A DNA stretch of 64,000 nucleotides. It comes from Cenarchaeum sp. GTDB taxonomy: Archaea > Thermoproteota > Nitrososphaeria > Nitrososphaerales > Nitrosopumilaceae. The stretch covers positions 1,120,001 through 1,184,000 of the forward strand of contig CBDESU010000002.1 in NCBI GenBank assembly GCA_965242695.1, written 5' to 3'. Of this stretch, positions 1-64,000 are shown piece by piece. The notes beneath the pieces were generated by a model that was not told where the DNA came from, did no database searches, and worked only from the letters and a program-made list of their open reading frames with translations. The position numbers were made by a program, and so were the translations under genes. Position 1 is the stretch's first letter; each line of letters opens with the position of its first letter.

Positions 1-960
1 TCGCCCGACCTGCCGGGGAGGCGCACGGGCGGCTTTACCGTCACGATCGACGCCCTCTCGAAGAGCGCGATTCTCAGCACGCTTGCCGCCGACCTGCGCC
101 GCTTCGTGCCGGCCGAGGTCAGGGCGGGCAGGCGCCTGTCCGTCAGCCTGCCTGAGATGGGCTCGGCCGGTTCGGTGGCCGCCGCCAGGCTACCGCCCCT
201 AGAGTGGGGCAGTAGCACGGCGCAGCTTGAGAGCATACCGGCCGCGGTGGACGCAAGGCTGGACAGGACTCTTGGCGGGGGCGGGTCGGCCGCGGCCGAG
301 CACTCCATCACGCTGCTCAAGAAGGCCGGCGGCCCGCTCCCGCTCGGCCACCGGGGAGTGCGCATGTCCGACTATCCGGCCGTCCTCGAAGAGCACGTCG
401 AGCGCCGCTCGCACTCGTACGACGCAAGCCCCGAGGTGTTCAAGTTCCTGCTTGCCGCAAGGATGCACCGGCCGGCGGTGAGCGCCGCCGTACTCGACTC
501 CTCCGTCAAGGGGTACCGGGCGATGATCGAACGGTTCATCGGCGGCCACGAGTACCTCTCGGCCGCGGCGGGGAGCGGGCAGTTTCTAGACATGGGGTTT
601 GGCGGCAGGCCGCTGTCGGTCTACAGCGTTGCCGCCTCGCTGGCTCGCTCGCGGGCGGCAGGCGGCGTGTCGGCAGGCGACATCGAGAGGGCGGGGGCCA
701 TGTACATCGACAACCTCAAGGAGGTCTTTGACGTGATACACGACGGAGCGTACGACAAGTTCTCGGCGCGGGCGCCCATAAAGTACGACGAGAGGAGGGT
801 CTTTGTCTACCTTGACGAGCATCCCGGGAGCTCGGTGTCCGACGTGTCGGACGCCGTGCAGCTTGCGCCGGACGAGGCCAGCCGTCTGATCGACTCGCTG
901 CACAAGAAGGGGCTGCTGTACGAGCCTGCCGCGGGGCGGCACAGCGCCATTCCGATCTGA
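1..960 (+). CDS. Hypothetical protein with C-terminal winged-helix (TrmB/MarR-like) domain; 5' partial
   Basis: Frame is open from base 1 (SPDLPGRR...) to TGA at 960. The C-terminus ERRVFVYLDEHPGSSVSDVSDAVQLAPDEASRLIDSLHKKGLLY fits a wHTH pattern. Confidence 0.6.
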   Translation, partial: SPDLPGRRTGGFTVTIDALSKSAILSTLAADLRRFVPAEVRAGRRLSVSLPEMGSAGSVAAARLPPLEWGSSTAQLESIPAAVDARLDRTLGGGGSAAAEHSITLLKKAGGPLPLGHRGVRMSDYPAVLEEHVERRSHSYDASPEVFKFLLAARMHRPAVSAAVLDSSVKGYRAMIERFIGGHEYLSAAAGSGQFLDMGFGGRPLSVYSVAASLARSRAAGGVSAGDIERAGAMYIDNLKEVFDVIHDGAYDKFSARAPIKYDERRVFVYLDEHPGSSVSDVSDAVQLAPDEASRLIDSLHKKGLLYEPAAGRHSAIPI

Positions 961-1403
961 GCCGCTGCTTGGTTACACCCATCTGCTCGGATGAGCCGGG
1001 CGCATGGCTGGAGGCATGCTGGACGACGCTGGCACAAACCGCCCGTCACGCTCCCCGGCTGTAACCTGAAGGGGATCATGGCATGCCTGCAACCGCTGGC
1101 TCAACGACCCATCGGGGGCAATAAGCAATGAATGTGTAGGCCCTGTACCCACATCAGCCCCAGGTAAGTCGCCGACGATCACCGACGATCGCCGACCCTG
1201 AGGGTTCGGATACAGGGTGCCTGAGAGGTGGCGCGGTGGTATATAAGCATACGTCCACCTGTCTGCCCGTGGCCTGCTGGATGGTGCCGTTGCGGCATTT
1301 TCGGCCTTGTACACAGCGCCGTGCGGGTGTCTCATAGACGTAGCGGGCTGCGGGCGGGTGCCGTGTGTCCACCTTGCCCCCCATCTAGCATGCACGCTCT
1401 TGT

Positions 1404-2057
1404 TCAAAACGCGGCACTTGCCGCCGCCCCGTCGACGTTGATGATGCCGCCAGACAGGTACTTTATCCTGTTGCGGACGACGGATGCGACCAGCGCCCCG
1501 ATCTCGCGCGGCTCGCCGAGCCGGCCCATGGGCAGCCCTTCTGCGAACTTGTCGATGTCGTCGACGAGCTCGCGCATGCGGTCGGTGTTGGTTGGCCCCG
1601 GAGCTATGTTCACGCAGCTGATGCCGTCTCGAGCGTACGACGCGCTGAGCACCTTGAAGACGCTGCTGAACGCAGCCCTGTACGCGCCGGACACGACTAG
1701 CCGTGGGCTCGGCTCCCTGACCACGCTCGACGTTATGGCGAAGATGTAGCCGTCCTTCCTGACCCGTATGCCGCGCAGCAGCGAGCAGAACCCCGTGAAA
1801 AGCTGGTCGTGGTATTTGTCCCATTCATCCTCGGAGACTTCGCCGAATTCCTTAGGCGGCGGGCCGCCCGTGTTGAGGACTAGCACGTCCGTCCCGTTCT
1901 GGCCGTGCCGCTCGACAAAGCCCCTGACGCTCGCCCTGCTAGATGTGTCGATGTCGGCCCTAGATGTGGCCAGCACGTTGCACCCGTCTGCGCGCAGCGC
2001 GTCGGCTACGGCCCTGCCGATCCCCTTTGACCCCCCTATGACTATCGCATCAGCCAT
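1404..2057 (-). CDS. Short-chain dehydrogenase/reductase (SDR family)
   Basis: AIVIGGSKGIG Rossmann motif, LNTGGPP, NIAPGPTNTDR, INVDG; ATG at 2057. Confidence 0.9.
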   Translation of the reverse strand: MADAIVIGGSKGIGRAVADALRADGCNVLATSRADIDTSSRASVRGFVERHGQNGTDVLVLNTGGPPPKEFGEVSEDEWDKYHDQLFTGFCSLLRGIRVRKDGYIFAITSSVVREPSPRLVVSGAYRAAFSSVFKVLSASYARDGISCVNIAPGPTNTDRMRELVDDIDKFAEGLPMGRLGEPREIGALVASVVRNRIKYLSGGIINVDGAAASAAF

Positions 2058-2163
2058 GCTCGTCGGGCGGGCGCCGGGCGAGGCCGTTAAATCTGTATCA
2101 TGCCCCCAGCATCGCGCGCAGGGCCGAGATAATGTTGATGTGCGCGCCGCCGGGGGGCCGGCC

Positions 2164-2313
2164 GTGAACAGGCACGCCACCGTCGTGAACATTGCAAGGG
2201 ACGAGGATGGCGGGTACGTCGCGACCGCGCCCACCCTGCCGGTCTGCATATCCCCGGGAGAGACGATTGCACTGGCCTAGGAAAACCTGGCAGAGGCCAT
2301 ATCGCTGTACTAG
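2164..2313 (+). pseudogene. HicB-family antitoxin remnant
   Basis: Reads VNRHATVVNIARDEDGGYVATAPTLPVCISPGETIALA*ENLAEAISLY*, matching the HicB N-terminal pattern, with in-frame TAG at 2278 and 2311. Confidence 0.75.
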
Positions 2314-2548
2314 AGTATCTTTTGGAACAGGGCGAGATGCTCCCGCCAGGCCTGGCCGCCGACCCACCCCCTCAACCGCCGCCATCAGCGTGCAGGAAGG
2401 GCGCCGGCGCAAAGATCAGCGACCTGCCGGCCTGGCCGCCGGCATGAGGACTGCCGCCGTCCCCTGACTCGGCTTGGGCGTGGGGATTCCACCGGGCCTG
2501 CACTCGCATTCCACCGGGCGCGGCGGCCGCCCGCGACTGCCTCGACCG

Positions 2549-2797
2549 CTAGGCCTCGCTGATGTCTATGACCGTGCCGAGAACCGAGTCCATTCTGACG
2601 ACGGCCTTTTTGGCGCCGCCGCTCCCCCAGCCGAGGGCCACGTACCAGTCGCCCGAGTCCTCATGGTACAGGGTCTCGAGTGTCTCGAACCGCCCGCCGG
2701 CGTCGGGGTGCCTCTTGGACGCGGCCGAGACCGCTAGCGAGACGGCCGACTCCTCGGTCTCTATCCGCCTCTTCATGAGGCCGATGCCGGGGCTCAT
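2549..2797 (-). CDS. Small hypothetical protein
   Basis: 82-aa ORF with genome-typical codon usage; AT-rich TATA-like element near 2820. Confidence 0.6.
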   Translation of the reverse strand: MSPGIGLMKRRIETEESAVSLAVSAASKRHPDAGGRFETLETLYHEDSGDWYVALGWGSGGAKKAVVRMDSVLGTVIDISEA

Positions 2798-2949
2798 GCC
2801 CGCCGCCCTGCCGGCTGCGAATATAACCGTGCCGCCCGTGCGGGATGCAATGGCCCTGCCTCGTCGTTGGGTGGCGGCCGCGATGCCTGCGGTCGCTTGC
2901 GCGAGGCGCATTGGCTCGTCATTTAACGCATAAATACAACTGACCTGGC

Positions 2950-3276
2950 TTGCCGGCCGTGAGCCGGCAAGCCAGCATCGTCCGTCCGAGCACAAAGGGG
3001 TACAGACTCAAGAACGTCTACTTTATGGTGCGGTGCGAGAGGGATGAGCACGACGACTGTTCGTCGATGCGCAACGCGGTGTTCAACAGCTACCCGAGCA
3101 TCATGTCTGCGCGCAACTGCCGCGTCGCCCCAAACTTCAACAGGTTCTGCGTCACGGGCAAGGCGCTGGTCCTGAAGGAGAACCTTGCCGACTTTGAGCG
3201 CGCCCTCAAGAACGTCGTCACGGACGACCCGGAGCCGGTTGGCGTCGCCGAGCTTGACGTGCTGGTCAGTACGTGA
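2950..3276 (+). CDS. Hypothetical protein, possible ferredoxin-like (ACT/AsnC-type) fold
   Basis: Natural-looking 108-aa ORF preceded by AT-rich TTTAA/TAAATA; 4 bp upstream of the HAD gene. Confidence 0.6.
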   Translation: MPAVSRQASIVRPSTKGYRLKNVYFMVRCERDEHDDCSSMRNAVFNSYPSIMSARNCRVAPNFNRFCVTGKALVLKENLADFERALKNVVTDDPEPVGVAELDVLVST

Positions 3277-3280
3277 GTGA

Positions 3281-4258
3281 ATGCATGGGGGAATGTCTGT
3301 GTCTCTCCAGATACGACTGGCCGCAAGGTCGGGATCTTTGAACAAGCTTGTGTCGGCCATCGTCGACAACCGTAGCCGCTTCCCCAACGTGCAGGAAATC
3401 GTGCGGTGCCGGGCGCTCGGGAGCGGCAAGTCATACGTGATAGTCACGTACAGGCATGGGTATGCGCCTTCCGCCGCTGGCATCGCCAAGATAACCAGCG
3501 CGTACATGGATCTTGGTTGCGTGGCGGATGCCACGGTGATCGGAACGCCGGACAAGTTTGCTGCTACGAGATTCGGCAACACACTGCATTTTTTCTTTGA
3601 TGTAGACAGCACGCTGACAGAGGGCAATTGCCTCATATTGAACAAGGTGCGCAAGACTTTTAAGAAGATGGTCCGGGACGGGCACAGAATCTACCTCGTG
3701 TCGGGCCGCCACGCAGATCAGCTCCGGCCGGATGCCAAAAGCCTTGGGATAGAGCCGCTGGGAATAGCAGAGAACGGGGGACTCATAACCCTCCCTTCGC
3801 CCTCTGAAAGGATCACACTTGGAGATCGATCCGAGCCTGACGAAGTACTGCACTACATGATAATCCACTGCCCCAAGGTAAGGGAGGATGTTTCCCAAGC
3901 AATGCGGATAACCGAGAGGATATTCCTTAGGGGCGTATCGGAGACCAAGTTCAGAGAGTACGTCAAAAAGTCCAAGGCGAACGTCGACGTCCTGTCCAGC
4001 AAAACTTCTTACCACGTGGCAAAGCGAGGCGTCAACAAGGGATCCGCGCTTGAGGAGCTAAAAGCACGCCTCAAGTTTGGCAAGTACGACATTGCCGTCG
4101 GTGTAGGCGACAGCGACTTGGACGTGCCCATGTTCGAGAAGTCCAACTGGAGCTTTGCGGTGCACAACGCATCGAGTCGCGCAAAAAAGGCCGCTACGGT
4201 GGTTCTCGAGGGAAGCTATGGCGACGGCGTCGCCGAGATATACGACCGGTGGCTGTAG
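3281..4258 (+). CDS. Cof/TA0175-type HAD-IIB phosphatase with ~100-aa N-terminal extension
   Basis: FFDVDSTLT (motif I), VSGR, IAENGG, GVNKGSAL, VGVGDSDLDVPMF. Confidence 0.85.
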   Translation: MHGGMSVSLQIRLAARSGSLNKLVSAIVDNRSRFPNVQEIVRCRALGSGKSYVIVTYRHGYAPSAAGIAKITSAYMDLGCVADATVIGTPDKFAATRFGNTLHFFFDVDSTLTEGNCLILNKVRKTFKKMVRDGHRIYLVSGRHADQLRPDAKSLGIEPLGIAENGGLITLPSPSERITLGDRSEPDEVLHYMIIHCPKVREDVSQAMRITERIFLRGVSETKFREYVKKSKANVDVLSSKTSYHVAKRGVNKGSALEELKARLKFGKYDIAVGVGDSDLDVPMFEKSNWSFAVHNASSRAKKAATVVLEGSYGDGVAEIYDRWL

Positions 4259-4469
4259 CAGGCAGCATCGCGGTCGCAGGCGCCTGTGTGCCACGTCGGC
4301 GGTGGTGGAGCGGTGCACTGGAGGGAGCGCGGGAGCCAGCTCTTGATGGATGGCAAGTAACAGGAGGCTTTGATCCCGTCGAGCGCACCGGTAGCGCGCT
4401 TGACGCAGGACGCCGACTTGGCCGGCGCGCCCCTGAGGGTTTCATAGCGCCTGCACCTTGATGGATGGA

Positions 4470-4544
4470 AGGGCCCGGAGGGCTTCGATCCCCCGGCCTG
4501 GCGGTCCGAAGCCGCCCGCACTGTCCAGACTGTGCTACGAGCCC
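4470..4544 (-). tRNA. tRNA-Arg(TCG)
   Basis: Cloverleaf GGGCTCG...CGGGCCC; anticodon arm GGCGG-CTTCGGA-CCGCC; atypical T-loop ATCGAAG. Confidence 0.85.
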
Positions 4545-4584
4545 GCCCGGTAGGAATTTAACGGCATAAAATACATGTCGGGCC

Positions 4585-5772
4585 GTGAAGGTGTCCGGGA
4601 GGGTGGCAGGCGTAGAGTACGCCATACGCGACATCGTCGCCGCCGCGCGGCGGCTAGAGGCGGCCGGCCGCAGCATCGACTACCTGAACATCGGCGACCC
4701 TGTCCAGTACGGCTTCCAGCCGCCCGAGCACGTCCGCGAGGCGTACGTGGGGGCCATACGCGCCGGCCTCAACTACTACTCGGACTCGGAGGGCCTGCCC
4801 GAGCTGCGCGCCGAGATCGCCTCCCGCGAGCGCTCAAAGGGCCTCGATGCCTCCCCCGACGGCGTGGTCGTGACCAACGGCGTCTCCGAGGCCCTCGACA
4901 TGGTCGTCTCGTCGATCGTAGAGGACGGCGACGAGGTGCTGCTGCCAGGCCCCTACTACCCGCCGTACGCGTCGTACGTCCGGCTGCACGGCGGCGTTCC
5001 CGTAGAGTTTGCCGTCGACGCAGAGAGCGCCTCGCCCGACATCGACGACATGCGCTCAAAGATCACGGAGCATACGGTGGCCATCTGCCTGATCAGCCCG
5101 AACAACCCGACGGGGGCCGTGTTCGGAGAGCGGGCGCTCGGCCGGCTCGTCGACCTTGCCGCCGAGCACGGCCTGTACGTCGTGTGCGACGAGATATACG
5201 ACGAGATCGTCTTCGGCGGGAGGTTCGCCGGGATAGGCAGGGTCGCCTCGGACGCGCCCGTCGTCCTGCTCAACGGCTTCTCAAAGGTGCGGCTCATGTC
5301 GGGTTGGCGCGTAGGGTACGTCGCGTTCAACGACGCGTGCGCCGCGCTCGGGCCCCTCCGCGAGAACCTCCCAAAGCTCGCGCGCGTGCGCATATCGACG
5401 AACCTGCCGGTGCAGCACGCCGCCCTGGCGTCGCTGCGCGGGCCGCACGACTACATCGGCAGGTTCGTCTCCGAGGTGCGCCGAAGGCGGGACCTGGCAG
5501 TCGGGCGCCTCAACTCGATCGAGGGCCTGTCGTGCCCCGAGCCCGGCGGTGCGTTCTACGCGTTTCCCCGCATAGACGACTGCAAGGCCAGGTTCGGCTC
5601 GGACGAGCGCTTCGTCATGGGCCTGCTCGAGAAAAAGGGCGTCCTTGCCGTGCACGGATCGGGGTTTGGCTCGCAGTACGGGTCGGGCCACTTTCGCATA
5701 GTGTACCTGCCAGGCGAGGACGTGCTAGACAGGGCGCTTGCGGGGATCGAAGAGTTCGTGGCGGGGCGATGA
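4585..5772 (+). CDS. PLP-dependent aminotransferase class I/II (AlaA/AspC-like)
   Basis: LNIGDP, SPNNPTG, DEIY, NGFSKVRLMSGWRVGY. Confidence 0.92.
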   Translation: MKVSGRVAGVEYAIRDIVAAARRLEAAGRSIDYLNIGDPVQYGFQPPEHVREAYVGAIRAGLNYYSDSEGLPELRAEIASRERSKGLDASPDGVVVTNGVSEALDMVVSSIVEDGDEVLLPGPYYPPYASYVRLHGGVPVEFAVDAESASPDIDDMRSKITEHTVAICLISPNNPTGAVFGERALGRLVDLAAEHGLYVVCDEIYDEIVFGGRFAGIGRVASDAPVVLLNGFSKVRLMSGWRVGYVAFNDACAALGPLRENLPKLARVRISTNLPVQHAALASLRGPHDYIGRFVSEVRRRRDLAVGRLNSIEGLSCPEPGGAFYAFPRIDDCKARFGSDERFVMGLLEKKGVLAVHGSGFGSQYGSGHFRIVYLPGEDVLDRALAGIEEFVAGR

Positions 5773-5786
5773 CCGCGCGCGGCAGG

Positions 5787-6215
5787 TCAGTATGTCCACG
5801 TGGCGTACGCGCCCTCGTCGGGCTCTATCTCTATGATGCAGTCGGTCTCGTTGAGCAGCTCTACGGCCGCCGGCGCGTCGAGCGACTCAAAGTACCGCGA
5901 CAGTATGGACCTTGCGATGCGGCGCACGGCGCGCGGCTCGGTGAGCACGCGGGCCGCGCCGCGCCCGTACACGCCGGCGATGTCTGGCGAGTTGACGCCG
6001 ACGTCGACGCAGAACGCGGCGCGGCCGGATGCGGCAACGTTGCGCGCCTTCTTGGACCTTGACATCGTGCCGATACGGATGCGGCCGCCCGAGTAGCGGT
6101 ACCAGACGGGCGTCACGTGCATGTCGCCGGAAGAGTCGGCCGTGGCCAGGCGGAGCACCTTTTCCGAGCGCAGGAACGCGGCACGGTTGAGCTTTTTCAC
6201 CGCACATCCCCCCAA
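5787..6215 (-). CDS. Pyridoxamine 5'-phosphate oxidase-like (PPOX/F420-dependent) protein
   Basis: LRLATADSSGDMHVTPVWY, SKKARNV; start may be GTG at 6200. Confidence 0.85.
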   Translation of the reverse strand: MGGCAVKKLNRAAFLRSEKVLRLATADSSGDMHVTPVWYRYSGGRIRIGTMSRSKKARNVAASGRAAFCVDVGVNSPDIAGVYGRGAARVLTEPRAVRRIARSILSRYFESLDAPAAVELLNETDCIIEIEPDEGAYATWTY

Positions 6216-6219
6216 GAGG

Positions 6220-6489
6220 TCACGGCTGCAGCCCGCCGGGCCGGTCCCGAGGCTCCTCGACTGGCCCCGTCGGCCTGCGCATGCCCCACGCGACGAGCGC
6301 GCACCCGAAGGCGATCATCGCCACCGAGACCTTTTCGTTGGTGATGTCGGGGCCGACGAGAAAGTCGAGAACAAAGTCCGGCGTCCATATTATGACCTGC
6401 CTTACCAGGACGACGGCGGCGGACACGATGAACAGCAGGCCCATCGCGGTGTGCCAATTCCTGCCTCGCCTCGCGTACTCTGGGCACAT
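6220..6489 (-). CDS. Small membrane protein (2 TM)
   Basis: Two hydrophobic segments; sits co-oriented between npdG and the PPOX gene. Confidence 0.7.
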   Translation of the reverse strand: MCPEYARRGRNWHTAMGLLFIVSAAVVLVRQVIIWTPDFVLDFLVGPDITNEKVSVAMIAFGCALVAWGMRRPTGPVEEPRDRPGGLQP

Positions 6490-6505
6490 GCGCCAACCCC
6501 TTTAC

Positions 6506-7231
6506 CTATACCACCTTGATCCCGGGGTTCTTGATGCCGTTGCGGATCATGGCGTTGAGCAGGATGGGCGTGGCGATCTCGGCCATGTAGGCGAGCGGGC
6601 CGGGGCCGAGGAAGATGGGCCGGAGGCCCTCTATCTGGCGCACCAGGTCGCTGACGGCGGCGACGGCCCCGTCAGAGTCGCCGCACACGAACACGTCGTA
6701 GTCCAGCGCAAGCGCCGTGTTTGCCAGCTTCTTTTCGGATATGACGTGAAAGGCGGACACGACGGGGGTCGACTCGCGGGCGTGGCCCGACACGAGCTCG
6801 TGCGAGGTCGGCTTGCCGTCCCGGACCGGCAGGAACTCGAACCCGACGGCGGTCTTTTCCATGGGGACGATCGGCGAGACGACCACGCACCCGTCGGGCG
6901 CGGCGGCCAAGACGGCGGGGCACGTCGAGTCTATGTTCCCGTAGGGTATGGACAGGACCAGGACGTCGCTGCCGCGGGCCGCATCCTCGTTGGACGCCCC
7001 CTTGATCGAGCCGCCGATCGCGCCGTACGCCTCGGCCGCGGCCGCCGCGTACTCTGACGCCGCGGCCGACGCCCTGCCGGCGTCGCGCGAGCCGACCAGT
7101 ATGTCGTTGTGCCTGCACCAGCGCAGCGCAAAGCCCCTGCCCATGCCGCCGGTGCCGCCGATTATCCCTATGCGCCGCCTGGCCGGCTGCCCGCCCGCGT
7201 CCCCCTCGGCGCCGCCGTCTCCCACGCCCAC
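6506..7231 (-). CDS. npdG: NADPH-dependent F420 reductase
   Basis: IGIIGGTGGMGRGFALRW, VGSR, VVSAFH, VFVCGD. Confidence 0.88.
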   Translation of the reverse strand: MGVGDGGAEGDAGGQPARRRIGIIGGTGGMGRGFALRWCRHNDILVGSRDAGRASAAASEYAAAAAEAYGAIGGSIKGASNEDAARGSDVLVLSIPYGNIDSTCPAVLAAAPDGCVVVSPIVPMEKTAVGFEFLPVRDGKPTSHELVSGHARESTPVVSAFHVISEKKLANTALALDYDVFVCGDSDGAVAAVSDLVRQIEGLRPIFLGPGPLAYMAEIATPILLNAMIRNGIKNPGIKVV

Positions 7232-7257
7232 GCCCCGCCAATGTTATTATTATCTCT

Positions 7258-7947
7258 ATGGGCCGGCGCGCCCAGTTGACCCTGGTGGTCCTTATGAGGC
7301 ACGGCCAGGCCTCGAACAATGTAAAGCGGGTCCTTGCGGGCCGCTCGCCGGGGTTTCCGCTCACCGACGAGGGGCGGCGCCAGGCCTCGGCGGCGGCCGA
7401 GCTGCTCTCGGACATGCGCATATCGAGGGTGCTGACGAGCCCCGTCGAGAGGGCCGCCAGCACGGCCGGGATCGTCTCTGGCCGCATCGGGGTCGAGCCC
7501 GAGCCCGACGAGAGGCTGATCGAGCTGGACATGGGCAAGTTCACGGGCATGGCGTACGACGAGATACTGTCCAAGCACGGCAACGTCTTTGAAAAGTTCT
7601 ACTCGGGCGACCTAGAGCTTGCCCACAGGGGCGTCGAGACGTTCGACATGGTCAAGAAGCGCGTCATGGGGCTCGTCGACGAGCTCGGCGGGGGCGCGTC
7701 CGGCCAGGGGGCGGCTGATCCGGCAGGCGCCGCAGGCGCCGGCGGGGGCGGGGGCAACGTGCTGCTGGTCACCCACATGGACCCCATCAAGGCCGTTCTG
7801 TCCGCCGCGGCCGGCCTGGACTCGGACCTGTTGCTCAACCTGGTCGTGGCCAACGCCTCCCTTACGGTCTTTGTACGGCACGAGGGCCGCCTGTGGCTCA
7901 AGGCCCTCAACGTCCTCGAGCCGCGCCGGTACGCCGAGCAGTGGTAG
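7258..7947 (+). CDS. Histidine phosphatase (phosphoglycerate mutase-like)
   Basis: LMRHGQA, SPVERA, LVTHMDPI. Confidence 0.88.
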   Translation: MGRRAQLTLVVLMRHGQASNNVKRVLAGRSPGFPLTDEGRRQASAAAELLSDMRISRVLTSPVERAASTAGIVSGRIGVEPEPDERLIELDMGKFTGMAYDEILSKHGNVFEKFYSGDLELAHRGVETFDMVKKRVMGLVDELGGGASGQGAADPAGAAGAGGGGGNVLLVTHMDPIKAVLSAAAGLDSDLLLNLVVANASLTVFVRHEGRLWLKALNVLEPRRYAEQW

Positions 7948-7950
7948 GGG

Positions 7951-8030
7951 GCTCCGCCCCGCTCCGCCGCGCCCTCTGCACCTTGCCGCCCCGCTCCGCC
8001 CCGCTCCGCCGCGCCCTCTGCACCTTGCCG
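7951..8030. repeat. Intergenic direct repeat, two copies, period 42 bp
   Basis: GCTCCGCCCCGCTCCGCCGCGCCCTCTGCACCTTGCCG at 7951 and 7993. Confidence 0.85.
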
Positions 8031-8191
8031 CTCCGCCGCCGCCACGCCGGCCCTTGCGACCCCTAGGCGCGCCTTGGGGTCGGGCGCCCGTCGGCGCCCT
8101 CCCAGGCCTCCTGCGCCCCGCCTAGGCGCCCCGCCCCGCCGCGCCCCGCCCAACGCTTAAATTGAATTTGAGCGGCGCGCGCACAATCAGC

Positions 8192-8467
8192 ATGAGGCCC
8201 CAACGAACCGTCATCTTGCTGGCACTGGCCGCGCTCGCATCGACGCCTGCCGCGGCCTTGCCCGCCGCCTGGGCTGCCGGCGGCGACGAGCCGGGCGAGT
8301 ACCTAGACAGGCGCACCGAGATTTGGAACCTGTTCTTCCGCCTCATGGTCGTCGCGTTCACCATCGGGGCGATCGTCTCGGGGACCATCATCTGGCAGGT
8401 GTGGCGGTTCAGGGAGTCGAACCCGAACGCAAAGCCGACCCCCTACGAGGAGAAGGGTGAGTGGTGA
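8192..8467 (+). CDS. Small membrane subunit of heme-copper oxidase (separate N-terminal TM part of subunit II)
   Basis: Signal-like N-terminus, then IWNLFFRLMVVAFTIGAIVSGTIIWQVWRFRE; stop overlaps the coxB start. Confidence 0.75.
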   Translation: MRPQRTVILLALAALASTPAAALPAAWAAGGDEPGEYLDRRTEIWNLFFRLMVVAFTIGAIVSGTIIWQVWRFRESNPNAKPTPYEEKGEW

Positions 8468-8895
8468 TGGGGGGGCACTCGAACTGGCCGGAGTGGATAT
8501 ACATCGGCGTCATTGTCGCCCTGCTCGTATGGGTAGGAGCCGAGGCGTGGAACGTCGAGCGCCTCATCGAGCACGTCCCCGAGGACGCCAAGGTCATCAA
8601 GGTGACCGGCCAGCAGTGGTTCTGGTCGTTCGAGCACGAGGACGGCACGACCGAGATCGGCGAGCTGCACCTGGAGACGGGCAAGGCCTACAAGTTCGAG
8701 GTGACCTCTACGGACGTCATACACTCGTTCAACATACACGACTATGTGGTCCTCATGGATGCGGTTCCGGGCAGGGTCAACACGGTCTGGTTCGCCCCGA
8801 CCGAGGCCGGCGAGCACGACATACAGTGCAGGGAGTACTGCGGCCTCATCCACTACAACATGAGGGCAAAGCTCTACGTGGAGGATCCGGCATGA
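8467..8895 (+). CDS. coxB: Heme-copper oxidase subunit II (CuA)
   Basis: GQQWFWSF, DVIHSF, CREYCGLIHYNM CuA motif. Confidence 0.95.
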   Translation: MGGHSNWPEWIYIGVIVALLVWVGAEAWNVERLIEHVPEDAKVIKVTGQQWFWSFEHEDGTTEIGELHLETGKAYKFEVTSTDVIHSFNIHDYVVLMDAVPGRVNTVWFAPTEAGEHDIQCREYCGLIHYNMRAKLYVEDPA

Positions 8896-8947
8896 CCCGC
8901 GGAGCGGCCCCCCGCGGCGGGGACGTGCAAGGGAGGCGCGATTCCTG

Positions 8948-10474
8948 ATGGTTCTCGAGATGGGCCGGCCGCGGCCGATATGGCAGATCATGTTCTCGAC
9001 GCACCACACCGACGTCGGGCTGCTCTACCTGATCACGTCGCTTGCGTTCCTGTTCATGGGCGGCGCCCTGGCCCTGGCCATACGCCTCGAGCTGTTCCTG
9101 CCCGGCGCGCAGTTCATCGCCGACTCGATGACGTTCAACCGCATATTCACGGTGCACGGGACGACCCTGATATTCCTGTTCATACTACCGTTCGCGTCTG
9201 CCGTCGGCAACTACTTTGTCCCCATAATGGTCCGCTACAAGGACATGGCGTACCCAAAGCTCAACGCGATCGCGTTCTGGATGATCCCGCCGTCGGGGGC
9301 CCTCATCTGGCTCGGCTTTGCCGACTTTACGTGGTACGCGACGCCGCCCTACTCTATCATCAGCGCGCCGGGGCCGGCGGCCGACATGTGGATATTCGGG
9401 CTAAAGATACTCGGCGTCTCGTCCATACTCGGCTCGATCAACTTTGTCGTGACGATACTAAAGTGCAAGCACCCGGACATGTCGATAGGCCAGATACCGC
9501 TGCTCGCGTGGTCGTTCCTCTCGTCGTCGCTGATCATACTCGTGGCCCTGCCGACGTTCGCCGCCGCCCTGCTCATGCTGCTCACCGACCGCCTCGGCGT
9601 GACGGGCTTCTTCAACCCCGTCATGGGAGGCGACCCGATAGCGTACGCGCACCTGTTCTGGTTTACGTTCCACCCAGAGGTGTACGTTCTGGTCATACCC
9701 GCAATCGGCATGATGTACGAGATCATACCGCGCTTCTCGCGCAAGCCGATATTCAGCTACAACTCTGGCATCTTCGCGTTCGTCCTGCTCTCGATAGTCG
9801 GGTTCGCGTCGTGGGCGCACCACATGTACGCGACGGGCATGTCGTTCACGGAAAAGACGGTCTTCATGGTCGGCACACTCGCGGCCGTGCCGGCGTCGGC
9901 CATGCACGTCTTCAACTTCATCGCGACGATGTGGAACGGGCGCATAAAGTTCGCATCGCCGATGATGTGGTCGGTCGGCGGCATCGCGCTGTTCTTCTCG
10001 GCAGGGGCCGGCGGGGTCGTCAACGCGGCGATGCCGCTGGACTTTACGACCCACGACACGTACTGGGTCGTCGGGCACTTCCACCTGTTCGTCATGGGGA
10101 CGATCGCGTTCGGCTCGATAGGCTACCTCTACTACATGTTCCCGTACGTGACGGGCCGCATGTACAACGAGGCCCTCGGCAAGGTCCACTTTGTCATGTC
10201 GTTCGTCGGCGCCGTCCTCGTGTTCTTCACGCAGCACGTGCTCGGGCTGTACGGCATGCCGCGCCGCATCTACGACTATCCGCCCATACCCGAGTGGATT
10301 GCGATGAACCAGATCGCGACGATCGGGGCGATGCTCATCGGCATCAGCATGGCGCTGTTCCTCGGCAACATCATACACTCGTCGGCAAAGGGGAGGCCGG
10401 CGAACATGGACGATCCGTGGGGGCTCGGCGGCAAGTACTACTACCCGTACCAGAACAAGAACCCGCAGCACTAG
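8948..10474 (+). CDS. coxA: Heme-copper oxidase subunit I
   Basis: FTVHG, FWFTFHPEVY, WAHH, VVGHFH, GMPRR. Confidence 0.97.
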   Translation: MVLEMGRPRPIWQIMFSTHHTDVGLLYLITSLAFLFMGGALALAIRLELFLPGAQFIADSMTFNRIFTVHGTTLIFLFILPFASAVGNYFVPIMVRYKDMAYPKLNAIAFWMIPPSGALIWLGFADFTWYATPPYSIISAPGPAADMWIFGLKILGVSSILGSINFVVTILKCKHPDMSIGQIPLLAWSFLSSSLIILVALPTFAAALLMLLTDRLGVTGFFNPVMGGDPIAYAHLFWFTFHPEVYVLVIPAIGMMYEIIPRFSRKPIFSYNSGIFAFVLLSIVGFASWAHHMYATGMSFTEKTVFMVGTLAAVPASAMHVFNFIATMWNGRIKFASPMMWSVGGIALFFSAGAGGVVNAAMPLDFTTHDTYWVVGHFHLFVMGTIAFGSIGYLYYMFPYVTGRMYNEALGKVHFVMSFVGAVLVFFTQHVLGLYGMPRRIYDYPPIPEWIAMNQIATIGAMLIGISMALFLGNIIHSSAKGRPANMDDPWGLGGKYYYPYQNKNPQH

Positions 10475-10504
10475 GAGATTGATGGGCAAGGAGGAGATGG
10501 TAGA

Positions 10505-12109
10505 GTGTCACAACAGAGCGAGGGGCCGGCCGGAAGCGCCATCTACAGGACGACGCCGGCGCGCACGGTGAGGATGATGGCGATCATGCTCGGCATCTGC
10601 GTGGCGGGGGGAGGCATATTCTTCGGCATGTGGGACTATTGGATATCGCAGACGCCGCCGGTCGTCGAGGTCATGGCAGGCAGCACGGCGCCCGAGGCCG
10701 TCGAGGTCGAGCTTACGGGCGTCGAGCTGCCCGTGTCGCTGTCGTTCGTAGAGTCCGACAACCTCATAGTGCTCTCGTTCAACGCGCAGCCGGGCGAGCC
10801 GGGCCGCAACCCGACCATCGAGGCCGACGTGGGCGACAAGATACTGTTCGACGTGGTCAACGACGGGATATCCTTCCACTCGTTCGGCGTGACGGCCGAC
10901 ATAGAGGGCACGGGCGGCATCTATCCGGGCTCAGAGGTCGCATCCCCGAACAACCCCCTGACAGGCGGGCAGAGCGGCACGTCCGAGTTTGTCGCGCCCG
11001 AGGACGGCATCTACTACTACATCTGCACCGTTCCGGGCCACCGGCTCCAGGGCATGGAGGGCATGATCGTGGTCGGCGACGTGGACGCGTCCGAGGTGGA
11101 GGCGGCCGAGGCGGCCGCCGCCGAGGCGCCAGCGGCTGCCGAGGATGTTCCGGCCGTCGACAGGGTCTTTGTCGAGGGCCTTGACGGCGCGATATCGATC
11201 CCCGAGGGCTCGTCCGTCGCCGGATGCGAGGCGACCGACGAGTGCTACATCCCGGCAGGCGTGTCCGTAGAGCCGGGGACGACCGTGGTGTGGTCCAACG
11301 ACGACACGGCGGCCCACACGGTGACGAGCTCGCCCGACTCGCCGATGTCGTTCGACAGCGGCCTGTTCATGGCAGGCGACACGTTTGAGGTCACGTTCGA
11401 TGACCCCGGCGAGTACCCGTACTGGTGCATCGTCCACCCGTGGATGACGGGGACGGTCCTCGTCGGGGATGCGGCAGCCATGGCGGCGGACTCTGGCGAC
11501 GCCATGGCCGACGACGCCATGGCCGACGACGCCATGGCCGACGACGCCATGGCCGACGACGCCATGGCCGACGACGCCATGGCCGACGACGCCATGGCCG
11601 ACGACGCCATGGCCGACGACGCCATGGCCGACGACGCCATGGCCGACGACGCCATGGCCGACGACGCCATGGCCGACGACGCCATGGCCGACGACGCCAT
11701 GGCCGACGACGCCATGGCCGACGGCACGGAAGTCAGCGACTCGGCCACCGCGGTAAAGTCCCCCGCCTCATCCGAAGGGGACGAGGCCGCCAGCAGCGGC
11801 GCGGGCGCCCCGGTCGAGCTCGACGGCCCCATATCGCTCCCGGCCGGCTCTTCGATCGCAGGGTGCGAGAGGACGGACGAGTGCTACATCCCGTCGTCGG
11901 TCGTGGTCCCGGCGGGAACGACCGTGGTGTGGTCCAACGACGACACGGCGGCCCACACGGTGACGAGCTCGCCCGACTCGCCGATGTCGTTCGACAGCAG
12001 CCTGTTCATGCCCGACACTACGTTCGAGGTCACGTTCGACGACCCTGGCGAGTACCCGTACTGGTGCATCGTCCACCCGTGGATGGTCGGCACGGTGGTT
12101 GTAGAGTAG
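10505..12109 (+). CDS. Membrane-anchored blue-copper protein with three cupredoxin domains and a Met/Asp repeat linker
   Basis: N-terminal TM; type-1 Cu motifs [13 protein letters not shown] and two copies of AHTVT...YWCIVHPWM. Confidence 0.9.
11498..11722 (+). repeat. Perfect coding tandem repeat, 15 x 15 bp (GACGCCATGGCCGAC = DAMAD)
   Basis: Counted directly: 225 bp. Confidence 0.95.
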
Positions 12110-12116
12110 GACGGAA

Positions 12117-12593
12117 TTGGCCCTAAGGTACCTTGCGCTGTCGGCCCTGGCGGTCCTGTACTCGCTCATGTTCCTGGGCGGCTACGTCTCGGCCGCCGGG
12201 CTGGGCCTGTCGTGCCCCGACTGGCCGCTGTGCCCCGACGGCATAATGCCGGGCGAGGACTACTTTGTCGAGTGGCTGCACCGCCTCATCGCGGCGGCCG
12301 CCGGCGTCCTGATAGCCGCCACGGCGGTCGCCGTGTGGCTCAACAAGGCGGCCGACTCGAAGATAAGGGCGACGAGCGTTATTGCGGCGGCTCTTGTCGT
12401 GGTCCAGATCACGCTCGGCGCGATCGTGATAGACACGCTGCTCCACTCGGTGCTCGTGGCCGTCCACCTCGGGTTGGGGATACTCTTGTTTGCAATGTCG
12501 CTGCTTACCACGCTGTTCGCGTTCCGCATAGACCGCGGCGGCGGGGGCAGGCGCGTCACGTCCCCTGCGGCCTCGGCCGAGCCCGGGCAGTAG
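12117..12593 (+). CDS. COX15/CtaA-family heme A synthase (short form)
   Basis: GLGLSCPDWPLC, EWLHR, QITLG, VAVHL. Confidence 0.88.
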   Translation: MALRYLALSALAVLYSLMFLGGYVSAAGLGLSCPDWPLCPDGIMPGEDYFVEWLHRLIAAAAGVLIAATAVAVWLNKAADSKIRATSVIAAALVVVQITLGAIVIDTLLHSVLVAVHLGLGILLFAMSLLTTLFAFRIDRGGGGRRVTSPAASAEPGQ

Positions 12594-12653
12594 CGGGGCG
12601 GCAGCCCCCGGCGGGGGCGGGGCGGCGATCGGCACTCCCCTGCCGGCCGCAGC

Positions 12654-13721
12654 TTGGGCGCTCGGCCGGATGCTCCAACGCATAATACCCGGCCTCCTCC
12701 GGACGACCCGGTGGCGGGTGCAACGTCCGGCCTCACGGCAGGGGGGCTTAGGAGGGAGATCGAGGAGCACGGCGGCGCGCGCAGGTATGCCGCCCTGCTG
12801 GAAAGGAGGGCGCGCCGCGGCCCCGGCGATCCGGGAGCGTACTGCGAGGCAGCCGTAATGCAGGTGGCGGCGAACCGCCCGGGCAGGGCCGTGTCGCTGC
12901 TGCGCGAGGCGCTGCGCATCGCACCCGGAATGCTGCCCGCGCATGTGGCCATGGCCCATGCCTACATGTGCGCGGGCCGCCATGCAAGGGCCGCAAGGTC
13001 GTGCAGGAGGGCCATCCGGCTGGATCCTGGCTCGGCCTACGCCCACATGCTGTACGGCAGGTCGATGATGCTCATGGGCCGGCCTGCTAGGGCGCTGCGC
13101 CTGCTCCGCGCCGCGGCCCGCCTCAACCCGGGCCTCGCCGGGGTGGACGAGGGCTTGGGCCATGTGCTGGACGCCATGGGGCGCTACAAGGAGGCCGCCG
13201 CCTGCTACAGGCGGGCCGCCGATGCCGACAGCGCGCCTGTCCACGCCGTCATGTGCGCCGGCGAATGCCTAGCAAAGGCCGGGCTGTTCAAGGATGCGCT
13301 GTCCGAGTTCGACAGGGCCGTCGAGATGGAGCCCGGCATGTCCCTGGCCCACATGTCGCGCGGCGACGCGCTGTCCGCGCTGGGGCGCCACTCGGAGGCG
13401 GCGGCATCGTACGAGGCGGCCACCGATGCCGACCCGGGCAACCCCTTCTTGTGGGCCGCCAAGGCCCTGTGCTACGGCAGGGCCGGCATGGCGGCAAGGG
13501 GGCGGGACAGCCTTGCAAGGGCCAGGGCACTGAGGCGGTCCGGCTCGCAGCCCAGCATCGACGGCCTGCAGCCAATGTTCGCCAACATAGTCGGCGGCAT
13601 GCAAGAGGAAGAGATGGCCGCATTCAGGGATGCCGCCTTTTCGGACGAGGAAACCGACAAGACCATTGCGGACGCAGACGAGGCCATTGCCTCCGCCGGG
13701 AAGGGGGCAGGAGAGCAGTAG
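12654..13721 (+). CDS. TPR-repeat protein
   Basis: Repeated TPR patterns (ALRIAP, AIRLDP, AVEMEP, GxxLxxxGRxxEA); start uncertain. Confidence 0.8.
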   Translation: MGARPDAPTHNTRPPPDDPVAGATSGLTAGGLRREIEEHGGARRYAALLERRARRGPGDPGAYCEAAVMQVAANRPGRAVSLLREALRIAPGMLPAHVAMAHAYMCAGRHARAARSCRRAIRLDPGSAYAHMLYGRSMMLMGRPARALRLLRAAARLNPGLAGVDEGLGHVLDAMGRYKEAAACYRRAADADSAPVHAVMCAGECLAKAGLFKDALSEFDRAVEMEPGMSLAHMSRGDALSALGRHSEAAASYEAATDADPGNPFLWAAKALCYGRAGMAARGRDSLARARALRRSGSQPSIDGLQPMFANIVGGMQEEEMAAFRDAAFSDEETDKTIADADEAIASAGKGAGEQ

Positions 13722-13824
13722 GACAGCACGCTTCGCGGCGGCGGCGGAGGCGGCGCCCGCAGCGAAGGCGGGGCGGGCGGGGAGCCGCCGGCCGGACGGA
13801 TCGGGGCATTGCGCGCCCGCCCCT

Positions 13825-14430
13825 TCAGCCCCGCCCGCGCCGTCCCTGTCCCCACGGCACCCTGCCCGACACCCTCGGCAGGTAGATGTACGCCATCAGG
13901 ACGCCGAACACCGACGCGCCGACCGTGATGGAGACGATGAATATGTACCCGAACGGGCTCTGCGTGCTGAGGTTGAACGTGTACGTCACCGTCCTGCCGT
14001 CGCCGGCCATGTCGTACAGGTCGACGTACACGATGTGGTTGCCGGGGCTGTCAAAGACGAACGCGCCCTCCCAGTGGCTCCCCTCTATGGCGGCGGGGGG
14101 AACGGCGTGCACCTGCTCGCCGGCGAACGTAAACCTCATGCCCATCGTGAACCTCTCGACCTCTTCAAAGTCGGCGTCGGTCACCCTGATGAGGACCTGC
14201 GACTCCTCGCCGATCTGGGGAAACTCGGGGAGGGTCGCTATCTGCACCCTGAACCCCCCGACGAACTCCTCGGCCGAGTTGAACAGCGAGTGGGCGTGGG
14301 CCGCCGCCGGGCCGCCGCCACTGCCGGAGGAGGATGCCGCCGCCAGCGCCAGCACGGCAGCCGCGGCGACGGCGGCCACCGCCGGGGCGCCCCGGCGCGC
14401 GCGCGGGCCCCTCGCCCCGGCCCCCGCCAT
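13825..14430 (-). CDS. Exported/membrane protein with signal peptide and C-terminal TM
   Basis: AHAHSLFN signal-cleavage-like site; C-terminal hydrophobic helix. Confidence 0.75.
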   Translation of the reverse strand: MAGAGARGPRARRGAPAVAAVAAAAVLALAAASSSGSGGGPAAAHAHSLFNSAEEFVGGFRVQIATLPEFPQIGEESQVLIRVTDADFEEVERFTMGMRFTFAGEQVHAVPPAAIEGSHWEGAFVFDSPGNHIVYVDLYDMAGDGRTVTYTFNLSTQSPFGYIFIVSITVGASVFGVLMAYIYLPRVSGRVPWGQGRRGRG

Positions 14431-14447
14431 GCGCGCGCGAGGGCGCC

Positions 14448-14975
<528 letters not shown>

Positions 14976-14979
14976 GGGT

Positions 14980-15013
14980 TTAGTCCAAACTAACTTTGTT
15001 TAGCTATAAATAC
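14980..15013 (+). promoter_or_regulatory. Inverted repeat TTAGT-CCAA-ACTAA plus TATA box of ferredoxin 2
   Basis: Palindrome at 14980-14993; TAGCTATAAATAC at 15001-15013. Confidence 0.55.
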
Positions 15014-15035
15014 AAAGTGCCGGCCGCCGCCGCCA

Positions 15036-15572
15036 ATGGCTATAGACGAAAAGTTCGTCGAGAACCTAGAGATCAGCGGGCAGACCGACCACTCTGACGG
15101 GGAGAACAAGCACTTCATCTGGGGGGCGGGCCGCAGCGACGGCGCCGCCTTCAGCAACGACCAGGTAAAGGCCGCGTACGAGGAAAAGGGCGAGGAGCAG
15201 GTGCCCCTCGGCATCCACGGCACGACGGTCGCCGTCGACTGGGACGAGTGCACCGCGCAGGGCTCGTGCATGAGCGTGTGCCCCGTGCAGACCTTCCAGT
15301 GGTACAGGACCGAGAAGGACATTCCGGCTGCCCAGTGCAACGGGGAGACCTTTGAGGGGACCGGCAACACCGAGCAGGACGAACGCCTAGACTACACGGA
15401 CAAGTCGCAGCCGATCCGCGAGCACGACTGCACGCAGTGCATGGCATGCCAGGAGGCATGCCCCGAGAGGGCCATACTCATCGAGCCCTCTTACCAGTCG
15501 TACCACGAAAAGGCCGCCGGCACGTACGTCAAGATGGACACGGGATCCGTCAACCCACACGCCCACGACTAG
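15036..15572 (+). CDS. Dicluster ferredoxin paralog
   Basis: CTAQGSCMSVCP and CTQCMACQEACP; clear paralog of the upstream gene. Confidence 0.9.
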   Translation: MAIDEKFVENLEISGQTDHSDGENKHFIWGAGRSDGAAFSNDQVKAAYEEKGEEQVPLGIHGTTVAVDWDECTAQGSCMSVCPVQTFQWYRTEKDIPAAQCNGETFEGTGNTEQDERLDYTDKSQPIREHDCTQCMACQEACPERAILIEPSYQSYHEKAAGTYVKMDTGSVNPHAHD

Positions 15573-15575
15573 GGC

Positions 15576-15588
15576 TTTTTCATTTTTT
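15576..15588 (+). terminator. Archaeal oligo-T terminator candidate
   Basis: TTTTTCATTTTTT directly after the ferredoxin 2 stop. Confidence 0.5.
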
Positions 15589-15673
15589 CGACCGGTGCGC
15601 CGGCCGCGCCCGCCGCGGCAGGGGCCGCGCGCCCGCCCCAAACAGATTTTAGTGCGCCCGCCGGCCGTTCGCC

Positions 15674-15757
15674 GCAGAGGTCGCCTAGCCTGGTGGGGCG
15701 CGGGCCTTGAGAGTCTGTGCGACTTGTCGCGCGAGGGTTCGAATCCCTCTCTCTGCG
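15674..15757 (+). tRNA. tRNA-Ser(TGA)
   Basis: GCAGAGG acceptor; anticodon loop CTTGAGA; long variable arm; GGTTCGAATCC. Confidence 0.92.
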
Positions 15758-15774
15758 CTACAACGGCGCGGCCG

Positions 15775-16710
15775 CTACCTTTTGGCCGCGCCGAGCTCGG
15801 CCAGCATCGCCGACAGCTGGATCTCGGGGTTCGAGCCGGCGAGTATGCGGTAGTCGTACTTTGCCATGATCTGCAGGACCTCGGGCAGGCTCTCGCCGGC
15901 CTCCCTGTAGGCTGCGCTGCACGCGTACTTTAGAAAGTCCGAGTCGGACATGCCGTACACCCTTGTCAGCTCGATCATCTTCTCGCGCGCCTCGGCGAGC
16001 CTGCCCTCGAGCGCCGAGCGCACCACCCCGTCTACGTCGCCGGCCCTCGACAGGCCGGCGGCGGCCCTCACGCCGTCCTCGGTCACGGAGCCGGTCCCGG
16101 CCGCGGCCTGGAGTATGTTTATGGCGTTGCGCATGTCTCCGCCTGCGTAGTCGCACACGGCCTTGATCCCCTTTGCATCGGCCTTTACCTTCTCGGCCTT
16201 TGCAATCCTCTTGAGGCTGGCCGCGATGTCGTCGTCCGAGAGGGCCTTGAACTTGAAGACGGCGCACCTGCTCTGTATGGGGTCGATGATCCTCGATATG
16301 TTGTTGGCCACGAGTATGAACCTGCATATGCGCGAGGCGTCCTCGATGATGCGCCTGAGGGCCGTCTGCGCATCGGACGTCATCTCGTCGGCCTCGTCTA
16401 GTATGATGATCTTGAAGGGTATGTCGTCAAAGGCGGCAAAGTTCGAGAACCGCTTGACCTTTTCGCGGACCATGTTGATCCCGCGCTCGTCGGACGCGTT
16501 CAGCTCGAGCAGGTTGTCGCCAAGGTGGGCGCCGAGGACCTGGCGCGCGATGCACAGCGCCGTGGTCGTCTTGCCCACGCCGGCCGAGCCCGAGAACATG
16601 AGGTGCGGCATGTCGGCGGGGTTCTTGAGCAGCGCCTCTAGGCTGCCGACGGCGTCGGACTGGCCGGCCACGTCGGCGAGCTTCTGGGGCCTGTACTTTT
16701 CGACCCACAT
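15775..16710 (-). CDS. rfcS: Replication factor C small subunit
   Basis: MWVEKYRP, GSAGVGKTT, ELNASDERG, ILDEAD, IQSRC, GDMR. Confidence 0.95.
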   Translation of the reverse strand: MWVEKYRPQKLADVAGQSDAVGSLEALLKNPADMPHLMFSGSAGVGKTTTALCIARQVLGAHLGDNLLELNASDERGINMVREKVKRFSNFAAFDDIPFKIIILDEADEMTSDAQTALRRIIEDASRICRFILVANNISRIIDPIQSRCAVFKFKALSDDDIAASLKRIAKAEKVKADAKGIKAVCDYAGGDMRNAINILQAAAGTGSVTEDGVRAAAGLSRAGDVDGVVRSALEGRLAEAREKMIELTRVYGMSDSDFLKYACSAAYREAGESLPEVLQIMAKYDYRILAGSNPEIQLSAMLAELGAAKR

Positions 16711-18033
16711 CGTCCCTCCGGGCGCCATGCCCGGCCGTCGCCGGCGGCCCGCTATTAAGATACCACATACGGGCTCGGGGGGCGCGCGCGGCCTGCGCCA
16801 TGCGTCTTGCTATGCTCCTTTGCGGTCGCGTTGAACCACATACGGGCTCGGGGGGCGCGCGCGGCCTGCGCCCCCGCCGCGCGGCTGCCCCCTGACCGGC
16901 GGCGCGGGGCGTCTTCCGGCAGGCGGAGACCCGCTTGTGTAGGCCCCTTGCGGGGCTCGGTGCGTACAGGGGCGCGCTGCCACGCGTCCAGCGCCGGGCG
17001 TCGGGCGCCGGCTCGATGGCATCGCCTCCTCGAACGGGCGGTCGGCCTGGGGATGAAGAGGGCCTGCGCTCAGTGCGGCAAGGACGCCGGCAGGTATGTC
17101 GTGGCGGCCCGTCTCTACGACAAGAGGAAGAGGGCTTGCGCTCAGTGCGGCAAGGACGCACTGCACATGCTGTTCATTGGGGGGGGGGGGTGGGTGGGTG
17201 GGTGGGCATGTACTGCAAGGAAGTGCAGGGTCAGGGTTCGCAGTGCGATGTCGTGGCGGGCCGATCATCTTTGCGTGCGCATCATGCGCATCGGGCCCCG
17301 GCCGGGGAGGCTCTCCATCCCCTGCGGACCGGCCGCGGCCGGCGGCGCCGTGGGATCAATGCTGGCCGTGGGAGGAGAGGATGCGATCGCCTAGCGAGGG
17401 CGCGTTGGGTGCGGCCGTGGAGGCGAAGGGAGGCGGCGGCGGCGGGTTGCCGCCGCTGTCTACAGGACGGGATCGTCGATCGTCACTGCCAGAGGGTTTG
17501 CGAGGATTCGGGACCGGGGCGCCTGGTACGGTGCAACACCGGGTGTGCTCGGCATTGACCTCAGCTCAACGGTGGTTCAACCGCTGCTTTTTTTAGGCGG
17601 CGCACGGCGATCGGGGACATGGGCAATTTGGGGACGCCCGAGGGGGTAGTTGCCGCTTCTCGGCCTTTGCTAGACATCGCCGGGGCGTCTGCCATTTCTA
17701 CAGGGGCGCGTTGGAGCGCGGCGCGATGTCAGGCCGCCTGTTCGAGGCTATCCAATACTTCGAACCGAGCCGCAGCGCAAAAAGCGCGCCCCGTGCGATG
17801 TGCTGATCGGCTGTTCGCAGTGCCGGGGCATGCGGGCAGGCAGGGCCAGGGCTGCGGCCACGGCCTTGTGGAACCTGCTGGCAGTTGGCGGGTCGAATAC
17901 GCCCGCGGCGTTCCCGTTGAGAGGATGCGGCCGCGGCCCTGCGGAGCCGTCAGGCGAGGGTTCGTTCCGGACAGCCGCGCGACGGCCAGTGGGGTGGCCC
18001 ACAACGCGCTTGCGCCTTACGGGAGGGTCCGAC

Positions 18034-19911
18034 ATGATGCTTGAGCGCTGGACTAGCATCGCGCTGGCCGCAATCGCAGCGTGCACCGCACTTGGCATAT
18101 CTCAGGTGGACCACCTGCCAATGATTGACGAGCGCGTCATATTTCTCGTCGAAGTCGCACTGGCAGTAGGCATAGGCCTGTTTGTCTTCCAGTACTCGCG
18201 GCACAGCGATCGACTCATCGACAGACACGTAGACGAGGTGGGGTTGCTGATGAAACGCAACGAAAGGGCAAAGCAAGTGCGCAAGATTCGTGCAAACCGT
18301 GCGCTGTATTCCAACATGCACGCCATGGCAGACATATGCTCCAAGCTGGTCAATATGGCGGGCGGGCAGTCCGGCATAGCCGCGACAGAGTGGGAGTCGT
18401 TCAAGTCAGACGTTATTGCCATGCACGGCCAGATAGAGGATCGCTTGGACAGCCTCGGACGAAACTTGGAATCTTCTGACCATCTTGACGATGTAATATA
18501 CGACAAAATACGCAATGCGGTCGACATGTGGGACGAAAAGATTCGCATCGACGACGACAATAAAACCGTCAATGTCCTACAGTACCAGACGATGCTGGAT
18601 ATGCTAAACCAAGTACTACCCCGACTGGGGCGTCGCCAAGGGCTAGGCATGGACGTACCCTTGTCGATGTTCAGGCCTGCCGAATTCATAAGCCAGTCCG
18701 ATCGACTTACGATTGCCCTTGATCGTGACACGTATCCCCCAGGCGCGGCGATCCACATAACGCTGACGGCGGCAGGGCGACTACCTGGCCGGAAGATCAT
18801 TGTCACCATACTAGATATGGACCTCAATGCCGTGGCCCGGAAAACGGTAGTTGCACCGGGACATTCAAGGTCGCCGATCGCTCTGCTCCGGGCCCGGCTC
18901 GGACCGCGGGGATCCCAAGACGATCCCGCGAGCCAGGGAGGCGGGTGCAGAGTCGCCGCTACTGTGGTGGACATGAGGCCGAAGGGTGCGTCGGAGGGTG
19001 GACAGTACATCGTACGCGCTGCGTGCGGAGGCTTGATCTCCGAGACCACCTTCGATGTCGTGTCGACGCCTCCAGAAGTGCAGACCGACAAATCCGAATT
19101 CCTGATGGGAGGGGACATGATCGTGACCGTCATAGACCCTGCCGCCAACAAGGACGGAACAAAGAGGGACATTGCGGGCGCATCGGACCAATCGCGACTT
19201 GTCATTGATTCCCCGCACGGCCAGATCGACGGCTACAAGCTTGTGGAGACTGGCAATTCAACGGGTGTATTCCAAGGATTAGTGCGGATCATTGGCGTCC
19301 GTAACGATGGCTCGATCAGGGGCACAGAAATCGACGGGGCAAACATCGACAAGACGCAGGGCAAGGGAAACGAGGATGGCGCCATAGTTTGCGGTCCAGG
19401 CCAAGCTATCCATATCCGGTACACGAACGAAATCGGAAGTGTGGCGACGACGGTATTTGGCATGGGGGTTAATCCCGTCATAGAGCTAGACAAAAAACAA
19501 TATGCGTGCTTTGACAGGGTGGACATATGTGTGATTGCACCCCACATTGCAGGAGAGGAAGAAGCGCCGCCGGTTATAGGGGACAGCAGACAAGACTGCT
19601 GGGTGTCGATTTCCTCCGCCAAGGCGTCGATCGAAGGATATAGGCTGATCGAAAGCGGGCCTGAAAGCGGCATATTCACGGGTGCGGTATCGCTCACGGG
19701 GCTTGCCTCCATGGAGGGCGACGGATCGCCTAAAGGGATACGATGTGGAGAGACAGGCGGTGCGGGTCCGAACAGAGGAAGGCTGGCGTGTGGATCGAAC
19801 GACACGGTCACGGTGCGCGTCACGTCCGCGTTCGCAGAGCCTGTAGAGACATCTGCGCACATACGCCAGTACGCGAACGTACATGATAAGAAAGATCCGC
19901 CCGCCGGATAG
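18034..19911 (+). CDS. Membrane protein with N-terminal TM hairpin, helical region and thaumarchaeal S-layer-like Ig domains
   Basis: Two hydrophobic helices, then repeated LDxxxY...I-x-V/L motifs and LVETGNSTGVFQG / LIESGPESGIFTG; lower GC than flanks. Confidence 0.75.
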   Translation: MMLERWTSIALAAIAACTALGISQVDHLPMIDERVIFLVEVALAVGIGLFVFQYSRHSDRLIDRHVDEVGLLMKRNERAKQVRKIRANRALYSNMHAMADICSKLVNMAGGQSGIAATEWESFKSDVIAMHGQIEDRLDSLGRNLESSDHLDDVIYDKIRNAVDMWDEKIRIDDDNKTVNVLQYQTMLDMLNQVLPRLGRRQGLGMDVPLSMFRPAEFISQSDRLTIALDRDTYPPGAAIHITLTAAGRLPGRKIIVTILDMDLNAVARKTVVAPGHSRSPIALLRARLGPRGSQDDPASQGGGCRVAATVVDMRPKGASEGGQYIVRAACGGLISETTFDVVSTPPEVQTDKSEFLMGGDMIVTVIDPAANKDGTKRDIAGASDQSRLVIDSPHGQIDGYKLVETGNSTGVFQGLVRIIGVRNDGSIRGTEIDGANIDKTQGKGNEDGAIVCGPGQAIHIRYTNEIGSVATTVFGMGVNPVIELDKKQYACFDRVDICVIAPHIAGEEEAPPVIGDSRQDCWVSISSAKASIEGYRLIESGPESGIFTGAVSLTGLASMEGDGSPKGIRCGETGGAGPNRGRLACGSNDTVTVRVTSAFAEPVETSAHIRQYANVHDKKDPPAG

Positions 19912-20136
19912 GCGAAAAGGCTACTTTGTCGGATGTGTGGCGCCTGACTCTGGGGCACCCGTGACACCTTGTGGTCATCTCGGGCCGCACTGCAAAGACT
20001 TTTTGTGACTGGAGGTGGGGCAGTGATAGGAATCCCCGACACCACAGTGCTCAAGCATCATGCCGGCATGGAACTGGACGGCACCACCTCTCAGCATTAT
20101 GCCCGTGGAAAAACAAGTCTTGTTACAGCCGTTCCG

Positions 20137-20403
20137 CTAGTAGACATAGACGTAGCCTGGGCTACCGTGTACACCCACATCGGACTTCATCCCCATTGCC
20201 CGAAAGTGTCGTTCGACGACCTTTGCAATCCGCTCGTCGTCGGCGTCCCAGTGATGCCACCATGCGACAGTTCTCCCTATGGCCTTGTGCTCGCCGCGCC
20301 GACGGTCGGGATCGTCAGTGACGCCGATCGTCCAGTGCTTGTACGCGTAGCCGCTACTTCTGACCAGATCTGCAATCGCGAGCGCGATTCCCTTCATGTT
20401 CAT
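20137..20403 (-). CDS. Small GIY-YIG-like protein
   Basis: WTIGVTDDPDRRRGEH and AKVVERHF resemble the GIY-YIG core (YIG-x-T, R, E); TATA-like TATATA upstream. Confidence 0.65.
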   Translation of the reverse strand: MNMKGIALAIADLVRSSGYAYKHWTIGVTDDPDRRRGEHKAIGRTVAWWHHWDADDERIAKVVERHFRAMGMKSDVGVHGSPGYVYVY

Positions 20404-20517
20404 GGCAGGAGGGCAGGCGCGGTAGTATATATGTATTTTAAACCGCTAGCCTGCCTTGGTTCGAGCAACCCTGAGAGTCTTGGCATATGATTGTGATGCG
20501 CTGGGCATTGGCCCGGC

Positions 20518-20893
20518 CCGGCCGGGCCGGGCCTGTGGGCGCGCCGCTCCGGCCGGGCCGGGCCTGTGGGCGCGCCGCTCCGGCCGGGCCGGGCCTGTGG
20601 GCGCGCCGCTCCGGCCGGGCCGGGCCTGTGGGCGCGCCGCTCCGGCCGGGCCGGGCCTGTGGGCGCGCCGCTCCGGCCGGGCCGGGCCTGTGGGCGCGCC
20701 GCTCCGGCCGGGCCGGGCCTGTGGGCGCGCCGCTCCGGCCGGGCCGGGCCTGTGGGCGCGCCGCTCCGGCCGGGCCGGGCCTGTGGGCGCGCCGCTCCGG
20801 CCGGGCCGGGCCTGTGGGCGCGCCGCTCCGGCCGGGCCGGGCCTGTGGGCGCGCCGCTCCGGCCGGGCCGGGCCTGTGGGCGCGCCGCTCCGG
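20518..20893. repeat. Perfect intergenic tandem array, 12 x 31 bp (CCGGCCGGGCCGGGCCTGTGGGCGCGCCGCT)
   Basis: CTGTGGG recurs every 31 bp from 20533 to 20874; no spacers. Confidence 0.95.
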
Positions 20894-21097
20894 CTAGGCA
20901 GGGGCGCAGACGCCCCTAGCGACGCCTAAACTCTTATAGTATCGTACGGTACCGCGCCAGCGGTGTGAAAACATTTTGTCTAGAATGCAGATCAAACTTG
21001 ACCATCTCCCACCTCCAAGATCGCATGCGAAGTGTGGCATGTCACATTCGGCCAGAGGTGCCCAGGCGGGGACATGCCGCGGGGACGGTGGGGTAGC

Positions 21098-21634
21098 ATG
21101 AGCGCCGCCGAGCGCCTCGCGCAGGTGCATGCCACCGGCTTTGAGCTCGAAGAGGTAAAGTTCTCGTTCACGCGCGACGTGAAGATCGGCGTCGCCGGCA
21201 TCGACATAAGCGCAAAGGCCGGCGAGATCATGAACCTGCCGCGCTACGTCGCCAACGTGCTCGAGGAGGGGGGCCACGGCCAGATACAGGACGTCGACAT
21301 GGTCGTCGAGCTCAAGCAGGCCACCGTCAAGGAGAACGTCCAGGGCGAGTTCGAGCTCGCCTCGCTAGACGACCACTTCTACATACGCCTCAAGGCGTAC
21401 ATGAAGAAGCTGCCCGAGTCAGACTACGACAAGGTCGAGAGCATGCTCAACTCGCTCGTGCGCAAGCGGCACGGCAAGCTCGTCCACCTGGCCGACGCCT
21501 CTAGGCTGACGGCCGAGCTGTCGGCCAAGATGACGGTCGAGGAGCGCGAGTTCTACAACGCCCTCCACGAGATCAGCGAGCAGTTCACCCGCCAGATAAT
21601 GGGCGACGGGACCAGGGGGGGCAAGGCCCGATGA
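21098..21634 (+). CDS. GINS-family DNA replication protein
   Basis: NLPRYVA...L...G, LDDHFY, RKRHGKL; overlaps the mcm start (ATGA). Confidence 0.85.
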   Translation: MSAAERLAQVHATGFELEEVKFSFTRDVKIGVAGIDISAKAGEIMNLPRYVANVLEEGGHGQIQDVDMVVELKQATVKENVQGEFELASLDDHFYIRLKAYMKKLPESDYDKVESMLNSLVRKRHGKLVHLADASRLTAELSAKMTVEEREFYNALHEISEQFTRQIMGDGTRGGKAR

Positions 21635-23832
21635 GCTCTGCACAGCAGGAGCAACAGTGGGAGCGCCAGCGCCAGCGCCAGGATCAGGCCGCTTCCGGCG
21701 GCGGCGACGGCGGTGCGGGGAGCGGCCCCGGGGCCGATCCCGGGGACGGCGGCGGCCAGCGCGGGGACATGACCGACTCGGCGCTGTCCGACCTATCAAA
21801 GATATTCCTCTCGAGGCACAAGGACAAGGAGGGCCGCTACAAGTACGTCGAGCAGATCGACGAGATGATGCCAAAGGGATCCACGTACATCGCGGTCGAC
21901 TACAACGACCTCGTCTCGTTTCCGCGCCTCGATGCCGAGTTTACCGACGAGCCCGACGGCGTGCTGCGCGCGTTCTCTAGCGCGATCGGCGAGATACTGC
22001 GCGAGCGGTTCCCAAAGTACGCCGACAAGATCGCCGACAAGATACGCGCGCGCGTCGTAAACTACCCCGTCCAGCGCAACCTGCGCAGGATCAACGCCGA
22101 GATAATCAACAAGATGACGAGCGTGTCGGGGATGGTCGTGCGCGCCTCCGAGGTAAAGCCGCTCGCCAAGGAGCTGGTCTACCTGTGCCCCGCCGGCCAC
22201 TACACAAAGGCAGTCCAGTTCAAGGGCATGAGCGTCTCGGCGCCGTCAAAGTGCGCCGAGCCAAAGTGCGGCATGCGCGACCTCGATCCGCAGCTCGAGC
22301 TGAGCAAGTTCATCGACTTCCAGATACTGCGCCTGCAGGAGCTGCCCGAGGACCTCCCGCCCGGCCAGCTGCCCCACTACATCGACGTGGCAATCAAGCA
22401 GGACCTCGTCGACAACGCCCGCCCGGGCGACAGGATCATACTGACGGGCATAGTGCGCATCGAGCAGGAGGCCGTGACGGGCGTGAGCCGCGCCAACAGC
22501 GCCCTCTTCCAGCAGAAGATCGACGGCAACAACGTAGAGTACCTTGGCGGGCGCGGCTCGAAGACGTCGCGCCGCACCGAGCGCGAGGAGATATCGCCCG
22601 AGGAGGAAAAGATCATAAAGGCCCTGTCCAACTCGGACGACATCTACCAAAAGCTGATAAACTCGTTCGCCCCGCACATACGCGGCCAGGAGACCATAAA
22701 GGAGTCCATACTGCTGCTCATCGTCGGCTCGACGCAGCGCCTGCTGCAGGACGGCAGCAAGATACGCGGCGACATCAACGTGTTCCTCGTCGGCGACCCC
22801 GGCACGGCAAAGAGCGAGATGCTAAAGTTCTGCGCCCGGATAGCGCCGAGGGGCCTGTACACGTCGGGCCGCGGCTCGACGGCCGCCGGCCTGACTGCCG
22901 CCGTCGTGCGCGACAAGTCGGGGATAATGATGCTGGAGGCCGGCGCCGTCGTGCTCGGAGACCAGGGCCTAGTGTGCATCGACGAGTTCGACAAGATGAA
23001 GCCCGAGGACCGCAGCGCCCTGCACGAGGTGATGGAGCAGCAGTCTGCGAGCATCGCAAAGGGCGGGATCGTGGCGACCCTCAACGCCCGCACGTCAATA
23101 CTCGCGGCGGCAAACCCCATGTACGGCAAGTACGACCCGTTCAAGAACATCACCGAGAATGTGAACCTCCCGATACCGCTGCTCACGCGGTTCGACCTGA
23201 TCTTCGTCCTGCGCGACATACCGGCGGCCGAAAAGGACCGCAACATCGCAAAGCACATCATCGACCTGCACACGCCGGTCGGCACCGAGAACCGCTCCCT
23301 CATAGACGCCGAGATACTCACAAAGTACCTGGCGTACGCAAAGCGGTTCAACCCGAGCCTGACAAAGGCGGCCGAGGAGAAGATCATAGACTACTACCTA
23401 AAGATGCGCACCGTAGAGTCCGAGGAGATGGTCACGGTGACGCCGCGCCAGCTAGAGGGGCTCGTGCGGCTAGCGACGGCCAGGGCCCGGCTCCTCATGA
23501 AGCCGCAGGTCGACGAGGACGACGCGCAGAGGGCCATCGACCTCATGCAGAGCATGCTGCAGGACGCCGGCGTCGACGTCAACACGGGCCAGGTCGACCT
23601 CGGGGTGCTGCAGGGCAGGCCGCGCAGCGAGGTCTCCAAGATGCAGCTGTTCATGGACATACTGCGCTCGCTCGAGGGCGAGAACAAGTCGCCCGTCGAG
23701 GAAAAGGCGTTCATCGGCGAGCTTACAAAGTCGGGCAAGTTCTCCGAGGAGGAGGCGCGCAACTACATCCGCAAGATGTCAAAGGAGTCTGCCATATACG
23801 AGTCCAAGCCGAACCACTTCAACAGAGTGTAG
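21631..23832 (+). CDS. mcm: MCM replicative helicase (no intein seen)
   Basis: GDPGTAKS, CIDEFDKM, LLTRFD, TPRQLEGL; Zn motif C/H..C..C. Confidence 0.97.
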   Translation: MSSAQQEQQWERQRQRQDQAASGGGDGGAGSGPGADPGDGGGQRGDMTDSALSDLSKIFLSRHKDKEGRYKYVEQIDEMMPKGSTYIAVDYNDLVSFPRLDAEFTDEPDGVLRAFSSAIGEILRERFPKYADKIADKIRARVVNYPVQRNLRRINAEIINKMTSVSGMVVRASEVKPLAKELVYLCPAGHYTKAVQFKGMSVSAPSKCAEPKCGMRDLDPQLELSKFIDFQILRLQELPEDLPPGQLPHYIDVAIKQDLVDNARPGDRIILTGIVRIEQEAVTGVSRANSALFQQKIDGNNVEYLGGRGSKTSRRTEREEISPEEEKIIKALSNSDDIYQKLINSFAPHIRGQETIKESILLLIVGSTQRLLQDGSKIRGDINVFLVGDPGTAKSEMLKFCARIAPRGLYTSGRGSTAAGLTAAVVRDKSGIMMLEAGAVVLGDQGLVCIDEFDKMKPEDRSALHEVMEQQSASIAKGGIVATLNARTSILAAANPMYGKYDPFKNITENVNLPIPLLTRFDLIFVLRDIPAAEKDRNIAKHIIDLHTPVGTENRSLIDAEILTKYLAYAKRFNPSLTKAAEEKIIDYYLKMRTVESEEMVTVTPRQLEGLVRLATARARLLMKPQVDEDDAQRAIDLMQSMLQDAGVDVNTGQVDLGVLQGRPRSEVSKMQLFMDILRSLEGENKSPVEEKAFIGELTKSGKFSEEEARNYIRKMSKESAIYESKPNHFNRV

Positions 23833-23934
23833 GAAGCGGAGGGCCGGCGCCAGCGCGGACGCGCGGACGATCGAGGCAAACGGCCCGGCGGGCGCGGTGC
23901 CACCGCCGCGCGGACAACAACTTGGGGCGGGGAC

Positions 23935-25286
23935 CTACGCGCAACTGCCTGAGGCTTTGGCCTTGGGATTTGCACCCTCGCGAACAATCTCGTCCATGGC
24001 CCTCATGTCTACGTCCCAGAACCCCCCGAGGCCGCCCCTGACTTGGCCGTACTCGTTTATGCGGAGGCGCTCGGCACCTGCGGCCTCTCCCCGCCCATCC
24101 GCTCCAAAGCAGTGTATGGCGACATCGTCGGGCCCCAGCGGATGGCCTTTTTTCTCGACGTATGCAAGCAGCGGGTACAGCAGGTGGTCGCTGTGGGTGG
24201 TGAATATAACCTGCCTGTCCTCTTCCACCGCCTGCCGCACCGTGATCTTCGAGAGGGCGACCTGGGCTGCGGGATCAAGGTGCATCTCCGGCTCTTCAAT
24301 GGCCACGATCGATCCTCGGGAGGAGTGTGCGAGTGCGGCCAGCACGGTCCGCGGCCGGCTTGTGCCTGGCCCCGTTCCCGTGACAGTGCCGGGCACCCGC
24401 CGCATGTCCTGCCCCCGCCCCGCCCCGCCGCCCTCGACCCCCGCGGCGGCGATGCTGCCTGCGATTTGCCCTAGGCCCACTTCTTCGAGCAGGCTCGACA
24501 CCTTTTCCGGGGGCGGGCTGTCGCCGCCGCGGTAACGGGGAGGCGCGGCCCATGGCAGGGGAACGCACCGCAGCCCGCCAAGGAGGGGGGCAAAGTACCA
24601 GCCCCGCCAAACATGCAGTCAAACGCCTTTGCCGCATCGCCACCCGCAAGATCGGCCCGTATGCAGGGTGCGAACAGGCCGTCCGAGCGGGCCGGCACGG
24701 GAGCGCCGCCACTCCCCTCTGCGCCGAATACGAGCGCCTTGCCGACGCCTTGGCTGAGCGAATGCTCCAGGCGCACGGCGCCCTGGCCCGCCGCCGACGA
24801 GCCGAAGCAGACATCGACGGAGGCATCCATGCCGGTCGGAGACAGGGACTTGTCAAGCGCCATGCGGTACGAGAAGCGGGTGCCGATCTCGCCGCTCCCG
24901 CCGGCTGCGATCATGCTGTGCCCGCCCACCCGGATGCTGGCATTGCGATCCGCGTCCCCTCCCGCGGGCTGCCCGGCGTCGGGGCCGGAGCCGCTTGGAT
25001 GCTCCGGCCCGCGGCCTTCTAGGACGGACTTGAGCAGGGCCAGGCCTCGCAGGACGGCAGACATGCCCGAGGCGGTGGGGCCAATAAGCACCGTGATTTT
25101 TCTCACGTCGATGCTCAGGTCTGCATGCCCGTCGAAGTTGCGCAAGTCCACGCGATCCAGGATCGTGCGCCGAGCTGCCTGCGTTCTATGCGTATGCCGT
25201 GAAATCTGCCGCGACATCGACTGCTGGGCAGGGGCCATGGGCGGAGTGAAGAGGCGGCATCGATACGTCTTTGTCATGTCGTTCAA
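23935..25286 (-). pseudogene. Frameshifted ABC-type ATPase (AAA_15/AAA_21, OLD/AbiEii-like)
   Basis: 5' part LRNF...ITVLIGPTASGMS (Walker A lacks Lys); 3' part in another frame has IEEPEMHLDPAAQ and FTTHSD; shift near 24500-24560. Confidence 0.75.
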
Positions 25287-25358
25287 GGTCTACGCGCCGA
25301 TCTGGGCCGGCGGGCCCTGTTTGCCCTAGCCGCATTGCGTGCTCGCACCGCTGCCCTG

Positions 25359-26516
25359 TCAGCCGGCCCTCTCCAGGATCAGCACGTCGACGGCAGGTAT
25401 GGAGCGCTTGCCCCCGAACAGCGTGTCGTACTCTTGGGATCCGACGACCTCGCCCCACGCCGCGACGCCGCTGTCCTCGCCCTGGGCGATCAGCCCCTCG
25501 CGGTCCAGGCCGTCGAGCCACCGCTCCTCGGCGCCGCTGCGCGGCCTGTACTCTGACCAGATGTCCTCCTCGGGCAGCCCCATCCCGTCGGTGCTGGTCC
25601 CTATGCGAAGCACGTACGAGTCCCAAAAGGGATCCTTTTCAGCCTGTATGACGTGCCCCTCGTACCGTATGATCGTGCCGGCGTATGCGTCGGGGTTGCT
25701 CTCGAGCGATGCGTACGGCACCTCAATCGCCGCCGCCTTGATCTCGCCGTCCTCCATGCCTCCATAGGCCGTCGACTCCCTGTCCGTGCCGTACATCATC
25801 GCGTCCGGGCCGTACACGGCAAAGGCGACAAAGGCGGCGACCGGCAATGCGAACAGCACGGCCCCGATCACAAGCGACCTGCGGGCGCGCGAGGGATCCC
25901 TGTGCCTGAGTGCCGCGTACGATATTATCCCACCCACAATCGACATGAATATCGGCAGCAGGTACCACGCCGCGCTAGCGCGAGGCTGGACGGTCGGGCC
26001 AGAGCCCGCGCCTGCCCGCGCCGCATGCTCTTGGCCTCGATCGTGAGCCCCTGCACCCCGACCCTGCGGCGCCGCGTATGGCGGACTTGACCCCGCGCGA
26101 GACTGCGGGCCCGGACCATCGTCCGCCCGATACGCACGCATGTCCTCGCCGCCTCCGTAGCCGCGGCCGGCCTGCCGGGCCGCCCCCTCGTCCAGGATGC
26201 GCGCGCGTGCATCCTCGACCGGAGTTTCGGGGCCGACCCTGCCGGCTGCATCGGCGCGGCCGGGGCCGACCGGGCGCCCGGCGCGGGCGGGATCGAGGCG
26301 CGCCGCCCTCCTGCCAAGCTCGGCATGCTTGAGCTCGACGTACTGGCGATCGCTGCGGTAGACGGGCCTGCCGCGCGCAACTGTGTCGGCCACATGCGCA
26401 AGGCGTCCTGCGTCGCCGTGGCCTGCCTCCTGAAGCTCCCGAACCATGCGCCCAAGCATCTCGTCTGCCGCGTTCACGTGCGGCGCTTCGGCAGGGTGGG
26501 TATTAACGCACTGCAA
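25359..26516 (-). CDS. Membrane protein with low-complexity N-terminus, TM region and C-terminal OB-fold-like domain
   Basis: AWYLLPIFMSIVGGIISY TM; VPYASLESNPDAYAGTIIRYEGHVIQ...WGEVVG...IPAV; start uncertain. Confidence 0.7.
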   Translation of the reverse strand: MQCVNTHPAEAPHVNAADEMLGRMVRELQEAGHGDAGRLAHVADTVARGRPVYRSDRQYVELKHAELGRRAARLDPARAGRPVGPGRADAAGRVGPETPVEDARARILDEGAARQAGRGYGGGEDMRAYRADDGPGPQSRAGSSPPYAAPQGRGAGAHDRGQEHAARAGAGSGPTVQPRASAAWYLLPIFMSIVGGIISYAALRHRDPSRARRSLVIGAVLFALPVAAFVAFAVYGPDAMMYGTDRESTAYGGMEDGEIKAAAIEVPYASLESNPDAYAGTIIRYEGHVIQAEKDPFWDSYVLRIGTSTDGMGLPEEDIWSEYRPRSGAEERWLDGLDREGLIAQGEDSGVAAWGEVVGSQEYDTLFGGKRSIPAVDVLILERAG

Positions 26517-26696
26517 GGCCGGGACCGGCAGTGCCGCATCCCGTTTCCGCCGGGTGCATCGGGGAGGGAGAGGGGCGGCGGCAGAGGCGCGTACAAGTCG
26601 GGAGATCCCCTCCGCGGCGCCCGACAGCGGCCACAGAGGCCTCTGCCTGCGGCCCGCATACGACTCCTTTTATGGCCAGCCCTCCCGCCGCCTGCC

Positions 26697-28895
26697 GTGC
26701 TAGTCTCGGGCCTGGACCTCCCGGAGCCTGCCCGGGACCTGCTTGCCGCCGAGGGCTACGAGTCGCTGTACCCGCCGCAGGCGGCCGCCGTCGAGGCGGG
26801 GCTGCTCGGCGGCAAGAGCCTGCTCGTCTCGGCGCCTACGGCGAGCGGCAAGACGCTCGTCGCGTTCCTCTCGATGATGGCCCACCTGTCTGCGGGGCGC
26901 CCAGGCAAGATCGTCTACCTCAGCCCCCTCAGGGCCCTTGCGTCAGAAAAGTTTGCCGAGTTCAAGAAGCTGTCGGGCATACGCCTCGGCGGCAGGAGGG
27001 CGCAGGTCAAGGTGTCGACGGGCGAGACGGGCGGCGGCTCGCGCCTCGGCGACGGCGACGTCATCGTCCTGACGAACGAGCGCATGGACGCCCTCATGCG
27101 GCAGGGCCACGAGTGGGTCTCCAAGATAGGACTGGTCGTCGCCGACGAGGTGCACCTGATATCCGACCAGTCGCGCGGCCCGACGCTCGAGATGGTCCTG
27201 ACCAGGGCCGGCCGGCTCGCCTCTAGGCCGCAGGTCGTCGGGCTGAGCGCGACCATGTCGAATGCGCCAGAGATTGCAGAGTGGCTCGGCGCCGATCTGG
27301 TCGACAGCGGCTGGAGGCCCGTGGACCTGCGCGAGGGCGTGTTCGGGGACGGCTCGATTACAATGGGCGACGGCGGGACGCTCGACGTCACATCGTCCAT
27401 GCGCGGCCCGGCCGTCGACATCGGGCTCGACACGGTAAAGGAGGGCGGCCAGGCGCTGCTGTTCGCCGAGACGCGCGTGAGGGCCGCATCGCTTGCGACA
27501 AAGGCCGCCGATGCCGTCTCGGGCATGCTCGGCAAGGGCGATGCGGCCGCGCTGGCGGGGTCGGCAGACCGCATACTCGCATCGACCGAGAATACAAAGC
27601 TCGTAAAGAGGCTCGCCGAGCTCGTGCGCAAGGGCGTCGCGTTCCACCACGCGGGGCTCGCGCAGCCGTGCCGGACCGAGGTCGAGGAGGCGTTCCGCGC
27701 CAGGCGTATAAAGCTGCTCGCATCGACGCCGACGCTGGCGGCAGGGGTCAACCTGCCGGCGCGCCGCGTCGTCGTGGCGAGCATACTGCGGTACAACTCC
27801 GCCTCGGGGCGCAACGAGCCGATCAGCGTCATGGAGTACAAACAGCTGTGCGGCAGGGCCGGCCGGCCGCAGTACGACGACCACGGCGAGGCCGTCGTCG
27901 TCGCGCCGTCGTCGTACAATGCCGACGAGGTGCTAGACTACTACGTGCGCGGCGAGATCGAGCCGATCGAGTCGAAGATGACCGGCGAAAAGGCCATGCG
28001 CACGCATGTACTGAGCCTCGTGGTGACGACGCCGGGCATCAGGTCGTCGGACGTGTCGGAGTTCTTTGCGGGCACGCTCGGCGGCCTGCAGGCCGGCGCG
28101 GCGGACATCGAGGCCGCAGTCGACTCGGCCGCCGAGTTCTTGTCCGAGTCGGAGATGGTCGTCGAGAAGGGCGGCAGGCTGGCGGCGACCGACTTTGGCA
28201 AGAAGACGTCCCGGCTGTACCTGGATCCCGCCACGGCCGTCTCGTTCAGGAGGGTGATCGAGGAGGCGCCGAGGCCGGCCGCAGCCGAGCCTGCGGGGAC
28301 CTCGGGCCGCAGGCCCAAGGCGGCAGCGCGGCCGCCTCGCCACACGCTCGGCCTGCTCTACGAGGTGACCGACTGTACGGAGTTCTTTCCAAAGATGTCC
28401 ATGCGCAGGGAGGACGAGGATGCGGCCGCCGACCTGTTCGACGCCAGGGGGGCAGAGCTGCTTCGGCCCGCGTACTCGTACGAGTGCAACCGCGGCCTGC
28501 TCGCGCTCGACGCCTGGATATCCGAGGCGACCGATGCGGCGCTGGCCGACCGCCTAAAGGTCGAGGCCGGCGACATGCACCGCATGGCCGAGGCTGCCGA
28601 GTGGCTGCTGCGGTGCATGGGCGAGCTTGCCATGGACCTGGGCAGGGCCGACCTGGCGTCCGAGGTGGCCACGCTGCGCACGCGCGTGCGGTACGGGGTG
28701 TCCGAGGACCTGATCGACCTAGTCTCGGTGCGGGGAATAGGGCGCGTGCGGGCCCGCGCCCTGTACGGCAGCGGGGTGCGCGACAGGGCGGCACTGTCTG
28801 CAATGCCGATAGAAAAGCTCGCCGCCGTCGACAAGATCGGACGGGCCGTCGCCAAGAGCATAAAGGCGCAGCTGCTCGGCCGGCGCGGCAAGTGA
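26697..28895 (+). CDS. hel308: Hel308/Ski2-like SF2 helicase, copy 1
   Basis: LYPPQ, APTASGKT, DEVH, LSAT, FHHAGL, TPTLAAGVNLP, QLCGRAGRP, GIGRVRAR. Confidence 0.93.
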   Translation: MLVSGLDLPEPARDLLAAEGYESLYPPQAAAVEAGLLGGKSLLVSAPTASGKTLVAFLSMMAHLSAGRPGKIVYLSPLRALASEKFAEFKKLSGIRLGGRRAQVKVSTGETGGGSRLGDGDVIVLTNERMDALMRQGHEWVSKIGLVVADEVHLISDQSRGPTLEMVLTRAGRLASRPQVVGLSATMSNAPEIAEWLGADLVDSGWRPVDLREGVFGDGSITMGDGGTLDVTSSMRGPAVDIGLDTVKEGGQALLFAETRVRAASLATKAADAVSGMLGKGDAAALAGSADRILASTENTKLVKRLAELVRKGVAFHHAGLAQPCRTEVEEAFRARRIKLLASTPTLAAGVNLPARRVVVASILRYNSASGRNEPISVMEYKQLCGRAGRPQYDDHGEAVVVAPSSYNADEVLDYYVRGEIEPIESKMTGEKAMRTHVLSLVVTTPGIRSSDVSEFFAGTLGGLQAGAADIEAAVDSAAEFLSESEMVVEKGGRLAATDFGKKTSRLYLDPATAVSFRRVIEEAPRPAAAEPAGTSGRRPKAAARPPRHTLGLLYEVTDCTEFFPKMSMRREDEDAAADLFDARGAELLRPAYSYECNRGLLALDAWISEATDAALADRLKVEAGDMHRMAEAAEWLLRCMGELAMDLGRADLASEVATLRTRVRYGVSEDLIDLVSVRGIGRVRARALYGSGVRDRAALSAMPIEKLAAVDKIGRAVAKSIKAQLLGRRGK

Positions 28896-28912
28896 GCCGG
28901 CCGCGAGGGTCC

Positions 28913-29179
28913 CTAGAGGTGCCACGGCAGGGCCCGCCGGGTTATGTCGTCGGGCAGCGACTTGGCGTTCCTCTCGAGGAACTCGATGTCCTGCCCCCTG
29001 TCGCGCAGCTCGTCGGGCAGCAGTATGGGTATGCTGTCTATGATGGGGTAGAACCTAGAGCACGAGCCGCAGCGCAGCGCCCCCTCGTCGACCTCGGAGC
29101 CCTCCGAGACGACGAACAGGTCGAGCGGGTAGTGCTTGTCGATGGGGCACGCGAGTATGTCCAGCATGGAGCGCTGCAT
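28913..29179 (-). CDS. trm112: Trm112-family methyltransferase activator
   Basis: LDILACPIDK...LRCGSCSRFYPIIDSIPILLPDELR. Confidence 0.9.
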   Translation of the reverse strand: MQRSMLDILACPIDKHYPLDLFVVSEGSEVDEGALRCGSCSRFYPIIDSIPILLPDELRDRGQDIEFLERNAKSLPDDITRRALPWHL

Positions 29180-29257
29180 GTTCGGCGCGCCGGCCGCCGG
29201 TGCGGTTGATAAGTGCACCCACGGCGCGTTTTTATCGCCCGTGTGCGGCGCCGGCCC

Positions 29258-31546
29258 GTGAAGGTATCCGGCCTCGAGCTGCCCGCGGCGGCCCTGCGCC
29301 TCCTTGCGGCCGGCGGCTACGAGGAGCTGTACCCGCCGCAGGCGGCCGCCGTCAAGGCGGGCCTGCTCGGCGGCAGGAGCGTCCTGGTCTCGGCGCCGAC
29401 GGCGAGCGGCAAGACGCTCGTCGCCACGCTGTCGATGATGGCGCACCTGTCGGCCAGGCGGCGCGGCAGGATCGTGTACCTCAGCCCCCTCAGGGCACTT
29501 GCGTCCGAAAAGTTCGCCGAGTTCAAAAAGATCGGTGGGGCGCCGCTGGGGCGGAAGAGGGCCCGCGTTCGGATATCGACCGGCGAGGCCGGCTCGGGCG
29601 CGCGTCTTGCCGACGCCGACATTGCGGTAATGACGAACGAGCGCATGGACGCCCTCATGCGGCAGGACCCAGAGTGGGCCTCGGGAGTCGGGCTGCTTGT
29701 AGTCGACGAGATACACCTCATCGGCGATCCCGTCCGCGGCCCCGCCTTGGAGATGGTGCTCGCCCGCATGCGCGCCGGGCCGGCAAAGCCGCAGATCGTC
29801 GGCCTGAGCGCGACCATGACAAACGCAGCCGAGGTTGCAAGGTGGCTCGGGGCAAGGCTCGTCGACAGCGACTGGAGGCCAGTCGGCCTAAGGGAGGGCG
29901 TCCACCACCGCACGTCGATTACAATGAGCGACGGCGAGACCCGCCCCCTGCGCCCGTCCAGCCTGGGCGCGGCCGTCGACATCGGCATCGAGGCGGTCGC
30001 CGGCGGCGGGCAGTCGCTGCTGTTCGCCGAGAGCAGGGCCCGCTCGGTGTCGCTTGCCGAAAAGGCCGCGCCGGCCGTCTCCAGGCTGCTCGGCAGGGGC
30101 GATGCGGCGGCGCTGGCGGGGTTCGCCGACCGCATACTCGCGTCCGGCGGGGGCACAAGGCTGGCCGGGAAGCTTGCCGGGCTGGTGCGCAAGGGCGCCG
30201 CGTTCCACCACGCGGGGCTCGCGCAGGCTGCGCGCTTCGAGGTCGAGGCGGCGTTCCGCGCCAGGCGCGTAAGGCTGCTCGCATCGACGCCGACGCTCGC
30301 CGCCGGCGTCAACCTGCCGGCGCGCCGCGTCGTCGTGTCGAGCATACTCCGGTACGACCCGTCGCTCGGCTACAAGACGCGGATCAGCGTGCTAGAGTAC
30401 AAGCAGCTGTGCGGCAGGGCCGGCCGGCCGCAGTACGACGAGTACGGCGAGGCCATCGTGGTCTCGCCAAAGTCGTACCCAAAGGACAAGGTCATGCGCC
30501 TCTACGTGCGGGGCCGGCCGCAGCCGGTCAAGTCCCAGATTATGGGCCAAAAGGCGGCCCGCGCGCATGCGCTCAGCCTCGTGGTGTCCAGGCCGGGCAT
30601 CACGGCGGCCGGCGTCACGGCGTTCTTTTCGCGCACGCTCGCCGGCCGGCAGACCGCGAAAAAGACCGTCCGCGCAGGGGTGGCCGCCGCGCTCGGCTCC
30701 CTGGTCGGCTTCGGGATGGTGTCTAGGGAGGGCGCAGGGCTGTCGCCGACGCGGCTCGGCCAGGCCGCATCGCACCTGTACCTGGATCCCGCCACGGCCG
30801 CGTCGTTTCGCGACGCGATCGAGGGGGCCGCGGAGGGCGACGCGATCGACGGCGACGACGATGGCGACGAGGAGCCTCGGCCCGCGCGCCGCGGCCGCCC
30901 GTTGTCGTCCCCGTCGTCGAGCAGGCCCTTGCCGGAGCCTCGGCCCGCGCGCCGAGCCCGCCGCAAGGCCAACGCCGGCCACACCCTGGGGCTGCTCTAC
31001 GCGATAACGACCTGCAGCGAGTTCTTTCCAAAGATGTACATGCGGTACAGCGACGACGACGCAATGTGGGGCCTGCTTCGCGCCAGAGAGGACGAGATGA
31101 TCGGCTCTTCCTCCCACTCGGACCTCAACCGCAGCCTGCTCGCGCTCGACAGCTGGATCGGCGAGGCCTCAGAGGCGGAGATTGCTAGAAGGCTAGAGGT
31201 CGAGGCCGGCGACCTGCACCGCATCGTCGAGTCCGCCGAGTGGCTGGCGCGATGCATGGGGCAGCTTGCCAGGGACCTCGGCCAGCCCGGACTGGCCCGG
31301 GAGATTGGCGCACTGCGCACGCGCATCAGGTACGGCGTGAAGGAAGAGCTGCTCGGGCTCGTGTCGGTCAGGGACGTCGGCCGCGTGCGCGCAAGGCGCC
31401 TGCACAGGGCGGGCATTGCCGACAAGGCGGGGCTCTCGTCGGCCTCTACGCGGAGGATCGCCGCCGTCGACGGGATAGGCCCCGCGCTGGCGGCCAAGAT
31501 AAAGTCGCGGGCGTCCGGCGGCAGCGGCGGCCCCCGCGGCAGGTAG
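29258..31546 (+). CDS. hel308: Hel308/Ski2-like SF2 helicase, copy 2
   Basis: Same motif set intact (APTASGKT, DEIH, FHHAGL, QLCGRAGRP, GRVRAR). Confidence 0.9.
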   Translation: MKVSGLELPAAALRLLAAGGYEELYPPQAAAVKAGLLGGRSVLVSAPTASGKTLVATLSMMAHLSARRRGRIVYLSPLRALASEKFAEFKKIGGAPLGRKRARVRISTGEAGSGARLADADIAVMTNERMDALMRQDPEWASGVGLLVVDEIHLIGDPVRGPALEMVLARMRAGPAKPQIVGLSATMTNAAEVARWLGARLVDSDWRPVGLREGVHHRTSITMSDGETRPLRPSSLGAAVDIGIEAVAGGGQSLLFAESRARSVSLAEKAAPAVSRLLGRGDAAALAGFADRILASGGGTRLAGKLAGLVRKGAAFHHAGLAQAARFEVEAAFRARRVRLLASTPTLAAGVNLPARRVVVSSILRYDPSLGYKTRISVLEYKQLCGRAGRPQYDEYGEAIVVSPKSYPKDKVMRLYVRGRPQPVKSQIMGQKAARAHALSLVVSRPGITAAGVTAFFSRTLAGRQTAKKTVRAGVAAALGSLVGFGMVSREGAGLSPTRLGQAASHLYLDPATAASFRDAIEGAAEGDAIDGDDDGDEEPRPARRGRPLSSPSSSRPLPEPRPARRARRKANAGHTLGLLYAITTCSEFFPKMYMRYSDDDAMWGLLRAREDEMIGSSSHSDLNRSLLALDSWIGEASEAEIARRLEVEAGDLHRIVESAEWLARCMGQLARDLGQPGLAREIGALRTRIRYGVKEELLGLVSVRDVGRVRARRLHRAGIADKAGLSSASTRRIAAVDGIGPALAAKIKSRASGGSGGPRGR

Positions 31547-31681
31547 CGGCCCGCCCGCCGCCGCCATGGGTGCCGCGTTGTCCTTCGGCAAGGGCGCCCC
31601 CTCGGGCCTGGGCGCAACGTACGGCCGGAAACATGGGATGCGGATGCGGCTCGATGCCGGCGGCGCTGCCGGCGCGATGCC

Positions 31682-32927
31682 CTGCGGGGGCGGCTCTTCC
31701 TGAGGCCCGCGCAGCGCCTGCGGCGGCGCGCCGACTACACCCAGCGGTCCAACGCCGCGGCGGGACGCCACGGCTGGCTGCGCCTGACGCCGTCGTACTC
31801 GCTCAAGATCGTCGACGAGATACTTTCCGGCTACCCGGCCGACAGGCGCGTGCTCGACCCGTTCTGCGGCTCGGGAACTACCGCCCTGGCCGCGGTGCAG
31901 CGCGGCCACGACGCGACGACCATCGACATCAACCCGCTTCTGGCGTGGCTGGCGCGCGCCAAGACGGCGCGCTACGCCGCAGGCGTGCTAGGCGAGGCGG
32001 CCAGGGAGGACCGCCGCGCGGCGCGGGCCGCCCGCCTGGGAGGGCCGCCAGAGGCCGCCGACCCGCCGATGCGCAACATCGGGCGGTGGTGGCCCGACAG
32101 GGCGCGGCTCTTCCTGCGGCGCCTAAAGCCGGCCATACGGGACACGCCGGTGGGGTCGGCGCGGGCGGCCGACCTGCTCAGCGTCGCCTTTTGCAGGACG
32201 CTCATCGGGCTGTCGAGCAAGCGTTGGCCACCAGTCCATGTCGTTCAAAGGCGGCAACGAGTCCCCGACCCTGCCCGCCATGGAAAGGGCGTTCCTGGGG
32301 GACCTCGACGCGGTCATAGGAAGCTCTGGGGAGGACATTCCTGGAAGCGCGCGCGTCATCTGCGGCGACTCGCGGGACATGGGGCCGTGCGCATCGCCGG
32401 GGTTTGACGTGGTGGTCACGTCCCCGCCGCACGCCAACCGCATGTCGTACATACGCGAGATGCGGCCGTACATGTACTGGCTCGACTACCTGACGGACGG
32501 CCGCGACGCGGGCGAGCTGGACTGGGATGCGATAGGGGGGACGTGGGGGGTTGCCACCATCAGGCTCTCGCAGTGGCGGCCTGCGGCGCGGGTCTGGCTG
32601 CCGCGCGACCTGCTGCGCGCAATCGAGTCGGTGCGGGGCGCCAACGGAAAGAGCGGCGCGGTCCTTGCCGCGTACATAGAGAGGTACTTTGGCGACGTCT
32701 CAACGCACCTTGCCAGCCTGCGTGGGGCGCTGAAGCGCAACGCGAGCGTGCACTACATCGTGGGCAACTCTAGCTTTTACGGGACGCTCGTAGCGACGGA
32801 GCGGGCGTACGCGCCGTTGATGAGGCGGCACGGCTTTGAGGGCGTGAGCGTGCGGCCCATACGCAGGCGAAACTCGAAGAAGGAACTCGTCGAGTTCGAG
32901 GTGTCGGCCGGGTGGAGGCGGCCCTGA
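31682..32927 (+). pseudogene. Frameshifted amino-DNA methyltransferase (N4-C/N6-A)
   Basis: RHGWLRLTPSYS...VLDPFCGSGTT...IDINP in one frame; ICGDSR...VVTSPPH...IVGNS in another; shift near 32218; no in-frame start for the 5' part. Confidence 0.8.
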
Positions 32928-32973
32928 TGCCACCGCCGGCTCTTGCCGCCCCGTCCCCCCGCGCGCGGCCCGC

Positions 32974-33954
32974 CTACGGGTACACGGCCGTCAGCCAGTG
33001 GGTGTAGGCCGGATCGCCGCCGGTCGCGATCCTCTCGTACCTCCTCATGATCCGCCGCGTGACGGGGCCGGCCCGGCCGGAGCCGACGGTCCTGCCGTCG
33101 ACCGCCGTGACGGGGGTTATCTCGGCGGCCGTGCCCGTAAGGAACACCTCGTCGGCGGCAAGCAGCTGCCTGCGCGAGACGGCGCGCTCCGAGGCGCCTA
33201 TGCCCATGCCGGCGGCGAACTCTAGGACGGACGCGCGCGTGATCCCCATCAGCGCCGACGACGAGGCCGGCGGCGTGGCCAGCCTGCCGTTCCTCACGAC
33301 GAATACGTTTTCGCCCGGCGCCTCGCTCACGCCGCCGTCCATGCCTAGCATGATCGCCTCGTCGTGCGACGCCTCCCTTGCCTGCTGCGTAGCAAGTATG
33401 GCGTTGAGGTAGTTGCCGCCCATCTTTGCCTGCGTCGGCGTCGAGGCGTCCGAGAACTTGCGGCATTCAACGATGCCGGCCGATATGCCGCGCTTGTCGA
33501 ACAGGTCGCCGACCGGCAGGAGCATGGCGGCTACCCGCACGGGAGCCGCCTCGGTCACGTGGAGGTTTATCCCGTGGTCGCCGACAAAGTAGAACGGCCT
33601 GATGTAGCACGACTCGCGCGCCCCGTTGCGGCGGCACAGGCCGGTGATGGCCGCCTCGATCTCCTCGTCCGCATAGGGAAGGGACATGCGGTAGTAGGCG
33701 CCGGACCTGCGCAGCCGCCTCACGTGGTCGCCGAGCCTGAATACGTACAGCTGCCTGCCGCTCCAGTACGCCCGCACCCCCTCGAAGACGGACGTGCCGT
33801 AGTGGAGGGCATGCGTCGTTATGGGCACCGCCGCGCTGCGGCGCGAGACGAACCTCCCGTCGAGCCACACGTAGGGGTACGGGGCCCTTTCGGGACCCTT
33901 GGATGCGGCCGCCGCCCTCTTGGCCCGCCTCGCACTCCTTCGTACTGCCGCCAT
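32974..33954 (-). CDS. ilvE: Branched-chain amino acid aminotransferase
   Basis: ALHYGTSVFEGVR, YIRP, AKMGGNY, EAPGEN, GITR, FLTGTAAEITP. Confidence 0.93.
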   Translation of the reverse strand: MAAVRRSARRAKRAAAASKGPERAPYPYVWLDGRFVSRRSAAVPITTHALHYGTSVFEGVRAYWSGRQLYVFRLGDHVRRLRRSGAYYRMSLPYADEEIEAAITGLCRRNGARESCYIRPFYFVGDHGINLHVTEAAPVRVAAMLLPVGDLFDKRGISAGIVECRKFSDASTPTQAKMGGNYLNAILATQQAREASHDEAIMLGMDGGVSEAPGENVFVVRNGRLATPPASSSALMGITRASVLEFAAGMGIGASERAVSRRQLLAADEVFLTGTAAEITPVTAVDGRTVGSGRAGPVTRRIMRRYERIATGGDPAYTHWLTAVYP

Positions 33955-34029
33955 GCCGCCCCTCCCATGCCAGGCCGTAATAACCTAGCGAGCCGCGCCC
34001 CTTGATGCGGGGCCGCCTCCACCGCCGTC

Positions 34030-34659
34030 CTACCTGTACCCCTCCCTTGGAAACTTCATGCCGGCTACCTTTACGGTCGCATCCTCGGCGCCTGCGAACC
34101 TGCGCACGGTCTCCCAGTTGTCGTCGATGACGGATGCCACCTCGGGCGGGACGTCGTCGCGCCACGGCCTGCCCTCGTCCTGCCCGCCGACTTCTGCACC
34201 GCCCGCCACGGCCGCCCCGTACATGCGCTCCTTGACGGACGACGCAGACAGGGCTCTTCTCGAGCCGACGCGCGGCCTGAGCCGGTACATGCGCAGCATG
34301 TACCCCTCGGCCCTGTCGCCCGTGTACGTAAAGTAGTCGCCGTCGACGCCCTCTAGTATGCTGCGCCTCAGCCGCCAGGACCTAGGCGAGAGCAGGGGCG
34401 GGAGGTACCTCGAGAAGGGGGCGTCGAACCTGTACCGGTCGGACACGGCGATCTCTTCGCCAAAGACGGCCTCTAGCATGGCGCGCCGCGCGGCGTACCC
34501 GAACGGAAAGCTGCGGCTGTTGATCTCGGCGCCGTCCCGGCCGGCGAACACGACGGGCAGGACGTGCACGGCGTCGGCCGACGATACGAGCTCCCGTATG
34601 ATCTCGACGTGCGCGTTGGTGACGGGGTTGAGGTGCGCAAGGTACAGGGCGGTGGACAT
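34030..34659 (-). CDS. HxxH-type nucleotidyltransferase (cytidylyltransferase-like)
   Basis: YLAHLNPVTNAH, SASSVK, DVPPEV. Confidence 0.75.
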   Translation of the reverse strand: MSTALYLAHLNPVTNAHVEIIRELVSSADAVHVLPVVFAGRDGAEINSRSFPFGYAARRAMLEAVFGEEIAVSDRYRFDAPFSRYLPPLLSPRSWRLRRSILEGVDGDYFTYTGDRAEGYMLRMYRLRPRVGSRRALSASSVKERMYGAAVAGGAEVGGQDEGRPWRDDVPPEVASVIDDNWETVRRFAGAEDATVKVAGMKFPREGYR

Positions 34660-34785
34660 GGCAAGCCAATTCGTACGCGCTATTTAACAGGGAGGCGGCG
34701 GGCGCAGGGCCGCATGTGACGCAAAGCGGTAGCGCGGGCGCGGCCGGCGCGGGGCGGTTATATCGCCCCGCCCCGGCCGCACCAC

Positions 34786-35298
34786 GTGCGCGAGAATGCG
34801 GATCGAAGCGGCGCCGGCGGATGGGGCGGGGACGCCGAGGATGCCCGCGCCGAGTTCCTGCGGCAGGTCGCCACCTTGGAGGGCGACTCCGACATGTTCC
34901 GGGCCATGACATCGCTGGACGTCGACGAGGCGCACGACCTCTATCGGGAGGCCGCATCGGCGGCCGAGGCGCAGGCCGACCGGGAGAGGAAGAGGCGCCG
35001 CGGCGGCCGCGGCGGGGGCAAGAGGGGCACCGCCCGCAGGTTCCCGCCGTACGAGGTGTTCCTTATGGCCCTGGTACTGGTGAGAAAGCCCGACGACGAC
35101 TTTGTGGACTTTGTCTTTAGGATGCCGCCGGGCACGGCGCGCGCGGCGCTAGATGCGGTGCTGCCGTCGCTGTTCGGGCTGCGCAACATGCCGAGGAGGT
35201 TTGCGCGCCACCTCGTCCCTTTCGGCTACAGCATGCCGGCAAACCCGAAGAGGGGAAAGGGGAGCGGGAACATACTCGACTACATGGGGGGCGAGTGA
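34786..35298 (+). CDS. Transposase-family HTH (HTH_Tnp_4-like) protein lacking a DDE domain
   Basis: FRAMTSLD...basic RRRGGRGG...YEVFLMALVLVRK...VDFVFRMPPGTARAALDAVLPSL resembles IS5/ISL2-type transposase N-termini. Confidence 0.55.
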   Translation: MRENADRSGAGGWGGDAEDARAEFLRQVATLEGDSDMFRAMTSLDVDEAHDLYREAASAAEAQADRERKRRRGGRGGGKRGTARRFPPYEVFLMALVLVRKPDDDFVDFVFRMPPGTARAALDAVLPSLFGLRNMPRRFARHLVPFGYSMPANPKRGKGSGNILDYMGGE

Positions 35299-35492
35299 CC
35301 GGAGCCCTGGCCGCCGCCGCAGGACCGCGGGCCCCTTGGATTTGTCCTTCGTCGGGACCGGCTGCGATCCGGCGGTCCAGGTACGGCGCAGCCTGCGCGA
35401 TGCACCTCGGATCGCATGCCTGTCCCGTGCACAGGATGTGGCCTGGCCCGCGCCGCCCGCTGGCTGCGGCATGCGCGATCCGCCGCCCGCCG

Positions 35493-37010
35493 CTACCCGA
35501 CAATCTTGTCGGCCCTTATGTTTTCCTCATGAAGCGCCTCGTTGACCCTCATGAATTCTTCCTGCGATATGCCCTCGCGGGGCGAGTGGTCTATGGGCCT
35601 GACCGCCGTACCGCCCCTGCCTGGCTCGAAGAGGTAGGGCGCCATGTCGCCCGCCTCGAGGTAGATCCCCCTGTCGATGCCTACTCTCGATCGCTGCGCG
35701 GCGGTCATCCTCCCGGCCCTCAGGTACGAGCTGAACCGCTCCATGATGTAGACGCTGTGGGTCGTGACGATCACGTTGAGCCCCTCCCTTACGAGCCTCA
35801 CGATGCACCTTGCTAGCGCCACCTGGCCTTCCGGGTGCATGTGAGACTCGGGCTCCTCGATGACGAGCAGGTCGCCCTTCCTTGCTGCGTGCCTCAGCAG
35901 CAACACAAGGGGGGCTAGATACGACACGGCCGACGAGGCCTGGTGTATGGGCATCTCGCGCCCCTCCTTGTAGTAGACGTCCGGTGCGGGCCCGCCGGCC
36001 GAACGACGAAGCACCACCCTTCCTTGCAGCGCATCGCGCTCGAGCTTTCCTGCAATCCCGGAAAACTGCCCCCTCCTGCCTCCCTCCAGCGTTGCGGCAA
36101 GAAACTCGTGGTCGACGGCCCTCGTGTCGGGGCCAGCTTGCGGGACCTCGTGCGCGCCGCTGTGCGCAGAGGCCTGCACGGCCATGCGCGCCCCCATGAT
36201 GGAGGCGCGCGCCGCGGGCAGGTAGATCGCCGCGGCGGGAACGGCTTGGTTCTGGCTGGCGAGCGCCGCTGCTAGGACTCGCGACAGCAGCCTGTCGTAC
36301 GCAGAGTGCGCATCGGGCGCGGCGCCCGCATCGGCAGGGAAGGTGCAGGCCAGCACGCCTTCGCCCTTGGCCCTGGCCACTATGCCGTCGGCCGCCTCGG
36401 CCGCCAGCGCCTCCCGGGCCCCTGCCTCGTTCATGGGGCGCCCTAGCGGGGCGGGGCGCCCTCTCGCGCTGCGCGGTATCGAGATTTCCACAATTCCTGG
36501 AATCTCGATGGCTGCGCGGGCCCTTCCGAACCGCACCAGCAGGGAGGGGTCGACGCCGAAGTTTTTTCCGATTTGTCCCGAGAACGTGACCGCAATCGCC
36601 TCGCCTGCATCCCTTGACAGCGCGCCGAGGGCCCCCTTCGTCACCAAAAACTTGTTTGCCCGGCCGCCCGCCTTGAGCGGCGGCCGCGCCTGCCCAGGGC
36701 GACCGCGCCTGGCGCCCGCGCGGGCGCTCCGGCTGGATGCGGCAAGCGCGCCGCGCGGCCCGCCTCCTAGGAGCGAGACGGCCGAGTGCGCCAACAGGGC
36801 CGCGTACGACTTGCCCGAGTTGTTGAGCCCTATGAAGACGGTAAGGGGGCGAAGCCGCATGCGCGCAACTCTGATCGGCCCAAAATCGCGTATCCGAAGC
36901 TCCAGATCGAGCCTCGCGGGGGCCGCCGATCTGCCCGGCATCTCGGGCCTTCTATCGGGCCCCGATGCCCCGGCTTCCGGCTCGATCCTGCCTGGCCGCC
37001 GCCGGTTCAC
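35493..37010 (-). CDS. ABC-type ATPase (AAA_15/AbiEii/OLD-like)
   Basis: IRDFGPI, FIGLNNSGKS, YLPAAR, ASSAV, IEEPESHMHPEGQ, VTTHS. Confidence 0.85.
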   Translation of the reverse strand: MNRRRPGRIEPEAGASGPDRRPEMPGRSAAPARLDLELRIRDFGPIRVARMRLRPLTVFIGLNNSGKSYAALLAHSAVSLLGGGPRGALAASSRSARAGARRGRPGQARPPLKAGGRANKFLVTKGALGALSRDAGEAIAVTFSGQIGKNFGVDPSLLVRFGRARAAIEIPGIVEISIPRSARGRPAPLGRPMNEAGAREALAAEAADGIVARAKGEGVLACTFPADAGAAPDAHSAYDRLLSRVLAAALASQNQAVPAAAIYLPAARASIMGARMAVQASAHSGAHEVPQAGPDTRAVDHEFLAATLEGGRRGQFSGIAGKLERDALQGRVVLRRSAGGPAPDVYYKEGREMPIHQASSAVSYLAPLVLLLRHAARKGDLLVIEEPESHMHPEGQVALARCIVRLVREGLNVIVTTHSVYIMERFSSYLRAGRMTAAQRSRVGIDRGIYLEAGDMAPYLFEPGRGGTAVRPIDHSPREGISQEEFMRVNEALHEENIRADKIVG

Positions 37011-37133
37011 GGGCCGGGCTTCGGCCGCGGTCTAATCAAGGTTGGCCCCGCGGCGGAGGCGGGCGAGAATTCGCGGCCGCCTGCGGCGCGATGGCGGGTC
37101 GGGTGCACCCCTCCGCCTGCGCCGCGCAAATAG

Positions 37134-37210
37134 TGGTGGGGACGATGGGATTTGAACCCACGACCTCCAGCACCCGAAGCTGGCAGTATACCAAGCTAAC
37201 CTACGTCCCC
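37134..37210 (-). tRNA. tRNA-Pro(CGG), CCA encoded
   Basis: GGGGACG acceptor; CCAGC-TTCGGGT-GCTGG; GGTTCAAATCC. Confidence 0.93.
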
Positions 37211-37260
37211 GGCCGCCGCCCCGCCGCACGTGTTTTATCTCTTTGCGATCGCTGCGCCGT

Positions 37261-38103
37261 CTAGCCGTACGACTCGTCCTTTACCTCGAACGATCCGTCC
37301 GGCCGCTTGTCGCGCTCCGTGACGAACCCCTTGGGCTTGAGAAAGTCCATCACGCCGTCGATCGTGCCCTGCCAGCCGCAGACGTAGAATATCGTATTCT
37401 CCCTTGTGATCCTCTCGCCTACGAGCTTTTCAAGCGGCGACATGTCGTCCTCCTTTGGGCGCAGGAACGTCTCGACCCTGCCCGTCTGCCCGCCCCACGA
37501 GCGGTTGAACCACTCTTGCGGCCTGCTGATGGTGGCCCTGTACCGGAAGTTCCACTCGTCCCTGCCCTTGTCGATGCTCTCGTACTCTAGCCTCGTGAAC
37601 AGGCTCTTGTAGGCAAGCTCGTCGACGTAGCTGGCGCCGTGGAGGACGACGATCTCCCTCTTGTCGCCTGCCGCATGCAGCTGCTGCGCAATGCTCACGA
37701 ACGGGGCTATCCCCGTCCCGCCACCCATGCAGACTATGCGGCGAGTGTCGGGGCTGCCGTCGGGCATAGTCTCGTTCACGAGCAGGGCCCTGCCCGTCGG
37801 CTTTAGCCAGCCTATCTCGTCGCCCTCCTTGACGTTGAAGAGCTCCGTCGTGAGGCGGCCGGGCACCGGCTTACGGACCCACCGTATGAACAGCTCGACG
37901 TACCGCTTGTTCCCCGGGTGCGAGGCTATCGAGTAGGCCCGCCTGACGACCTTGCCGTCCTCGCTCTTGACGGGCAGCCCGATCGTGATGAACTGGCCTG
38001 CCTTGTAGTCGGGGACGCCCTCTTCGGGGACGACCCTCATGACCATCAGGTCCTCCTTGAGGAGCTGGACGTACGTCACCCTGGCCCTCTTGTCCTCGAC
38101 CAT
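37261..38103 (-). CDS. Ferredoxin--NADP(+) reductase, copy 1
   Basis: YKAGQF, RRAYSIAS, GGGTGIAPF, YVCG, C-terminal ESYG. Confidence 0.9.
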   Translation of the reverse strand: MVEDKRARVTYVQLLKEDLMVMRVVPEEGVPDYKAGQFITIGLPVKSEDGKVVRRAYSIASHPGNKRYVELFIRWVRKPVPGRLTTELFNVKEGDEIGWLKPTGRALLVNETMPDGSPDTRRIVCMGGGTGIAPFVSIAQQLHAAGDKREIVVLHGASYVDELAYKSLFTRLEYESIDKGRDEWNFRYRATISRPQEWFNRSWGGQTGRVETFLRPKEDDMSPLEKLVGERITRENTIFYVCGWQGTIDGVMDFLKPKGFVTERDKRPDGSFEVKDESYG

Positions 38104-38148
38104 TGCGCGCCTTTCCGGGCCGCCCTTAAATGCATTGTGGTCGCCATA

Positions 38149-39759
38149 TCAGGTTGGTCTAGGCGCGCCCGATCCGCCCTTTCCGCGCCCCCTGCTAGGC
38201 GCGCCCGATCCGCCCTTTCCGCGCCCCCTGCTAGGCGCGCCCGATCCGCCCTTTCCGCGCCCCCTGCTAGGCGCGCCCCGCGCCCCGCATATCTCGTCAA
38301 CCCTGCCCCGGAGCGTGGCGATCGCCGCATCGACGGCCCTTCGCCGCTCGGCGTTGGCGGCGGCCAGGCCCCTCAGCGCCTCTGTCCGGTCCCGCACCAT
38401 CCTGTCCTGCTCGGCGCGCCCCGCCGACCCGCGCGAGGTCCTTGACTTGAGCGACTCGGACACGGTGCACTCCCTGACGATCCGCCCGACGGCGCCGGCC
38501 TTCGCCCCCGTCCCGGCGGCCCTCTTGATGTCGGCGGGGCCGAGCCGGGCCAGCGGCACGCCCGCCGCATCGGCTGCCTGCACGAGGCGCCCCGCTATGC
38601 CGTGCGCGGCCCTGAACGCGATGCCCTCCTCGACGAGCCTGTCGGCCACGTCTAGCGCCGTGAGGTATCCGCGGGATCCGCCGGCGGCCCTCCTCATCGC
38701 GGCCCTGTTGACCGACGCGGTGCCCACCGCGCCTGCCAGCACCGAGAGGGTGCCCGCGGCGGCCCTGGATGCGGCCCACACGTGCGGCTTTACCTCTTGG
38801 AGATCCCTCCCGTACCCCGTCGGGAGGCCCTTTACCGCGCCGAGCACGGCCACCAGCCCTCCGATCGTGCTGGCCGCCTTGCCGCGCACCAGCTCTAGCA
38901 CGTCGGGGTTCTTCTTCTGCGGCATTACGCTAGAGGGCGAGGCGAACCGGTCGGACAGCTCTATGAACCCAAACTCGGCGCTAGACCACATGACAAGGTC
39001 CTCGGCGAGCCTGCTCGCGTTGGTCATCATTACGGCCGCCGCCGAGGCGAACTCGGCCGCAAAGTCGCGCGAGCTGGTCGCGTCTATCGAGTTCTCGACC
39101 AGCCCGTCAAAGCCGAGCAGGCCGGCCGTCTTTTCCCTGTCTATGGGAAGGCGCGTGCCGCCGACGGGGCCGGCGCCGAGCGGGCAGAGGTTCGCCCTGG
39201 CAAACGCGCCGGCGAACCGCGCGTGGTCCCGCACGAGCGCGTCCGCGTGGGCCAGCAGGTAGTGCGAGAGCGTGCCGGCCTGCGCCTGCTGCAGGTGCGT
39301 GTACAGCGGCATCGCGGTCCTCGTGTGGGCCGCGGCGCGCTTTACGAGGGCCCCGGCGGCCTCTACGATGAGGTCCATTATGCCCATCGCATCGTCGCGC
39401 ACCTTCATCCTCATGTCGGTTGCCACCTGGTCGTTGCGCGAGCGGGCCGTGTGCATGCGCCCCCCCGCTGCGCCGCCTGCCTCGGCCACGACGAGCGACT
39501 CGACGAGCTCGTGGATGTCCTCGGACTCGCCGCCCCCCTTGCCGGCCAGGGCCCTGTAGTCGAGCCGCCCTATGCGGCCTAGCGCGGCGAGTATCTTGGC
39601 CGCATCGGCCCTTGCCACGATGCCGCAGTCGTGCAGCATGACGACGTGCGCCTGGCTGCCGAGTATGTCGTAGGCGGCGATCTCGGCGTCCTCGCCGACG
39701 GACGAGGCGAACCCGGCGGCCGCGCCGTCAAGGCCGCCGCCTAGCCTGGCCCTGTACAC
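38149..39759 (-). CDS. argH: Argininosuccinate lyase
   Basis: MHTARSRNDQV, YTHLQQAQ, SSVMPQKKNPDVLELVRGK; GTG start at 39759. Confidence 0.93.
   Translation of the reverse strand: MYRARLGGGLDGAAAGFASSVGEDAEIAAYDILGSQAHVVMLHDCGIVARADAAKILAALGRIGRLDYRALAGKGGGESEDIHELVESLVVAEAGGAAGGRMHTARSRNDQVATDMRMKVRDDAMGIMDLIVEAAGALVKRAAAHTRTAMPLYTHLQQAQAGTLSHYLLAHADALVRDHARFAGAFARANLCPLGAGPVGGTRLPIDREKTAGLLGFDGLVENSIDATSSRDFAAEFASAAAVMMTNASRLAEDLVMWSSAEFGFIELSDRFASPSSVMPQKKNPDVLELVRGKAASTIGGLVAVLGAVKGLPTGYGRDLQEVKPHVWAASRAAAGTLSVLAGAVGTASVNRAAMRRAAGGSRGYLTALDVADRLVEEGIAFRAAHGIAGRLVQAADAAGVPLARLGPADIKRAAGTGAKAGAVGRIVRECTVSESLKSRTSRGSAGRAEQDRMVRDRTEALRGLAAANAERRRAVDAAIATLRGRVDEICGARGAPSRGRGKGGSGAPSRGRGKGGSGAPSRGRGKGGSGAPRPT
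38159..38278. repeat. Tandem repeat, 3.3 x 36 bp, in the argH 3' tail (GAPSRGRGKGGS)
   Basis: CTAGGCGCGCCC at 38159, 38195, 38231 and 38267. Confidence 0.9.
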
Positions 39760-39808
39760 GGGCCGGGTGGCGCTAATCGTTATATATAGCGCCGCGGCGG
39801 GCCGGCTC

Positions 39809-40333
39809 GTGTCGGCAGAGCAGGACGTCCGCCAGCTGCGCGTGCGCATATTCGACGAGCTCTCAAAGATCGTCGATCCCGAGATCAACACGTCCATCAC
39901 TGACCTAGAGCTCATCGACGAGGTCGACATACAGGCCGACAACGTAAAGGTCGACCTCCACCTGACCAGCCCGTTCTGCCCGACCGTGTTCGGCTTCAAG
40001 ATATGCCAGGACATACACGACAACCTGCTGCAGATCGACGGGGTCAGGGACGTAAAGGTCAACGTCTCGAACCACATCGCAGCCGAGATGATCAACAACC
40101 AGGTCAACAGCAGCCCCAACCCCAAGGCGGCGGCAACCGGCTCTTCCGGGCCGCCCCCGTCCGAGGCCGGCTCAGGGCAGGGCCCTGCGCCTGCCGAGCC
40201 GCAGACGCAGACGCCGCAGGACTCTTCCCCGCCCACGGCCCCCGGAGGCGATGCGCCCCCTGCCCCGCCCCCGGCCCCCGGCGGCGCGGGCCAGCCTGGC
40301 GGGCAGCAAGGCGCCCCGTCCGCAGGCTCCTAG
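39809..40333 (+). CDS. Fe-S cluster assembly protein (DUF59/SufT-like) with Pro/Gly-rich tail
   Basis: IVDPEINTSITDLELI, HLTSPFCP. Confidence 0.88.
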   Translation: MSAEQDVRQLRVRIFDELSKIVDPEINTSITDLELIDEVDIQADNVKVDLHLTSPFCPTVFGFKICQDIHDNLLQIDGVRDVKVNVSNHIAAEMINNQVNSSPNPKAAATGSSGPPPSEAGSGQGPAPAEPQTQTPQDSSPPTAPGGDAPPAPPPAPGGAGQPGGQQGAPSAGS

Positions 40334-40423
40334 GCGGCACTCTTCGATGCGGCCGCCTCGGCCTCGGCAGAGCCATCCAGCCTTCCGATTTCGCGCAACC
40401 GGCGCGCGCACCTGCGCCGCCGC

Positions 40424-41203
40424 CTACTTCCTGAACCCGAGCAGGTACCCGCGCAGCAGCTGTATGCCCATCGCGGGATCGACGCCCTTTGGGCACACCT
40501 GGCTGCACGATCCGGCAAAGTGGCACCGCCAGATGCCGTGCGAGTCGTCGATGATCCGAAGGCGCCCCTCGCGCCCCCTGTCCCTGTTGTCGGCCATGTA
40601 CCTGTACGCCTGCGCTAGCGCCTGCGGCCCGACAAAGGACGTGTCGGTGGCCATCGTGGGGCACGCCGCGTTGCACAGCCCGCATTTGATGCACCCCGAG
40701 AACTGGACGAACCGCTCGAGGTCCTCGGGCGTCTGGACCAGCTCTTTTCTCTCCCCCTCGGGCACGTCCGTCTCGTCGCTGACTATGAACGGCTTTATCC
40801 TGCGGTGGTCCTCGAACATGCGCTCGAACCCGACGGCAAGGTCGCGCACGACCGGAAAGTTCCTGAGCGGCTCGACCGTTACGGTGTCCGAGCCGAGCTC
40901 GTCGATCTTTGTAAAGCACGCCAGGCGGGGCCTCCCGTTGACCATCATGCCGCACGACCCGCACGTGGCCTGCCTGCAAGAGTACCTCACGCCGACCGAG
41001 TGGTCCATGTGCTTCTTGATGTCGAGTATGGCGTCAAGGACGGTCGTCCACTTTTCGACGGGCACCGTGTACGTCGCAAACTCCCTCTTCTTGCCGTCGG
41101 CGGGGTTCTCGCGCGCGATGCGCAGCGTTATCGTGCGCGCCGGCGAGACTGCGGTCTGCGCCGCCTCGTAGGCTATGCCGCCGCCCGCAGCCGCCGCCGT
41201 CAT
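40424..41203 (-). CDS. sdhB: Succinate dehydrogenase Fe-S subunit
   Basis: YSCRQATCGSC, CIKCGLCNAACP, WRCHFAGSCSQVCP. Confidence 0.95.
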   Translation of the reverse strand: MTAAAAGGGIAYEAAQTAVSPARTITLRIARENPADGKKREFATYTVPVEKWTTVLDAILDIKKHMDHSVGVRYSCRQATCGSCGMMVNGRPRLACFTKIDELGSDTVTVEPLRNFPVVRDLAVGFERMFEDHRRIKPFIVSDETDVPEGERKELVQTPEDLERFVQFSGCIKCGLCNAACPTMATDTSFVGPQALAQAYRYMADNRDRGREGRLRIIDDSHGIWRCHFAGSCSQVCPKGVDPAMGIQLLRGYLLGFRK

Positions 41204-41553
41204 GCCGCGCCGCCCCCCGTCATGGTGGCCACGAGTATGGTCCTCGACCCGTACGCGATGAGCGCGATCATGCCCGCGACGCACCCGTACGAGACGGCCT
41301 TCTCGTACCTGCGCCCCTGCCTGAGCTCGAGCAGGACCACCCGCAGCCCGTTGAAGCCGTGTATGGACAGCAGGATCAGGATGATCTCCAGCATGCCCGC
41401 GTACGGGACGAACTGGTAGTTGGCAAGGACGTTCTCGTACTCTAGCGAGTCGTGGAAGCCGACCGTGAACCTGAACAGCACGTGGACGACGACGAGGGCG
41501 ACGGCGCCGATGGCCGTGCCGTAGTGTATCTTCATTATCGTGCTTTCCCTCAT
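41200..41553 (-). CDS. sdhD: Succinate dehydrogenase membrane anchor
   Basis: Three TM helices, HGFNGLR; operon position. Confidence 0.85.
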   Translation of the reverse strand: MRESTIMKIHYGTAIGAVALVVVHVLFRFTVGFHDSLEYENVLANYQFVPYAGMLEIILILLSIHGFNGLRVVLLELRQGRRYEKAVSYGCVAGMIALIAYGSRTILVATMTGGGAA

Positions 41554-41558
41554 ATCCG

Positions 41559-42020
41559 TCACACCTCCCCGAACATGACCGACAGCCCGAACAGCATCGC
41601 GGCCGCGGCAAGGACGATCGACAGGTATATGCCGATCTTGTGCCGGGCGTTCTGCGACATCGGCGCGTACGGGTAGTCGGGCCTTGTAGGCCGGCCGACC
41701 CAGATGCCGCCGTGCCCGAGTATGAGCCGTATGCCGTTGCCCGTGTGGAACACGCACATGCCGATGACGATTGCGAGCAGCACGTGGCCCTCGGTCGTCT
41801 GCGTGAGCGCGAGCATCTCGTCCCACGCGTCCTTGCCCTGTATGATGCTGCTCGTCTCGTAGATGTGGCCGACAAAGTACGCGAGCAGGCCGAGCCCGCT
41901 GAGCCTCATGAGCCAGTACGCGACGCGCTCTATGCCGTACCTGCGGGGGTTGGCCATGCCGCGTATGCCGCCGCGGTTGTCCGATACGCCTCCGGACGCC
42001 GCCTCCTCCCTGGCGGCCAT
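41559..42020 (-). CDS. sdhC: Succinate dehydrogenase cytochrome b subunit
   Basis: LMRLSGLGL, FHTGNGIR; operon position. Confidence 0.85.
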   Translation of the reverse strand: MAAREEAASGGVSDNRGGIRGMANPRRYGIERVAYWLMRLSGLGLLAYFVGHIYETSSIIQGKDAWDEMLALTQTTEGHVLLAIVIGMCVFHTGNGIRLILGHGGIWVGRPTRPDYPYAPMSQNARHKIGIYLSIVLAAAAMLFGLSVMFGEV

Positions 42021-43732
42021 CAGTACTTCCTCTCCACCGGCTTGTACCGGGTTATCGTGACGGGGTGCGTCTTCATGATGGGCGCCTCCTGGCCGTAGTA
42101 GGCGAGCGTGTGGTGCAGGAACCCGTCGTCGTCGCGCTTGGGAAAGTCGGTCCTGGCGTGCGAGCCGCGCGACTCTTTGCGGTTGATCGCGCCGACCAGG
42201 ACGGTCTCGGCCACGCGCATCATCGAGTCGATCTCCATGACGTTGCAAAAGTTGGTGTTGTACTCCTTTGCCTGGTCGTCGACGTGCCTCCAGGTCTCGC
42301 CCCTGAGGCGCCTGAGCGTGCGCAGGCCGTCGGCAAGCCCGTCGCCGTCGCGGAACACGTACGCCTTCTCGTTCATGGTGTCTGTCAGCTCCTGCCTAAC
42401 CTCGTAGGGGTTGGCGCCGCCGCCGCCCCTGAAAATGCCGTCGTATATGCGCTTTTCCTCGTGCGCGACGAGGTGGTGCGGGAACGGCGCGTCGGGCACG
42501 CCGGCCTCGATGTACCTGACGGCCTCCTCGCCGGTGATCCTCCCCCACACGATGCACTCTGACGTAGAGTTGGCGCCGAGCCGGTTCGAGCCGTGCGTGC
42601 TGTTGCACGCGGCCTCGCCGGCGGCCCACACGCCGAGCAGCTCGGTCGCCCCGTCGATGTTGCTGTGCACGCCGCCCATCATGTAGTGGCACACGGGCCG
42701 TATGTCGAGCATCTCCTTGGCGGGGTCTATCCCCGAGAACTTTATCGATATCTCGCGGATGCCGCCGAGCTTTTCCTTTATCATGTCGTCGCCGACGTGC
42801 CGCAGGTCGAGCTTCATGCAGTCGACGCCGGTCTCGTGCTTGAAGCCGCGCCCCTCGTTGATCTCGGTCATTATCGAGCGCGAGACGATGTCGCGCGGCG
42901 CAAGCTCCATCTTTGTCGGCGCGTACTTTGACATGAAGCGCTCGCCGAGGCTGTTGAGCAGGTGGCCGCCCTCGCCCCTCGCCCCCTCGGTTATGAGTAT
43001 GCCCGACGGCATGATGCCCGTCGGGTGGAACTGGACAAACTCCATGTCCTTTAGGGCCAGGCCCGCCCTGTACGCCATGTCGAGGCCGTCGGGCGTCGAA
43101 GAGTGGGCGTACGTCGAAAAGCTGTACAGCCTCCCCGCGCCGCCGGTCGCGAGTATGAGCGCCTTTGCCCTGATGACGTGGAACGCCCCAGACGAGAGCT
43201 CGATGGCCGTGATGCCCATGAACCGCCGCCCGTCGTGCACGAGCGACGTGGCGAACCACTCGTTGAGGTACTCTATGTTGTCGTGCCTCTGGCACGTGTC
43301 GTAGAGCGTCTGCATCTCGTAGAACCCGACCTTGTCGGACGCGTACGTGGCGCGAGGAAAGCTGTACCCCCCGAACGCCCTCTGGTCTATCCTGCCGTCC
43401 TTGCGGCGCGACCACGGCATCCCCCACCTGTCGAGCTGGTATATCTCCCTGGGCATCTCGTTGCACAGGCGCTCGGCGACGTCCTGGTCGGCCAAAAAGT
43501 CGCTGCCCTTTACGGTGTCGTACACGTGCGACTCGACAGTGTCGCCCTCGTCCGTGGCGATGGCCGCCGCCGTGCCGCCCTCGGCCGAGACCGAGTGCGA
43601 CCGCATGACCTGCACCTTTGAGACTACGGCTATCTTGACGCGTCGGCTCCTTTGCGCGGCGGCGATGGCCGCCCGCAGGCCCGCGAGCCCGGAGCCGCAG
43701 ATGATCAGGTCGTAGTGTATGGTCTCGACCAT
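42020..43732 (-). CDS. sdhA: Succinate dehydrogenase flavoprotein
   Basis: GSGLAG, RSHSVSAEGG, QFHPTG, HYMMGG, HGSNRLGANS, ESRGSHAR. Confidence 0.96.
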   Translation of the reverse strand: MVETIHYDLIICGSGLAGLRAAIAAAQRSRRVKIAVVSKVQVMRSHSVSAEGGTAAAIATDEGDTVESHVYDTVKGSDFLADQDVAERLCNEMPREIYQLDRWGMPWSRRKDGRIDQRAFGGYSFPRATYASDKVGFYEMQTLYDTCQRHDNIEYLNEWFATSLVHDGRRFMGITAIELSSGAFHVIRAKALILATGGAGRLYSFSTYAHSSTPDGLDMAYRAGLALKDMEFVQFHPTGIMPSGILITEGARGEGGHLLNSLGERFMSKYAPTKMELAPRDIVSRSIMTEINEGRGFKHETGVDCMKLDLRHVGDDMIKEKLGGIREISIKFSGIDPAKEMLDIRPVCHYMMGGVHSNIDGATELLGVWAAGEAACNSTHGSNRLGANSTSECIVWGRITGEEAVRYIEAGVPDAPFPHHLVAHEEKRIYDGIFRGGGGANPYEVRQELTDTMNEKAYVFRDGDGLADGLRTLRRLRGETWRHVDDQAKEYNTNFCNVMEIDSMMRVAETVLVGAINRKESRGSHARTDFPKRDDDGFLHHTLAYYGQEAPIMKTHPVTITRYKPVERKY

Positions 43733-43956
43733 TCCTGTCGCGGCGCCGGCCGGCCGTTAAATATAGTGTGGCAGGCAGGGGCCGGGCCGGCCCGACGCGG
43801 GGGCTGCGCGGGGTAGGGGGGGGGGGCGCGGCTGGGCGCGATCGGGCGGTGGGGCGGCCGGCCGCCGGCAGGCGCCGCATGGCGATGCGGCCTAGGCGCC
43901 CACTGGCCGCGCGCGGCCCTGGAAAGCCATATAACTATCGCTAGCGACACGCCGTC

Positions 43957-44547
43957 GTGGAAGACGGGGGCGGCAACGGGGCCTCGCCGGGGATTGGATG
44001 CTCGGTGCCGAGGGGGTTCTCTAGGTACTTTGTGCTGAGCCTGCTCTCGTCCGAGGGGCCGTTGACGGGCAAGCAGATCATCGACCGCGCCGCCGAGAGC
44101 AGCGGCGGCATCTGGCGCCCCTCGCCGGGCCTCGTGTACCCGCTGCTCGGCCGCCTCCTTGACGACGGGCTCGTCTCGAGGGACGGAGGGGCGGACGGCG
44201 GGCAGGGGGGCCGCTACTCGGTCACCGACAGCGGCCGGGCTACGGCAGACGATGCGCGCAAGATCGCCGACGCCGTGCGCAGGCAGGTCGAGGTGATCCT
44301 GCGGCTTGCCGGGGCGGGCAGGTTTCTTGCGGCCGATGCGTTCGACCGCATCGCGTACGCCCTCTCCCCCGTGTGCACCGACCTGTCGCGGATGACCGAC
44401 GAGGAGGCGCGCAGCTATAGGGCGTTTTTGGAGTCGGAGATGTCGCGGGTCGACGCCGAGATGGCCGCCAGGCGCGGGTCGGAGGTTCCGGTCGGGCCTC
44501 CGGGCGGCGTGGCGGACGGCGGCAGTGGCCGCCGGGATGCGGCCTGA
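43957..44547 (+). CDS. PadR-family transcriptional regulator
   Basis: WRPSPGLVYPLLGRL...YSVTDSG. Confidence 0.88.
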   Translation: MEDGGGNGASPGIGCSVPRGFSRYFVLSLLSSEGPLTGKQIIDRAAESSGGIWRPSPGLVYPLLGRLLDDGLVSRDGGADGGQGGRYSVTDSGRATADDARKIADAVRRQVEVILRLAGAGRFLAADAFDRIAYALSPVCTDLSRMTDEEARSYRAFLESEMSRVDAEMAARRGSEVPVGPPGGVADGGSGRRDAA

Positions 44548-44592
44548 CGGCGCGTTCTGCCGCCGCCGCAGGGCGACGGGCAACGGGTTTTA

Positions 44593-44892
44593 TTGCGCAT
44601 CGCCCGCAAGCCCGCCGTGATCACCGGCAAGGATGCGGCGTCCGTGGCCGAGGCGCTGGCCGGTAACCTGCTCGGCGTGTCCAAGGATGCCGCCAACTTT
44701 AGGGGCCTCCCTGACTCGTTCTGGGGATACTTTGCGCGCGGCCACGACAGGAACGGCAAGTTCGGTGTCTTCGTGGCCTACTCGGAGGACGGGGCCGACA
44801 TCGACTCGCTCATAGACCAGTACGAAAAATGGGCCGCATCGAGGGGCGGATCGGCCGCAGGGGCGGCGGCTGGCCCGGACGGCCAGGCCTGA
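44593..44892 (+). CDS. Small hypothetical protein
   Basis: 99-aa ORF with typical codon usage. Confidence 0.65.
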   Translation: MRIARKPAVITGKDAASVAEALAGNLLGVSKDAANFRGLPDSFWGYFARGHDRNGKFGVFVAYSEDGADIDSLIDQYEKWAASRGGSAAGAAAGPDGQA

Positions 44893-45249
44893 TGGCATCC
44901 TGTGGATAGACTGCCGAATGCCGCGCCTTGCTGTCTTGGGCGTGGGCACCTGCGCCCTGGGGATTTTCAGATCTTGGCGGCAGATTGCGCCGCTGGCGCG
45001 GCGGCCCGCTTGCACATGTCGCATGTTGAACGTCGACGCTTGGACGGCTAGGCCACCGCAGGCGCTGGCGGCTTTGCTCGCCGCACCGTGCGGCCAAGTG
45101 CAAGATCCCCGCCTCAGGCGCCGCGGCCGTACGCCGCCTTGCGGCCTCGCATTTCCGGCAGATCGATCTGGCGCACTGGATCAGTAAAGTCAAGTGTGGC
45201 GCATCTAGGGCAGGTGGGCAGACATTCTGGGCGCCAAGAGACCTGTTTG

Positions 45250-45521
45250 AGCGCCCGTTCGTAGCATCCTAGGCAGACACCTACACTTTAGTGTGGATAA
45301 TTGACTCGATACACAGCAACGACGGATTTTGTGATGTGTGCTCCAAGGCAGTCGTCGTACCTGCCTTTTTTTGGAATGCCGATGGCCGCCGGATTGACCG
45401 AGCTCTCTAAACTTTTGATGAGCCGGCGGCAGTTCTTGAAGGCCGCCTTGTCTGATCTATGCTGTAGAAGGGTGTCCCTGGATTGCTTGCTAGGCCGGAC
45501 GATCTACCGCATCATCGCCAA
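45250..45521 (-). pseudogene. Inactivated copy of the RelE/YafQ-like toxin
   Basis: Reads LAMMR*IVRPSK...NPAAIGIPKKGRYDDCLGAHITKSVVAVYRVNYPH*; clearly paralogous to 45827-46117, with two stops. Confidence 0.85.
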
Positions 45522-45711
45522 ACTCTTGATCCAGATGCTGGAGATATTCTTTGATGGTGTAGGTCTTTCCTATGGGGCGGCCAGCTTCGCAGTCTGCGAT
45601 CATCTGTTCAATCTCTTTGCTGTATGGGAGATCGTTGTCCAGATCAGGCGACAGGCGCTCTTCCATGCTCAGAATGTGGACGGGATCTTCGGATGCATCG
45701 CTACCGGTCAA
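45490..45711 (-). CDS. Stand-alone antitoxin-like peptide (duplicate of the C-terminus of 46083-47138)
   Basis: PVHILSMEERLSPDLDNDLPYSKEIEQMIADCEAGRPIGKTYT is near-identical to the fused copy. Confidence 0.7.
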   Translation of the reverse strand: MTGSDASEDPVHILSMEERLSPDLDNDLPYSKEIEQMIADCEAGRPIGKTYTIKEYLQHLDQEFGDDAVDRPA

Positions 45712-45826
45712 CGGGCCGCCGCACTCTTGCTGGTATTTGTACCTTCACGGGGTTGGTGTCTGTGCACGTTGGCGGTCCCGTGCGCGAGCTGTTCATCAGC
45801 ATGCCTGTGGCCGGTGCTGAACCACC

Positions 45827-46117
45827 TCAGCCGTCGCTTCCATACACCATCTTGTGATCGCCCATCTTCAGCAAATCGATCCTGTGTGCCGCATGGTCTA
45901 TGCGATAAACAACGACGACAGACTTTGTAATATGCGCGCCAATACAGCCGCTATACCTGCCCTTTTTCGGAATGCCCATGTTTGCAGGGTTGTCTAAATG
46001 TGGCAGTTCATCGACAAGGCGATGATAGTTGTTGGAGACCGCTTTGTCGGCCTTGTAGTATTGAAGGCTTTTGACGATCGACCTACTTTCCTGTATGGTC
46101 CACGGTACCAATGCCAA
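45827..46117 (-). CDS. RelE/YafQ/ParE-superfamily toxin
   Basis: 96 aa, basic; KKGRYSG...AHITKSVVVVYRID...IDLLKMGDHKMVY; overlaps the upstream gene. Confidence 0.8.
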   Translation of the reverse strand: MALVPWTIQESRSIVKSLQYYKADKAVSNNYHRLVDELPHLDNPANMGIPKKGRYSGCIGAHITKSVVVVYRIDHAAHRIDLLKMGDHKMVYGSDG

Positions 46118-47138
46118 GCTCCTCGAGATGCCGCATATATTCTTCAGCCGTGTAGGTTTTTCCGATGGGGCGACCGGCTTCGCAGTCTGCGATCATCTGC
46201 TCGATCTCTTCGCTGTATGGAAGATCGTTGTCGAGATCTGCAGACCTGCGCTCCTCCCTGCTCAGAATATGGACAGGCTCCTCGGCTACGGCCGCGGTGG
46301 CAGATGGATGCCCGTCCTTGCTTGTGTTTGAACCTTGGATGCCGACACCGCCGAATACCCAGCGGATGCCGACACCGTCCGTGGATATCTTTGCCGAGCG
46401 CTCTAGGTACTCCAGTATGCGGTCAAGCTTTACCGGGTCTATGTCCGCGGGCAGAGCCGCCATCAGCTCGGGCCTGCCGGCAATGCTGCCGCGATCGGAG
46501 ATTTGGCGTTCCACCTCCATGATCATGTCTAGATCAGGCGCAGAATGCTCGCGGGGGCTTGGCGCTCCGCTGCGCAGGCTGCCAAGCACACCCTGCTGCC
46601 CTGCGGCGGCGCCAGCGGCGCCGATCCTCTCCAGCTCGAAGGCCAGCGCTCCGGGGCGCGTGGGCGTGTCCTTGTAGCGGCGTGCAACGCATTCGACAAG
46701 GCCGCTGAACACTAGGCTTCCGCCATCCTTGACGAAGTACAGGACGCGGCTGCCGCTTTCCCGCGACCTTGCAAGCTTTAGGTTGCCTAGGATCATCTGA
46801 TCGGACCGCCCCTTGTAGTACCTGCCGTAGTATATGATGCGCCCGCCCTCCTCGGCATCGTCGTAGTCGCTGTGCACATTGCGGACCAGTATGATGTCGG
46901 ACGAAGTCGAGCTAGTGCGTATGCCGCCTCCCTTGGGGACGCCGAACCTCTCGCGCATCTGATCCTCGGTGAACATGTCACCCTGCTGAGGCAGGGGCGG
47001 CAGGGACTCTTCCGCGCGGCCTGGGCGCGGCCGGGCTGCGCCCGGGGGATCTCGATGCCGAGCAGTTCTTGCCTGTATCCCCGTGTGGCCACCATGCTTG
47101 GTAACCTGCCTCGCTATCGCTTCCACGTACCGCCGCAC
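46083..47138 (-). CDS. SRA/YDG-like domain + winged helix + antitoxin-like tail fusion
   Basis: GGGIR...YDD...IIYYG...DQMILGNLKL...VLYFVK...FSG...FELER; PDLDMIMEVE...ILEYLERSAKI...IRW; acidic tail with GKTYTAEEY; alternative start ATG at 46976. Confidence 0.7.
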   Translation of the reverse strand: MRRYVEAIARQVTKHGGHTGIQARTARHRDPPGAARPRPGRAEESLPPLPQQGDMFTEDQMRERFGVPKGGGIRTSSTSSDIILVRNVHSDYDDAEEGGRIIYYGRYYKGRSDQMILGNLKLARSRESGSRVLYFVKDGGSLVFSGLVECVARRYKDTPTRPGALAFELERIGAAGAAAGQQGVLGSLRSGAPSPREHSAPDLDMIMEVERQISDRGSIAGRPELMAALPADIDPVKLDRILEYLERSAKISTDGVGIRWVFGGVGIQGSNTSKDGHPSATAAVAEEPVHILSREERRSADLDNDLPYSEEIEQMIADCEAGRPIGKTYTAEEYMRHLEELGIGTVDHTGK

Positions 47139-47300
47139 TGCGCCCCGTATATGAACTTTGTATGCGGGATGGGCGCAGGCCTCGCCACTCGTGCATGCGG
47201 CGCGGCTGGGCCACGGCGCGCCTTGCGGCGCGAGTCTGGCACCGGGGCGGATGCCCTGTGCCCTGAAACACAGATTAACCGCAGGGCGCGCGGCGCGCCG

Positions 47301-48176
47301 ATGGCGCCCGCCTCCCTCCGGACCCTGCTGGCAGCGGACAGGCCGCTTGTCGTGCCCGGCGTGTACGACGCGCTCGGGGCCAAGATTGCGGCGTCTGCCG
47401 GATTTGAGGCCATGTTCCAGACGGGGTACGGCACGTCCGCATCTCTGTTCGGCATGCCTGACATGGGGTTTGTCGGCGCCGCCGAGACGCTCGACAACGC
47501 GCGCCGCATATGCTCGGCCGTCGCCGGCGTGCCCGTCCTCGTAGACTCGGACACCGGATACGGCAACGCGGTGAGCGTGTGGCGGCTCGTGCAGGGCCTA
47601 GAGGCGGCCGGCGCCACCGGCATGTTCCTCGAGGACCAGAAGTGGCCGAAGCGGTGCGGGCACATGCGCGGCAAGGAGGTCGTAGAGTACGAAGAGTACG
47701 CCGAAAAGCTCAGGGCCGCGGCGGACGCGCGCAGCAGCCGCGACGCGTTCGTCATCGTGGCGCGCACGGATGCGAGGGCGACCGGCGGGCTCGGCGAGGC
47801 CATCGAGAGGGGGCGGCGCAACGTCGAGAACGGCGCCGACGTCGTCTTCGTCGAGGCGCCGGCCTCGGTCGACGAGATGCGCGAGATAGGGCGCTCGATA
47901 GACGCGCCGCTCGTCGCCAACATGATCGAGGGCGGGCGCACGCCGATCGTGCCGGCCGACGAGCTGCACCGCATGGGGTTCAAGCTCGTGCTGTACCCGC
48001 TGTCGATCCTGTACGCCGCCACGGCGGCGGCCTCGCGCGCGATGGAGGAGCTGCACCGCACGGGGTCGACGCGCGAGGCGGCCGCCGGGATGATCGACTT
48101 TGACGGGTTCAACGACCTCGTCGGGCTGCCTGCGCTGTACGACCGCGAAGCCAGGTACGGCCGGCGAACGCCCTAG
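47301..48176 (+). CDS. Isocitrate lyase/PEP mutase family enzyme (methylisocitrate lyase-like)
   Basis: PGVYDALGA, VDSDTGYG, LEDQKWPKRCGH, VARTDA. Confidence 0.9.
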   Translation: MAPASLRTLLAADRPLVVPGVYDALGAKIAASAGFEAMFQTGYGTSASLFGMPDMGFVGAAETLDNARRICSAVAGVPVLVDSDTGYGNAVSVWRLVQGLEAAGATGMFLEDQKWPKRCGHMRGKEVVEYEEYAEKLRAAADARSSRDAFVIVARTDARATGGLGEAIERGRRNVENGADVVFVEAPASVDEMREIGRSIDAPLVANMIEGGRTPIVPADELHRMGFKLVLYPLSILYAATAAASRAMEELHRTGSTREAAAGMIDFDGFNDLVGLPALYDREARYGRRTP

Positions 48177-48235
48177 CTGGCGGGGCACGGCCCGCCCACT
48201 CCCGCCGCCAATAAAATAGAAGCACCGCTGGCATC

Positions 48236-48529
48236 CTATGCCGCGGTCTCGTTGCGTTTGACCTCGATCTCGATCGTCGAAACGTTCCGCGTCTTGCCGT
48301 CGTTGGACTCGAGCGTCTCGGACCCTATGCGGACGTCGCCGATAGAGAACCCGACATTCTCGGTCTTGCGCAGGATGATCTGCGCGACGTCGACGGCCCG
48401 GCCTATGCTCAGGCCCCTGGCCTTGATGTTGACGACAGGCAAGTTGGTGAGCTGGATGCACGCCGAAGTGACGTACGCCATCAGCGGCTTCTTGCCTATG
48501 TAGATGGTGTCCCTGGCTTCAGTTGACAT
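48236..48529 (-). CDS. albA: Alba chromatin protein
   Basis: IYIGKKPLMAYV, IKARGLSIGRAVDVA, NVSTIEI. Confidence 0.95.
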   Translation of the reverse strand: MSTEARDTIYIGKKPLMAYVTSACIQLTNLPVVNIKARGLSIGRAVDVAQIILRKTENVGFSIGDVRIGSETLESNDGKTRNVSTIEIEVKRNETAA

Positions 48530-48583
48530 TGCCGCGCGGGCGGCATTGTGATAATTTAAACCTGCGGCGGGCGCCGCCGGCGC

Positions 48584-49174
48584 ATGGGCGGCGGCGGGAG
48601 CGGGGCGGGGCCGGCGGCCGCAGACGCCCCCGACGCGGATGCAAGGAGGCGCGATATCCACGCGGTCGGGTCCATCCCGCACGGCGCCGACGGGCGGCTT
48701 GTGGACACGGTGGCATCGGCCCTCGGCGACGAGGATATCGAGGTGAGGGGCGAGGCGTTCTACCTCCTCGTCGCAAGCGGGGCCGACATCGGAGAGCGCA
48801 TCGCCCCGCTTCTTGCCTCGCCGAGCAAGGTGGCCAGGGCGCACGGCGCACTCGTGCTGGCCAACAGGGGCGACGTGTCGCGCGCCGGCGAGGTGGCGCG
48901 CCTGGCGCGCGACGGGAGCGCCACCGTCCGCTCGGCGGCCATGGGCGCGCTCGGCCACATGGCGGTGCGCGCAGCGCCGAGGCCCCTGCCTGACGCTGCC
49001 GCCGCAGCCGAGGCCGTCCGGTCGTGCCTCGGGGACGGCAGCATCGAGGTCCGGCGCAGCGCCCTGCAGGCCGCCGTCCACCTCGGCATGGATCTGGCCG
49101 CCGCCGAGAGGGACGGCCTGGCCGCCGCGGCCGATGAGGAGATCGACCGCCTGCTTGCCCTGTGCTGCGGCTGA
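48584..49174 (+). CDS. HEAT-repeat protein
   Basis: Repeated LxDxxxxVRxxAxxAL patterns. Confidence 0.8.
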   Translation: MGGGGSGAGPAAADAPDADARRRDIHAVGSIPHGADGRLVDTVASALGDEDIEVRGEAFYLLVASGADIGERIAPLLASPSKVARAHGALVLANRGDVSRAGEVARLARDGSATVRSAAMGALGHMAVRAAPRPLPDAAAAAEAVRSCLGDGSIEVRRSALQAAVHLGMDLAAAERDGLAAAADEEIDRLLALCCG

Positions 49175-49219
49175 TGCGATGGCGGCCTGGCTGTCGCCGC
49201 ATCGATGATGGTAAGATGG

Positions 49220-49296
49220 TGGTGGACCGGGAGGGAATTGAACCCTCGATCTCACCCATGCCAAGGGCGTATCCTACCGGACTAGACGACCGGCCC
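49220..49296 (-). tRNA. tRNA-Ala(GGC), CCA encoded
   Basis: GGGCCGG acceptor with G3:U70; CGCCC-TTGGCAT-GGGTG. Confidence 0.93.
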
Positions 49297-49425
49297 ACTC
49301 GGCGCGTTGCGCCGCCCCAATTCCCACGCGCGGCTATTTACGTCTAGCGTGGACGGCCGCCTCGCACGGCGTGCCGGCCGCCGTGGTAACGCCACCGGCG
49401 CGATCCCTGCAGGCCACCGGGATCG

Positions 49426-50052
49426 CTAGAGGCGCTGCTGCCCCGATGCGGAGCCGCGCCTCTTCTTTCCAGGGCCGCCGCCCTCTTGCCCGCCGCTGCC
49501 TGCGATGTCGACCTCCATGAGCTGCCCCTGCACCAGCCTGTCCTGCCGACCCGCCGGCCTGCTGCGGGCCCCGCCGGCATTATTCCCGTCCTGCCCCAAC
49601 CCTGGCGCGGCTTCCTTCCTGCCGCCGGCCGCCCCGGCGCCCCGCGGCTTTGCATCCGGTTCGTCGCCCCACTGCCCACCCGGCGTCCGCCCTGCCTCCT
49701 CGGGCTCGAGACCGGGAAACTTCCTGGAGGCGGCGGCCCTGTACAGCGCGTACGTGTCCTTGTCGTCCATGCAGTCGTAGCACATGCACAGCTGCGAGAC
49801 GGCCGCCGTGTCGCACGCGTCGCTGAACTCGCAGGCGGGGCACCCGGCCGGCTTGCCGCACACAAGGCACCGCAGCTCGGCGCCCTGCTGACCGCCGCCG
49901 GCCCTGACATCGCCGCTCTCGGCGGCGGCCCCGCACCGCTCGTGCTTTACCCCCGTCCCCTTCATCCACAGGCCGGCCTCGCCGGCGTTGACCGTCTCGC
50001 CGCACTCGATGCACTTGCCCGGAAACCTCATCTTCATCGGTATCCAGTTCAA
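49426..50052 (-). CDS. Cys-rich putative Zn-binding protein
   Basis: KCIECG...KHERC, CLVCG...CPACE...C...CMCYDC; start overlaps the rfcL stop. Confidence 0.75.
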   Translation of the reverse strand: MNWIPMKMRFPGKCIECGETVNAGEAGLWMKGTGVKHERCGAAAESGDVRAGGGQQGAELRCLVCGKPAGCPACEFSDACDTAAVSQLCMCYDCMDDKDTYALYRAAASRKFPGLEPEEAGRTPGGQWGDEPDAKPRGAGAAGGRKEAAPGLGQDGNNAGGARSRPAGRQDRLVQGQLMEVDIAGSGGQEGGGPGKKRRGSASGQQRL

Positions 50053-51248
50053 CGCGCCCGCCCTCCCCTCTTGCCGAGCCTCTCGGCCTCCTTGCCGAGG
50101 ACGCCGGCGAGCTCCTCGCCGGCCGCCTCCGCAAGGGCGGGATCCTGCCCGATGCCGTCCCTGGCGCGCGCCACCATATGCGGAAAGTACAGCGTGCCGA
50201 ACGCGCTGCCCGAGACGTGCGCCGCCCTCCCCATGGATGCGAACATCGCCCGCATCGCCCTGCCGTCGAACCGTATGCGGGTGAGCAGGGGCCACGGCAC
50301 GTTGTACTGCGCGTACCGGACGGGCGAGCCCTTGGCGTACAGGCCCGACAGGATCGCGTCCAGGTACCTCAGGAGCCTCCACCTCTGGGACCTCATTATC
50401 CGGCCGTACAGCACGTCGGCGCGCGACATGACCTCGAGCATGCGGGCCGACTCGGCCGCCGCCAGGCCCTTGGCCGTGATTATGCTGGAGTAGAACGCGT
50501 TGATCTTTTCGCGCGGGTCGGCCTTCATGGCGCGCAGGGCCGCCTCGGCCCCGGCCGCGTCCGGCGCCGCAAAGAACGCGTTGACGGCCGTCTCGGCGTC
50601 TAGCTCGGACGGCAGCTTTTCGGCGTGCGCATCGTACCCCGTGGCAAGCGCCTGCGCGATGTTGAGCATCGACCGTATGTCGCCGCGCGACTCGGAGATG
50701 ACCTTGATCTCGGCGCCGGGCGAGAGCGACGCGCCCTCTTCGCGCAGCACCCTGCGCAGGTACACGCGCAGCAGGCGCGGAGGCAGCTGCCTGAACCTCA
50801 CCGTGCGGACCGCCTTTGAGAGGCTCTTCATCTTGGAGGCGGCGTCAGAGTTGGCCGCCATGACGATCGGCACGGTCGGCTCCTTGATCAGCTTTATGAG
50901 CGCCTCGGCGCCGCCAAAGTCGGCGCGGCCGTGTATGCCGTCGACCTCGTCGATGAACACCATGGGGCGCCCCGCCACGTTGGCGTTGCCCATGACGGGC
51001 CCGAGCAGCTTTGTTATGCGCGAGCGGCTCCGCGCATCGCTTGCGTTCATGCCGATCATGTCCAGCCCGAACGCCCTGCAGGCGAGCGTCGCCGCCGTCG
51101 TCTTGCCCGTGCCGGGCGGCCCGACGAGGAGCAGCGGGCGCGCTCCCGGCGCCCACGACGAGAACCACTTTGTGATCTCGGCGCGCGCCTCCTCGTTCCC
51201 GACCATCGCGCCGATCTCGGCCGGCCTGTGGCGCTCCGACCACATCAT
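50049..51248 (-). CDS. rfcL: Replication factor C large subunit
   Basis: WSERHRP, GPPGTGKTT, MNASDAR, FIDEVDG, GDIRS, WRLLRY. Confidence 0.9.
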   Translation of the reverse strand: MMWSERHRPAEIGAMVGNEEARAEITKWFSSWAPGARPLLLVGPPGTGKTTAATLACRAFGLDMIGMNASDARSRSRITKLLGPVMGNANVAGRPMVFIDEVDGIHGRADFGGAEALIKLIKEPTVPIVMAANSDAASKMKSLSKAVRTVRFRQLPPRLLRVYLRRVLREEGASLSPGAEIKVISESRGDIRSMLNIAQALATGYDAHAEKLPSELDAETAVNAFFAAPDAAGAEAALRAMKADPREKINAFYSSIITAKGLAAAESARMLEVMSRADVLYGRIMRSQRWRLLRYLDAILSGLYAKGSPVRYAQYNVPWPLLTRIRFDGRAMRAMFASMGRAAHVSGSAFGTLYFPHMVARARDGIGQDPALAEAAGEELAGVLGKEAERLGKRGGRAR

Positions 51249-51252
51249 GGGC

Positions 51253-52398
51253 CTAGGCTCCCCCTCTTCCCGCGCGCGGCAGCGTCGCCCCGAGCCTGTC
51301 CCACATGCCGGCCTTTGAGAGGCGAGCGTACCAGAACTCGTTGTAGTGGTCTAGCGTGAGGAACAAAAACTCTAGAAACTCCCTGTGCGTAAAGCCGTCG
51401 GGCAGCATGTCCAGGGCCGTGCGCGCCTCGCGCAGGTACAGCCTGCCCTTTTCCATGGTCGCATCGAACCCCCTGCGGACGTCGCCGCCGGCGAGCAGCG
51501 AGTAGTACATGGGCCACGACGGCACCTTTACGCGCCCGCCCTTGAGGGCGTCCTCTATCTCGTTGCCGCAGCCGGCGCACTCGGCGGCCCTTGCCATCCC
51601 GAGCGCGAACACCTCGCCTAGCGGCCTCTCGGCCAGGGCCATGTTGCGGCCGGCCGTGCCCATGACGGCCCTGTACTTGGCGTACGACCTCTCTAGGAGC
51701 TCGGCCGTGGCCGAGAGGGGGTCGGACTTTAGGGCCACGTCTATGGCCTGCCCCTCCCTTGCCGCGCTAAACCCCTCCTCGAACGCCTCCAGCACGGCGC
51801 TGCCGCCCCTGCCGATCTTTTGGCGGGCGAGCGCGAGGATGTGCGGGTTCAAGAGGCGGTAGTCGTCTAGGTACTCTAGGTCCTCGTCGCGGTCGACTAT
51901 GCGGTCCATCGGCTCGCTCAGGTCGATGGCAATGACGTGCCCCTCGACGACGTCCTCCTTGAGGGCGGCGCGCTCGCCGCCGGCATCCTCCCCCGCCGCC
52001 GCGTCGTAGAGGGCGCTGAAGACGGGGAACGTCATCTTTACAAAGTTCGAGTCGAGTATGCGCCCGACGCGGTCGCGCACGACGGCGGGGTCGGAGAGCC
52101 TGTCCCGCACCGCATCGATCATGCCGGGGTCTAGCGCCATCGACTCCTCGCCGACCTCGTCGGCGAACCGGCGCTGCGTCGCCGCCGGGTCGTCGTCGCA
52201 GGTGACCATGCCGCGCAGCTCGGCCGCGAGCGAGTCGGCAAACGCCGGAAACCTGGCCTCGTACTCGTCCCTGTACCTTGCGAACATGCGGTACCCCTTG
52301 GACTTGAACAGGCCCTGCCTTGCGATCTGCTTGCCGGGCCTTGTGCTGAGCAGCGCGTCCCGGCTTGTGACGGACGGATCCTTTCCGCTCACGCGCAT
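51253..52398 (-). CDS. Hypothetical alpha-helical protein
   Basis: 381-aa ORF with strong GC3 bias; co-oriented with rfcL, 4-bp gap. Confidence 0.8.
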   Translation of the reverse strand: MRVSGKDPSVTSRDALLSTRPGKQIARQGLFKSKGYRMFARYRDEYEARFPAFADSLAAELRGMVTCDDDPAATQRRFADEVGEESMALDPGMIDAVRDRLSDPAVVRDRVGRILDSNFVKMTFPVFSALYDAAAGEDAGGERAALKEDVVEGHVIAIDLSEPMDRIVDRDEDLEYLDDYRLLNPHILALARQKIGRGGSAVLEAFEEGFSAAREGQAIDVALKSDPLSATAELLERSYAKYRAVMGTAGRNMALAERPLGEVFALGMARAAECAGCGNEIEDALKGGRVKVPSWPMYYSLLAGGDVRRGFDATMEKGRLYLREARTALDMLPDGFTHREFLEFLFLTLDHYNEFWYARLSKAGMWDRLGATLPRAGRGGA

Positions 52399-52442
52399 CG
52401 CATTGCCCGTAGTTATTTATGCCTTCAAGGGAGCGCCGCGTC

Positions 52443-53255
52443 ATGGGAATGGTCGACGTCCTGCGCGGCGCCGCGGCGCGCGTCTACGAGCGCGTCGGGG
52501 GCATGGCGGGCACGCCGGCGGCCGTCGAGGGCGACCACGGGATCGGCGCAGGCGGCGACGTGTCGCGCAACATCGACGTGACGGCAGAGCGGGCCGTCCT
52601 CGAGTACCTCGGCGAGTCGGGCGTAAGCTGCACCGTCCTCGGCGAGGAGTGCGGCCGGGTAGAGGTAGGCGGGGGCGATCCCGCGGGGTACGTCATAATG
52701 GACGCCGTCGACGGGTCGGCCAACGCCGTGCGCGGCGTGCCGTTCTTCTGCTGCTCGCTCGCGTACGCGCAGGACTATTCGCTCGGCTCCGTCACGGATG
52801 CGGTCGTGGCGGACCTCTCGACGGGCAGGGCCTACTCTGCTGCAAAGGGCCGCGGCGCCGCCCTCGACGGCCGGCCCGTGCGCGTCCAGTCGCGGCCGCC
52901 GGTGTACCGCATCCTCGGGGCCAACACGTCGGGCGCCTCGCCGGCCCTCGTCGAGAGGCTGCGCCCGCTGTTCTCGGCGTACGGCCACGTGCGGCACTTT
53001 GGGGCAAACGCCCTAGAGATGTCGATGCTCGCCGCCGGCCTCATGGACGTGTTCATCGACCTGCGCGGCAAGATCAGGGTGCAGGACGCGGCCGCCGGGT
53101 GCCTGATCGTCCGCGAGGCCGGCGGCCTCGTCGTCGACGAGTCGCTCGCTGACCTGGACTCGGACCTGGACTATGCGACGCGCCTGTCGTTCATCGCCGC
53201 CTCTTCCAGGCAGGTCCTCGACGAGGCGCTCGCAGAGATGGGGCGGCCGGCGTGA
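52443..53255 (+). CDS. Inositol monophosphatase / FBPase family
   Basis: GAGGD, LGEE, MDAVDGSAN, RHFGANALE, DAAAG. Confidence 0.9.
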   Translation: MGMVDVLRGAAARVYERVGGMAGTPAAVEGDHGIGAGGDVSRNIDVTAERAVLEYLGESGVSCTVLGEECGRVEVGGGDPAGYVIMDAVDGSANAVRGVPFFCCSLAYAQDYSLGSVTDAVVADLSTGRAYSAAKGRGAALDGRPVRVQSRPPVYRILGANTSGASPALVERLRPLFSAYGHVRHFGANALEMSMLAAGLMDVFIDLRGKIRVQDAAAGCLIVREAGGLVVDESLADLDSDLDYATRLSFIAASSRQVLDEALAEMGRPA

Positions 53256-53356
53256 GCGGCCGAGCGCTGCCGCGCGCGGATTGGGCCCCGTCCCGTCGCA
53301 TTTGGCCAAAATAAATTCACCCCGCGCCTTTAGGCGGCGCGCGGCGCACCTGCCGC

Positions 53357-54097
53357 ATGGATGCCGTGTGCAACGACCCGAGGTGCCCCCTCAACCGGCG
53401 CGGCGTGCCGCACCGGCCGCACGGCGAGATCGAGCGCGACGAGGTGGTCGAACCGTGCAACGATCCGCGCTGCGCCCTCACCAGGCTGGGAATGCCGCAC
53501 AACTCGCACGGGCCGATGGACGGGCCCGCGCCCTGTGCCGCCGGGGGCGCCGGCCGCAGTGCGGGGGATGCCGCGGGGCCCCACACGGGCGGCGGCAGCG
53601 ATCCGGGCGCGGCCTCGGGCCTTGGAACCGGCGGCGGCAGCGATCCGGGCGCGGCCTCGGGCCTTGGAACCGGCGGCGGCAGCGATCCGGGCGCGGCCTC
53701 GGGCCCCGGCGCCGGCCACGCCTCGGGCCCCGGCGGCGCGGCCCGCGGCCCGCGGCCCTCCAGCTCATCGACGTCCCCCGACGAAATCCTCGACGAGGCG
53801 GCACGGCACCTGCGGCAACATGCGGGCGGAACGGCCGAGGCCGGGCGACCTGCCGGGGACGCGCGCGAGGCCGAGCGCATACTGGGCTCCGCCGACCCGC
53901 ACGGCATCCTTGGCATCCCGCGCGGCGCAACGGCCGAGCAGGCCCGATCCCGCTACAGGAGCCTGGTGAAAAGGTACGATGCCGCGCGCGGGATCATCCA
54001 CAAGTCGGCCCCCGAGAGGGAAAAGTCGAACCTGATCATGGCGAGGATCAACGGCGCGTTCGAGGCCCTCAAGTCTGCCCGTCCCCGCCAGCCGTAG
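53357..54097 (+). CDS. J-domain-like protein with duplicated Cys/His N-terminal motif
   Basis: CNDPRCxLxRxGxPH twice; Gly-rich repeats; DPHGILGI...RSRYRSLVKRYD...MARINGAFEAL. Confidence 0.7.
   Translation: MDAVCNDPRCPLNRRGVPHRPHGEIERDEVVEPCNDPRCALTRLGMPHNSHGPMDGPAPCAAGGAGRSAGDAAGPHTGGGSDPGAASGLGTGGGSDPGAASGLGTGGGSDPGAASGPGAGHASGPGGAARGPRPSSSSTSPDEILDEAARHLRQHAGGTAEAGRPAGDAREAERILGSADPHGILGIPRGATAEQARSRYRSLVKRYDAARGIIHKSAPEREKSNLIMARINGAFEALKSARPRQP
53588..53704 (+). repeat. Coding tandem repeat, ~2.8 x 42 bp (GGGSDPGAASGLGT)
   Basis: GGCGGCGGCAGCGATCCGGGCGCGGCCTCGGGC occurs three times. Confidence 0.9.
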
Positions 54098-54266
54098 GGG
54101 GCCTCGCCTGCCCGTCCACGCCCCGCCTGGCGGCAGCCTCGGTCCGGCAGGGCCGCACACCGGGGCCTCGGAGGGGCCTCGCCTGCCCGTCCGCGCCCCG
54201 CCTGGCGGCCGCACTGCCCTAGCGCGGCCTGCCCTGCGGGGAGCATCCCCCTCCGTACAGACAAAA

Positions 54267-54344
54267 TGGCGCCCTCGGCGGGATTTGAACCCGCGTCTCA
54301 GCCGTGACAGGGCCGAATTCTAGACCGGGCTATACTACAAGGGC
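54267..54344 (-). tRNA. tRNA-Asp(GTC), CCA encoded
   Basis: GCCCTTG acceptor; CGGCC-CTGTCAC-GGCTG; GGTTCAAATCC. Confidence 0.92.
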
Positions 54345-54439
54345 CCGACAAGGCCCGCCCACGGGTCGGTTAAAAAGCTTTGGAGCCGCCTTGCGGCAGG
54401 TGGATAGGGCTAAATTGCGGGGCGGCGCAAGGCCGTCCG

Positions 54440-54513
54440 GGGTCTGTGGCGCAGCCAGGCAGCGCATCGGACTTTTAATCCGGTTGTCGTGGGTTCGAAT
54501 CCCATCAGACCCG
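54440..54513 (+). tRNA. tRNA-Lys(TTT)
   Basis: GGGTCTG/CAGACCC acceptor; TCGGA-CTTTTAA-TCCGG; divergent from tRNA-Asp. Confidence 0.93.
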
Positions 54514-54515
54514 CC

Positions 54516-55592
54516 CTACTGAGCCCTGTTCGTACCGCCGCACGCGCCCGCCCGGAGCGGGCCTGGACCGGCAGGCCTGCCGGCGCAGCGCGCCGGCGTC
54601 CCCCTCTGCAGGCGGCAGCCTACCGTCCCCTCCTCCCTGCGGCCCCGCGCCCGGAGGGGCCCGCCGGCCCGCCGCCCCGACTGGGCGGCCTTGGCCCCTG
54701 CGGGGGCCTCTTCCCCGCCGAGGATCATGTCGAGTATCTTCTCGACCTTTCCGAGGACGCGGTAGCACATGCGCCCGACCTCTGCCGGCTCGGCGCTCCC
54801 CGCATAGTGGGCGATGTAGTTGTACGTGTACCCGTCCACGTCGTACCCGTACGTCCTGCCCAGGACGCACGCGACCAGCTGCGCCGTGGCCTCCTGCTGG
54901 GGGTCCTGGCCCGGCTTGAGCTCCTCGATCCTGCTGTGCGCGGCGTGCGCCAGCTCGTGGAAGAACGTGCTGATGTCGTCCGTGCACAGGCGTATCTCGG
55001 CGTCGGACTTGGAGTACGACCCGTACTCGCCGTGCCTCGTCGCGTCGTACCTCGTGTCGATCCCCCACCGCGCCGCGACGTCCGCCAGCGGCGGGAGGCG
55101 CTTTGGCTCGCGCTTGACGGTCTTGATCTTCTCCCCGTCCGTGTCCTCGTACCGGAACACGGGGATTGCGTGGAACCCGACGACGTAGCTCGTGACGGTC
55201 TCTTCGCCGGTCTCCTTGTCGACGTCGACGCGCCTGCGCATGGTGGGCCCGATTATGTAGATGGCCTTGCGGCCGCGCACGACGTGCCTCCCGACCTGCT
55301 GCCACTGCCTGTACCCGCGCGCATCGTACGTTCCCTCCATCGTCATAATGAGGCGGTTGCCCAGGCTCCACTTGTCGCTCGGGCTTCCAGCCGGCTCTAG
55401 GTACGACTTTGCCAGCATGTCGGGAAGCTCGGTGCTCGAAAAAAGCTCCACAATCCTGGCTAGCTGCTCCCTTGCCCTGTCGGCGCGGCTCGGGGCGGCC
55501 TGCCCGGCAGTCTTTATTCCTGCGCCGCCTTTTGCCCCTGCGGGCGCGGCTGGCTTGTCCTGGGCTGGCTTGCCCGTCTTGCCTTCAGCCAA
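54516..55592 (-). CDS. ArdC-like protein (ssDNA-binding N-domain plus zincin HExxH domain)
   Basis: WSLGNRLI...ARGYRQWQQVGRHVVRGRKAIYIIGP...VFRYEDTDG; FFHELAH...QQEATA; TTG start is inferred. Confidence 0.8.
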   Translation of the reverse strand: MAEGKTGKPAQDKPAAPAGAKGGAGIKTAGQAAPSRADRAREQLARIVELFSSTELPDMLAKSYLEPAGSPSDKWSLGNRLIMTMEGTYDARGYRQWQQVGRHVVRGRKAIYIIGPTMRRRVDVDKETGEETVTSYVVGFHAIPVFRYEDTDGEKIKTVKREPKRLPPLADVAARWGIDTRYDATRHGEYGSYSKSDAEIRLCTDDISTFFHELAHAAHSRIEELKPGQDPQQEATAQLVACVLGRTYGYDVDGYTYNYIAHYAGSAEPAEVGRMCYRVLGKVEKILDMILGGEEAPAGAKAAQSGRRAGGPLRARGRREEGTVGCRLQRGTPARCAGRPAGPGPLRAGACGGTNRAQ

Positions 55593-55625
55593 TGCATAGG
55601 GATTGGCGCGGAATGATATTAGCAA

Positions 55626-55647
55626 TAGTATCATATCATTGATACTA
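55626..55647. promoter_or_regulatory. Perfect 8-bp inverted repeat TAGTATCA-N6-TGATACTA in an AT-rich patch upstream of the ArdC-like gene
   Basis: Read directly; lies in a divergent promoter region. Confidence 0.55.
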
Positions 55648-55744
55648 AGTATAGTGTTCAGTGTCAAGCCAGGCCGCCGCCGGCCTGCGACTTCCCGCGC
55701 CGTGCGGTTTAACCTTAAAATCCACCCGCTCAAGGGTCGGCGCA

Positions 55745-56425
55745 TTGCCCGATGACGGAGGGAGCGCCGGCAGGGATGCTGGGCCGATCCCGGACGAGGC
55801 CGGAACCTCAGGCCGGTCGGCCGATGCCAACGGCGCGCCTGGCGACCACTTGGCCCTAGACGACGCCACGCCCGAGGGCCTAGAGGCCGCAAAGGCCGAG
55901 GCCGAGGCATCGGCCGAGCGCCTTCGGGCGGCAGAGGCGGCGGCCGAGGCGACGCTCGAGGAAGAGTACCGCAAGGTGGCCGAGGCGCTCAAGCAGGAAA
56001 AGCCGCGCGACTCGTTCACCGATTACCGCACGGTCGACATCATATTCCGCAGGGAGCTCGGCGAGCCCGAGTTCTGGCTCGACAAGAGGGAGCGCGCGCC
56101 GGCCCGCCTGATGCTCAGCGACGAGGAGGCGCGCGCGATCTCGAGGCGCGTCGAGACGCCGACCGACCAGGTTCCCGTGTACGACCCCCAGTACATACTG
56201 AGCAAGGAGTACGGGGGCATGTCCAGCTACGAGGTCGGAATCACGGCGATCCTAGGCGAGGCGCAGGAGGGCCTTGAGGCCCTACGCAGGGCCGGAGCCG
56301 GCGACGATGAGGTCAGGCGCGCCGAGGCCGAGGTCGAAAAGCTCGGCTACCTGTACCAGAACTACCACCTCGGCATGAACGTGTTCCGGACCGCCAAGGG
56401 CGGGCGGGACAGGGCGAAAAAGTAG
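55745..56425 (+). CDS. Hypothetical protein
   Basis: Acidic N-terminus, ordered C-terminus; stop abuts the hemA-like start. Confidence 0.75.
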   Translation: MPDDGGSAGRDAGPIPDEAGTSGRSADANGAPGDHLALDDATPEGLEAAKAEAEASAERLRAAEAAAEATLEEEYRKVAEALKQEKPRDSFTDYRTVDIIFRRELGEPEFWLDKRERAPARLMLSDEEARAISRRVETPTDQVPVYDPQYILSKEYGGMSSYEVGITAILGEAQEGLEALRRAGAGDDEVRRAEAEVEKLGYLYQNYHLGMNVFRTAKGGRDRAKK

Positions 56426-57520
56426 GTGTCGCGGTTGGCCAACGCGGGGTTTGAGATCATCAACGCGCGCCTCACGCACCGGAACCTGCCGCTGTACAAG
56501 CTCGAGCGGTTCGCGTTCAAGGACCGCGCCGCCGCGTACGATGCGTTCCGGCGGATACCGGGCGTCTCGGAGATCGTGATCATCCAGACGGCCAGCCGCG
56601 TCGAGATATTCACGGCCATCAGCCGCGAGTCCGACGCCCCCGACGGGCGCAGCCCGCAGGGCGCGGGGCTGACCATCAAGCAGATCGAGAGGGCGTGGGT
56701 GGAGCTTACCGACCCAGACCAGTACGACCTGGACCACTTCGACCAGATCATGGAGGTGTACCGCGGCCGCGGGGCGCACGAGAGCCTGCTGCGCCTCGTG
56801 ACGGGCCTCGACTCGGTCGTGATCGGCAAGTCCGAGATATACGAGGAGGTCAAGGCATCGATCGCGCACGCCCGCGCGTCGGGGTCGGCGGGGGGCGTGC
56901 TCGGCGCGCTCTTTGACGCGGCCCTTCACGTCGGCTCCAAGATACGCGGCGAGACCGGAATCGGCGACAACATACTGACCATAGGCGACGTGGCCGTCAG
57001 GATGGCCGACGACAACGTCGGAATCGACGCCAAGAAGAAGGTGCTGCTAGTCGGGACGGGCGACTACGCCGCGCAGGTCGCCAAGGTCCTCAACGCGGGG
57101 GGCCACAGGTTCGAGGTGGCAAGCAAGACGGCCGACAGGGCCGAGGGGTTCTCGAAGATACTCGGCGGCACCCCGGTGCCCTTTGAGGACGTGCTCGCCT
57201 CGTTCGACAAGTACGACGTCGTGTTCGTCGCGACGACGGCCGACTACCACATACTGACGGACGCGAGCATCCGGCGCGTCATGGAGGACAAGAAGACCGG
57301 CACGATGATCCTCGACGTGTCCGAGCCGAGGGCCGTCAACGAGGACATATCTGCCGTGCCGGGCATAAAGCTGATGTTCCGCGACCAGATTGCCGAGCAG
57401 GAGGAGCGCAGCCTCCAGGAGCGGATGGGGAAGATACCGGCCGTCGAGAAGATGATCAAGGCAGAGTCTGCCGTGCTGTCCGCGATGGTCGAGGCGTCCC
57501 CGCCGGCGGGGGCCTCGTGA
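56426..57520 (+). CDS. Glutamyl-tRNA reductase-like protein lacking the catalytic Cys
   Basis: HemA layout (THR..P...LERFAF, GLDSVVIG, KIRGETGI, DVSEPR), but QTASRVE replaces TCNRxE. Confidence 0.85.
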   Translation: MSRLANAGFEIINARLTHRNLPLYKLERFAFKDRAAAYDAFRRIPGVSEIVIIQTASRVEIFTAISRESDAPDGRSPQGAGLTIKQIERAWVELTDPDQYDLDHFDQIMEVYRGRGAHESLLRLVTGLDSVVIGKSEIYEEVKASIAHARASGSAGGVLGALFDAALHVGSKIRGETGIGDNILTIGDVAVRMADDNVGIDAKKKVLLVGTGDYAAQVAKVLNAGGHRFEVASKTADRAEGFSKILGGTPVPFEDVLASFDKYDVVFVATTADYHILTDASIRRVMEDKKTGTMILDVSEPRAVNEDISAVPGIKLMFRDQIAEQEERSLQERMGKIPAVEKMIKAESAVLSAMVEASPPAGAS

Positions 57521-57586
57521 GGCGCCCGCGGCCGCTCCAGTTAGGCCGGCTTAATCTATTTATCAGCCGCGCGGGTGGCGCCGCCG

Positions 57587-57751
57587 ATGGCTAAGCTGAG
57601 GTGCTCGGACTATGGATTCGAGTGCGACTTTGTGGCGGAGGGAGAGGTCGAGGCCGTGCTGGTCATGTTCGGCTCGCACTGCGAGGAAGAGCACGGCATC
57701 GCGTACTCCAAAGAGTCACTGATGCAGTTCATTGTGAGGCAAAAGGGCTAG
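57587..57751 (+). CDS. DUF1059-type small metal-binding protein (54 aa, not in the ORF track)
   Basis: MAKLRCSDYGFECDFVAEG...HCEEEHG; TATA-like TATTTAT upstream. Confidence 0.85.
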   Translation: MAKLRCSDYGFECDFVAEGEVEAVLVMFGSHCEEEHGIAYSKESLMQFIVRQKG

Positions 57752-57900
57752 GGCCGGCGCGGCGCCGCGGCTCGGCCTGGACGGAGGCGGCGGGGGGCGC
57801 TCTGGAGCGCGCGGCGACTGCGCGGCCGCTGCCAGCGCTACTCGCACCTGACGGATGCGGGGCATCGGTTGGGGCGCTGCGGGCGGCGCCTGCGCGGCCG

Positions 57901-58746
57901 CTACCCGTACGACTCGTACTTGATGGCATAGCTGCCGTCGGGCTTTTTGTCGTGCAGCGTCACAAAGCCCTTCTTGGCGACGTGCTCTATGACGCCGTCG
58001 ATCGTGCCCTGGTAGCCGCATATGTAGATCATCGTGTTCTCGGGCGTGATCGCCTCGCCCACGAGCTCTTCAATCGGGGACACGCCGCCCTTGCCGGGCT
58101 TGAAGAACGTCTCGACCCTTCCGGTCTGCCCCGTCCAGGTGCGGTTGAACTTTTCCTTGGGCCTGCTGATGGCGGCCCTGTACTTGAAGTTCCAGTCGTC
58201 GGCCCCTCTCTCGTCGCTCTCGTACTCGAGGGCCGTAAAGTGGTCCTTGTAGCTCAGCTCGTCGACGTAGCTGGCGCCGTGGAGTATGACGACCTCCCTC
58301 TTGTCGCCGGTGTCGTGCAGGTGGTCGGCAAAGGCGACAAACGGGGCGATGCCGGTGCCGCCGCCGACGCAGACGATGCGGCGCCTGTCCGGCTCGCCGC
58401 TCGGCAGGCGGTCGTCGATCGTCAGCGCGTTCCCCGTCGGCGTGCCGAGCGTCACCGTGTCGCCCTCGCTTATGTAGAACAGCTCGGTCGTCACCCTGCC
58501 GGGCAGCGGCTTGCGCGCCCACCGTATGATGAACTCGTAGTACTTTCGGTTGCCCGGGTGCGACGCAAGCGAGTAGGCCCGCCTGACCATCTTGTGGCCC
58601 TCGGCCATGACGTTGACGCCTATCGTAAGGAACTGCCCCGTCTCGTACTCGGGGATGACGCCGTCTTCTGGGACGATCCGCAGTATGACGAGGTCCTCCC
58701 TGAGCAGCTCGACGTACGTGACGGTGGCCTTTTGCTCAGAAACCAC
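57901..58746 (-). CDS. Ferredoxin--NADP(+) reductase, copy 2
   Basis: YETGQF, RRAYSLAS, GGGTGIAPF, YICG, YESYG. Confidence 0.9.
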   Translation of the reverse strand: MVSEQKATVTYVELLREDLVILRIVPEDGVIPEYETGQFLTIGVNVMAEGHKMVRRAYSLASHPGNRKYYEFIIRWARKPLPGRVTTELFYISEGDTVTLGTPTGNALTIDDRLPSGEPDRRRIVCVGGGTGIAPFVAFADHLHDTGDKREVVILHGASYVDELSYKDHFTALEYESDERGADDWNFKYRAAISRPKEKFNRTWTGQTGRVETFFKPGKGGVSPIEELVGEAITPENTMIYICGYQGTIDGVIEHVAKKGFVTLHDKKPDGSYAIKYESYG

Positions 58747-59288
58747 GGGGCCGCTCCCCCCTGTCCGAATAAATGCTTTTTGGGCCGCCCGCGCCCCCGC
58801 TGCCCGCCTGCCCAACGACGGCTGGCGGCATGCGCCCCCACCCCCTCCTCCGAGCGCCCCCTACCCGGCGTCGGGAGCGGGGCCGGCCTGTGCAAAAAGA
58901 GCGCCCTCGCAGGGCCGCTCCCCCCCCGCCCACGCCGAGGCGCCCCGCCCTGTCATCGCCGCGGCGCACGCCGTCGGGCGCCACGGCCTCCTGCCGTACG
59001 TGCGGCCAGGCAGGGGCGCCCGCTCCCCTCCCTCTGCGGCAGCCGCCCGCGCTGCGCACGCCGCGGGCCTCTCGCGGCCCGGCAGGGCCGCCCTCCGGCC
59101 GGATGACCTTGGCATAGTTGCGCGCGACGGGCGCCGGTACATGCCGCTAGGCAGGGGCGCCCGCGGCCCCCCTCTGCGGCAGCCGCCCGCGCTGCGTACG
59201 CCGCGGGCCGCCCGCGGCCCCGGCCGAGCGGCACAATCTCCGCCAGAATTCGACAAAATAATATACCCACCGGCGACGGGCCGGCCGG

Positions 59289-60836
59289 TTGCATTCCCAA
59301 AAAATGGACGAGCACTCCGAGCTGTTGCGCACGTCGCTGCTCGGCGGCGGCCAGGACCGCATCACGGCACAGCATGGCAAGGGCAAGCTGACTGCGCGCG
59401 AGCGGATCGACCTGATGCTCGACGAGGGCACGTTCACCGAGATCGACGCGCTCGTCACGCACCACTACCACGAGTTTGACATGCAGAAGCGCAAGTTCCA
59501 CGGCGACGGCGTCATCGGCGGGTACGGGACGATCAACGGCCGCAGGGTGTTCGTCTTCGCGTACGACTTTACGATCCTCGGCGGCACGCTCAGCCAGATG
59601 GGCGCGCGCAAGATCACAAAGCTGATGGACCATGCGACGCGCACGGGCTGCCCCGTCATCGGCGTCATGGACTCGGGCGGGGCGCGCATACAGGAGGGCA
59701 TCATGAGCCTGGACGGCTTTGCCGACATCTTCTACCACAACCAGTGCGCGTCGGGCGTCGTGCCGCAGATAACCGCCAGCATCGGCCCGTCGGCCGGCGG
59801 CTCGGTCTACTCGCCGTCCATGACGGACTTTGTCATCATGGTCGAAAAGTCGGCGACCATGTTCGTGACCGGCCCCGACGTGGTCAAGACCGTGCTGGGC
59901 GAGGAGATTTCGTTCGAGGATCTTGGCGGCGCCATGTCGCACGGCACAAAGAGCGGCGTGGCGCACTTTGTAGCCAAGAACGAGTACGAGTGCATGGACT
60001 ACATACGGCGCCTCCTCTCGTTCCTGCCGCAGAACAACGCCGAGGAGCCGCCGCGGACGGCCACCGGGGACGATCCGAACCGCACCGACCACAACCTGCT
60101 CAACGTCATGCCCGAAAACCCCCTGCAGCCGTACGACATGAAGGAGATAATCACGTCGGTCGTCGACGACCGTGACTTTTTCGAGGTGCACGAACTGTTC
60201 GCGCCGAACATCATCGTCGGGTACGGCAGGCTCGACGGCCGCGTCGTCGGGATCGTGGCCAACCAGCCGCTCAACCTTGCCGGCGCGCTCGACATCGACT
60301 CGTCGAACAAGGCGGCGCGGTTCATACGGTTCTGCGACTCGTTCAACATCCCGATCGTCACGCTAGTCGACACGCCGGGGTACATGCCGGGATCCAACCA
60401 GGAGCACAACGGGATCATCAGGCACGGCAGCAAGCTGCTCTTCTCGTACTGCGAGGCGACCGTCCCGAAGATTACGCTCGTCGTCGGCAAGGCGTACGGC
60501 GGCGCGTACATCGCGATGGGCAGCAAGAACCTGCGCACCGACGTCAACTACGCGTGGCCCACGGCGCGGTGCGCCGTGCTCGGAGCCGAGGCGGCCGTCA
60601 AGATCATGAACCGCAAGGACCTTGCGGCCGCAGGCGACCCCGAGAGGCTCAAGCGAGACCTCATGGACGACTTTGCCACAAAGTTCGACAACCCGTACGT
60701 GGCCGCCTCGCACGGCACGGTCGACGCCGTGATCGACCCCGCCCAGACGCGCCCGATGCTCATAAGGGCCCTCGAGATGCTCTCGGACAAGCGCGAGAGG
60801 CGCCTGCCGCGCAAGCACGGCAACATAAACCTGTGA
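59289..60836 (+). CDS. pccB: Acetyl/propionyl-CoA carboxylase carboxyltransferase subunit (3HP/4HB cycle)
   Basis: GKLTARERI, DSGGARIQEG, VDTPGY, KAYGGAY, KHGNINL. Confidence 0.93.
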   Translation: MHSQKMDEHSELLRTSLLGGGQDRITAQHGKGKLTARERIDLMLDEGTFTEIDALVTHHYHEFDMQKRKFHGDGVIGGYGTINGRRVFVFAYDFTILGGTLSQMGARKITKLMDHATRTGCPVIGVMDSGGARIQEGIMSLDGFADIFYHNQCASGVVPQITASIGPSAGGSVYSPSMTDFVIMVEKSATMFVTGPDVVKTVLGEEISFEDLGGAMSHGTKSGVAHFVAKNEYECMDYIRRLLSFLPQNNAEEPPRTATGDDPNRTDHNLLNVMPENPLQPYDMKEIITSVVDDRDFFEVHELFAPNIIVGYGRLDGRVVGIVANQPLNLAGALDIDSSNKAARFIRFCDSFNIPIVTLVDTPGYMPGSNQEHNGIIRHGSKLLFSYCEATVPKITLVVGKAYGGAYIAMGSKNLRTDVNYAWPTARCAVLGAEAAVKIMNRKDLAAAGDPERLKRDLMDDFATKFDNPYVAASHGTVDAVIDPAQTRPMLIRALEMLSDKRERRLPRKHGNINL

Positions 60837-60842
60837 TGGCAT

Positions 60843-62336
60843 ATGATCGAAAAGGTACTGATTGCGAACAGGGGCGAGATAGCGCTGCGCGTCATCCGCA
60901 CGTGCCGCGCCATGGGCATCGGCACGGTGGCCGTCTACTCGGACGAGGACCGCAACGCGCTGCACGTCAAGAAGGCGTCCGAGTCGTACCACATCGGCGA
61001 GGCCGCGCCGGCAAAGTCGTACCTCAACCAGGAGCGCATACTGAACGTAGCCCTCTCGTCGGGCGCCGACGCGGTCCACCCGGGGTACGGGTTCCTCTCC
61101 GAGAACGACGAGTTTGCGGCCCTGTGCGAGAAGAACGGCGTGACGTTCATCGGCCCGCCGGCCGCCTCGATGAAGCTGTGCGGCGACAAGATGGAGTGCA
61201 AGGCGGCCATGCTAAAGGCCGAGGTGCCGACCGTCCCGGGCAGCCCGGGCCTTGTCAACGACTCTGGCGAGGCGCTGCAGATCGCCGGCGAGATCGGGTA
61301 CCCCGTCCTGCTAAAGTCCGTGTACGGCGGCGGGGGGCGCGGCATACGGCTCGTGCGCAACGACGACGAGCTGCGCGAGGCGTTCGAGACGGTCACGGCC
61401 GAGTCGATATCGGCCGTCGGCAAGTCTGCCATACTCGTCGAAAAGTTCCTCGAAAAGACGCGCCACATAGAGTACCAGATGGCCCGCGACAAGCACGGCA
61501 ACGCCGTCCACCTGTTCGAGCGCGAGTGCTCCATACAGCGGCGCAACCAGAAGCTCATAGAGCAGACGCCATCGCCGGTCGTCGACGCCGAGACGCGAGA
61601 GCGAGTCGGCAAGCTCGTCGTGAGGGCGTCCGAGGCCGTCGGGTACGAGAACCTCGGCACGGCCGAGTTTTTGCGCGCCGACAACGGCGAGTTCTACTTT
61701 ATAGAGATAAACGCCCGCCTGCAGGTCGAGCACCCCATAACCGAGCTCGTCTCGGGGCTCGACCTCGTAAAGCTCCAGCTCGACATCGCCAACGGCGAGC
61801 CGCTGCCGTTCAGGCAGGAGGACCTCAAGATGAACGGCTACGCCATCGAGTGCCGCATCAACGCAGAGGACACGTTCCTGGACTTTGCCCCGTCGACGGG
61901 GCCCGTCCCCGACGTGACCCTGCCGGCGGGCCCCGGCATACGGTGCGACACGTACCTGTACCCGGGCTGCACGGTCTCGCCGTTCTACGACTCGCTCATG
62001 GCAAAGCTGTGCTCGTGGGGGCCGACGTTCGACGAGTCGCGGCGGCGCATGCTCGGCGCGCTAGAGGACTTTTACGTCGGCGGGGTCGAGACGTCCATCC
62101 CGCTCTACAAGACCATACTAGAGTCCGACGAGTACAAGAGGGGCGAGCTGACGACGGACTTTCTTGCGCGGCACGGCATGATCGAGCGCCTGGCCGCCGA
62201 CATCAAGGCGGCAAAGAAGTCGCGCCGCGAGGCCGCGGCCGCTGCCGCGGCGATCCACTCCGAGTTCATGCGAGGCCTGGCCGCCGGCAGCGGAGGCGCG
62301 GGCGGCGCCGGCTGGAAGGGGGGCATGGCCCCGTAG
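60843..62336 (+). CDS. accC: Biotin carboxylase subunit
   Basis: LIANRGEIA, HPGYGFLSEN, GGGGRG, ERECSIQRRNQK, RLQVEH. Confidence 0.95.
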   Translation: MIEKVLIANRGEIALRVIRTCRAMGIGTVAVYSDEDRNALHVKKASESYHIGEAAPAKSYLNQERILNVALSSGADAVHPGYGFLSENDEFAALCEKNGVTFIGPPAASMKLCGDKMECKAAMLKAEVPTVPGSPGLVNDSGEALQIAGEIGYPVLLKSVYGGGGRGIRLVRNDDELREAFETVTAESISAVGKSAILVEKFLEKTRHIEYQMARDKHGNAVHLFERECSIQRRNQKLIEQTPSPVVDAETRERVGKLVVRASEAVGYENLGTAEFLRADNGEFYFIEINARLQVEHPITELVSGLDLVKLQLDIANGEPLPFRQEDLKMNGYAIECRINAEDTFLDFAPSTGPVPDVTLPAGPGIRCDTYLYPGCTVSPFYDSLMAKLCSWGPTFDESRRRMLGALEDFYVGGVETSIPLYKTILESDEYKRGELTTDFLARHGMIERLAADIKAAKKSRREAAAAAAAIHSEFMRGLAAGSGGAGGAGWKGGMAP

Positions 62337-62351
62337 GGAGGCGATGGAGGC

Positions 62352-62909
62352 GTGGATTACAGGCTCGACGGGGTAGAGGATGCCGAGCCGGTCGCGGCCG
62401 AGCTCGTCCGGCGCCCCGCGCGGGCGACGGGCGGCGACGCCCCGGGCGGCGACTATGCCGTCCGCATCGACGGCGAGGAGCGGGACCTGCGCATACTCTC
62501 GATGGGGCCGCGCGGCGCCGAGTTTGTGCTCGCCGGCAGGTATCACTCTGTCCGCTACGTGAGGGCCTCGACTGCCCGCATGGAGATGGTAGTCGACGGC
62601 GCGCCCGTAGAGCTCTCGATGCACTCGGACCTCGACGAGATCGTCTACAAGAACTCGGGCGGCGCGGGGGCCGCCGGGGCCGGAGCCTCTGATGCCACGC
62701 TGCGTAGCCCCATACCGGGCAAGGTCGTCTCGTTCTCTGCCGAGGAGGGCGCGGAGGTGCGCAAGGGCGACCCCGTCGTCGTCCTCGAGTCGATGAAGAT
62801 GCAGGTGGCCGTAAAGGCGCACCGCGACGGCACGGTAAAGTCGCTGCGGGTAAAGCAGGGCGGAAGCGTGGCAAAGAACGACGCGATAGCCGAGATCGAG
62901 CAGGGCTAG
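62352..62909 (+). CDS. accB: Biotin carboxyl carrier protein
   Basis: SPIPGKV...LESMKM. Confidence 0.92.
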   Translation: MDYRLDGVEDAEPVAAELVRRPARATGGDAPGGDYAVRIDGEERDLRILSMGPRGAEFVLAGRYHSVRYVRASTARMEMVVDGAPVELSMHSDLDEIVYKNSGGAGAAGAGASDATLRSPIPGKVVSFSAEEGAEVRKGDPVVVLESMKMQVAVKAHRDGTVKSLRVKQGGSVAKNDAIAEIEQG

Positions 62910-63044
62910 CGGGGCGGCCCCCTCGCCATCAAGCTTTTGGGCGCCTGCATTTCCCGCGTGCGCACGTGCCTGCGCGCGGCGGGTCCGCCGCGCGCGCACT
63001 CTCCCCCGCGCGGCGCTGAAAAAAGGGGATCGGGATGGCCGCCG

Positions 63045-63530
63045 CTACTGCGCGCCGCCGCCCCTTGAGACGAACGCCTTGATCTCGCCGTAGTCGGGCT
63101 CCTTGAGCGGGTCGTCGGAGACCCACTTGTAGCCGATCGTGCCGTCCTCCATGACGACAAAGATCGAGCGCTTTGCAGCGTTGTAGTCCTTGACATGGAG
63201 CAGGTCCGGCATGAGGACGCCGTACTCGCGGATCGCCTTGCTCGTGTAGTCGCCCAGGACGGGAAAGTCCAGGCCGTTCTTCTCGGCAAAGGCCTTGTTG
63301 GCGAACGGCCCGTCGTTGCTGATGGCGACGACCTGCGCGTTGAGGTCGTTCAGGGCGGACTGCGAGTCGCGGAACGTGCACAGCTCGGTCTCGCACACCG
63401 GCGAGCTGGCTGCCACGAAGAACGACAGTATGACCTTCTTGCCCTTGAACTCTTCTAGGGTGCGGAACTTGAGGTCGGTGTCGACAAGCTCGAACGCCGG
63501 CGCCCTGTCCCCCACTTCTGGCTGAGGCAT
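63045..63530 (-). CDS. Peroxiredoxin (AhpC/TSA family)
   Basis: VGDRAPAFEL, SSPVCETELC, AISND, AKRSIF. Confidence 0.9.
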   Translation of the reverse strand: MPQPEVGDRAPAFELVDTDLKFRTLEEFKGKKVILSFFVAASSPVCETELCTFRDSQSALNDLNAQVVAISNDGPFANKAFAEKNGLDFPVLGDYTSKAIREYGVLMPDLLHVKDYNAAKRSIFVVMEDGTIGYKWVSDDPLKEPDYGEIKAFVSRGGGAQ

Positions 63531-63769
63531 GTTGGGCGGCCGGCCCTTGCCCCGTTTAGATACCTTGCGGCCGCCAGGCGGGGCGATCCCGCGGGGCGCC
63601 GGCGCCAGGGGCCCGCCCAGTGCGGCAGGGCGCCGGGCGGCCCCGTCCGGGGGCGGAGGAGAGGGGGGCGGCGCGGCCGCCCCCGGCGCGATGCCTGAAA
63701 TCATAAAAAATAGGGGTTGTCGCCTCTTGGCGGGCCGGCGGGCTGCCCCGCCTCCCTCCAGAGGACGCC

Positions 63770-64000
63770 CTATTTTGGCGGCTTGACGCCGTGCTTGGCC
63801 AGCGCGTCGTACACCTTGGGCAGTGCAAAGACAAACCCAACGTGGGTGCAGTTGCTGGACTCGCACAGCTGGCAGTAGAGCTCGCTGTCGCGGATGACTA
63901 CGTCGGCGATCTTGTCGGTCTTGTTGTCCTTGATGACGACCCTGTCGTCGTACGTGGCGACCTCCTCGAGCATGGGCGCGTGCTTGGCGAATATCTTGTC
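63770..64000 (-). CDS. Hypothetical protein with a CxxC...CxH motif; 5' end outside the window
   Basis: LYCQLCESSNCTHVGF; frame open to the window edge. Confidence 0.7.
   Translation of the reverse strand, partial: DKIFAKHAPMLEEVATYDDRVVIKDNKTDKIADVVIRDSELYCQLCESSNCTHVGFVFALPKVYDALAKHGVKPPK

Follow-up and report, generated by a model that had tools for sequence, protein, structure and literature searches.

A 64,000-nt stretch of the genome of Cenarchaeum sp. (contig CBDESU010000002.1, positions 1,120,001 to 1,184,000; the window) encodes on its minus strand a fusion protein in which a predicted SRA-fold domain and a winged helix (wH) precede an acidic C-terminal tail, and whose gene overlaps that of a small YafQ/RelE-like protein. 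We propose that the two genes form a type II toxin-antitoxin operon with a multi-domain antitoxin, in which the tail would neutralise the toxin, the wH would bind DNA and the SRA-like domain would sense. This reading is a tentative one, to which we give a little less than an even chance. It is built on the way in which the genes are arranged, on folds and conservation, and on the recurrent adjacency of tail and toxin genes.

The fusion gene and its four-part product

The longest open reading frame of the antitoxin gene spans 46083..47138 on the minus strand (GTG at 47138, 351 aa). It bears the motifs GGGIR, YDD, IIYYG, DQMILGN, LYF and FEL, and its C-terminus contains GKTYTAEEYMRHLEELG. The GTG at 47126 is the likely true start (MEAIARQV..., 347 aa; gene 46083..47126, minus strand), because homologue N-termini of the form MEAxxxQV agree with it and a TATA-like box, TTCATATA, precedes it. 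This box, found by reading the sequence, lies at 47148-47155 on the minus strand, about 26 nt upstream of the GTG. Judged against the spacing expected of archaeal promoters, its position would fit a leaderless transcript. Upstream of M55, the homologue alignment shows a conserved SLPPLPQxGxxFTEDQ; the structure model was built on P0001, the 297-aa form starting at ATG 46976.

The earlier note had divided the protein into three parts. The motifs that it quoted, the wHTH-like segment and the acidic tail are all present, but an N-terminal extension of about 50 aa has to be added (46977..47126, minus strand), so that the fusion protein comprises the extension, the SRA-fold domain, the winged helix and the tail. 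The extension is rich in Arg, Ala, Gly and Pro and ends in a conserved LPPLPQxG (columns 85-140 of the homologue alignment), and the motif P-x-x-G-E/D-x-F directly before the SRA-like domain is found in paralogues as well. The window's fusion protein has no match in Pfam or NCBIfam, and a PDB profile search with the whole protein gave nothing significant and no antitoxin among its results. As judged by eye from the ORF list, housekeeping genes lie on either side of the locus, which is outside any defence island; PADLOC returned no match on it.

The domain that follows the extension (46617..46976, minus strand; P0001 residues 1-120) adopts an SRA fold in the model and is a member of the ScoMcrA-like SRA family, as supported by fold and profile searches. 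The AlphaFold model, with a pLDDT of 66-86 across these residues, aligns in VIA-align with the SRA domain of SUVH5 (Z 11.8, rmsd 3.4 Å, 123 aligned), with ScoMcrA (Z 11.3) and with TagI (Z 11.0). Foldseek gave 25 PDB matches at E<=1e-3, the best being LpnPI (3.2e-6), and among the matches listed all are recognition domains of the SRA or an SRA-like type. In Atlas, the closest clusters belong to ScoMcrA-like SRA (PF26348 SRA_ScoMcrA, score 0.95), with PF26348 precomputed on 7 of 59 homologues, and a PDB profile search with the domain returned SUVH9 at 0.0075, then ScoMcrA and SUVH5. Pfam SAD_SRA scored paralogues at 2.4e-6 and 0.004 (27.8 and 17.4 bits, cut-off 30.7). The SRA-like nature that the earlier note had read from the motifs is thus borne out by agreement between VIA-align, Foldseek, Atlas and the paralogue matches, and the comparison with SRA structures that it suggested does recover this fold.

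Conservation within the domain is uneven, with 93-100% at fold-core residues against 57-70% at the canonical pocket positions. By comparison with UHRF1 we assign GGIR (G17 91%, R20 93% among orthologues) to the thumb-loop and recognise a DQ...N..L..S motif (Q60 98%, N65 95%, L68 and S71 100%); both are highly conserved. In the flipped-base pocket of UHRF1 and TagI, as presented in the available text of PMC6212794, two aromatic walls lie 12 residues apart with a carboxylate at +3. By HMM alignment, the position of the carboxylate corresponds to D40 (70% D among orthologues) and that of the second wall to Y49 (57% Y); the first wall falls on D37, which is followed directly by a Tyr (Y38, 64%).

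No HNH or PD-(D/E)xK nuclease was detected in the fusion protein by Pfam, NCBIfam or the fold searches, the last of which barely sampled residues 211-297. Related genomes carry this domain family as a fusion with HNH (L017; Pfam HNH, 6.1e-11) and as one with a ResIII helicase (L013), so it is fair to describe the protein, as had been proposed, as one in which a nuclease is replaced by an antitoxin. In the window's own genome, one SRA-like paralogue has an HNH gene immediately downstream of it.

The segment previously called wHTH-like forms a winged helix, by the model as well as by fold searches (46353..46544, minus strand; P0001 residues 145-208), with an H-H-H-beta-beta topology, pLDDT 83-89 and fold matches at Z 8.4-9.5 and rmsd 1.5-2 Å (VIA-align). 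A PDB profile search with the wH alone found nothing significant. DpnI is absent from the 50 best structure matches of the wH, which does not imply its exclusion, and PDB profile searches with the whole protein and with the wH alone gave no sequence link to the DpnI wH. Jointly, the SRA-like domain and wH align to the 'ScoMcrA-like SRA domain-containing protein' of Haloarcula virus HHPV3, the best viral structure match (E 3.3e-8, 207 columns). Stand-alone homologues of the wH, lacking an SRA domain, adjoin ParE/RelE-like genes in all four loci found, in four other genomes from other families. Compared by hhalign with the window's toxin family, the ParE-like neighbour of the stand-alone wH (L026) shows no similarity (probability 0.2), and we do not place the two in one toxin family.

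The toxin gene, the tail and their duplicates

The YafQ/RelE-like toxin gene (45827..46117, minus strand; 96 aa, pI 9.3) begins at a TTG located 35 nt before the stop of the antitoxin gene. The two genes, on the same strand and with the antitoxin first, consequently overlap by 35 nt, in line with the overlap described from the sequence at the outset. Homologues of the toxin start with MA(L)PW at the same place. Its RelE/YafQ matches are mutually consistent, those in Pfam and NCBIfam all lying below the curated cut-offs: NCBIfam TIGR00053 at 1.3e-6 (29 bits, cut-off 87.25) and RelE_StbE at 1.9e-5 (25.0 bits, cut-off 27.9), and Pfam YafQ_toxin at 2.6e-4 (21.7 bits, cut-off 30). The PHROG 'RelE-like toxin' profile matches over the full length at 1.2e-4, and a PDB YafQ entry at 0.44. 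The reading frame is intact and keeps 31 of 31 invariant columns of a seven-sequence family alignment (the window toxin, five homologues and one paralogue); H62, H78, D81 and H88 are among its conserved residues. The antitoxin-toxin pair recurs as a paralogue on another contig, and the overlapping or coupled arrangement is repeated in paralogues.

The acidic tail (46086..46280, minus strand; P0001 residues 233-297, pI 4.6) presumably is the toxin-neutralising module. In the model, residues 209-297 form a disordered linker with short helices, and Atlas scores for residues 140-297 reach at most 0.78. Neither the tail nor its free 73-aa counterpart has a match in Pfam, NCBIfam, PADLOC or PHROG, RelB and DinJ included. 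That counterpart, encoded at 45490..45711 on the minus strand, is a tandem duplicate of the antitoxin tail: positions 45530-45692 repeat 46123-46285 with 82% DNA identity, the proteins align as well, and dN/dS between fused and free tail is 0.18. The earlier note was therefore right that the tail also exists downstream as a free-standing gene. It was equally right to regard the tail as the toxin's partner module, which is supported by repeated gene adjacency: the tail occurs in 14 genes of the genome, and a toxin homologue follows immediately after six of these, none being detected after the other eight. Free tail genes without SRA or wH are among those paired with toxins.

The second toxin copy placed behind the free tail gene in that account is, by contrast, a truncated remnant (45288..45503, minus strand). 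It is not a toxin gene, because it has no ATG, GTG or TTG start and, ending in ...VYRVNYPH at its stop, has lost the C-terminal motif; the last ~21 residues are missing, including the family-invariant H78 and D81 and the GDHK motif.

Distribution, selection and module exchange

Near-full-length homologues of the fusion number 43, all metagenomic. For the fusion homologue P0032 and for the toxin homologue P0092 alike, the longest contig listed measures 318,710 bp. A related-locus search with the fusion alignment found nothing in genome contigs or metagenome contigs, and a tblastn search of P0001 against the phage collection gave no match. The fusion was present in none of 200 other genomes sampled from the class (N-domain profile, with the architectures of matches inspected) and in none of 400 other genomes sampled from the phylum (P0001 as query). 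Among orthologues, mean conservation is highest in the tail (0.82), followed by the wH (0.79) and the N-domain (0.71), and falls to 0.53 and 0.48 in the linkers; dN/dS is 0.25 for the N-domain and 0.24 for the whole gene against its paralogue. The fusion is thus conserved under purifying selection, as these sequence comparisons support. A singleton without selection, which would have spoken against the proposal, is not what was found, given the homologues and a dN/dS of 0.18-0.25, but the search for the same fusion in the other class and phylum genomes came back empty.

In the tree, a branch with UFBoot 90 and aLRT 88 has 73 antitoxin-fused SRA-like domains to one side of it, and at least five tail types have been swapped within this group. 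Some members combine SRA and tail without the wH (P0045, P0047 and C2:50058-50729). Three of the 13 SRA-like proteins of the genome have a detected toxin downstream, and ten are without a detected adjacent toxin. No HicA (PF07927) was found anywhere in the genome, despite two HicB-like fusions. Around the other paralogues, the neighbouring ORFs are too noisy at 67% GC for partners to be named.

Proposed function and related systems

In the proposed operon, the 96-aa protein would be a toxin, presumably a ribosome-dependent mRNA endonuclease, kept in check by the acidic tail at the C-terminus of the protein encoded upstream. This proposed antitoxin also carries an SRA-wH module, a two-domain unit known elsewhere from modification-dependent (type IV) restriction nucleases. 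The wH most likely provides DNA binding, including at the operon's own operator, and the SRA-like domain is most likely an added sensor. Through this domain, the stability, location or conformation of the antitoxin, and with it toxin release, would come to depend on the state of modified nucleic acid. Candidate signals are the DNA of an invader, methylated DNA of the host itself, or nucleotides set free from this host DNA. The host genome has three matches to C5-cytosine methyltransferases (PF00145); host DNA therefore probably carries 5mC, and a 5mC reader would meet self DNA. Observed/expected ratios of palindromic 4-mers range from 0.84 to 1.55, with no clear avoidance pointing to a methylation or restriction motif. 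A further-reaching version, which we regard as doubtful, is that this lineage has turned the sensor half of type IV systems (SRA-wH) into a plug-in antitoxin input, giving combinatorial modification-gated switches in which modified invader DNA, or methylated nucleotides from a degraded host chromosome, would free the RelE-type toxin and abort infection. If true, restriction-style sensing would be coupled to a translational instead of a nucleolytic output.

The SRA-then-wH order and the archaeal setting are common to the window protein, to HHPV4I (SRA-wH-HNH) of Haloarcula hispanica pleomorphic virus 4 and to HHPV3, at a sequence identity of about 19%. In HHPV4I the effector is HNH, whereas here an antitoxin tail and a separate RelE-like toxin take its place. 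As far as the available text of PMC10101028 goes, HHPV4I is the only characterised SRA-wH protein, its wH reads Gm6ATC via K197, R199 and Q200, and Gm6ATC-methylated DNA is still cleaved when its SRA domain is absent. In the same part of that source, no binding to cytosine-modified DNA was detected, the authors judge the SRA domain likely inactive and suggest dimerisation, and the HHPV3 protein corresponds to part of the HHPV4I sequence, including the SRA domain, with HNH missing (PMC10101028). Presumably, our HHPV3 structure match is this HNH-less protein. The type IV SRA-HNH enzymes ScoMcrA/ScoA3IV and TagI share the SRA fold (Z 11.0-11.3), the PF26348 link and HNH-fused relatives of the domain, but they cut DNA; the window protein has no detected nuclease domain, a predicted output of translation arrest and a less conserved pocket. 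With RelBE and DinJ-YafQ the operon shares the antitoxin-first overlap, a small basic toxin, RelE/YafQ profile similarity and an acidic C-terminal segment, yet its antitoxin has SRA-wH instead of an RHH or RelB/DinJ match, and the toxin scores are sub-threshold. EVE-(PIN)-GNAT likewise places a PUA-like modified-base reader within a predicted toxin-antitoxin system; in the available text, the reader is an EVE domain on the toxin (GNAT or PIN) and is proposed to target it, whereas SRA sits on the antitoxin here (Bell et al. 2020, PMC7641849). In PUA-Cal-HAD abortive infection, a PUA-like sensor also controls a growth-arresting effector and, as the accessible part of the preprint has it, can sense methylated mononucleotides from the host's own chromosome (bioRxiv 10.64898/2026.01.15.699771). 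That system, as presented there, differs in acting through dNTP depletion by a filament, in having no toxin-antitoxin pair, in being bacterial and in belonging to another PUA subfamily (bioRxiv 10.64898/2026.01.15.699771).

Other explanations of the locus have to be weighed against a sensing antitoxin. Type II antitoxins normally consist of a DNA-binding domain and a neutralising tail. The pair may be an ordinary autoregulated one, an explanation that we consider unlikely, with the SRA-like domain and wH as the DNA-binding end only (for the operator or as a chromosome tether), in place of RHH, HTH or AbrB and free of any sensing or defence role. The wH as a generic DNA-binding fold, the position outside a defence island with no PADLOC match, and host C5-methyltransferase matches, whose activity would allow constitutive binding of self DNA by an SRA domain, are all consistent with it. 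However, a wH alone would be enough for operator binding, the stand-alone wH proteins pair with ParE/RelE-like genes without SRA, and free tail genes pair with toxins without either domain. The SRA-like domain is moreover under purifying selection and has moved onto at least five tails, so that an added input domain suits the data better than one operator-specific binder.

That the SRA-like domain has degenerated into a scaffold without a ligand, for instance for dimerisation, with any modification reading left to the wH as in DpnI and HHPV4I, is less probable still. The HHPV4I mutants point in this direction, for in the available text the delta-SRA form still cleaves and binds specifically, an ability that the wH mutants lose (PMC10101028); the match of both domains to the SRA-wH protein of HHPV3 and the 57-70% conservation of the pocket positions agree. 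Such a scaffold would sit poorly with the high conservation of the presumed thumb-loop GGIR and DQ...N..L..S motifs, with the SRA-tail members that have no wH, and with DpnI lying outside the 50 best wH matches and showing no sequence link. Very improbable, finally, is a decaying duplicated module with no working toxin-antitoxin pair, the SRA-wH-tail proteins being orphan antitoxin-like regulators or anti-addiction factors. Its arguments are the already broken adjacent duplicate, the lack of a detected neighbouring toxin for 8 of the 14 tail genes and for 10 of the 13 SRA-like proteins, and the HicB-like fusions without HicA; against these stand the intact toxin ORF with all its invariant columns, its classical overlap with the antitoxin gene and the paralogous pair on the other contig.

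Each of the parts is known; the combination is not. A literature search found no SRA-antitoxin fusion, which upholds the earlier view of an undescribed architecture, though SRA fusions might be listed in the supplements to Bell et al. 2020 and to Lutz et al. 2019 (PMC6765204). Should the module merely be an operator-binding end, it would still be the first SRA-type DNA-binding domain found on an antitoxin in the literature searched, of local interest only. The combination joins defence logics that are usually separate, namely the modification-dependent sensing of type IV restriction and the growth arrest of toxin-antitoxin systems, and suggests a toxin switch under modified-DNA control. If SRA-wH gates the antitoxin, the operon would be a clear natural case of an antitoxin accessory domain acting as the receptor of a trigger, and domain swaps offer an easy route to its dissection because the lineage has already swapped tails. 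Gating of this kind would also give a testable role to the unexplained 'inactive' SRA variant of the HHPV3 and HHPV4 proteins.

An antitoxin–toxin operon with a repeated tail

On the minus strand of the window lies an intact and conserved antitoxin–toxin operon of classical layout. The antitoxin is a fusion of an SRA-like domain, a winged helix (wH) and an acidic tail, and its longest open reading frame (46083..47138, GTG start, 351 aa) contains all motifs quoted in the earlier note. An in-frame GTG at 47126 is the likely start of the gene (46083..47126, 347 aa, beginning MEAIARQVTKHGG), with a leaderless transcript suggested by the sequence, because this codon lies ~26 nt behind a TATA-like TTCATATA (47148-47155, minus strand), presumably the spacing expected for such a box. 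The N-terminal extension (46977-47126, minus strand, ~50 aa, Arg/Ala/Gly/Pro-rich, MEAxxxQV...SLPPLPQxG) is conserved and common to many homologues of the fusion; metagenomic homologues begin with MEAxxxQV... and keep SLPPLPQxGxxFTEDQ upstream of the internal Met (ATG 46976). Searches and structure modelling were done with P0001, the 297-aa form from ATG 46976 that leaves out this extension and provides the residue numbering used here.

The toxin gene (45827..46117, minus strand, 96 aa) starts with a TTG 35 nt ahead of the antitoxin-gene stop, and toxin homologues start with MA(L)PW where this TTG falls. As the earlier note had seen, the tail recurs downstream as a free-standing gene (45490..45711, minus strand, 73 aa): DNA at 45530-45692 matches 46123-46285 at 82% identity, and the two proteins align as well. 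The second toxin copy described behind it did not hold up. The frame at 45291..45503 (feature 45288..45503, minus strand) has no ATG, GTG or TTG start, stops at ...VYRVNYPH, short of the family-invariant H78, D81 and GDHK, and is a remnant of tandem duplication. Beyond this remnant, the plus strand (43957-44892) carries two ORFs, one of 196 aa that resembles a PadR-type wHTH regulator by eye and a second of 99 aa behind it.

No part of the antitoxin is better conserved than the tail (residues 233-297): its mean column conservation is 0.82, compared to 0.79 for the wH, 0.71 for the SRA domain and 0.53 and 0.48 in the linkers. With a pI of 4.6 the tail is acidic, in contrast to the basic toxin (pI 9.3); the tail helices are modelled with modest confidence (pLDDT 51-78), and no known antitoxin family was matched in Pfam, NCBIfam, PADLOC, PHROG, PDB profiles or the Atlas. 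The toxin matches YafQ/RelE models that agree with each other but are all sub-threshold, and its conserved H62, H78, D81 and H88-x3-Y92 resemble what we take to be the catalytic pattern of YafQ. The Nei-Gojobori dN/dS between fused and free tail is 0.18 (71 codons, dS ~1.06, near saturation). Compared with the paralogue on the other contig, the SRA-like domain has a value of 0.25 and the whole gene one of 0.24.

Adjacency of tail and toxin recurs. Iterative searches of six-frame ORFs from the window's own genome (G000) yielded 14 tail-bearing and 11 toxin-like ORFs; a toxin homologue directly follows six of the 14 tails, the other eight lack one, and an upstream tail gene is absent for four of the 11 toxin-like ORFs. 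Tails occur free, behind an SRA-like domain alone, behind SRA-wH or behind an unrelated N-terminal domain. Outside G000, the sole hint of synteny comes from a fusion homologue and a toxin homologue whose longest listed contigs are of identical size. The unrelated domain (~150 aa, GPYS motif) is found at C1:1982908-1983828 and C2:72831-73631, on the two G000 contigs C1 and C2; it presumably resembles the Panacea/DUF4065 antitoxin domain and has no Pfam match at E<=0.1. In the C2 copy the downstream toxin homologue is apparently split over two frames.

The SRA–winged helix module

The N-terminal domain of the fusion protein has an SRA fold, in agreement with the earlier note. The window protein itself gave no match in local Pfam and NCBIfam searches, and PF26348 (SRA_ScoMcrA by Atlas naming) is precomputed on 7 of 59 database homologues. 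The Atlas clusters nearest to residues 1-120 are all ScoMcrA-like SRA, SRA, DUF3427 or AspBHI-N (top score 0.95, 203 of 256 features shared), and same-genome paralogues reach Pfam SAD_SRA at 2.4e-6 (27.8 bits, cut-off 30.7) and 0.004. A 12-sequence domain profile produced seven PDB matches, including the SRA domains of SUVH9 (0.0075) and SUVH5 (0.42) as well as ScoMcrA (0.4 and 0.77). An AlphaFold2 model of P0001 (44-sequence alignment, mean pLDDT 69.2; 66-86 for residues 1-120) aligns with the SUVH5 SRA domain (Z 11.8, rmsd 3.4 A, 123 residues), ScoMcrA (Z 11.3), TagI (Z 11.0) and KRYPTONITE (Z 10.8). Foldseek returned 25 PDB matches at E<=1e-3, and the matches listed are SRA or SRA-like recognition domains, e.g., LpnPI (3.2e-6), AspBHI, SUVH5, ScoMcrA, TagI and MspJI.

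The segment previously described as wHTH-like is, by model and fold matches, a winged helix. Residues 145-208 are modelled (pLDDT 83-89) with an H-H-H-beta-beta topology and superpose on many wH domains (Z 8.4-9.5, rmsd 1.5-2 A), including Stn1, a Sulfolobus DNA-binding protein, Z-alpha domains, Rpa2 and MarR-type regulators; a sequence-profile search against solved structures found no relative. The best match in a viral structure library is a 258-aa 'ScoMcrA-like SRA domain-containing protein' of Haloarcula hispanica pleomorphic virus HHPV3 (E 3.3e-8), and its 207 aligned columns imply that the SRA and wH parts are covered together. The antitoxin carries an SRA-wH reader module.

Among 400 other genomes sampled from the phylum, none has the SRA-wH-tail fusion and four have stand-alone wH homologues of 85-116 aa. 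In all four loci (L023-L026) the wH gene and a small gene of 83-111 aa stand tail-to-tail. One of three such neighbours scanned scores above the Pfam ParE_toxin threshold (27.8 bits, cut-off 23), and by eye the remaining ones look similar to it. This pairing of a wH with a ParE/RelE-like protein is conserved in genomes of other families, in a convergent orientation unusual for toxin–antitoxin genes. Since hhalign found no similarity between the ParE-like neighbour and the window toxin family, only a common superfamily context is claimed.

Distribution and module exchange

The fusion is not a singleton: 43 homologues were found (coverage 79-100%, identity 51-95%), and there are shorter variants in which either the SRA-like domain or the wH is missing. 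With the SRA-like domain as query, a full scan of 1.84 billion representatives gave just 33 clusters at E<=1e-3, most of them Ala/Arg/Gly-rich, as are the window proteins. The domain is present in 8 of 201 class genomes, including G000 with 13 copies, and the two other genomes of the genus lack it. In a maximum-likelihood tree built from 88 SRA-like domains, a branch (UFBoot 90, aLRT 88, 91% of 200 bootstraps) has all 73 domains with antitoxin-type C-termini on the same side, although four fragment or frameshifted rows were grouped by similarity, which is partly circular. Within these 73, a quick tree counts tail-type changes for the window tail (six), HicB-like (two), 'GEYIAR' (three) and 'ETLEIL' (two) types. 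The history reads as a single event in which antitoxin-like proteins acquired the sensor domain, with modules shuffled afterwards.

Of the 13 SRA-like proteins of G000, a downstream toxin was detected for just three. Two of the 13 carry a HicB-like/UPF0150 domain, L003 (C1:1303085-1303942) by Pfam (HicB_lk_antitox, 9e-9) and L005 (C2:48544-49731) by eye, and a whole-genome search of G000 found no HicA toxin (PF07927) for either. Both observations count against a simple picture. Elsewhere in the class, the SRA-like family is fused to an HNH nuclease (locus L017, Pfam HNH 6.1e-11), placed behind a ResIII/DEAD helicase (locus L013), behind CxxC motifs that by eye look like zinc ribbons, or alone. 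In the case of the G000 paralogue at C1:1915278-1917332, the gene directly downstream has an HNH nuclease domain (Pfam HNH_2 3.5e-7), and the two could form a split SRA/HNH type IV system. The C-terminal tail of this paralogue (SPPLTPEE...) differs from that of the window protein.

The G000 genome comprises C1 (2,212,536 bp) and C2 (1,675,135 bp), 3.89 Mb in total at 67-68% GC, compared to 1.1-2.2 Mb (one 4.3 Mb) for genomes filed under the same family or genus and 30-36% GC for eight loci from seven of such genomes. This contrast indicates either a very heterogeneous lineage or a placement that deserves a check.

Possible inputs and related systems

We propose that the tail would neutralise the toxin and the wH would bind DNA, with the operator as its probable target, while the SRA-like domain would provide an extra input. 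The idea of the earlier note, in which modified viral DNA bound by the SRA reader could release the toxin in an abortive infection, fits this arrangement, as does tethering to methylated DNA of the host itself. Three PF00145 C5-cytosine methyltransferase matches in G000 lie within ~65 kb (C1:286803-352348) and could belong to a restriction-modification or mobile-element cluster. Sensing of methylated nucleotides from a degraded chromosome fits as well, by analogy with PUA-Cal-HAD, for which such sensing has been shown (bioRxiv 10.64898/2026.01.15.699771). Any ligand model for the SRA-like domain has to face HHPV4I, the modification-dependent endonuclease of HHPV4, in which a protein without its SRA domain still binds and cleaves Gm6ATC-methylated DNA specifically, while wH mutants lose both activities, as stated in excerpts of PMC10101028; the dispensable SRA counts against such models. 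The base pocket, mapped by HMM alignment and the TagI/UHRF1 pattern (PMC6212794, in part), counts against them too, its positions being weakly conserved among orthologues: 70% for the carboxylate D40, 57% for the second aromatic wall Y49 and 64% for the first, which is displaced one residue to Y38. The GGIR and DQ..N..L..S motifs and core residues are 91-100% conserved. We take GGIR to be the thumb-loop motif by its likeness to UHRF1. Pocket residues that vary while the scaffold is conserved could also reflect diversifying specificity.

The closest known systems are the HHPV4I/HHPV3 SRA-wH module, SRA-HNH type IV enzymes, RelBE and DinJ-YafQ operons, PUA-Cal-HAD and EVE-(PIN)-GNAT modules, the latter given as predicted toxin–antitoxin systems in excerpts of PMC7641849. 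HHPV4I is an SRA-wH-HNH enzyme whose SRA-wH part resembles the module of the window antitoxin. HHPV3 has a protein with part of the HHPV4I sequence, including the SRA but without the HNH domain (excerpts of PMC10101028), and we infer that this is the viral structure match found here. In the available portion of a 2025 survey of RelE/ParE defence toxins, the words SRA and PUA are absent, and a DUF262 protein, a type IV sensor without nuclease, adjoins a BECR-fold toxin (PMC11980606), a case that parallels the SRA-antitoxin and its toxin. Searches of the main text of papers returned no description of an SRA domain fused to an antitoxin, in line with the earlier note, to which no description of the architecture was known. 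We file the locus as a type II toxin–antitoxin system whose antitoxin bears a reader module of type IV restriction.
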